The position numbers and the translations under genes were made by a program. Shown here piece by piece: positions 1 through 39,700 of a DNA stretch of 39,700 nucleotides. Source of the stretch: Burkholderiales bacterium (GTDB lineage: Bacteria; Pseudomonadota; Gammaproteobacteria; Burkholderiales; Eutrophovitaceae); NCBI GenBank assembly GCA_035512195.1, contig DATKEK010000139.1:1-39700 (forward strand), in the 5' to 3' direction. Position 1 is the stretch's first letter; each line of letters opens with the position of its first letter. Under the pieces are notes generated by a model. That model did not search any database, had not been told where the DNA came from, and saw nothing but the letters and a program-made list of their open reading frames with translations.

Positions 1-2411
<2,411 letters not shown>

Positions 2412-2412
<1 letters not shown>

Positions 2413-3890
2413 TGGGAAAGCCGACCGGGTTCATGGAGATTCAGCGGGTGAACGAACCCTCGCTGCCGGTTTCCGATCGCGTCAGGAATTACCGGGAGTT
2501 TGTGCTCCATCTGCCCGACGACCAGGCCGGCAGGCAGGGTGCGCGCTGCATGGATTGCGGCATTCCCTTCTGCCAGCCCGGTTGCCCGATCAACAACATC
2601 ATTCCGGACTGGAACGATCTGGTTTACCGGCAGCAGTGGCGTCAGGCGCTGGACGCGCTGCACTCTACAAACAATTTCCCGGAGTTCACCGGCCGCGTGT
2701 GTCCAGCACCCTGCGAAGCGGCCTGCACGCTGAACATCAACAACGACCCGGTTACGATTAAGTCGATCGAGCACGCGATCATCGACAAGGGCTGGGACGA
2801 GGGTTGGGTGAAGCCGCAGACGCCAGCACGCAAGACCGGCAAGAAGGTCGGCGTGGTCGGGTCCGGCCCGGCCGGGCTTGCCTGTGCTCAGCAACTGGCG
2901 CGTGCGGGACATGACGTGGTGGTGTTCGAGAAGAACGACCGGATCGGCGGCTTGCTGCGCTACGGGATTCCCGATTTCAAGATGGAGAAGCGGCATATCG
3001 ACCGCCGGCTCGAGCAGATGCAGGCCGAGGGTGTGGAGTTTCGCCCCGGAGTTTGCATCGGACGCAAGGCGCCCGACATCAAGGGCGTGTACAACCTGGC
3101 GCAGGAGTTCGTTCCGGCCGAGCAACTGCTGGAGCAGTTCGACGCGGTGGTGCTGGCCGGCGGTGCGGAGAACCCGCGCGACCTTCCGGTTCCAGGGCGC
3201 GAACTCGGCGGCGTGCATTTCGCCATGGAGTTCCTGCCGCAGCAGAACAGGACGGTTGCCGGCGCCAACGTGGCGGGGCAGATTCTGGCGACCGGCAAGC
3301 ACGTGATTGTCATCGGCGGCGGCGACACCGGGTCGGACTGCGTCGGCACATCCAATCGCCAGGGCGCCCTGTCGGTGACGCAATTCGAGCTGATGCCGAT
3401 GCCGCCCGAGGAGGAGCACAAGCCGCTGACGTGGCCGAACTGGCCGATCAAGCTGCGCACATCGTCGTCGCACGAAGAAGGCTGCAACCGCGACTGGGCG
3501 GTCTCCACCAAGCGACTCACCGGCAGCAAGGGCAAAGTGGAGAAGCTGGTCGCAGCGCGGCTCGAATGGAAGAAAGACGCGGGCGGGCAGATGAAGATGC
3601 AGGAGATGCCCGGAAGCGAATTCGAGATGCGTGCCGATCTGGTGCTGCTGGCGATGGGCTTTGTCAGCCCCGTGCATGCCGGGCCGTTGGAGGAACTTGG
3701 GCTCGAACGCGATCAGCGCGGAAACGTCAAGGCCGATACCGACGATTATCGGACTTCCAACCCCAAGGTGTTTGCGGCGGGCGATATGCGCCGCGGCCAG
3801 TCGCTGGTGGTGTGGGCGATTCGTGAGGGACGTCAGTGTGCGCGGGCAGTGGACCTTGCGCTGATGGGCGCTTCCGAGTTGCCGCGTTGA
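2412..3890 (+). CDS. gltD: glutamate synthase small subunit (NADPH)
   Basis: 492 aa. Cys clusters CMDCGIPFC and CPAPCEAAC. Dinucleotide folds [12 protein letters not shown] and [13 protein letters not shown]. Directly follows gltB. Confidence 0.95.
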
Positions 3891-3925
3891 GGCTGCAATC
3901 GCAAAGGTTTCAGATCGCCCGACTC

Positions 3926-3963
3926 CCGCCGGCGCCATACGGCCCGACGCCGTGCGCCGGCGG
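3926..3963 (+). terminator. GC-rich hairpin after gltD (terminator-like, no U-tract)
   Basis: ccgccggcgc (3926-3935) pairs with gcgccggcgg (3954-3963). Inner acggc/gccgt stem. No T-run follows. Confidence 0.3.
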
Positions 3964-3989
3964 CAACTGAACCTCTGCACGCCAATCCA

Positions 3990-5051
3990 GTGACCCGCCC
4001 GAAAAACGACACACTGCTCCGTGCACTCATGCGCGAGCCGACACCGTATACGCCGATCTGGGTCATGCGGCAGGCCGGCCGTTACCTGCCGGAGTACAAC
4101 CAGGCGCGCGCCCGCGCCGGCAGCTTTCTGGATTTGTGCAAGAACCCGGATTTCGCCACTGAAGTGACGCTGCAACCGCTTGCGCGATTCCCCCTGGATG
4201 CCGCGATCCTGTTCTCGGACATCCTCACCATTCCGGATGCGATGGGTCTCGGCTTGTATTTTGCCGAGGGCGAAGGCCCGCGTTTCGAGCGGCCGTTGCG
4301 TGACGAATGGGAGATCCGCAACCTCGCGGTTCCGGACCCGGGCGATCACTTGCGCTACGTGCTCGATGCCTGCGTGCAGATCCGCAAGGCGCTGGCGAAC
4401 TCGGTGCCGCTGATCGGCTTCTCCGGTAGCCCTTTTACGCTTGCCTGCTACATGATCGAGGGCCGCGGCGGCAGCGACTTCCTCGAGGTCAAGCGCATGC
4501 TGTATTCGCGGCCGGACCTGATGCATGCGATTCTGCAGGTCAACACGCAATCGGTTGCGCGCTACCTGAATGCGCAGATCGAGAGCGGCGTGCAGGCGGT
4601 GATGCTGTTCGACACCTGGGGCGGTATTCTTTCCGACGCCGCGTTTCGCGAGTTTTCCCTGCACTACCTTTCGCGAGTGTTCGATCTGCTGAAGCGGGAC
4701 AGCGCGGGCACCGCGGTGCCCCGGATTGTTTTCACCAAGGGCGGTGGGCTCTGGCTGGAAGCGCTGGCTATGACCGGCGCGGACGCCGTGGGTCTGGATT
4801 GGACGATTGATATCGGACAGGCGCGCGCGCGTATCGGCGACCGCGCCGCGCTACAGGGAAATCTCGACCCCGGGGTGCTACTTGCCACGCCGGAGGCGGT
4901 GGCAAGCGAGGCCAGCCGGGTGCTGGCCGCATTCGGTACCGGGTCGGGACATGTTTTCAATTTGGGGCATGGCATTTCCCAATACACACCGCCGGAAAAC
5001 GTTGCCGCACTGGTGGACGCGGTACACACCGTAAGCACACACTTCCACTAG
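3990..5051 (+). CDS. hemE: uroporphyrinogen decarboxylase
   Basis: GTG start. N-terminus [36 protein letters not shown] is the canonical HemE signature. 353 aa. Confidence 0.95.
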
Positions 5052-5085
5052 CTGCCGCGTCATCGGTTGTGTCGCCGACCGCTGC

Positions 5086-5269
5086 TTATGCACAGCTTGG
5101 GGCCGCTACGATGTGGGTGGTCGGTTGATTCTTGGACTGCCGAGGGCTTTTTTAATACCATGATTTTGCTCATATAATTTTCGTGGTTTGCCCGAAGATC
5201 AAGACTGACGCCGAGTTCCGCCTTGTCAAGTGTTTCGACCGACGATTTTCATCAACAGACTTATCCACA
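5086..5269 (+). promoter_or_regulatory. two DnaA-box-like 9-mers flanking an AT-rich tract with a TATAAT hexamer, upstream of priA
   Basis: TTATGCACA at 5086-5094 and perfect TTATCCACA at 5261-5269, same orientation. AT-rich 5146-5182 contains TATAAT at 5173-5178. Confidence 0.35.
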
Positions 5270-5372
5270 GGCTATCCTTCCTGCAAATCCAGCCGGGCGA
5301 GTGGGTTAACGATAGTTTTCAAAGAACCTGAACGAGGCATCGCGGCTCAGCCGACCGCGGATTTTCACTCCG

Positions 5373-7559
5373 ATGCGAATTGCGCGCGTTGCCCTTGATG
5401 TACCGCTCGACGCGTTGTTCGATTACGACGCGGGCGAGCTGGCGCTTGAATCTGGCTCGATCGTGGTCGTCCCATTCGGGCGACGCCGCGCGATCGGCGT
5501 GGTAATGGAAACTGCAGCGCAGAGTGCGCTGCCGCGCGAGCGTTTGCGCCGGGTCGAGCGGGTTCTGCAGATTGCGCCGCTGCCCGATGACACAATGAAG
5601 CTCGCAACCTTCACCAGCGAGTACTACCGCTGCCCGCTCGGCCAGGTCTTGAGCGCCGTGCTGCCGACCGCGCTGCGCCGGCCTTCCCACGGCGAGCGCG
5701 TGCGGCTGTGGGAGTACGCGATCACCGAGCAGGGCCGCGCGTTCGATCCGCAGGCGCTGCCAAAGCGGGCGACCACGGTGCGCCGGCTGTTTGACGCCCT
5801 GCGCTCGAGCGGCCACGTGGACAGCGTGCAGGCGCGCCTGCTTTGCCCGCGCGCACCCGCCGTGTTGTCGGAATGGATCGACGTCGGCCTGGTCGAGAAG
5901 CGTGCAGCGGCTGCGAGGCAGAACCCGCCGCCGCCGACGGCCTCCGGCGCTGTTGAGGCACCTTCGCTGACCCGGGAGCAGGCCGAGGCGGTGCGGCGGA
6001 TAAGCGGAACATTCGGCACCTTCGCGGCGTGGCTGTTGCAGGGCGTGACCGGCAGCGGCAAGACAGAGGTATACCTGCAACTGATACAAACGGCTCTGCT
6101 CCGCGGCGAGCAGGCCCTGCTGCTGGCGCCGGAAATCAACCTGACGCCGCAGCTGGAGGCGCGTTTGCGCGCGAGGATTCCGCAGACAAGCTTTGTCAGC
6201 CTGCATAGCGGCCTGGCCGAGGGCGAGCGTCTTGCGCGCTGGGAAGCGGCCCGCAACGGCAGCGCTTCGCTGGTGCTGGGCACGCGGCTCGCCGTGTTCA
6301 CCCCGTTGCCGCGGCTCGGACTGGTGATTGTCGACGAGGAACACGATGCCTCGTTCAAGCAGCAGGATGGACTGCGCTACTCGGCGCGGGATCTCGCCAT
6401 CTACCTGGCGAAGCAACGCGCAGTGCCGATCGTGCTGGGCTCGGCGACCCCCTCGCTGGAGACTTATCTCAACGCACGCAATGGCCGCTACGGACATCTT
6501 CGCCTGAGTACGCGGCCGGCAGCGCTCGCGCCGCGCGTGCGCCTGCTGGGGATGCGCGACGCGCGCCTGCACAACGGGTTATGTAACGAGACCGTCGAAG
6601 CGATACGCGATCGGCTGGACCGCGGCGAGCAGAGTCTGATTTTCATCAACCGGCGCGGTTTCTCGCCGGTGCTGCTGTGCCGCGATTGCGGGTGGACCGC
6701 CGAGTGCCGCCGTTGCGCCGCTCGCCTGACGTTGCATCTGCGGGCGCGCCGGTTACGCTGCCATCACTGCGGGCACGAACAGCCGCTGATCGCCGCCTGT
6801 CCGTCTTGCGGAAACCAGGACTTGCGCGGCCTCGGGCACGGCACCCAGCGACTGGAAGAAACGCTGGGCGCATTGTTTCCGCAAGCCGCAGTTCTGCGGA
6901 TCGACAGCGACAGCACGCGCCGCCGCGATGCGTTCGCGCAGATGCGCGAACGCATCCATGCCGACGAAGTCGACATCATCGTCGGCACGCAGATGCTGGC
7001 CAAGGGTCATGACTTTCCGAAGCTCACGCTGGTCGCAGTGGTGGACGCGGACCAGGGGCTTTTCAGCGGCGACTTCCGGGCTGGCGAGCGGCTGTTCCAG
7101 CAACTGGTGCAGGTGGCGGGACGCGCAGGACGCGCGGACCTCGCCGGCGAGGTGCTGGTGCAGACGCAGTTTCCCGAGCACCCGCTATATCAGGCGCTCG
7201 CGCGCTCGGATTTCGACGGATTTGCGGACGTGCTGCTGGCCGAACGGCAGAGGGCGGGCTTTCCGCCGTACGTATTTCAGGCCGTCCTCAGGGCGGAAGC
7301 GCTCGACGAGACCGCAGCGCTGGACTATCTGGCAGTGGCCGCGCGAAAAGCCCGGGCGCTCGATCTTCCGGTGACGGTGTACGACCCGGTGCCGGCCGCG
7401 ATGCCCAAGGTCGCTGGTCGTCACCGTGCGCAGTTGCTGGTGCAGGCCGCGGAGCGCAGGGCATTGCAGCGGTTTCTGGCGCACTGGCAGCCACAGGTGG
7501 CGGGAGAATCTGCGCGCCGGGTGCGTCTGGGCCTGGATGTCGACCCGATCGAGCTTTAG
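5373..7559 (+). CDS. priA: primosomal replication restart helicase PriA
   Basis: 728 aa. Walker A GVTGSGKTEVY, DEEH box, Cys-rich zinc region CRDCGWTAECRRCAARLTLH...CHHCGH...CPSCGN. Confidence 0.93.
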   Translation: MRIARVALDVPLDALFDYDAGELALESGSIVVVPFGRRRAIGVVMETAAQSALPRERLRRVERVLQIAPLPDDTMKLATFTSEYYRCPLGQVLSAVLPTALRRPSHGERVRLWEYAITEQGRAFDPQALPKRATTVRRLFDALRSSGHVDSVQARLLCPRAPAVLSEWIDVGLVEKRAAAARQNPPPPTASGAVEAPSLTREQAEAVRRISGTFGTFAAWLLQGVTGSGKTEVYLQLIQTALLRGEQALLLAPEINLTPQLEARLRARIPQTSFVSLHSGLAEGERLARWEAARNGSASLVLGTRLAVFTPLPRLGLVIVDEEHDASFKQQDGLRYSARDLAIYLAKQRAVPIVLGSATPSLETYLNARNGRYGHLRLSTRPAALAPRVRLLGMRDARLHNGLCNETVEAIRDRLDRGEQSLIFINRRGFSPVLLCRDCGWTAECRRCAARLTLHLRARRLRCHHCGHEQPLIAACPSCGNQDLRGLGHGTQRLEETLGALFPQAAVLRIDSDSTRRRDAFAQMRERIHADEVDIIVGTQMLAKGHDFPKLTLVAVVDADQGLFSGDFRAGERLFQQLVQVAGRAGRADLAGEVLVQTQFPEHPLYQALARSDFDGFADVLLAERQRAGFPPYVFQAVLRAEALDETAALDYLAVAARKARALDLPVTVYDPVPAAMPKVAGRHRAQLLVQAAERRALQRFLAHWQPQVAGESARRVRLGLDVDPIEL

Positions 7560-7606
7560 CAAGCGAGCAGTCGATATAATCCGGCTTTTTTGCCAGCGCA
7601 TCCGCC

Positions 7607-9346
7607 ATGACCACGCTTCCGGACCTTCGCGCCATGCTCGAATCGGCGCTGCGCGATGCGCTTGCGATCGTCGCTCCAGAGGCTGCTTCGATTGCAATCG
7701 TTATCGAGCGCCCGAAATCGCCGCAGCACGGCGACTTTGCTTCGAACGTCGCAATGCAGCTGGCGAAGCCGCTGAAGCGCAATCCCAGGGACATTGCCGC
7801 CGCTATCGTGGATGCGTTGCCGCCGAACGCGTGGCTGGACAGCGCCGAAGTGGCCGGCGCCGGTTTCATCAACTTCAGATTGCGTTCGTCGGTCAAACAG
7901 CAGGCGGTGGCGGCGGTACTCGAACAGCAGGATGCCTATGGCCACAGCGCCGCCGGCCGCGGCGAGAAAGTGCAGGTCGAGTTCGTGTCGGCCAACCCGA
8001 CCGGCCCGCTGCATGTGGGCCATGGCCGCGGGGCGGCTTACGGCGCGAGCCTGGCAAATGTGCTGCAGGCGGGCGGCTTCGAGGTGACGCGGGAGTATTA
8101 CATCAACGATGCCGGCAGGCAGATGGACATTCTTGCGCTCTCCACCTGGCTGCGCTACCTGGAAATTGCCGGCGAAACCGTGCCGTTCCCGGCGAACGCC
8201 TACCAGGGCGACTACGTACGGGCAATGGCGTACGCAATTCATGACGCGCACGGCGGGCGCTATGCGCATCCGGCCGCACGGGTCGTCGAGAAACTTCCTG
8301 CGGCGGATGCCGATGCTGAAGCGCACCTGGACGCGCTGATCGCGAACGCCAGGGGTGTGCTTGGTCCGGATTACGCATATGTCCACGACTTCGTGCTGAC
8401 CGAGCAGCTGGGTGACTGCCGTAACGATCTGCTCGAGTTTGGCGTCACCTTCGATGTCTGGTACTCGGAGCGTTCGCTGTTCGATTCCGGTCTGGTCGCG
8501 CAGGCGATCGCGCTGCTCGAATCGCGCGGGCACCTCTACGAGCAGGACGGTGCGAAGTGGTTCCGTTCGACCGCATTCGGCGACGAGAAGGATCGTGTGC
8601 TGCAGCGGGAGAACGGTCAGTACACCTATTTCGCGAGCGATATCGCATATCACCTGAACAAGCTCGATCGCGGCTTCGATCGAGTGATCGATGTGTGGGG
8701 CGCCGACCATCACGGTTATATCCCGCGGGTGCGCGGCGCGCTCGAGGCGCTTGGCCGCGATCCGGCCAGACTGACGATCTCCTTGGTGCAGTTCGCCGTG
8801 CTGTACCGGGGTGGGCAGAAAGTGTCGATGTCCACCCGTGCCGGCGATTTCGTGACCTTGCGCGAGTTGCGCGAAGAAGTGGGCAACGATGCCGCGCGGT
8901 TCTTCTATGTATTGCGCAAAAGCGACCAGCATCTCGATTTTGACCTCGATCTCGCCAAGTCGCAGAGCAACGAAAACCCTGTTTACTACATCCAGTACGC
9001 GCACGCACGCTGCTCGAGCGTCCTCGAACGCTGGGGCGGGGAGGTTGCCGGGCTTGTCAACGCGGACAGCTCGCTGCTCGTTGAAGAGCAGGAATTGGCG
9101 CTGCTCCAGGAACTGCTGGCGTTCCCGGAAACCATCGTAGCGGCAGCGCAGGACCTCGCGCCCCACCTGATCGCGTTCTATCTGCGCAATCTGGCGGCGT
9201 TGTTTCACAGCTATTACAACTCCACGCAGATCCTGGTGGACGACGATGCGGTGAAGACGGCGCGACTCGCGCTGGTCGTCACGATACGCCAGGTGTTTCG
9301 CAACGGACTCGCTCTGCTCGGAGTCGGCGCACCGGATAAGATGTAA
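7607..9346 (+). CDS. argS: arginine--tRNA ligase
   Basis: 579 aa. Class I HIGH-type motif SANPTGPLHVGHGRGAAYG and MSTR (KMSKS-equivalent). DALR-like C-terminus. Confidence 0.95.
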   Translation: MTTLPDLRAMLESALRDALAIVAPEAASIAIVIERPKSPQHGDFASNVAMQLAKPLKRNPRDIAAAIVDALPPNAWLDSAEVAGAGFINFRLRSSVKQQAVAAVLEQQDAYGHSAAGRGEKVQVEFVSANPTGPLHVGHGRGAAYGASLANVLQAGGFEVTREYYINDAGRQMDILALSTWLRYLEIAGETVPFPANAYQGDYVRAMAYAIHDAHGGRYAHPAARVVEKLPAADADAEAHLDALIANARGVLGPDYAYVHDFVLTEQLGDCRNDLLEFGVTFDVWYSERSLFDSGLVAQAIALLESRGHLYEQDGAKWFRSTAFGDEKDRVLQRENGQYTYFASDIAYHLNKLDRGFDRVIDVWGADHHGYIPRVRGALEALGRDPARLTISLVQFAVLYRGGQKVSMSTRAGDFVTLRELREEVGNDAARFFYVLRKSDQHLDFDLDLAKSQSNENPVYYIQYAHARCSSVLERWGGEVAGLVNADSSLLVEEQELALLQELLAFPETIVAAAQDLAPHLIAFYLRNLAALFHSYYNSTQILVDDDAVKTARLALVVTIRQVFRNGLALLGVGAPDKM

Positions 9347-9358
9347 ACTTGGGCCGTC

Positions 9359-9901
9359 ATGAGTCGGGATTACAAGAGCAGCGGGACTCCAATCGGGCGC
9401 GGGAATCCGCTGGGAATCGGCGTTCTGATCGGCGTTCTGCTCGGCCTGTGCCTTGCGCTCGGTGTAGCGCTATACATCAACAAGGGTCCTTCGCCGTTTG
9501 TCGACAGGCAGCGGGCGGCAGAGAAGAAACCCGAGCCGCAGGCGGCAGTAAAGCCGGCTGAACCAAAACCGCGATTCGACTTCTACAAGATACTTCCGGA
9601 AACCGAGGAAGCGGTGACCGAGGAAATTAGGCGCGCCCCGCCGCCCTCGGCAAAGGAGGTTTACTTCCTGCAGGTGGCGGCGTTCCAGAATCCGGCCGAT
9701 GCCGACAACCTCAAGGCGCGGCTGGCGCTGACGGGGATCGAGTCCAGGATCCAGACCGCGCAGCTTCCGGACGGGAAAATCTGGCATCGCGTGCGGGTCG
9801 GTCCGTTTACCGACATGAAAGAACTGGATGCATCGCGCGCGGTTCTTACGGACAACAACTACGAGGCCAACCTGATCAAGGTGCGTGACCCGGCTTCGTA
9901 G
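9359..9901 (+). CDS. SPOR domain-containing membrane protein (cell-division associated)
   Basis: N-terminal TM helix LGIGVLIGVLLGLCLALGVALYI. C-terminal SPOR-like YFLQVAAFQNPADADNLKARLAL...WHRVRVGPF. Confidence 0.8.
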   Translation: MSRDYKSSGTPIGRGNPLGIGVLIGVLLGLCLALGVALYINKGPSPFVDRQRAAEKKPEPQAAVKPAEPKPRFDFYKILPETEEAVTEEIRRAPPPSAKEVYFLQVAAFQNPADADNLKARLALTGIESRIQTAQLPDGKIWHRVRVGPFTDMKELDASRAVLTDNNYEANLIKVRDPAS

Positions 9902-9929
9902 ACATCGGAATTCTTCAGGAGTATCGGTT

Positions 9930-10571
9930 ATGAAACGTGTTCTCGTTATTTTGCTCGCGCTTGCCGCAACTGCATCCGCTGCGCTGTACGCGCAGTCGCG
10001 TCCGACCGCCGGTACCGAGTACCGCATGGTCAACCCCGCACACCCCGTCAGCGGGACCAAGATCGAGGTGGTCGAGTTCTTCAATTACGCCTGCCCGCAT
10101 TGCTACGACTTTGAGCCGCTGCTCAAGACCTGGCTTGCCACCAAGCCGGCCGACGTGGAGTTCCGCTACGTGCCCGCGGTGTTCAACCAGCGCATGCTTC
10201 CGCTGGCACGCGTTTACTACACGCTGGAAGAAATGGGCCTGCTGGACAAGCTGCACATGAAGGCCTACGCAGCCATCCACGAGCAGGGGCTGCGGCTGGA
10301 TGAGAAGGCGGTGCTGATGCGCTGGGTGGCGGAGCAGGGCGTGGATGCCGACAAGTTTCACGCGGTGTTCGATTCGTTTAGCGTGGGCACCAAGGCGCAG
10401 CGTGCGGCGCAAATGACGCGCAACTACCGGGTGCCCGGCACGCCTTACGTGGTTGTAAACGGCAAGTACCTGACCGGCCCATCGATGACGCTCAGGGCCG
10501 ACGGCGGCGTGGACGCAAATCGCTTCATGCAGGTGCTGAATGGGCTGATCGACATGGCGCGCCGGGGGTAG
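9930..10571 (+). CDS. dsbA: thiol:disulfide interchange protein DsbA
   Basis: ATG at 9930 preceded by AGGAG (the listed ORF starts earlier at 9885). Signal peptide MKRVLVILLALAATASAALYA. Thioredoxin-fold active site FFNYACPHCYDF. Confidence 0.88.
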   Translation: MKRVLVILLALAATASAALYAQSRPTAGTEYRMVNPAHPVSGTKIEVVEFFNYACPHCYDFEPLLKTWLATKPADVEFRYVPAVFNQRMLPLARVYYTLEEMGLLDKLHMKAYAAIHEQGLRLDEKAVLMRWVAEQGVDADKFHAVFDSFSVGTKAQRAAQMTRNYRVPGTPYVVVNGKYLTGPSMTLRADGGVDANRFMQVLNGLIDMARRG

Positions 10572-10573
10572 GC

Positions 10574-11218
10574 GTGCGTTTATCCCTGAAGTTCCCCGCG
10601 CGCCTGCTGGGGGCGACGCTGATACTGGCCTGCACGCTGGCGCGTGCAGCGCCAATGCAGGACGTCGATTATGTCCTGGTCGACATGCGCCCGCAGGCGG
10701 GCAGCGAACGCATTGAGGTTATCGAGTTTTTCTATTATGGCTGCGGCACCTGCCACCGCTTCGATCCGCTGCTCGACGAGTGGCTCGCCGCCAAGGCTGA
10801 GGACGTGGACTTCCGGCGCGTTCCCGCGCTGCGCCGGGTCGACTGGATTCCACTGACCCGCCTGTATTTCGCCCTCGAGGAGCTCGGCGTGTTGCCGCGC
10901 CTGCACGGCGAGGTGTATCGCAGCGTGCACCAGCGCGGTCGGGGCCTGCTGACGAAGTCGGATCTGGAGAACTGGGCGGAAGAACAGGGGCTGGACCGCG
11001 CGCGCTTCGAGCAGGTGCTGATGTCGGAGGAAACCGTGATCAAGGTGCAGCAGGCGCGCGACACCACGGTCGAGTATGGCATCCGCGCCACGCCCACGCT
11101 GGTGGTGGACGGCCGCTATCTCACGACCGGCGGCATGCTCGGCAGCGTCGAGCGGCTGGTCGAAGTGCTGAATGGGCTGGTGGCGATGGCGCGCGAAGCG
11201 CGCCGGGGAAATGAATGA
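10574..11218 (+). CDS. DsbA-family thiol:disulfide oxidoreductase paralog (CGTC active site)
   Basis: GTG start 3 nt after the dsbA stop. Signal peptide. FFYYGCGTCHRFDP active-site region aligns with that of the upstream DsbA. Confidence 0.8.
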   Translation: MRLSLKFPARLLGATLILACTLARAAPMQDVDYVLVDMRPQAGSERIEVIEFFYYGCGTCHRFDPLLDEWLAAKAEDVDFRRVPALRRVDWIPLTRLYFALEELGVLPRLHGEVYRSVHQRGRGLLTKSDLENWAEEQGLDRARFEQVLMSEETVIKVQQARDTTVEYGIRATPTLVVDGRYLTTGGMLGSVERLVEVLNGLVAMAREARRGNE

Positions 11219-11993
11219 TTCTCCGGCACCGCTCAGGGTTGTCATCACCGGTTCGTCGAGCGGAATCGGACAGGCGCTCGCCAGGGAATACGCCCGGCGC
11301 GGCGCGACGCTCGGGCTGATCGCCCGCCGGGGAGACCTGCTCGACCAGCTCAAGAACTCCCTGCCTGTCCCGACTCACACTTACGTGGCAGACGTGCGGG
11401 ACGCTGCAGCACTGCGCGCCGCGGCGCGTGATTTCATCGCGAGGGCCGGTGTGCCGGACATCGTGATTGCAAATGCCGGGGTATCGGCCGGCACCCTTAC
11501 CGGCAGGCCGGAAGACAATCCGGTATTCGACGAGATCTTCGCCATAAACGTCACCGGCCTGATGCTGACCTTTCAGGCTTTCTTCGCGGAAATGCGTGAA
11601 CAGAAGCGCGGGGTGCTGGCCGGCATCGCGAGCGTCGCGGGCTTCCGCGGCCTGCCCGGTGCGGCCGCCTACAGCGCTTCCAAGGCGGCGGCCATCACTT
11701 ATCTGGAGAGCCTGCGGCTCGAACTGCGTGGGTCCGGCGTAGACGTGGTGACGGTCTGCCCCGGCTACGTCGCCACGCCGATGACTGCGGAGAACCCGTA
11801 CCCGATGCCGTTCATCATCGACGCCGAATCCGCTGCCCGCGATATTGCCCGGGCCATAGACCGGCGTCAGCGATTTCTGGTGATTCCCTGGCAGATGGCG
11901 CTGGTCGCTGCGTTGCTGCGTTCGCTGCCGCGCCCGCTGTTCGATGTGCTGTTTGCGCGCGCGCCGCGCAAACCCCGCCGCGAGCGCACCTAG
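11211..11993 (+). CDS. short-chain dehydrogenase/reductase (SDR)
   Basis: ATG at 11211 overlaps the upstream stop. TGSSSGIGQALA Rossmann motif and YSASKAA catalytic motif. Confidence 0.85.
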   Translation: MNDSPAPLRVVITGSSSGIGQALAREYARRGATLGLIARRGDLLDQLKNSLPVPTHTYVADVRDAAALRAAARDFIARAGVPDIVIANAGVSAGTLTGRPEDNPVFDEIFAINVTGLMLTFQAFFAEMREQKRGVLAGIASVAGFRGLPGAAAYSASKAAAITYLESLRLELRGSGVDVVTVCPGYVATPMTAENPYPMPFIIDAESAARDIARAIDRRQRFLVIPWQMALVAALLRSLPRPLFDVLFARAPRKPRRERT

Positions 11994-12688
11994 GCAGACC
12001 GTTCGAGGTACGCCCGCAAGCGCGCATCCATGATCCGCCGCCACAGCGGCGGCAGCAGCGCGACTACCACCATGGTGGCGTAACCCGCCGGACGCTGTGG
12101 ACTGTCCTCGATATGCCGCAGGAGCGGGTAGGGCCGGCGCGGGAACAGGTGATGATCCGGGTGGCGCTGCAGCTGCAGCAGGAACAGGTTGGTCAGCAGA
12201 AAGCTCGAGTTCCACGAATGCTCCGCGCCCACCGGCAGGCAGGTACCGTCCGCCCGCCGCTTCCTGGAAAGGCCGTAGTGTTCGATGTAGTCGATGAGTT
12301 CGAGCAGCGCGATTGCCACCAGGCTTTGCAGCAGGAAGAACGTCAGCCCGCGCCAGCCCAGCCACGCCAGAAAGAAGGTCGCGATACCGAAGGAAACCAG
12401 CGACCACCCGATCAGTTCATTCCTGAATGACATTGTGCGCAGTCCGTTCTGTGCAAGCCGCTGCGCCTCCAGCCGCCACGCCTTGCAGAAGTTTCGCGGC
12501 AGCAGCCGGATGAAGTAGCGGTAAAAGGATTCCCCCGCGCGCGCAGTGGTCGCATCCGCGCCGGTGCCGATGTCGGCATGATGCCCGCGCACGTGCTCCA
12601 CCTTGAAGCTGCCGTAACACGCGCTGGCCAGCAGCAATCCGCCGCACACACGTTTGACGCGTGTAGTCCGGTGAATCAGTTCATGCAC
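11990..12688 (-). pseudogene. alkB: alkane 1-monooxygenase (AlkB)-like membrane di-iron hydroxylase lacking its N-terminal ~135 aa
   Basis: ORF opens right at His box 1 (V/M-HELIHR). Then EHVRGHH, DYIEHYGL, LQRHPDHH. An in-frame TGA lies ~10 codons upstream, and the intact HAD gene occupies the space where TM1-3 would be encoded. Confidence 0.6.
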
Positions 12689-12692
12689 ATGG

Positions 12693-13346
12693 CTATTGCA
12701 GTGAGATCTGCAGCAGACTGCTCAACTCACGCAATGCCGCCTGCGGCTCGGCGACCTTGATCGTGTGCATGCCCATCGCCTGCGCGGGTTTCAGGTTGAT
12801 GCCGAGATCGTCCAGGAACACCGCCTGCGGTGGCTCGACTTCGAGATGTGCGCAGGCGAGCTCGAAAAACCGCGGTTCCGGTTTGCGGACGCCGACTTTC
12901 GATGACTCGATCACCTGGTCGAACAGCGACAGCGCACTGTGCCAGTCACGCTCGAGTTCGGGTCTGCGTTCCAGCCCGCGGCGGCCGCCGGGCTGCATGT
13001 TGTTGGTCAGGCAGGCGGTGATGAAGTGGCGTTTGCACCTGCGGATCGCGTCCAGCATCATCGGCCGCACCGGGCCGAATACCAGATCCACCACATCGAG
13101 CCCGCGGACCTCGTGCCCGAGCGCGCGGGATTCTTCCGCAAAGGCCTGGTCAAAGCCTTCCGCAGTGAGCTCCCCGCGCTCCAGGCGCGCCCAGGCATTG
13201 CCGTCCGGATTGCGGGAGTTCACCGAGCGCAGAAAACCATCGGGCAGATGGTGCGCCCGCTCGAACGCGCGGAAGGCGACAAACGGGCTCTCCGTCACCA
13301 CGCCGCCGAAATCCCACAGTACCGCGCGGATTGCCGGATTGGGCAT
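12693..13346 (-). CDS. HAD-superfamily hydrolase
   Basis: 217 aa. N-terminal nucleophile motif AVLWDFGGVV. Later LTNN and FLDDLGINL motifs typical of HAD-IA. Confidence 0.8.
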   Translation of the reverse strand: MPNPAIRAVLWDFGGVVTESPFVAFRAFERAHHLPDGFLRSVNSRNPDGNAWARLERGELTAEGFDQAFAEESRALGHEVRGLDVVDLVFGPVRPMMLDAIRRCKRHFITACLTNNMQPGGRRGLERRPELERDWHSALSLFDQVIESSKVGVRKPEPRFFELACAHLEVEPPQAVFLDDLGINLKPAQAMGMHTIKVAEPQAALRELSSLLQISLQ

Positions 13347-13351
13347 CGTGG

Positions 13352-13822
13352 CTATTGGTTCTTCTGGTATTCGTCGATCGCGCGCCGGAGTTCGCGCAGC
13401 TCTTCACAGGGAATCGGCGAGCACAGCCGCTGCAATTCGGCGAGATGCTTTTGCGCCATCGTCAGATCGCCAGCCATCAGGTACGCCTCGCCGATGTATT
13501 CGTGTGCGTGCCGGTGCCTCGGGTTCAGCTTGAGCGCCTGACTGTAGTGCTCGAAGGCCTTGTCCAGCCTGCCAGACTTGCGGTTCGCATAGCCGAGCAG
13601 GTTGTGAATGTCGGCGTTCTCCGGCTCGGCCGCTGCCGCCTTGCCCAGCAGGTCGATTGCCGTACCCCAGTCCTGCACCTCGAGCGCCTTCGAGCCTTGC
13701 CGGAAGTTCGGATCGTCGCTGTCCGACGCATCCGTTGCACCGAGGTTGGCGGCGGCGAACGGCGCCGCCGCGAGCAATGTTGCCACCGCCAGCGCACCGA
13801 ACATGGTCTTCAGATTTGTCAT
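13352..13822 (-). CDS. exported tetratricopeptide-repeat protein
   Basis: AAGGAG precedes ATG-GTG-ATG; start taken at 13822. Signal peptide MTNLKTMFGALAVATLLAAAPFAAA. TPR-like AxxxYxxALxLNP repeats. Confidence 0.75.
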   Translation of the reverse strand: MTNLKTMFGALAVATLLAAAPFAAANLGATDASDSDDPNFRQGSKALEVQDWGTAIDLLGKAAAAEPENADIHNLLGYANRKSGRLDKAFEHYSQALKLNPRHRHAHEYIGEAYLMAGDLTMAQKHLAELQRLCSPIPCEELRELRRAIDEYQKNQ

Positions 13823-14064
13823 CACCATCTCCTTCAGGGGATCTTTTCGAATCCCGTGTAGATGCCTTTTATAACGCATCTGCTGCAGATTTGGATACCA
13901 CGCGCGCACCCCGCGTTCCCTTCGCTCGAGGGTGACGCCTTTCGCCGAAAACCGCGGCTTGTGGCTACGGCCCGTGGCTGTCACGCACTTACCGCAAGCT
14001 GGCGCGAGCGTTAGCCTGCAGCGCAGGCCTGTGGCCCCGTAAACGTCTGTCGGACTGCGGGCAG

Positions 14065-15894
<1,830 letters not shown>

Positions 15895-16042
15895 GGAAGA
15901 GTTCAGGGACGAAGGTTGAGGGTGGAAGGATGCAGGCTGACGACGGCCGCAACCCGCTGCGCGGGTAAACCGCTTACGCGGGATGCAAACCGCGGCGATG
16001 GACAAGCCGCCGGTGCCGACCCGCGGTCGGCGAATTCATCTT

Positions 16043-17404
16043 TCATCCTTGTTTCTTGGTCGGCCGCTTCCATCCGGTGACGGTGACCTGCTTCGCGCGG
16101 GAAAACGTCAGCTCGCCGGGCGGCGTGTCCCTGGTAATGGTGCTGCCGGCGCCGATGGTCGTGCCGCGTCCGATAGTGACCGGCGCCACCAGCTGGCTGT
16201 CGGAGCCGACGAACACGTCGTCCTCGATCACCGTGCGGTGCTTGTTGGCGCCATCGTAGTTGCAGGTGATGGTGCCGGCGCCGATATTTACGTTGCGGCC
16301 CACGCTGGTGTCGCCCACGTAGGACAGATGATTGATCTTCGAGCCGTCCGCCACGCTCGAGGCCTTGATCTCGACGAAGTTGCCGGCATGCACCCGCGCG
16401 GCAAGCTGCGTGCCCGGACGCAATCTCGAGTACGGCCCGACGCGGCAGTCCGCGCCTGTCGCCGACTGGTCGAGATGCGAGAACGGCAGAATCTCGCTGC
16501 CTGCGCCAATTTCCGATTCGCGAATCACGCAGTTTGCGCCGATACGCACGCGGTCGCCGAGCGCCACCCGGCCTTCGAATACGCAGTTGATATCGATCGC
16601 CACATCGCGGCCGCAGACGAGTTCCCCGCGTACGTCGATGCGGGCGGGATCGGCAAGACTGACGCCCTGGCGCATCAATGCCTGCGCGCGTTCCCATTGA
16701 TAGATGCGTTCGACTCGCGCCAGCTGATCCTTGCTGTTGACTCCGAGCACTTCCCAGGCGGTATCCGGCGCGGCGGTATCGATTGCAATTTTCTCCGCTG
16801 CTGCCATGCCGACGATGTCGGTGAGGTAGTACTCGCGCTGGGCGTTGCGGTTGTGCATTGCGCGCAGCCAGCGCTTCAGGTCCGCGGCCCGCGTGCAGAG
16901 CATGCCGGTGTTGATCTCGCGGATTGCCTTCTCGCGCGCGGTCGCGTCCTTTTCTTCCACGATCCGCTGCACCTCGCCGTTTCGCGCACGCACGATGCGA
17001 CCGTAGCCTGCAGGGTCGCCCAGTTCGGTGGTGAGCAGGCAAAGCCGTACCTTCGGACGGCAGAGCCGGCGCAGGGTTTCGGCGCTGACCAGCGGCACGT
17101 CGCCGTACAGGATCAGCGTGTTCTCAGCCTCAAGCACCGGCAGTGCCTGCTGTACCGCGTGCCCGGTACCGAGTTGCGGCGCCTGGAGCACGAAGTCCAC
17201 ACCAGGCGCGGCGCAACGCTCGCGCACCTGCTCACCACCGTGGCCGTAGACCACGACGATCCTCGCGGGATTCAGGTCACGCGCGGTGGCGATCACGTGG
17301 GCCAGCAGCGGCCGGCCGGCCAATGTGTGCAGGACCTTCGGAGTGTCGGAGTGCATCCTCGTGCCTTTTCCGGCGGCAAGGATGACAACGTCGAGATCGG
17401 GCAT
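16043..17404 (-). CDS. glmU: bifunctional GlcNAc-1-P uridyltransferase / GlcN-1-P acetyltransferase
   Basis: 453 aa. N-terminal [12 protein letters not shown]-terminal left-handed beta-helix hexapeptide repeats. Immediately upstream of glmS. Confidence 0.95.
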
Positions 17405-17505
17405 TCCTGGATGAACCGTGGCGCCGCGCAGTCCGCGGCGGATCGCGCGAAATTATCGCATATCGTCCCTCGCACCCTGACAATCTGCGTGCGATGCGCG
17501 CAGGC

Positions 17506-18942
17506 TCAGCGCCCGCGCCGGCAGCAGTCATGCGCAACACCCTCGTATACCCATTCCATCAGCGCGTCATGCGCGGCCCCGGCGTGACGCGCCCACGGAT
17601 GATTGATGAAGAACACCAGGATCATCTGCCGGCCTTGCACATCCCTGAGGTAGCCGGCCATGGCGCGCACGCCTTTCAGGTAGCCGGTCTTGACGTAGGC
17701 CTGCCCGGCCACCGGGGAAGCGGCGAGCCGCCTGCGCATGGTGCCGTCCACCGCCGCCATCGGCAGCGAAGATACCAGCACCGGCATCAGCGGACTGTGC
17801 CACGCCGCGAGCAACAGCTCGCCGGTGTCGCGCGCGCTGATCCTAGCGGTGCGTGACAGGCCGGAGCCGTTATCGATCTGCAGCGACTGCATACCCAGCC
17901 CGCGACCGGCCAGCCATTCGCGCAGCGCACGCGCGGATTTTTCGAGCGTGAGCGGCGGGCCTTCCGCAACGCCGAGCGCGAGATACAGTTGGCGTGCCAT
18001 GACATTGCTGCTGTGCTTGTTGATATCGCGGATCAGATCGGTGACCGGCGCCGACTCCCTCACGGCAAACGGCGCCGCGCCATCGGACGCGTGCCCGTCC
18101 AGCACGTCGCCGGCGAAGCTGCCGCCGAGTTCCTGCCAGAGCTGGCGGAACACCGTGCCGAAGTACTCGTTCGCGCTGAGCAGCCTGAAGTGGCGCAGTT
18201 TCTCGCCGCAGTCCGCCGGGAACACCCCCTCGAAGATCAGCGTGTTGTCCTGATGCGCGGGCGTGTCCGGCCAGTGGTCGCAATTGCGTAAACCGAGCTC
18301 GAGGCGGTTCACGATCCCGATCTGCGGTAGCGGCGGTTCGGAGTAGATGCGCACCGAGCGCGCATGCGCGTCCGGGACGAAATGCAGCCTGAACGAATTG
18401 AAATTCAGCAGCAGCGCGTCCGGACCGGCGTTATAGGGCCGCAGCGGTTCGTTGTCGAACAGTGCCGGGTCGTGTGCGTCCACCGCGAAATGCGTGCGGT
18501 CGAGCAGCAGGTTGCCACCGATGTCGCGCAGTCCGCGATGCCGCAGGTCGCGCAGGAACAACCACAGCGCCTCCAGCGTCAGTCCCGGATCGCCATGGCC
18601 CTTGATGATCAGGTCGCCGTGCAGATGTCCGACCGCCAGTGCGCCGTCGAGATACGCCTCGGTTCGCAGCCGGTACGCGGGTCCGAGCAGTTCCAGCGCG
18701 GCGAAGGTGGTGAGCAGCTTCATGACCGAGGCTGGATTCATGCCGTGGTCTGCGCCGATCGCGAGCACGGGCGTGCCGGTCGACGCATCCAGGACATAGA
18801 TGCCTACCGCGTCCTGCGGCACCCCGGCCTGTTCCAGAGCGGTTGCCACGGATTCCGGCAGGCGCTCGAGCGGTCCGGCAAAGGCGGGCGCTGCCAGCAG
18901 GCATAACGCGGCCAGACGCATCAACGCGGGCTGCGCGATCAT
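17506..18942 (-). CDS. dacB: D-alanyl-D-alanine carboxypeptidase/endopeptidase (PBP4 family)
   Basis: Signal peptide. SxxK (ASVMKL), SxN (HSSNVMA), KTG (VKTGYLKG). The ATG overlaps the stop of the upstream gene (ATGA). Confidence 0.88.
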   Translation of the reverse strand: MIAQPALMRLAALCLLAAPAFAGPLERLPESVATALEQAGVPQDAVGIYVLDASTGTPVLAIGADHGMNPASVMKLLTTFAALELLGPAYRLRTEAYLDGALAVGHLHGDLIIKGHGDPGLTLEALWLFLRDLRHRGLRDIGGNLLLDRTHFAVDAHDPALFDNEPLRPYNAGPDALLLNFNSFRLHFVPDAHARSVRIYSEPPLPQIGIVNRLELGLRNCDHWPDTPAHQDNTLIFEGVFPADCGEKLRHFRLLSANEYFGTVFRQLWQELGGSFAGDVLDGHASDGAAPFAVRESAPVTDLIRDINKHSSNVMARQLYLALGVAEGPPLTLEKSARALREWLAGRGLGMQSLQIDNGSGLSRTARISARDTGELLLAAWHSPLMPVLVSSLPMAAVDGTMRRRLAASPVAGQAYVKTGYLKGVRAMAGYLRDVQGRQMILVFFINHPWARHAGAAHDALMEWVYEGVAHDCCRRGR

Positions 18943-20264
18943 AGGTCGACCGTGGTTCGCGGCGACGGCGCCTCCGCGCGCCAGCCGAGTTCACCACGCA
19001 CTGCCTGCGCGAAGTCGCGCGCCGTCGAGGCTTCGCCGTGCACCACGAATGTCTGCCGGGGCGGTCTGCGGAACGCGCGCAGCCAGTCGAGCAGGGCGCC
19101 GCGGTCGGCATGCGCGGACAGTCCGCCGATGGTGTGGATTGCGGCACGTACCGCAATCTCCTCGCCGAAGATCCTGACCGTTTTCTCGATGGCGCTCTGC
19201 GGGCGCGGCAGATTGCTGCGCAGATGGTGCCGGATGCGGCCCGCGTCGCACATGCCGCTGGCGGAGATGATCAGTGCGCCGCCCCTGATGTTCGACAGCG
19301 CCTGCGACTGCGCGAACTCCTGCACGAAATTGATGCGCGGCTTGCCCCCGCCGCCACGCAGCCAGCGCATGGCCTCCGCCGCATCCTCGTCCACCAGATC
19401 CATGTGCTTGAGTGTGACCTCGGTGGCAGCGAGCGCCATCGGCGAGTCGACATAGATGTCGATCTCCGGCAGCCGGCCCTCGCGGTGCAGTTTGATGATC
19501 AGGTAAATGATCTCCTGGGTACGGCCGACCGCGAACGCCGGCACGATCACATTGCCGCCCTTTTCCTCGATGGTCTCGCGCACCGCATGGACGAACTCGT
19601 CCAGCGTCCGCTCCATGTTCTTGTGCAAGCGGTTGCCGTAGGTCGATTCGACCACCAGGGTCTCGGCAGCCTCGATATGGTCGGGATCCTCGACGATCGG
19701 ATGGCCGGGCTGGCCGATGTCGCCGGAGAAAACCAGGTTGCGGGTCTGGCCGCCGTCCCGCACCCAGGTCTCGATGATGGCCGATCCGAGAATATGCCCG
19801 GCATCCCGGAACCTGCAGCGCACCGAGGGATGCGGTTGAAACGCCTCGCCGTACGCGACCGGTCGCACCTGCCGGCAGGTCATCTGCGCCTGCTTTACGG
19901 TATACAGCGGCTGTCGCCGGCTGCGGCGGTTGCGTTTACGGTCGGATTCGCGTTGCTGAATGAACGCGGCGTCAGCGAGCATGACCTCAAGCAGGTCGCC
20001 GGTAGCAGCGGTGGCGTAGATCGGTCCCTTGTAGCCGAACGCGACCAGCCTTCGCAGCAGTCCCGAATGATCCAGATGCGCATGCGTCAGCAGCACGAAA
20101 TCGATCCCCTCGATCTCGAAATCCAGCGAATTGCGGTTCTTGGCTTCCGCTTCCCTGCCGCCCTGGAACAGCCCGCAGTCGACCAGGAAGCGCGTATTGC
20201 CAGTCTCCACCAGAAAGCAGGAGCCGGTGACTTCCTCCGCTGCGCCGTAGAACGTCAAACGCAT
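18939..20264 (-). CDS. MBL-fold / beta-CASP metallo-hydrolase (RNA-metabolising family)
   Basis: Real start MRLTFYGAAEEVTGSC at 20264. HAHLDHSG motif, beta-CASP region, GGLSAHAD motif C. The listed 656-aa ORF has a 215-aa artefactual extension overlapping bioA. Confidence 0.85.
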   Translation of the reverse strand: MRLTFYGAAEEVTGSCFLVETGNTRFLVDCGLFQGGREAEAKNRNSLDFEIEGIDFVLLTHAHLDHSGLLRRLVAFGYKGPIYATAATGDLLEVMLADAAFIQQRESDRKRNRRSRRQPLYTVKQAQMTCRQVRPVAYGEAFQPHPSVRCRFRDAGHILGSAIIETWVRDGGQTRNLVFSGDIGQPGHPIVEDPDHIEAAETLVVESTYGNRLHKNMERTLDEFVHAVRETIEEKGGNVIVPAFAVGRTQEIIYLIIKLHREGRLPEIDIYVDSPMALAATEVTLKHMDLVDEDAAEAMRWLRGGGGKPRINFVQEFAQSQALSNIRGGALIISASGMCDAGRIRHHLRSNLPRPQSAIEKTVRIFGEEIAVRAAIHTIGGLSAHADRGALLDWLRAFRRPPRQTFVVHGEASTARDFAQAVRGELGWRAEAPSPRTTVDL

Positions 20265-21580
20265 TGCGCGAGCGCGGTATCCAGCGCGGTGATAGTGCCC
20301 TCGGCGAGCAACTGCATTTCTTCCAGTCCGATGATGTACGGCGGCATGAAATAAACCGTGCGGCCGAGCGGGCGCAGCAGCAGGCCTTTTTGCAGCGCCG
20401 CCTGGTAGAAATGCCCGCCAAACCCTGGGTCTTCGGTGTCGATGTCGAACGCCCAGATCATCCCGGTGTTGCGGAAATGCCGCACCTTCGGGTGGGCTGC
20501 AATTGGCTTGCACAGTTCGCTCAGCACCGCGGCCTTGCGGCGGTTCGATGCCAGCACGTCGTCCTCTTCGAAGATGTCGAGTACCGCCAGCGCCGCGCGG
20601 CAGGCGAGCGGGTTGCCGGTATAGGAATGCGAGTGCAGGAATCCGCGCGTCAACCGATCGTCGTAGAACGCGCCGTAGACCGTGTCGCTGGTGAGCACCG
20701 CCGACAACGGCAGAAAGCCGCCGGTAATGCCCTTCGACAGGCAGAGAAAATCCGGCCGGATGGCCGCCTGTTCGCAGGCGAAGAAACTCCCGCTGCGGCC
20801 GAACCCGACCGCAATTTCGTCCGCGATCAGGTGTACCGAATAGCGGTCGCAGGCGGCGCGCGCACGGCGCAGGTATTCCGGGTGGTACATCTGCATGCCG
20901 CTCGCGCACTGGATCAGCGGCTCGACGATCAGCGCGGCGATGCGCTCATGGTTAGCCGCGAGATGGTCCTCCAGCACCGCGGCTGCGCGGATTGCCGCCT
21001 GTTCGTGCGTTTCGCCGGGTACGGCATTGCGCCAGTCGGCGGATGGCACACGCGCCACGTTGTTCAGCAGCGGCGCATAAACGTCGCGGAACAGCGCGAC
21101 GTCCGACACCGACAACGCGCCGAGGGTTTCACCGTGATAGCTGCCCGCCAAACAGACGAAGCCGTTCTTCTGCGCCCGTCCGCTGTTGCGCCAGTAGTGA
21201 AAGCTCATCTTCAGCGCGATCTCGACCGCGGACGAACCGTCCGAGGCGAAGAAGCAATGGCCGAGTCCGGGTGCGTGCCGGCTGAGCTGCTCGGCGAGCT
21301 CGACCGCGGGAGCATGGGTGAACCCTGCAAGTATGACGTGCTCCAGCTCGACAAGCTGGTCCGAGATTGCAGCGGCGATTCGCGGATTGGCGTGGCCGAA
21401 CAGGTTCACCCACCAGGAGCTGATCGCATCCAGATAGCGATTGCCGTCGAAGTCATGCAGCCATGCACCGCTGCCGCTCGCGATCGGGATCAGCGGCAGC
21501 GTCTCGTGCACCTTCATCTGGGTGCAGGGATGCCAGACGCTGCGCAGGCTACGGTCGAGGAGATTGCGGTTCTGCGACAA
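20255..21580 (-). CDS. bioA: adenosylmethionine-8-amino-7-oxononanoate aminotransferase
   Basis: 441 aa. N-terminus LLDRSLRSVWHPCTQMK..., SSWWVNLFGHANP, and PLP-lysine region (LCLSKGITGG) typical of BioA. Confidence 0.9.
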   Translation of the reverse strand: MSQNRNLLDRSLRSVWHPCTQMKVHETLPLIPIASGSGAWLHDFDGNRYLDAISSWWVNLFGHANPRIAAAISDQLVELEHVILAGFTHAPAVELAEQLSRHAPGLGHCFFASDGSSAVEIALKMSFHYWRNSGRAQKNGFVCLAGSYHGETLGALSVSDVALFRDVYAPLLNNVARVPSADWRNAVPGETHEQAAIRAAAVLEDHLAANHERIAALIVEPLIQCASGMQMYHPEYLRRARAACDRYSVHLIADEIAVGFGRSGSFFACEQAAIRPDFLCLSKGITGGFLPLSAVLTSDTVYGAFYDDRLTRGFLHSHSYTGNPLACRAALAVLDIFEEDDVLASNRRKAAVLSELCKPIAAHPKVRHFRNTGMIWAFDIDTEDPGFGGHFYQAALQKGLLLRPLGRTVYFMPPYIIGLEEMQLLAEGTITALDTALAQCV

Positions 21581-21744
21581 GTTTCGGGTCTGGAAAAGAT
21601 TCAGGGGTTAACGAATATCTGGCGCAAGTAAGACATGAAACCGTTCTGCGCTCAAGTTTTCCGCTGCAGTGCGATGTGCTCGCCCGACGATCCTGCTAGC
21701 AGGCAGCCGGCGATGCTGCTGGCGTGTTTCATGCTTTTTTGGGG

Positions 21745-21774
21745 TTGACCGGCGAGAAATCGATTCGCTATATT
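21745..21774 (+). promoter_or_regulatory. sigma70-type promoter for the 21797 ORF
   Basis: TTGACC (21745-21750), 18-nt spacer, TATATT (21769-21774). AGGAG lies 7 nt before the ATG. Confidence 0.5.
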
Positions 21775-21796
21775 TTCCGGCGACAGGAGGACGTGC

Positions 21797-22432
21797 ATGA
21801 ATCTTCTCGATGCCATTTCCGATCAGGTTGCAGCAAACGGCCGCCCGCTGGTGGCAGTTACCGTCGCCGCCGTGCCCTTTCCCGATACGCCAGTCATTCT
21901 CACCTTGCACTGGCACGGCTTCGTCGAGACGAAGATCATCGACATCGAAGAGGCGCAGACGGTTCACTTCAATCCAATCCCGAGTTCCGCCATGCAGCTT
22001 AATCAACGCTGGGATGATTTGGCCTTGCTCGATCGTGCAGCGATGGAGGCCGGCTGGAGTCTGGGCGCATGGGATGTCGCGCGCGCGGAGCGGGTGGCCT
22101 GCGCGCGTCCGGGCGCGAGCTCGCGCGAAGCGCTGGAATGCCTGCAGGCGTTCGGTGCATTTCCCTTCGGCGTGGACGGGCAGCCGGCGGTGGTTGCGAA
22201 CGCGCCGGACACCGACGAGCTGCTGCAGGTTGCCGCACGCCAGGGTTACCTGATGTGGCTGTTCCGGCCGGTGTTCGGCGGCATCTGGGCGGACGTAAGC
22301 GATGACGCCACCCTCAGGCCCGACGGGACCCGCGAACCCCCCTGCCCGCTCGAACCGGTTCCGCCGACGATCGGCAGTCCGCGGCGCACGGTGTACCGCT
22401 TCGGCGTTGCGGGGTCGCGCGCGATCAACTGA
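21797..22432 (+). CDS. hypothetical protein (211 aa, no family recognised)
   Basis: Good promoter and SD. Non-shadow amino-acid composition. No motif I can assign. Confidence 0.55.
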   Translation: MNLLDAISDQVAANGRPLVAVTVAAVPFPDTPVILTLHWHGFVETKIIDIEEAQTVHFNPIPSSAMQLNQRWDDLALLDRAAMEAGWSLGAWDVARAERVACARPGASSREALECLQAFGAFPFGVDGQPAVVANAPDTDELLQVAARQGYLMWLFRPVFGGIWADVSDDATLRPDGTREPPCPLEPVPPTIGSPRRTVYRFGVAGSRAIN

Positions 22433-22536
22433 CTTCCCGGCCGGCGCCCATCCCGGCCGTCACCCAGCTTCAGCCAGTCAACTTCTCGCAGGGACCGCCG
22501 CGAGCCACGGCGGCCGGCGTTTTTGCGCGCTTGCGG

Positions 22537-22565
22537 TTGAATTCGCGCTTCCGCATCCGTATCAT
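22537..22565 (+). promoter_or_regulatory. groESL promoter
   Basis: TTGAAT (22537-22542), 17-nt spacer, TATCAT (22560-22565). The -10 abuts the CIRCE operator. Confidence 0.55.
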
Positions 22566-22591
22566 TGGCACTCGCTTTAACCGAGTGCTAA
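22565..22591 (+). promoter_or_regulatory. CIRCE operator (HrcA binding inverted repeat)
   Basis: TTGGCACTC-N9-GAGTGCTAA versus consensus TTAGCACTC-N9-GAGTGCTAA (1 mismatch). Lies 60 nt upstream of groES. Confidence 0.9.
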
Positions 22592-22650
22592 CACGTTTGG
22601 TTCGCGAACAGATAAACATAAGCTAAATCAGTCAGTTAAGGAGATAATAA

Positions 22651-24646
<1,996 letters not shown>

Positions 24647-24681
24647 GCTGGCCCGATGTCGGCCGTCAGTAAAACGAAAAG

Positions 24682-24706
24682 GCCCCGCGCAAGCGGGGCT
24701 TTTTTT
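24682..24706 (+). terminator. intrinsic terminator of groESL
   Basis: gccccgc-gcaa-gcggggc stem-loop followed by 7 T. Confidence 0.9.
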
Positions 24707-24840
24707 GCTTGCAGATCCTGGGCGTGTACTCCCGGCGCATCTGTAAGCATGCGTCTGCTTCCGTTGCCGGCCCGAAGCACATTGCTGCAATGACGACCCG
24801 AAGCAAAATGACTCGAACATGCCATCGTCGCCAATCCTGA

Positions 24841-25822
24841 CGCAGTCCCTGCTCCGAGGGCTCTCTCTGGCACGTCGCGATTTTCGCCGGCGGCTGGATG
24901 CGGCACCCGGATTACAGCTGGTCGCCGTTTTTCCTTCCCGAGAACGAGGACCCGGTCGCGACACTGCATAAACCGCCGGTCTATCAATCCCGCTTCGTGT
25001 CCTCCAGCGTGGATGATGTCACGCACTCCGCGTCGCTTGCACCGCTACCGGACGGAGGGCTGTTCTCGGTGTGGTTTGCCGGATCCCGAGAGGGCTCGCC
25101 ATCGGTGGAGATCCGCGGCGCGCGCTTTGATCCGCATGCCGGGGAATGAAACGAAGAATTCACCCTGGTGGACCGCCAACGCACGGAAGGCGCTGTACGC
25201 CGGCATATCCGCAAGCTGGGTAATCCGGTAATTGCCATGGCCCCGGACAATCGTCTGTGGCTGTTCTATGTATCGGTTTCGGTCGGCGGCTGGTCGATGA
25301 GCGCAGTGAATGCCATGCACTCCGACGACCTCGGAATCAACTGGTCCGCGCCGAAGCGGCTGGTGACCTCGCCGTTTCTCAATATTCAGTACGCTGGTGC
25401 GTTCCGCTCCGATTTTTCATCGCGACGGATCCATGGGCCTGCCGATTTATCACGAAGCCATCGGCAAGTTCTCCGAGTACCTTTATCTCGATCGCGAGGG
25501 CCGGATCGTCGACAAGCTGCGGATGACCAGGGGACGGGATGCGATCCAGGCCACGATCGTGCCGTTGAGCGAGACCGTCGCGGTGGCGATGCTGCGTCAT
25601 GCAAGTGGGCAGGCGGGGAACGTGCTGTTCAGCCGCACCGGCGATGCCGGCCCCACCTGGAGTCGGCCGTTGCCCGCGCCTCCGAGCAACCAGGATTCCT
25701 CACTTGCTGCGGTGGCGTTGCGCAGCCCCGGAAGCGGCATCCTGATCGCGCTGAACAACCTGACGCTTGGTCGGTTTCGCCTCTCGCTGATGCAGACCGA
25801 TCCGGACCTGCGCGAACCGTAA
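24841..25822 (+). pseudogene. BNR/sialidase-like (predicted neuraminidase family) gene with nonsense, frameshift and 3' truncation
   Basis: Family-like blocks HSASLAPLPDGGLFSVWFAGSREG, RKLGNPVIAM, RLWLFYVSVSVGGW, SPFLNI, LPIYHEAIGKF. In-frame TGA at 25147-25149. Frame change near 25389-25392 (NIQ|TLVRSAP). No credible start. Ends abruptly at 25822. Confidence 0.7.
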
Positions 25823-25829
25823 CCGGTGC

Positions 25830-26705
25830 GGCTGCGGCCCGATGGTACGGGCGAAGTTCAGCTTCTGCGGGTCCGCATCGAGCACACCCAGGTATTCGCT
25901 CATCACCGGATAGAACTCCGCCACCAGCACCTCGTCGTGGGGTCGTGCGGAACCTTGAGCGTGTCGTAGAGGAAGATCGCCGGGTTCAGGCCCAGCGCGC
26001 CGACCGCTTCGTTGCTGGAAAAGAAGGCGTCGCTCCAGCGCTGCGGCGTCGGATTCTCGATGTTGATGTTGCTGACCCGTCCCAGCAGACCGAGCAGGGT
26101 CAGCACGAACATGATGGCGAAGCCGCCGGCCGCCGACCATGCGGAAACCGCAACCCGGGCGCGGCCGAACGCCGACTTCTCCAGCGCAACCAGTGCCGCC
26201 AGCGTGAGCGTTCCCGTGGCCAGCCATCCGAGCACGATCCAGATCACCGGGTAACTCTGCCAGACCATCTCGCCCGAGATGCCGGCGTCTTCAATGAACT
26301 TCAGCACCGTGGAGTTGATGCGTACCGCGAGATAGGCTTAGTGGCCGAAGTCGAGTATGTACACCAGTAGCAGGCCGAAAACGGCGACGCCGAGATAGGC
26401 TCGCGCCAGCCAGCGCAGGGCGGGCACGGTGGCCAGGTTCCAGCGCGGCGGCAGGCAAGCAAGCCGAGCGGAAGCATCGCCAGAATGGCGAGCCGCAGGT
26501 CGAACCTGAAGCCGATGCCTAGGGCTTTGAGGATGTCACTGCCGTCGATGTCGTCGCGACCGGCCGCGTCCGAGAAACCGAACAGGAAAACCATCCGCAG
26601 CAACGCGAACAGCGCAAACAAGATGGCCGTACCGCCGACCAGATAGCGCAGCCTGCGCGATCTCAGCCACTGGAAGCGCCGGTACCGCCAGATTGTCGAG
26701 TTCAT
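25830..26705 (-). pseudogene. LTA-synthase/sulfatase-family membrane protein, N-terminal TM region only, multiply disrupted
   Basis: N-terminal TM-helix region followed by YILDFGH*AYLAVRINSTVLKFIEDAGISGEMVWQSYP. Frameshift near 26455-26460. In-frame TAA at 26338-26340. 8-nt tandem duplication frameshift at 25934-25950. The sulfatase domain is absent. Confidence 0.65.
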
Positions 26706-26792
26706 GCTGCGCGTCCGGAAGTCGAAATCTCTTTTGAAGACCGTGTGGAAGCCAAGAAACCGCGGTCCCCCAACGGGAGGGTACGATGGGAA

Positions 26793-27491
26793 CTACGCCC
26801 GATCATCGGACGAGCCATCGCGTTGGCCAACGACTCGCGCTGACGCCATCAGTGCTGCGGCATCGAGCTGCCCGCGAAAATCCCGCCGCACCTCCTGCCA
26901 GCGAAATCGCACCGAGTTCTTGACGATCTCCTCGTCCTGCCGCTTGAACTCGTCGACGACGGGAGCGAAGCGGACAAGTGCCGCCGGGCTCTCGGAGAAT
27001 GGCGTTTCGTCATCCTGTACAACCGGCCAGTGGCATGCGCGCAGTCTCCTGCGCAGGCGGTCCGCCTCTACCGTAAACTCCGGCCCCGTGTCGGGCGGCA
27101 CCCCGGTCGCCGAGAGGATTGCCTCGACGCTCGTGCACATCAACTGTCCAACCTCGCCAACCGCGTTGCGGTCGCGCTGTGCAACCAGACCGCCTGCGTA
27201 AATGGACAAGTCCGAAAGGCATGCGAGCCACACCTGCCACTTGGCGATGTTGATTGACCTCGAAAATTCTTCATCCGCAAACAGTTCCGGGAAACGCGTG
27301 CCCGCCCGCGCACGGAGATAACCATACAACGACGTTTGCGCCACATGGCTGGATCGCGACGCGAGAAAATCCTCCAGCGTGCCGCGGTCCGCGACCACCC
27401 TTGCGCGCCGTGACGCGGCTACGCCGAGATAACCCCGGAGCACGCTCCAAAGAACCCGGAAAGAAGACCGGAGCCGCCATGACGAAATCAT
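26793..27491 (-). CDS. hypothetical protein (232 aa)
   Basis: Start taken at MISSWRLRSS (27491). Conserved-looking blocks SLYGYLRARAGTRFPELF and SINIAKWQVWLACLSDL. No family assigned. Confidence 0.55.
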   Translation of the reverse strand: MISSWRLRSSFRVLWSVLRGYLGVAASRRARVVADRGTLEDFLASRSSHVAQTSLYGYLRARAGTRFPELFADEEFSRSINIAKWQVWLACLSDLSIYAGGLVAQRDRNAVGEVGQLMCTSVEAILSATGVPPDTGPEFTVEADRLRRRLRACHWPVVQDDETPFSESPAALVRFAPVVDEFKRQDEEIVKNSVRFRWQEVRRDFRGQLDAAALMASARVVGQRDGSSDDRA

Positions 27492-27628
27492 GCAGTGCCT
27501 GTGCGTGCCATTGTTGACAAATTGACTGAAATAATCGAGCCTGCGCTGGAAACCGGGCAGGTCAGGTGCGTTCTGCCGCCGGTAGCGCCAACAGAATAAT
27601 CGATATTCGACAAACGGGAGGATAGCGC

Positions 27629-27889
27629 ATGAGTGCGGAGGTTTCCCAAAGAGAAAGCCATTGGCGCCGGACACGCAGGCTCATGATCGTGCATCTGGTG
27701 ATTTGGGCCATGTTCGCCTTCGTGGTCCACTGGTTCGCGCCGTGGCTCAACAGGTTCTCGTTCATGCACTTTCCGGTCGGTTTCTACATGGCGGCGCAGG
27801 GCTCCCTGATCGCATTCGTGGTACAGCTGTTCATCTTCGTGCGCCAGCAGGAGAGCATCGATCGCGAATGCGGAATGGCTGAAGATTAA
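27629..27889 (+). CDS. DUF4212-type small subunit of a solute:sodium symporter
   Basis: 86 aa, two TM helices. GGGAGGA SD. Sits directly in front of the SSS permease, as in the VC_2705-type two-gene arrangement. Confidence 0.8.
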   Translation: MSAEVSQRESHWRRTRRLMIVHLVIWAMFAFVVHWFAPWLNRFSFMHFPVGFYMAAQGSLIAFVVQLFIFVRQQESIDRECGMAED

Positions 27890-27905
27890 GAAGGAGGAGG
27901 CCATC

Positions 27906-29732
27906 ATGGGCATGCGAATGAAAGGTTCCTTCATCGACAACCTGCCGAAGATCTACGGCCTGTACACCGGCGGTTTTCTCGTCTTCGTCGGGCTGATGGC
28001 GTTGCTTGAGTGGTATGGCATCAGTGCCGACACCATCGGCATTCTGTTTGTGGCGTTCACCGTCGTCATCTACGCGGTGATTGGTTGGCTGTCGCGCACC
28101 ATGCAGGTGGATGCCTACTACGTCGCCGGCCGCCAAGTGCCGCCGGTGTTCAACGGCATGGCGACGGGGGCCGACTGGATGTCGGGCGCCTCGTTCGTGG
28201 CCATGGCGGGCGGTATCTACATGTCCGGCCATGCCTATCTCGCCTTCGTGGTGGGCTGGACCGGCGGCTACGTGCTGGTTGCAGTGCTGATGGCACCTTA
28301 CCTGCGCAAGTTCGGCTGCTACACGGTACCCGACTTCATCGGCACGCGTTACGGAGGCAACCTCGCGCGCCTGCTCGCGGTGATCGTGCTGGTCGTAGCG
28401 TCTTTCACCTACGTGACCGCGCAGATCAACGCCACCGGGACGATAGCGGCGCGCGCGCTGCAGATACCCTTCGCCGTGGGCGTCTGGTTCGGACTGCTGG
28501 GAATCCTGCTGTGCTCGATGCTGGGGGGGATGCGGGCCGTGACCTGGACCCAGGTTGCCCAGTACATCGTGCTCATCATTGCCTATCTCGTTCCGGTCAT
28601 CTGGATGTCGAACAAACAGGGCTTCGGCATGATCCCGCAGTTCGTCTACGGTGATGCGGTAGCCAGGATCGCCGAGCTGGAAGTGCTGCACCAGGTGGGG
28701 GTGCTCCAGCCGGTCGAGCCGGTTGCCAATATGAGTGCGCTGACCACGCTGCATTCGCAGGCGGAAAGCTCGGCGATGGCGGCCTGGAAGTTCGTTGCGC
28801 TCACCATGTGCATGATGTTGGGCACAGCATCGCTGCCGCACATCCTGATGCGCTACTTCACCACGCCGTCGGTGAGAGATGCGCGCAAGTCGGTGGCCTG
28901 GTCGCTGTTTTTCATCTTCCTGCTGTACTTCACCGCGCCGGCGCTGGCGACGTTTACCAAGCTGCAGGTACTGGATCCGGCCCTTGCCAGCAGCATCATC
29001 GGCAAGCCGATCGACATGGTGAACTCGCTCGACTGGATCCAGAAGTGGAGCGCGGTGGACTTTCTGAGGATCGTCGACAGCAACGGCGACGGGATTCTGC
29101 AGATCAACGAATTTTTCATGCGCGCCGATATCGTCGTGCTGGCTACTCCGGAGATGGCGGGCCTGCCGTACGTGATCTCCGGGCTGGTGGCCGCTGGCGG
29201 CATGGCCGCGGCGATGTCGACCGCCGACGGGCTGCTGCTGGCCATCGCCAATGCGCTTTCACACGACCTGTACTACAAGATGATCGACCCGAAGGCTGAC
29301 ACGCGACACCGCCTGATTGTCGCTCGCGTCCTGCTGGTGGGGATCGGCGCGGCAGGCGCCATCGTGGCGAGCCTCAGGCTGACCAGTATTCTCGGCGCCG
29401 TTGCCTGGGCCTTCAACTTTGCGATGTCCGGCCTGTTCTTCCCCCTGGTGCTGGGAGTTTGGTGGAAACGGGCGAATCGCGCGGGCGCCATCGCAGGGAT
29501 GGCGGCGGGCCTGGGGGTCGGCTCCTGGTATCTCTACATGGTCAAGTGGGGTGGAATGACGCCGTGGCTGGGCATTGACGACCTCCGCTTCGGGATCGTT
29601 GGCGCAGCCACAAGCCTTGTTGCGATGGTCGTAGTGACTTTGTTGACCAAGGAGCCCGACGCGGAAACGCAGGCCATGGTCGACGAAGTCCGCATTCCGA
29701 GAGGCAAAACCATTCTGGATTCGAGCCACTGA
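27906..29732 (+). CDS. sodium:solute symporter (SSS family, VC_2705/ActP-like large subunit)
   Basis: 608 aa polytopic protein. AAGGAGGAGG SD. SSS-like blocks (YYVAGRQVPPVFNGMATGADWMSGASF..., SLPHILMRYFT). Confidence 0.85.
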   Translation: MGMRMKGSFIDNLPKIYGLYTGGFLVFVGLMALLEWYGISADTIGILFVAFTVVIYAVIGWLSRTMQVDAYYVAGRQVPPVFNGMATGADWMSGASFVAMAGGIYMSGHAYLAFVVGWTGGYVLVAVLMAPYLRKFGCYTVPDFIGTRYGGNLARLLAVIVLVVASFTYVTAQINATGTIAARALQIPFAVGVWFGLLGILLCSMLGGMRAVTWTQVAQYIVLIIAYLVPVIWMSNKQGFGMIPQFVYGDAVARIAELEVLHQVGVLQPVEPVANMSALTTLHSQAESSAMAAWKFVALTMCMMLGTASLPHILMRYFTTPSVRDARKSVAWSLFFIFLLYFTAPALATFTKLQVLDPALASSIIGKPIDMVNSLDWIQKWSAVDFLRIVDSNGDGILQINEFFMRADIVVLATPEMAGLPYVISGLVAAGGMAAAMSTADGLLLAIANALSHDLYYKMIDPKADTRHRLIVARVLLVGIGAAGAIVASLRLTSILGAVAWAFNFAMSGLFFPLVLGVWWKRANRAGAIAGMAAGLGVGSWYLYMVKWGGMTPWLGIDDLRFGIVGAATSLVAMVVVTLLTKEPDAETQAMVDEVRIPRGKTILDSSH

Positions 29733-29749
29733 GGACATCGTATCGAACC

Positions 29750-29782
29750 GGCCAGGACGAAGATTTTCGTCCCGGCCTTTTT
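29750..29782 (+). terminator. intrinsic terminator after the symporter gene
   Basis: 12-position stem ggccaggacgaa/ttcgtcccggcc (1 mismatch), loop gatt, then TTTTT. Confidence 0.75.
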
Positions 29783-29823
29783 CGCGCCCGGGATTAGAAT
29801 CACGTGGTGCCACGGAATTCGAG

Positions 29824-30201
29824 ATGATCGAGGGATTCCCAATCTGGGTGCTGGCGGTCGATTACGTCCTCGGCATGATCATGTGGACGCTGATCGGCAG
29901 GTTCGGGATGGGGCTGTTCCTGCCGGAAAACAGCAGCTTCTTCTTCATGCGGTTCTTCGTCCGTTCCACCGACCCGCTACTAAAGCTGTTTTCGCCGATC
30001 ACGCCGGCTTTTCTGGTGCAGCCGGTGGTGCCGCTCTACGCCGCGTGGTTCTTCTTCATGACGCGCTTCTATCTGATGCCGTGGATGCTCGGTTACTCGG
30101 TGATGGGGATGCTGTCGTTTCCGCTGGAAAGCGAGATCGGCCAGGGCGTGGTGTACCTGATCGGCAAACTGTTGAACGAGGTCCCTTTCGCACGCGGGTG
30201 A
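29824..30201 (+). CDS. small integral membrane protein, YggT-like
   Basis: 125 aa, 3-4 hydrophobic helices. The segment FFVRSTDPLLKLFSPITP resembles the YggT-family core. Assignment is tentative. Confidence 0.45.
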   Translation: MIEGFPIWVLAVDYVLGMIMWTLIGRFGMGLFLPENSSFFFMRFFVRSTDPLLKLFSPITPAFLVQPVVPLYAAWFFFMTRFYLMPWMLGYSVMGMLSFPLESEIGQGVVYLIGKLLNEVPFARG

Positions 30202-30226
30202 CGTGACACCAGAGAACTGACCGGCG

Positions 30227-32335
30227 ATGCCAGGAAACCCGCGTCCGACAAGCCACACGGCGCTGTCAGCGCTCCCGATAGTCGTGCTCGATCTGGAAAC
30301 GACCGGCCTCGACGTGCGGCACGACCGGATTGTGCAGGTGGGCGCCGTTGCCATGCGTGGCCCGCGCATTCTGGACGCTTCGCGACTCAACCAGATGATC
30401 GATCCGGGTGTCCCGATCCCCGCGTCTGCCACGCGCATTCACGGACTGTCCGATGCCGACGTTGCCGGCGCACCGCGCTTCGCAGTCTACGCGGAGACCC
30501 TGTGCGCGGCCCTGTCCGGCTGCGCAGTCGTCGGGCACAACATCGCCTTCGACCTGGCCGTGCTGCGGCACGAGGCGGCTCGCGCGGGGATCCCGTGGCA
30601 CGATCCGCCTGCGCTGGATGTGGCGCTCCTCGTCGGCGCACTGGAACCGTCGCTGCCCGACCTCGGGCTCGAAACCGTGACTCGCCTGCTCGGCGTTACC
30701 ATCCACGGGCGCCACTGTGCGCTTGGCGATGCCTTGGCCACGGCCGAAGCGTTCGCGGCACTGGTCCCGCGCCTGAGAGATGCGGACGTGCGCACATTGG
30801 GGGAAGCTCGGTCCTTTGCCGCCAGTCGGGCGGACCTGGGAATCCGCCACACGGAGGCGGGCTGGACATCGCGGCCGGGCGAGACCGCAAGCGCGTTGCC
30901 GGCACCCTTGCTCACGCGTATCGACAGTTATGTGTTCGAGCGGCGCCTGAGCGAGCTGATGACCGCGCCGCCGGTTACCGTTGCACGCGACACGACGCTG
31001 CGCGAGGCGGCACGTGTCATGGCCGTGGGGCGGATCGGTGCGTTGCTGGTCGGTTCGGCCGGTGCAGCGCCCGAAGGCATCCTGACCGAGCGGGATCTGC
31101 TGCGCGTTGCTGCCGCCGGCGAGAAACTGGATGCGGTCACGGTGTCGCACGCGATGACGACGCCGGTGGAAACGATAAGCGAGCACGAAATGCTCTACCG
31201 CGCGCTCGGGCGTATGCAGCGACTGGGGATACGGCACCTGTGCGTGATCGACGAACTGGGCCATGCCGCGGGAATGATCTCGCAACGCGACCTGCTGCGC
31301 CATCGCGCCGGCGAAGCGGACGTGCTCGGCGACGCGCTGCAGCAGGCGCACGACGCATCATCGCTCGCTGCCGCATACAGTCTGGTGCCCGAGGCGGCTG
31401 CGCGTCTGGTGGCCGAAGGGCTGGGCGGCGTGGAGGTCGCGCAGGTGGTGTCGAACGAGCTGCGCGAACTCACCGCGCGGGCGGCCGCGATCACGCAGGC
31501 GCGCCTCAGGGAGCAGGGCCGCAGTGAGGCTCCCGCACCCTGGTGCCTGCTGGTGCTCGGCTCGGGCGGGCGCGGCGAAAGCCTGCTCGGCGCCGACCAG
31601 GATAACGCGCTGATTCATTCCGGCGCTGCAGCCGACGATGCCTGGTTCGCGGAATTCGGCACTGGCATCGCCGCACTGCTCGACGAGGCCGGCGTGCCGC
31701 GCTGCAAGGGTGGCGTGATGGCGGCGAATGCCGGATGGCGCGGGACGCTTGAGGACTGGCGTGCGCGCGTCGATCACTGGCTGAGCCGCGCGCGGCCGGA
31801 AGATCTGCTGAACGTCGACATCTTCTTCGATCTGATGCCGGTGGCAGGAGAGACTCGCCTCGCGCGTACGCTGCACGCCGAGGCGGTCATTGCGTCGTCG
31901 CGGACGCCTGCGTTCATCGCGCTGCTCGCGGAATGGGTCGGGACGCTGACACCCGCGATCGGCGTGTTCGGCCGGTTCGTCACCGAAGCGGGCCGCATCG
32001 ACCTGAAGCGGGGCGGGCTGCTGCCGCTGGTCAACGTCGCGCGCACGCTTGCGCTGCGTAGCGGTTCGGTGGCGCGCGCGACTCCCGACCGGCTGCGCGA
32101 TGCCGCGGCGGCCGGACGTCTTTCCGAGGGCGATGCTGCGACTCTCATCGAGATGCACTCGGAACTGCTCACGCTGGTGCTGCGGCAGCAGCTGGTCGAT
32201 CTCGCGGAGGGCGTGCGGCCATCGAGCCGGGTGCCGGTCAGGACGCTGGGAAAAGAGCAGGCGCGCCGACTGCGCAGCCAAATGCGCACACTCGATCAGG
32301 TCCTGCGCACGTTGCGCGGGTCTGTCGCTTCGTAA
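30227..32335 (+). CDS. fusion protein: DEDDh 3'-5' exonuclease (DnaQ/epsilon-like) + CBS pair + DUF294 nucleotidyltransferase + DUF294_C
   Basis: Exo I VVLDLETTG, Exo II VVGHNIAFDLAVL, Exo III HCALGDALATAEAF. Two CBS repeats (...GILTERDLLRV; ...GMISQRDLLRH). NTase motif LGSGGRGESLLGADQDNALI. Confidence 0.8.
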   Translation: MPGNPRPTSHTALSALPIVVLDLETTGLDVRHDRIVQVGAVAMRGPRILDASRLNQMIDPGVPIPASATRIHGLSDADVAGAPRFAVYAETLCAALSGCAVVGHNIAFDLAVLRHEAARAGIPWHDPPALDVALLVGALEPSLPDLGLETVTRLLGVTIHGRHCALGDALATAEAFAALVPRLRDADVRTLGEARSFAASRADLGIRHTEAGWTSRPGETASALPAPLLTRIDSYVFERRLSELMTAPPVTVARDTTLREAARVMAVGRIGALLVGSAGAAPEGILTERDLLRVAAAGEKLDAVTVSHAMTTPVETISEHEMLYRALGRMQRLGIRHLCVIDELGHAAGMISQRDLLRHRAGEADVLGDALQQAHDASSLAAAYSLVPEAAARLVAEGLGGVEVAQVVSNELRELTARAAAITQARLREQGRSEAPAPWCLLVLGSGGRGESLLGADQDNALIHSGAAADDAWFAEFGTGIAALLDEAGVPRCKGGVMAANAGWRGTLEDWRARVDHWLSRARPEDLLNVDIFFDLMPVAGETRLARTLHAEAVIASSRTPAFIALLAEWVGTLTPAIGVFGRFVTEAGRIDLKRGGLLPLVNVARTLALRSGSVARATPDRLRDAAAAGRLSEGDAATLIEMHSELLTLVLRQQLVDLAEGVRPSSRVPVRTLGKEQARRLRSQMRTLDQVLRTLRGSVAS

Positions 32336-32368
32336 CGAGGGCGGTCGTTGTCGCGGCCGGTGCCAAGG

Positions 32369-32397
32369 TTGGTCGCGACGCGGTTTCTCCGTATAAT
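32369..32397 (+). promoter_or_regulatory. sigma70 promoter of the tRNA-Phe locus
   Basis: TTGGTC (32369-32374), 17-nt spacer, perfect TATAAT (32392-32397), followed by a GC-rich discriminator gcgcgg. Confidence 0.6.
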
Positions 32398-32444
32398 GCG
32401 CGGCTTCGCGGGCCGACGTTTCCCGCGATGCCCGCATCAACAGC

Positions 32445-32479
32445 GTCCAAGTAGCTCAGTTGGTAGAGCAGAGGACTGA
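32445..32479 (+). pseudogene. copy of tRNA-Phe positions 1-35 (5' half, ends inside the anticodon)
   Basis: 32447-32479 is 33/33 identical to 32750-32782 of the intact tRNA-Phe. Position 2 is G->T. Identity stops after G34-A35. Confidence 0.9.
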
Positions 32480-32502
32480 CAAGATGCTGCGATAGCAGCC
32501 TC

Positions 32503-32732
32503 TTGCGGCGAAGACTGACCTTTCGCGAAGCGCAAGGTTATGTCGAAGTCACAACACGCCGCCTTGGCGGTTTGTTGCGGCGAAGACTAACCTGCGTAGC
32601 AGGTTAAGGAGCGTAGCTCCGGCCGGAGTCAAAATACGCCATGAGTATGACGTATTTCAGTGAAGGCTAACCTGCGCAGCAGGTTAAGGACCGAAAGGTC
32701 CGGCCGAAGCTAAAATCCGGCACCCCGCCGGA
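32503..32732 (+). repeat. three tandem 72-82 nt structured modules (candidate ncRNA) between the tRNA fragment and tRNA-Phe
   Basis: ttgcggcgaagact is repeated exactly at 32503 and 32575. A 28-nt core at 32583-32610 matches 32663-32690 at 26/28. Each module folds as closing helix plus 2-3 hairpins, with compensatory changes between copies. Confidence 0.8.
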
Positions 32733-32747
32733 GAGCGTTGTAACCGG

Positions 32748-32823
<76 letters not shown>

Positions 32824-32953
32824 TTTCCTTCCTCGTTCAGCATCTCTTCAGTTTTTCCGCTGCCGACGCCTTTTGGCGGAGGTCATGCACCCCGCTTTTG
32901 CCTTATAATCTGCGGCCTTGCACGCGCTCCCCGGCGTTGCGCCCCTTCCCTGT

Positions 32954-34210
32954 ATGCAGCAGCTTTTCGCGTTCGGCGTCAATCATCACACCGCTCCGGT
33001 CGACGTGCGGGAGCAGCTTGCGTTCGGCCCGGAGAACCTGGCGCCCGCGTTGCGCGACCTGGTGGAACACGAACCGGTGAACGAAGCTGCGATCGTTTCC
33101 ACCTGCAATCGCACCGAGATCTACTGCAACACGCAGGAACCGGCGCGCGCGGTCGACTGGCTGGCGCGCTTTCACCATATCAACTCCAGCAGCATCGAGC
33201 CGTTCATCTACCTGCTGCCTCGAGAACGCGCGGTGCAGCATGCGTTCCGGGTTGCCAGCGGCCTGGACTCGATGGTGATCGGCGAGCCGCAGATTCTCGG
33301 TCAGCTCAAAGACGCAGTGCGCAGCGCCGAGCAGGCCGGCACGCTCGGCACGGTGTTGCATAAGCTGTTCCAGTCGACGTTCTCGATCGCGAAGGAAGTG
33401 CGCACGCATACCGATATCGGCGCGAACTCGGTATCGATGGCGGCGGCAGCGGTCAAGCTGGCGGAGCGCATCTACCCGTCGATCTCCGAACAGCGGCTGC
33501 TGTTCATCGGCGCGGGCGAGATGATCGAGCTGTGCGCCACGCATTTCGCGGCCCGGCGTCCGCGTTCGATGATGTTCGCGAACCGCACACTGGAACGCGG
33601 CGAAGACCTTGCGCGGCGCTTCAGCGCGGCATCGATCACGCTGAATGATCTGCCCGAGCAGCTGGCGCTGCACGACATCGTGGTGACCTGTACCGCGAGC
33701 CCGCTGCCGATACTGGGCAAGGGGCTGATCGAACGCGCGATCAAGGCGCGCAGGCACCGGCCGATGCTGATGGTCGATCTCGCCGTCCCGCGCGACGTCG
33801 AGGCGGAGGCCGGCGAACTGGACGATGTGTTCCTGTACAGCGTCGACGATCTGGGCAAGATCGTGCAGGAAGGGCTCGACCTGCGCCAGGCCGCGGTCAC
33901 CCAGGCCGAAGCGATCATCACTGCCGGCGTCAGCGACTTCATCCATTGGCTGGAGACGCGCGAGATCGTGCCGACGATACGTGCGCTGCGCGACCATGCG
34001 GAGCGCATGCGCCGCCACGAGTTCGAGCGCGCCATGAAGCAGCTTGCGAAGGGCGAGGACCCGCACAAGGTGCTCGAGCACCTGAGCCACGCGCTCACCA
34101 ACAAGTTTCTGCACGCGCCGACCAGCGCACTGGGACAAGCCGAGTCGAAGGAGCGCGACGCGCTGATGTCTGCGCTGGCGCGTCTGTACCAAGTCCAGCT
34201 TCCGGAATGA
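32954..34210 (+). CDS. hemA: glutamyl-tRNA reductase
   Basis: Start [24 protein letters not shown] at 32954. Active-site-Cys block STCNRTEIY. 418 aa. ATGA overlap with prfA. Confidence 0.95.
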
Positions 34211-35289
34211 AACCGTCGATTGCCTCCAAGCTGGCGCAGCTGTCGGCCAGGCTGGAGGAGCTGAACGCCCTGCTGTCTTCCGAAGACGCGACGCACGATC
34301 TAGACAGCTACCGCCGCCTCAGCCGCGAACACGCGGAGATCTCGCCGGTGGTGGAACTGCTCGATGCGCACAAGCGCTGCGAGCAGAATCTGCAGAACGC
34401 GCTGGAGATGGAACACGATCCGGAGATGCGCGAGCTCGCAGAAGCCGAGGTGCGCGAGAGCCGGGAGCGCATGGAACAGATCGAAGTCGAGCTGCAGAGA
34501 CAGCTGCTGCCGAAGGATCCGAACGACGAACGCAACATCTTTCTCGAGATCCGCGCCGGCACCGGTGGCGACGAATCCGCGCTGTTCGCGGGCGACCTGT
34601 TCCGCATGTACTCGCGCTACGCCGAGCGCCAGGGCTGGCGCGTCGAAGTGATCTCGCACAGCGCATCCGAGCTTGGCGGTTACAAGGAGATCATCGCCAA
34701 GGTCGTCGGGCAGGGCGCCTACTCGAAGCTCAAGTTCGAGTCCGGCGGACATCGCGTGCAGCGCGTGCCGGAAACCGAAACGCAGGGGCGCATTCACACC
34801 AGCGCCTGCACAGTCGCGGTCATGCCGGAGGTGGATGAGGTCGCGGACGTGGTGCTCAATCCCGCGGAGATGCGCATCGATACCTTCCGCTCCTCGGGCG
34901 CCGGCGGGCAGCACGTGAACAAGACCGACTCCGCAGTGCGTATCACCCATCTGCCCACCGGCATCGTGGTCGAGTGCCAGGACGACCGTTCGCAGCACAA
35001 AAACAAGGCGCAGGCGCTGTCGATACTGGCGGCACGCATCAAGGACAGGCAGATTCGCGAACAGCAGGCAAAGGAGGCGGCTACGCGAAAATTGCTGGTC
35101 GGCAGCGGCGACCGCTCGGAGCGCATCCGCACCTACAACTTTCCACAGGGCCGCGTGACCGATCACCGCATCAACCTGACGCTGTACAAGCTTCAACAGG
35201 TGATGGAAGGCGAGCTGGAGGAGTTGATCGACGGGCTGATGGCAGAGCATCACGCCGAATTGCTGGCGGAGATGGCGGAGACCGCATGA
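34207..35289 (+). CDS. prfA: peptide chain release factor 1
   Basis: 360 aa. [23 protein letters not shown] (GGQ motif). Classic hemA-prfA-prmC order. Confidence 0.96.
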
Positions 35290-35338
35290 CCGATGCCCGG
35301 CTGCTGCTTGCCGGTACCGCTTCATACGTGCCGGCATC

Positions 35339-36190
35339 GTGCTGTCCGAACTGACCAACGGGCAGGCGCTCGCGATCGAGGGAATCGACCGCGGTGAGGC
35401 CGCCTACCTGCTGCGGGCGGTGACGGGTGCGAAGCTGGCGCAGCTGATCGCGCATCCCGGGCAGCCGCTCCCGCCGCAGCAGTCGCAACGTTTTCACGAG
35501 CTGGTGCGCCGCCGCCGCCGCGGCGAACCGGTGGCGTATCTGGTCGGCAGCCGCGAGTTTTACGGGCTCGAGTTCGAGCTGTCGCCTGCCACCCTGATCC
35601 CGCGGCCGGAAACCGAACTGCTGGTGGAGCTCGCGCTTGCGCGCATCCCGGAAAATACGCCGCTGCGCGTGCTGGATATCGGTACCGGTAGCGGGGCAAT
35701 TGGGATTGCAATCGCCTCGCTGCGGCCACATGTTCAACTGGTGGCGGCGGATGTGTCCGAGGAGGCGTTGAGCGTCGCCGCAGGCAATGCGCGCCGCCTG
35801 CTGCCCGGCCGGCGCCAGCTGCGATTCGTCGAGAGCGACTGGTTCGACGCCCTGGACGGCGAATGCTTCGATCTGATCGTGTCGAATCCGCCTTACATCG
35901 CCGCAGCCGACCCGCATCTCGGGCAGGGCGATCTGCGCTTCGAACCGAAGGCGGCGCTGGTCGGCGGAAGCGATGGGCTGGACGCGATTCGCGTGCTCGT
36001 CTCGGGTGCGCCCTCGCATCTGCGGCCGGGCGGCTGGCTGTTGTTCGAACACGGGCACGACCAGTCGCAGGCCTGTGTCGAACTGCTGGCGGCAGCCGGG
36101 TTCTCGGAAATCTTCGACGAACGGGACCTGGCCGGCATCCCGCGGGTCGCCGGCGGCCGGCAGTTGGCGGGTAGAATGACGGCTGTCTGA
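35339..36190 (+). CDS. prmC: release-factor glutamine N5-methyltransferase
   Basis: GEPVAYLVGSREFYGLEF, LDIGTGSGAIGIA SAM motif, NPPY catalytic motif. GTG start inferred. Confidence 0.9.
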   Translation: MLSELTNGQALAIEGIDRGEAAYLLRAVTGAKLAQLIAHPGQPLPPQQSQRFHELVRRRRRGEPVAYLVGSREFYGLEFELSPATLIPRPETELLVELALARIPENTPLRVLDIGTGSGAIGIAIASLRPHVQLVAADVSEEALSVAAGNARRLLPGRRQLRFVESDWFDALDGECFDLIVSNPPYIAAADPHLGQGDLRFEPKAALVGGSDGLDAIRVLVSGAPSHLRPGGWLLFEHGHDQSQACVELLAAAGFSEIFDERDLAGIPRVAGGRQLAGRMTAV

Positions 36191-36292
36191 CTCGGTGAGT
36201 CATCGATGGCGGCGCAATCGCTGGACGGTGCCGTGCCGAGGATCGCGGAAACCGGAAAAACCACGTATGTAGAAAGGTTGAGGTTCAGGAAT

Positions 36293-36601
36293 ATGAATAC
36301 CCAGGAAATCATCAGGAAACAGGTTACGGAAAACCCGGTCGTGCTTTACATGAAAGGCACGCCGGAGGCGCCGATGTGCGGTTTTTCCGCGGCGGCGGTG
36401 CAGATCCTCGAGGCCTGCGGGGCGAATAACGTCGCCACGGTGAACGTGCTGGAGAACGAGGAGATTCGCCAGGCCATCAAGACGTTCTCCAACTGGCCGA
36501 CGATCCCGCAGCTCTACGTGAACGGCGAGTTCGTCGGCGGCGCCGACATCGTGCGCGAGATGTATCAGTCCGGCGAGCTGCAGAAGCTTCTCGGCAAGTG
36601 A
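36293..36601 (+). CDS. grxD: monothiol (Grx4-type) glutaredoxin
   Basis: Start MNTQEIIRKQV at 36293. CGFS active site. WPTIPQLYVNGEFVGG. Confidence 0.93.
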   Translation: MNTQEIIRKQVTENPVVLYMKGTPEAPMCGFSAAAVQILEACGANNVATVNVLENEEIRQAIKTFSNWPTIPQLYVNGEFVGGADIVREMYQSGELQKLLGK

Positions 36602-36768
36602 AACTGCACGGCGGCGGCACGCGGGGCAGGTAGAGCGACCGGGCTTTTTTGCTTGTCCGGCGCGTAACGGCACGCAGTTTCTGCGCACGAAATCCCGGAT
36701 GTTCATCCGCACCCTTCCGGCAAGCGACCTATAATCGGCGCCTCGACTCTGTTTTCAGTATCGCGTCC

Positions 36769-37083
36769 ATGATCGAATACCGCGGTGTTCACGATATCGG
36801 CGGGCTGCCGGCCGGCCCGGTCGAAGCGACCGAGCACGATTACGCGCTGTGGGAGAAACGCGTCGACGCTTTGCTGGTGTTGCTGTCGAAAAAGGGCCTG
36901 ATGACGGTGGACGAACTGCGGCGGAACATCGAGAGCCTGGGTGCGGATGCCTACGACAGGATGAGTTATTACGAACGCTGGATCTGGGCGATCTCGCAGA
37001 CGCTGATTCAGCGCGGGGTGATCAGCATCGATGAGCTAGGCCGTGCAATCGAGCGGGCCAAAGGCGGCGATGAGCGCGCCTGA
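36769..37083 (+). CDS. nitrile-hydratase beta subunit N-terminal-half homolog (thiocyanate hydrolase ScnB-like)
   Basis: 104 aa. Starts MIEYRGVHDIGGLP (the GxHDxGG N-terminus of NHase beta) followed by helical YYERWIWAISQTL. A TATAAT hexamer lies at 36730-36735. Confidence 0.75.
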   Translation: MIEYRGVHDIGGLPAGPVEATEHDYALWEKRVDALLVLLSKKGLMTVDELRRNIESLGADAYDRMSYYERWIWAISQTLIQRGVISIDELGRAIERAKGGDERA

Positions 37084-37375
37084 AACCATGGCGCCGCGTT
37101 TCAGGTCCGGCGACGAGGTGGCAGTGCGCAGCGCGTACCCGGTCGGGCATGTGCGCACGCCGTACTATATTCGCGGCAAGCGCGGCGTGATCGAACGCCT
37201 GTGCGGAGCATTCGGCAATCCGGAAGAACTTGCCTACGCGCGCTCCGGGCTCCCGCGGCAGCCGCTGTATCGCGTGCGTTTCCTGCAGCGCGAGGTGTGG
37301 CCGGACTACGGCGGCAATCCGCAGGACACGGTCGACGTCGAGATCTTTCAGCATTGGCTGGAGTCGGCCGCCTGA
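37070..37375 (+). CDS. nitrile-hydratase beta subunit C-terminal (SH3-like) half homolog (ScnA-like)
   Basis: PRFRSGDEVAVRS..PVGHVRTPYYIRGKRGVIERL...LYRVRF...VDVEIFQHWLE matches the NHase beta C-domain. Start ambiguous (37070 or 37088). Different frame from the previous gene. Confidence 0.72.
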   Translation: MSAPETMAPRFRSGDEVAVRSAYPVGHVRTPYYIRGKRGVIERLCGAFGNPEELAYARSGLPRQPLYRVRFLQREVWPDYGGNPQDTVDVEIFQHWLESAA

Positions 37376-37376
37376 C

Positions 37377-38021
37377 ATGCCTCACGATCACGATCATCCG
37401 CACGACCACGCAACGACCCACCGACACCCCCTGCGCCCGGACCAGGACGATACGCTCACTTACTGGCGCGCGATGGAAGTCGCGGTGCGCGCGCTGCTGA
37501 TCGACAAAGGCATCGTCACCGCCGACGAAGTCCGGCGGCAGGTCGAGGACATGGACCACCGCAGTCCGTTGCAGGGTGCCAGGGTCGTCGCCAAGGCGTG
37601 GGCCGACCCCGAATACCGGAAGCTGCTGCTGGAAGACGGTGGCGCAGCGTGCGAGGCGATCGGGCTCGATCGCGGTCCGTACAAGTTGGTGGTGGTGGAG
37701 AATACCGACGCAGTACACAACGTAATCGTCTGTACGCTGTGTTCGTGCTACCCGCGCTGGCTGCTGGGCCTGCCGCCGGACTGGTACAAGAGCCGGAGCT
37801 ATCGTTCCCGCGTCATCAACACGCCGCGCGAAGTACTCAAGGAATTTGGCACCAGCATCGGCGAGGAGGTGGTGGTGCGGGTGCACGATTCCACCGCCGA
37901 CATGCGTTACCTGGTGCTGCCGCGCCGGCCCGCAGGAACCGAAGGCTGGAGCGAGGAGCGGCTGGCCGGCCTGGTGACCCGCGACTCGATGGTCGGAGTT
38001 GCGCTGGCGCGCAATCCCTGA
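37377..38021 (+). CDS. nitrile-hydratase alpha-type catalytic subunit, Co-type signature (ScnC-like)
   Basis: VCTLCSCYPRWLLGLPPDWYKSRSYRSRV metal-binding claw. LVTRDSMVGV. His/Asp-rich N-terminus MPHDHDHPHDHATTHRH. Start lies 1 nt after the upstream stop. Confidence 0.88.
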   Translation: MPHDHDHPHDHATTHRHPLRPDQDDTLTYWRAMEVAVRALLIDKGIVTADEVRRQVEDMDHRSPLQGARVVAKAWADPEYRKLLLEDGGAACEAIGLDRGPYKLVVVENTDAVHNVIVCTLCSCYPRWLLGLPPDWYKSRSYRSRVINTPREVLKEFGTSIGEEVVVRVHDSTADMRYLVLPRRPAGTEGWSEERLAGLVTRDSMVGVALARNP

Positions 38022-38251
38022 AGTTCCTGTTCAGCGCTTCATAACGTTTTCGCCCGTCTTCGGCGCTTCTCAATGTCTCTCCGGATTCTCTTCACGTTTG
38101 CATCGCATGGAATCAAGCAGCCCCCGCTCCTGCAGGCAGATTCGCCGGCCTTGGCGTCGGCGGCAGGAACATTTCTTGTTAGAAACCCGCGCATGTCAGA
38201 AACACCGTCTTGGCAGACTGCTTGCCGCAAGGCTGCGCAGCGGGGTGAACC

Positions 38252-39181
38252 ATGGCTGAACGTCTCGCGCCGGCGCAGGCGATTTCCGGACTGATTCGCA
38301 ATCTCGCGTTTCGCCAGCCTCGGCAGTTTCGCACGCCGGCCAAAGGCGAGACCATCGTCCATGACGGGCGCCGGTACTTCATCGGCGACCAGATCGGTCG
38401 CGGCGGTTTCGGCGTGGTGTTCGAGTGCGCGGACGAGTGGGACAACGCACTGGTAGCGAAGATTCTGCTGCCGCAGGAGCGGCCGTATGCGCAGGTTCGA
38501 ATGAGCTGGATCGAGGAGTTCGGCAAGCTGCTGGAGCTGCGCCACCCGAACATCACGTTCCTGCACGATGCATTCGAGCATGAGGACACCTTCTATCTGG
38601 TGATCGAGCGCTGCAGTTTCCCGCTGACCGAGATCATTACCCACAAAAAGCTGGATGCAGATCTGTGGATTCCCTACGTCGCGCGCGACGTGCTGCAGGC
38701 GCTCGACTACATTCACGGCCGCGGTTACGTGCACAAGGACCTGCACCCCGGCAACGTGTTCGTCACCGAGACGCGTACCCGGCGGGTGTTGCTGAAGGAA
38801 CCGGTATGGTCGTTCAAGGTCGGTGACCTGGGGCTCACCCGGGTCGAATCGGACATACGCGTGTTCCAGACGCTGCTCGCCGACTGGATGCGCCCGCCCG
38901 AGGCCTACGATCCCGAGCAGTTCGGCCCGATCGGCCGCCATGTCGATATCTACCAGACCGGGCTGCTGCTGCTTGCGCTGATGCTGAAAGAGGTTCCCTA
39001 CTTCACCCAGGACGAGATCGTCGGCGGCATTCCGCAGGCGCTTGCCGCCAAGCATGGCTCCAGGTTCGGGGCAGTGGTGGCCAAGGCGCTGCGCCGCCAT
39101 ACCGAGTGGCGCACCCAGACCGCGCGCGAGTTCTGGCGGGAATTGTCCGCGGCAATGGCCAACGGTTCCGGCGCCACGTAA
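38252..39181 (+). CDS. stand-alone Hanks-type Ser/Thr protein kinase-like protein
   Basis: GRGGFGVV glycine loop, ALVAKIL lysine, HKDLHPGNVF catalytic loop, VGDLGL (DFG-like), MRPPEAY (APE-like). No TM or sensor domain. Confidence 0.8.
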   Translation: MAERLAPAQAISGLIRNLAFRQPRQFRTPAKGETIVHDGRRYFIGDQIGRGGFGVVFECADEWDNALVAKILLPQERPYAQVRMSWIEEFGKLLELRHPNITFLHDAFEHEDTFYLVIERCSFPLTEIITHKKLDADLWIPYVARDVLQALDYIHGRGYVHKDLHPGNVFVTETRTRRVLLKEPVWSFKVGDLGLTRVESDIRVFQTLLADWMRPPEAYDPEQFGPIGRHVDIYQTGLLLLALMLKEVPYFTQDEIVGGIPQALAAKHGSRFGAVVAKALRRHTEWRTQTAREFWRELSAAMANGSGAT

Positions 39182-39276
39182 ATCCAACTGCAGCGGCGAG
39201 AACGGGTCGAACTCGCCGGCGAGTCGGTGAATTTTTCCCAAGCCGGTTCCGGGTCCATGGCGGGAAAATCTCCACC

Positions 39277-39700
39277 ATGGACGACCAGAGAACTTCAAGA
39301 TCCCCGTTCCGCGGAAACTGCCGCCTGCCGGCGGCGTTGTTCGTCGCGTGCCTTATCGGGGGGGCGGCCGCCGCGGAATCCAGGCATCCCGCGGATCTGC
39401 GACTGGAACAGCAGAAACCGCCGTCGAAAAGCTGGCTGCGCGATGCGGATTCGGACGCCGAGCGCTTCCGCCGCATCGAGATAAACGAGCGCGGCTTCAG
39501 CCAGGCGATGGTGGAGGTCGGCAACCGCTTTCTCGAGGTGCACGAAGCGGTGTCGCATGAGGAATACGAGTTGGCGACTTACTACTGGGAGAAGATCCAG
39601 GACGCGATCAACACCGGCGTGATGCGCAGACCCGATCGCACCCGCAACGCCGAAGGCATGTTCCTGACCGGCCCCTGGAAAAACGTGCATGAGGCACTGC
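39277..39700 (+). CDS. exported hypothetical protein, N-terminal 141 aa (runs off the window; not in the ORF track)
   Basis: My translation from the ATG at 39277 is stop-free to nt 39700: MDDQRTSRSPFRGNCRLPAALFVACLIGGAAAAESRH...YYWEKIQDAINTGVMRRPDRTRNAEGMF... Signal-peptide-like N-terminus. Confidence 0.55.
   Translation, partial: MDDQRTSRSPFRGNCRLPAALFVACLIGGAAAAESRHPADLRLEQQKPPSKSWLRDADSDAERFRRIEINERGFSQAMVEVGNRFLEVHEAVSHEEYELATYYWEKIQDAINTGVMRRPDRTRNAEGMFLTGPWKNVHEAL

Follow-up and report, generated by a model that had tools for sequence, protein, structure and literature searches.

The window analysed here is a stretch of 39,700 nucleotides from a Burkholderiales bacterium (contig DATKEK010000139.1, positions 1 to 39,700) in which an intact tRNA-Phe gene is preceded by half a copy of itself and by three tandem units with the look of structured RNA. 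What are these units: a regulator or intron of the tRNA gene, an RNA module of wider use, or copies of a repeat element? The preliminary description of the locus, made without database searches, assigned the units to no family and attributed their conservation to selection on RNA structure.

The array at the tRNA-Phe locus

In the window, three tandem homologous units (32492-32726) lie between a tRNA-Phe 5' half (32445-32479) and an intact tRNA-Phe (32748-32823). Family membership was assessed with a covariance model, R1, trained on 117 instances from other genomes, with the caveat that unit 3 of the window is itself among the 117. The features of the locus, all on the plus strand, are the following:

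32392..32397, plus strand: TATAAT as putative tRNA-Phe promoter -10 hexamer, with a G+C-rich discriminator-like block next to it on the 3' side
32445..32479, plus strand: decayed upstream tRNA-Phe copy, 5' half (positions 1-35), anticodon-loop end at CUGA (direct repeat D3)
32480..32505, plus strand: linker hairpin CAAGA-U-GCUGC-GAUA-GCAGC-C-UCUUG, with a 3' arm that merges into the 5' strand of P1 in unit 1 (sequence reading)
32492..32563, plus strand: unit 1, variant without H2; core AGACUGAC 32511-32518; H1 32518-32538 (R1)
32564..32643, plus strand: unit 2; core AGACUAAC 32584-91; H1 32589-32605; H2 32608-32620; CCGGCCG 32619-25 (R1)
32644..32726, plus strand: unit 3, the best copy; P1 32654-61/32709-16; H1 32669-85; AA 32686-87; H2 32688-32701 (R1)
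32716..32732, plus strand: hairpin UCCGGC-ACCCC-GCCGGA 3' of unit 3, outside the family model (sequence reading)
32748..32823, plus strand: intact tRNA-Phe (GAA), called by ARAGORN and by the Rfam tRNA model (71.6 bits)

Three homologous units had been proposed for 32503-32732, and the direct-repeat families D1/D2 agree with this, giving unit spacings of 72 and 80 nt. The window has two occurrences of the 24-mer core, with 0.00 expected, and such repetition far exceeds chance. All three units are significant R1 matches: unit 3 with 69.8 bits (E=3e-22), unit 2 with 53.3 bits (E=7e-17), and unit 1 with 25.7 bits (19.7 bits with filters off). The minimum free energy (MFE) fold of unit 3 is that of the model (z -3.3), while unit 2 has an MFE z-score of -3.7 and a P1 and P1b weakened through mismatches. 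The absence of H2 from unit 1, already remarked upon in the preliminary description, is confirmed by the R1 alignment, which deletes H2; units of the same H2-less type are found in L010, L138, L141 and L160.

The upstream tRNA fragment was also correctly recognised. It is the 5' half of tRNA-Phe, since 32439-32482 and 32742-32785 (D3) share 91% identity, a 6 nt leader included; neither ARAGORN nor Rfam calls a tRNA at 32445..32479. The promoter-like block CCGTATAATGCGC(C/G)GCTTCGCG is kept 5' of tRNA-Phe in loci with the array (L001, L006, L010) and in loci without it (L012, L014), and no second copy of the block stands directly before the intact tRNA-Phe. No complete -35/-10 promoter near 32392..32397 came out of a consensus promoter scan. 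Given the conserved block and its absence before the intact tRNA, transcription of the array from the tRNA promoter, as originally suggested, is plausible.

This arrangement is not peculiar to the window. The half-tRNA junction was found at 65 metagenome loci, and a tRNA-Phe half followed by 1-5 units and an intact tRNA at 60 distinct metagenome loci, some of them with two halves. Nearly all related loci have an equivalent 'CAAC..GUUG' hairpin 3' of the tRNA half. The place of the hairpin downstream of unit 3 is taken in relatives by a remnant of tRNA-Phe positions 36-56, read as AAAAUCCUUGUGUCGG(U/C)GGUUC in L006, L010 and many metagenome loci. Relatives at 76-83% HemA identity have either filled or empty tRNA-Phe sites, close relatives having the same promoter and tRNA-Phe without the array.

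A fourth copy behind glmS

A further significant R1 match lies elsewhere in the window, with the following surroundings:

13921..13962, minus strand: X', a direct but decayed second copy of the 3' end of glmS (X = 14065-14105; sequence reading)
13948..14037, minus strand: fourth family member, co-directional with glmS (R1 35.3 bits, E=4e-9)
14065-16005, minus strand: glmS (SIS and GATase domains)

The copy begins 28 nt past the glmS stop codon, and an element stands at the same place 3' of glmS in L018, L019, L042, L043, L047, L127 and L131. The glmS tail X reads ACAAGCCGCGAAAUUUGGCGAAGUCAGUCACGGUGGAGUAG and its duplicate X' reads ACAAGCCGCGGUUUUCGGCGAAAGGCGUCACCCUCGAGCGAA (approximately 66% identity, counted by hand); X' starts with ACAAG, and these nucleotides double as the outer portion of the 3' strand of P1. 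Thermodynamic folding misses the model fold of this copy (z = 0.02), and its membership is based on the covariance-model score and the orthologous position.

Fold and covariation

The family fold is a Y-shaped three-way junction. From the outside inwards, it comprises the helix P1, a 3x3 internal loop of G(C/A)A versus G(N)A, the predicted helix P1b (GGCU/GGCC, short), and the hairpins H1 and H2, joined by AA and in most cases with GNA triloops as caps. P1, seen in 133 instances, has a 5' strand 'UU(U/G)-C-GGC' and a 3' strand 'GCC-A-(A/C)AA' with a conserved C·A mismatch, and its strands are imperfect terminal inverted repeats. In unit 3, the mismatch is C32658·A32712 and the internal loop is formed by G32662-A-A and G32706-A-A. 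The GGCU of P1b (32665-68) most likely pairs with the GGCC (32702-05) of what had been called the GGCCGR strand; this helix is predicted by RNAalifold and by MFE folding. Its strands hardly vary and were both set by the search pattern, and they accordingly show no covariation.

In consequence, the earlier picture of the unit has to be redrawn in part. The hairpins H1 (AACCUGC-GNA-GCAGGUU at 32589-32605 and 32669-32685) and H2 (32608-32620 and 32688-32701) stand as described. The proposed closing helix (GACU/AGUC in unit 2, GGCU/AGCU in unit 3), on the other hand, is not the covarying helix, the true outer helix being P1, and the supposed AAAAU linker is actually the 3' strand of P1 (in unit 3, 32654-32661 pairs with 32709-32716). 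The 'H3' hairpins, too, fall outside the unit and are linkers: there, as an alternative fold, the P1 3' strand of one unit can pair with the P1 5' strand of the next one.

The claim that differences between copies are compensatory and keep the hairpins holds well beyond the window. Among 121 distinct members, 93.2% of cells are paired versus 77.4% in shuffles, and 433 cells show double changes versus 138 expected, values reached by none of 500 shuffles; slid controls are only 22-49% paired. Such double changes affect 9/9 pairs of P1, 4/5 of H1 and 4/5 of H2. These figures were obtained on an alignment fitted to R1, which biases them in favour of the model. Stem sequences vary freely from locus to locus, also inside single genomes, and H1 alone has 99 distinct sequences among 127 cores. 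Of the stem pairs, 95% are Watson-Crick; G·U combinations (16) show no enrichment over A·C ones (11), and folding of the reverse strand is equally good.

Distribution and gene context

Many betaproteobacterial genomes carry the family. A degenerate pattern in which both hairpins were left free fitted at least 119 genome loci (a few matches would be expected by chance, on a rough estimate), and R1 found 123 matches in 716 kb, 10 of them off-pattern. Homologues exist well beyond the strain of the window. In agreement with the first reading, no riboswitch, ribozyme, tmRNA or intron was matched in Rfam 15: above the gathering threshold, the window and 18 related loci gave only tRNA. At E up to 10, region 32350-32900 gave tRNA plus one weak reverse-strand match under the intact tRNA, and the consensus-like copy L038 gave only sub-threshold noise (the best being xerDC, 18.9 bits versus a gathering score of 72.5). 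In a plasmid BLAST, the array region matched through its tRNA only and the consensus copy had no match, whereas the pattern search of viral contigs gave 0 matches. A full-text literature search with the conserved words returned nothing relevant, and keyword searches returned only BRE and MITE reviews.

The element typically follows a gene. It lies some 10-30 nt past stop codons (median distance from stop codon to core, 30 nt), and the upstream gene is co-directional at 84 loci and opposite at 21 (105 scorable loci). Antisense copies exist, for instance between nuoC and nuoD in L067 and L094. The neighbouring genes are functionally unrelated (metK, glmS, groES, pstB, ftsW, dnaJ, proB, acs and others). 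Nevertheless, orthologous positions recur: groES/groEL, ftsW/murG, pstB/phoU, accB/accC and, in several orders, the 3' side of metK and glmS, and the insertion junction 3' of metK, glmS and dnaJ is common to different orders. Tandem arrays are frequent and direct, not inverted, and degenerate and core-deleted copies are also frequent.

Two regulatory candidates were rejected on the basis of this context. A 5' cis-regulator does not fit an element which trails the stop codon of the upstream gene, whose neighbours are functionally unrelated, and which is followed by a convergent gene at 24 loci. A riboswitch or 5' leader with 'aaggaATGcgg' as Shine-Dalgarno and start codon was likewise discarded, since such strings are duplicated gene tails (CysH KECGLH, MetK TDKAA..).

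Target duplications, empty sites and in-frame copies

At half of the loci in which flanks were compared (51/102), direct repeats flanking the element exceed the 99th percentile of controls. They are copies of the 3' end of the target gene, 20-170 nt long, variable in length and inclusive of the gene's stop codon; in arrays, n units are accompanied by n+1 target copies. In Polaromonas, metK sites can be filled or empty, and the additional Lys codon that marks the empty-site tail of the lineage is still present in the downstream duplicate of filled sites.

When the two copies of a target are compared, 80% of the differences fall at third codon positions (21/11/127 for the three positions). The downstream duplicate evolves, then, like coding sequence, and simple relic decay does not account for that. 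Readthrough of the stop codon into the downstream duplicate was considered and rejected, as the stop-to-stop spacing is spread over all three classes modulo 3 (16/9/9) and the frame is in many cases closed. Adenine mutagenesis of the DGR type between copies was discarded as well, substitutions being of all kinds (L122, by eye).

Some copies are read in frame. In an MdtB-like RND pump, the insertion adds 29 residues where the solved E. coli MdtB has 5, and in CysH the element splits a duplicated KECGLH.

These observations bear on the assertion that the array reflects selection on RNA structure and not simple repeat DNA. The assertion is unsupported because unrelated loci, copy-number variation, filled and empty sites, target duplications and in-frame insertions are hallmarks of a dispersed DNA repeat element, and because the base-pair composition of the stems and the equal folding of the reverse strand do not single out RNA.

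Comparison with known systems

The closest described system is BRE, a G+C-rich betaproteobacterial repeat of approximately 75-91 bp (Hot et al., 2011, BMC Genomics 12:207; PMC3110155). BRE is chromosomal, has no known function and occurs in Bordetella, Polaromonas, Rhodoferax, Delftia and Azoarcus; it is mostly intergenic, sometimes lies over gene ends or wholly in ORFs, and forms head-to-tail arrays of variable copy number (PMC3110155). The present family shares with it the host group, the size, the intergenic and ORF placement, and the head-to-tail arrays. Identity with BRE was, however, rejected: a word search and comparison by eye found the sequences unrelated, BRE reading TTTTTTTGGCCGCGGGCCGCCCAAGGCAAAAAAGCCCCC..GCAGCGTGGGGG..TTTT, and the words GGCTAAC, GTTAAGG, CCGGCCG and GTTAGCC are absent from the published BRE list (supplementary files, word search). 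Moreover, the BRE paper reports neither a three-way junction with covarying stems nor target duplications (PMC3110155).

Other groups resemble the family in part: (i) REP/BIME elements of enterobacteria and pseudomonads, which are short, G+C-rich, imperfect palindromes after stop codons or between cistrons, often clustered, present in hundreds per genome, able to stabilise upstream mRNA and probably mobilised in trans, through RAYT transposases; (ii) Rickettsia palindromic elements (RPE) and intragenic ERIC/Correia-type MITEs, which likewise sit in frame in genes, where they are translated as surface loops, and are also intergenic and co-transcribed (PMC10969869, PMC3184786); and (iii) integron attC sites, which conserve structure over sequence and stand immediately 3' of an ORF's stop codon, in the orientation of that ORF. 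But while a REP is a single 20-40 nt hairpin with 5' GTAG, typically in inverted pairs, the present element is a branched structure of approximately 80 nt in direct tandem, without a conserved GTAG, with differing stems and with long target duplications. RPE and ERIC/Correia-type elements are of unrelated sequence and from other taxa, and the MITEs among them end in defined terminal inverted repeats and are bordered by short target-site duplications, TA for instance; in the present family, the terminal inverted repeats (P1) are imperfect, and the duplications are of 20-170 nt, variable, and include the stop codon. As for attC, its fold is box-bubble-box with a variable terminal structure, and the present GGCTAAC...GTTAAGG resembles its RYYYAAC...GTTRRRY. 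In attC, however, the boxes pair across the whole 57-141 nt site, whereas here AAC/GTT closes only the 17-25 nt of H1, and the present loci are flanked by housekeeping genes with no integron integrase or cassette array in context.

With regard to the tRNA locus itself, the E. coli tyrT operon offers a precedent of tandem repeats beside a tRNA gene which carry duplicated tRNA fragments, as here, and are co-transcribed, as may also hold here. Those repeats differ in that they are downstream, carry the tRNA 3' end and do not belong to a genome-wide structured family.

Nature of the element

Taken together, the three units are probably tandem copies of a dispersed betaproteobacterial palindromic repeat of approximately 75-90 nt, that is, a non-autonomous mobile or recombinogenic element of the REP/RPE/BRE kind, which mobility or recombination would have spread. 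The element would abut an A(A/C)AA target, which turns into the outer part of its 3' P1 strand. At the tRNA-Phe locus, the array sits in the anticodon loop of a decayed upstream tRNA-Phe duplicate and would travel as a passenger in the approximately 340 nt 5' leader of the intact tRNA-Phe, from which an RNase P cut at the tRNA 5' end presumably frees it; it would have no tRNA-specific regulatory role. The conserved structure is most readily understood as something that the element itself needs, as folded DNA or RNA, and a benign or useful effect as a 3'-UTR hairpin may be added to it. Several facts count against this explanation: no transposase, RAYT or integrase is tied to the element; the duplications far exceed ordinary target-site duplications; the freely differing stems resemble a selected structure more than they do recent progeny of a master element; the junction common to metK, glmS and dnaJ across orders may point to an old, functionally conserved site and not to mobility; a role at the RNA level would suit the strong sense bias and the constant spacing from stop codons; and the excess of third-position differences is not accounted for by the simple decay of a relic.

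Some of these same facts speak for a functional cis-acting three-way-junction RNA in 3' UTRs and between cistrons, under RNA-level selection in a regulon of housekeeping operons, where it might block 3'-to-5' exonucleases, mark a processing site or bind a global RNA-binding protein (and, in the tRNA-Phe leader, serve as a module for processing or stability, or as a sponge for a protein). The sense orientation at 84 of the 105 scorable loci, the fixed position a few nucleotides past stop codons, the orthologous positions listed above (groES/groEL, ftsW/murG, pstB/phoU, accB/accC, after metK and glmS) and the strong covariation would all suit such an RNA, and its conserved junction nucleotides, C·A mismatch and G..A/G..A internal loop resemble protein or tertiary contacts; the analogous BRE is transcribed as small RNAs in B. 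pertussis (BprJ1/J2; PMC3110155). We nonetheless regard this reading as rather unlikely, in view of the lack of G·U enrichment over A·C, the equally good folding of the reverse strand, the antisense copies (nuoC/nuoD, L067, L094), the in-frame copies within ORFs, the target duplications on the flanks, the empty sites in close relatives, and the frequent degenerate and core-deleted copies. An insertion specific to tRNA-Phe, whether an anticodon-loop intron or a riboswitch, attenuator or ribozyme for tRNA-Phe expression, is very improbable. The array does interrupt the tRNA-Phe copy exactly in the anticodon loop, the classic place of tRNA introns, the 3' flank of relatives goes on with tRNA positions 36-56, and the arrangement recurs at those 60 distinct metagenome loci. 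The interrupted copy, however, lacks the 3' half of the T-arm and the 3' acceptor strand (it ends at position 56, approximately, at most), so that splicing cannot give a tRNA. With no group I intron (Intron_gpI) or other Rfam match at E up to 10, with the unit present at more than 100 loci unrelated to tRNA, and with close relatives keeping promoter and tRNA without the array, this reading is largely refuted.

Less credible still is the idea that a translated peptide repeat (..VSAQAN..VKG..GRSQN..), as opposed to a nucleic-acid structure, underlies the conservation. In-frame reading in RND pumps and CysH does give a recurring peptide, and the frame is open in 76/127 cores; but core lengths modulo 3 (52/47/28) leave no single frame through most copies, which refutes it as a general explanation, and most copies stand past a stop codon, the stems covary at the nucleotide level and the copies of the window lie in a tRNA leader. 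A different possibility, which we consider unlikely but well above the two former ones, is that a tiny 'gene-tail cassette', made up of a replacement gene 3' end, a stop codon and the three-way-junction module, has the element as its folded site for recognition or recombination. Such a cassette would enter just 5' of A(A/C)AA near a gene end (for tRNA-Phe, in the anticodon loop) and would supply a working copy of the displaced part, so that the gene survives and the resident tail stays intact downstream; it might spread between lineages through the homology carried on both sides or through some trans-acting enzyme. It would explain why the downstream duplicate resembles coding sequence under purifying selection, along with the identical junction across orders, the filled and empty sites in close relatives, and the occurrence of n modules with n+1 targets.

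Significance

The family is uncatalogued and looks like a new sequence family of an already described kind, the small mobile-type palindromic repeats. For annotation purposes, it is a structured element at tens of loci per genome in Burkholderiales, Rhodocyclales and Gallionella-type lineages which is missing from Rfam and is easily taken for a riboswitch, a small RNA or a tRNA intron; R1 would allow its masking or annotation. The half-tRNA, array and tRNA layout of the window is then explained as one case of a recurrent arrangement. Regarding biology, strict conservation of structure and the behaviour of a repeat element come together in one family, and essential genes tolerate its insertion through duplication of their 3' end or through in-frame reading. 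If the coding-like duplicate were to reflect a cassette with a replacement gene end, this would be an unusual, harmless way for a tiny element to invade housekeeping genes and a tRNA.

The tRNA-Phe array

The array belongs to an uncultured Burkholderiales lineage and is located downstream of the genes for a sodium:solute symporter and a DUF294/CBS/RNase T protein, and upstream of hemA. Its components are arranged as follows:

32392-97, forward strand: TATAAT hexamer, read from the sequence
32445-32479, forward strand: 5' half of tRNA-Phe (positions 1-35), ending at CUGA in the anticodon loop
32480-32505, forward strand: hairpin between the tRNA half and the units
after this hairpin, forward strand: three homologous units, then a short hairpin
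32748-32823, forward strand: intact tRNA-Phe(GAA)

According to a repeat finder, the three copies are spaced by 72 and 80 nt, and the array is bracketed by a direct repeat of 44 nt (91%) which corresponds to the leader plus the tRNA 5' half. Two occurrences of a 24 nt core were counted in the window, with 0.00 expected. The comparison with Rfam proposed in the preliminary description returned tRNA as the sole match, whether gathering thresholds or a relaxed cutoff of E up to 10 were applied.

Regarding the neighboring genes, positions 30227-32335 encode one 702-aa protein (RNase_T + CBS + DUF294), while L001, a fetched locus whose HemA is 98% identical to that of the window, has in positions 1-2453 two proteins, one with cNMP/CBS/DUF294 and, after it, a distinct RNase_T protein of 228 aa. 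A GCCTTATAAT block at 32904-32912, ~40-50 nt 5' of hemA and conserved in L001 and three other fetched loci (L004, L006, L012), is likely a separate hemA promoter downstream of the tRNA.

Family size and fold

A degenerate pattern, AGGCTAAC N11-21 GTTAAGG N9-16 CCGGCCG, in which the junction strands are fixed and both hairpins are free, gave at least 119 matching stretches in a collection of species-representative genomes; by rough estimate, a few matches would arise by chance. The matches listed include Burkholderiales, Rhodocyclales, Gallionellaceae, Sulfuricellaceae, Casimicrobiaceae and Alcaligenaceae; among them, a single genome may hold several matches, and two to three tandem copies are common.

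Position frequencies and a pairing matrix from 133 instances revealed an outer helix (P1) in which 5' 'nnnUU(U/G)-C-GGC' pairs with 3' 'GCC-A-(A/C)AAnnn' around a conserved C·A mismatch. Unit 3 is then organized as follows:

32654-61 with 32709-16: P1, including C32658·A32712
internal loop: GAA versus GAA
32665-68 with 32702-05: inner helix, GGCU with GGCC

The inner GGCU/GGCC helix is a prediction only, because it is invariant. The three units of the preliminary description are real and their anatomy is partly corrected: (i) the two inner hairpins (H1 and H2) had been properly assigned, as had the absence of H2 from unit 1; (ii) the helix that covaries is P1 and not the proposed closing helix GACU/AGUC; (iii) the proposed AAAAU linker belongs to P1, as its 3' strand; and (iv) the 'H3' hairpins represent linkers where consecutive units can pair, the 3' strand of P1 in one with the 5' strand of P1 in the following unit. 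Folding of the whole transcript favors such alternative pairings between units.

A covariance model built from 117 training sequences scored unit 3 at 69.8 bits, unit 2 at 53.3 bits and unit 1, with H2 deleted, at 19.7-25.7 bits; furthermore, it detected another copy in the window at 13948-14037 on the reverse strand (35.3 bits). A partial match within the hemA coding region (33723-33764, forward strand, 21 bits), limited to the junction and part of H2, is probably a chance match or a relic. Over 716 kb of fetched loci, the model gave 123 matches, 10 of them outside the search pattern. In the alignment derived from model matches, 93.2% of cells were standard pairs versus 77.4% after shuffling, and 433 cells were changed on both sides versus 138; none of 500 shuffles equaled the observed pair values, and slid controls were 22-49% paired. 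Compensatory changes affect P1, H1 and H2. There are 99 distinct H1 sequences among 127 cores, and most loops are GNA triloops with a C-G closing pair. No Rfam family matched in 18 related loci, nor, at E up to 10, for a consensus-like copy. In three loci (L019, L026, L132), core-deleted remnants that retain just P1, the internal loop and GGC(C), such as UUGCGGCGAAGGCCGAAGCCACAA, adjoin full copies.

Occurrence at tRNA-Phe in relatives

The loci of relatives were fetched by linkage to hemA, using HemA identity as a yardstick of relatedness. Among fairly close relatives, the tRNA-Phe site is filled or empty. In L001, it holds the half-tRNA, two units and the tRNA; in L006-L009 (HemA 82%) and L010 (81%), the half-tRNA and two units, whose H1 and H2 differ in sequence and keep their pairing. 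In L006-L010, the last unit is followed on its 3' side by AAAAUCCUUGUGUCG, that is, the remaining anticodon loop and the variable region of tRNA-Phe and, in consequence, the array lies inside the anticodon loop of a decayed upstream tRNA-Phe duplicate. In L012, L014, L016 and L013 (76-83%), the tRNA is present and the array absent; the promoter-like block of filled sites is also found in array-less L012 and L014. Recombination between the two 5'-half copies would delete the array precisely, which fits the empty sites.

When metagenome contigs were scanned for the half-tRNA junction, 65 loci (60 distinct) emerged, each with the same order: tRNA-Phe 5' half, CAAC..GUUG hairpin, 1-5 units, short leader and intact tRNA-Phe. 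Positions 36-56 of the tRNA are often present between units and leader, some loci contain two half-plus-unit blocks, and lineage-specific acceptor-stem variants are common to the half-tRNA and the adjacent intact tRNA. In some of these loci, the arrays are built of a mini-form that lacks H2 and repeats every 54 nt. This mini-form, GACU(A/G)ACC-hairpin-GGUUAUGUCGAAGCC, reaches four copies behind the half-tRNA (L138, L141, L160), and unit 1 of the window (32492-32563) is of this type.

As a separate matter, two direct copies of the tRNA-Phe 3' end (GATTCCGCCCTTGGCCACCA) are found in L004 (2780-2885), and also in L005, at the hemA-proximal edge of a genomic island. In this relative (HemA 94%), the island upstream of hemA encodes a PIN-domain protein and an N6/N4 methylase fused to an Mrr-type endonuclease. 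The arrangement resembles an integration event that used the 3' end of this same tRNA-Phe.

Genomic position and target duplication

A simple GC3-based gene call was applied to the loci (at least 119). Among the matches listed, the upstream gene is co-directional with the element in 84 loci and opposite in 21, and the next gene is convergent in 24 cases; the median distance from stop codon to core is 30 nt, so that P1 begins a few nt past the stop. The upstream genes have housekeeping roles and no relation to one another: Pfam confirmed MetK, GlmS, GroES, PstB, FtsW, DnaJ, ProB and Acs, and AccB, RplJ, RpoA, LivH, SucD and Gap were recognized by C-terminal sequence. Such a position, in some cases with a convergent next gene, rules out a 5' riboswitch. 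The fourth copy of the window lies 28 nt past glmS, the identical place in seven other genomes. In L067 and L094, copies in the nuoC-nuoD spacer are antisense to both nuo genes, as exceptions to the sense-orientation rule, and an additional GGCCG repeat is present at their 3' junction.

Direct repeats flank the element at a significant level in 51 of 102 loci, exceeding the 99th percentile of the cross-locus controls. What is duplicated is the 3' terminus of the upstream gene, in most cases with its stop codon (20-170 nt); the downstream copy begins directly after the P1 3' strand, and arrays of n units have n+1 target copies. In the examples inspected (metK, glmS, dnaJ, gap, tRNA-Phe), A(A/C)AA, the outer portion of the P1 3' strand, is the start of the duplicated target (junctions G^AAAAC, G^ACAAG, CUG^AAAAUCC) and the stop-to-P1 stretch is the reverse complement of the target start, observations that come from examples and carry no statistic.

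Some elements lie within reading frames. In four MdtB-like RND pumps (L039, L063, L071, L132), the in-frame element encodes 29 residues (..VSAQAN..VKG..GRSQN..) as against 5 at that position in the solved structure of E. coli MdtB. In six CysH genes (L020, L053, L078, L117, L125, L130), the frame runs from KECGLH, the catalytic motif of APS/PAPS reductase, through the element to a second KECGLH and a stop, both flanking copies being translated. Core lengths are spread over the three classes modulo 3 (52/47/28) and, hence, the family is not primarily a coding repeat.

Nature of the family

Among described elements, the closest is the Beta-proteobacterial repeat element (BRE), of ~90 bp, which forms tandem arrays of variable copy number, lies between genes or at times inside ORFs, and is expressed as RNA in B. 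pertussis (Hot et al., 2011; PMC3110155). None of the conserved words of the present family occurs in the published BRE sequences; they are the same kind of element but different families. REP/BIME, RPE and Correia/ERIC-type repeats share with the present family location, co-transcription or in-frame insertion but differ in architecture and target duplications. Integron attC sites are likewise conserved in structure over sequence and located after stop codons, but the present family does not fit their defining boxes and context.

The preliminary description of a structured element with compensatory changes, not present in Rfam, still stands; its preference for RNA over repeat DNA does not, in view of the repeat-element behavior. 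Degenerate copies are common, as are copies that have lost the core. Of the stem pairs, 95% are Watson-Crick, and G·U (16) and A·C (11) are both rare, at similar counts; for unit 3, the two strands do not differ in how well they fold. Near-perfect stems and an equal fold on both strands do not fit selection on RNA alone. A function at the RNA level, as 3'-end stabilizer, processing site or protein-binding site, is a serious alternative, partly compatible with a repeat, and is regarded as possible, if rather unlikely.

The downstream duplicate itself is coding-like. Over 33 loci (e.g., L122, L136, L105, L126), differences between the two copies number 21/11/127 at codon positions 1/2/3, and the downstream copy often retains the peptide and stop codon of the upstream one despite lying past a stop codon and the element. 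In Polaromonas L122, both encode TDKVAALRAAAGL*, and 11 of 14 third positions differ. Readthrough is excluded, because the two stops have no constant frame relation. The metK junction is identical in several orders. In empty Polaromonas metK sites (L203-L219), MetK ends in ..AAAGL(N/K)*; a convergent gene lies 3-16 nt away. In the filled site L202, whose element is degenerate, the functional tail is ..AAAGL*, as in filled sites elsewhere, and the downstream copy is ..AAAVLK*, retaining the additional Lys codon of the empty-site tail. Accordingly, the upstream copy seems to have arrived with the element, and the downstream copy to be the resident tail. On this one hint, a 'gene-tail cassette' is conceivable, yet doubtful.

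The three units of the array are probably tandem copies of a dispersed palindromic repeat that appears not to have been described before; they are located in a dead tRNA-Phe duplicate and ride in the leader of the live tRNA-Phe.
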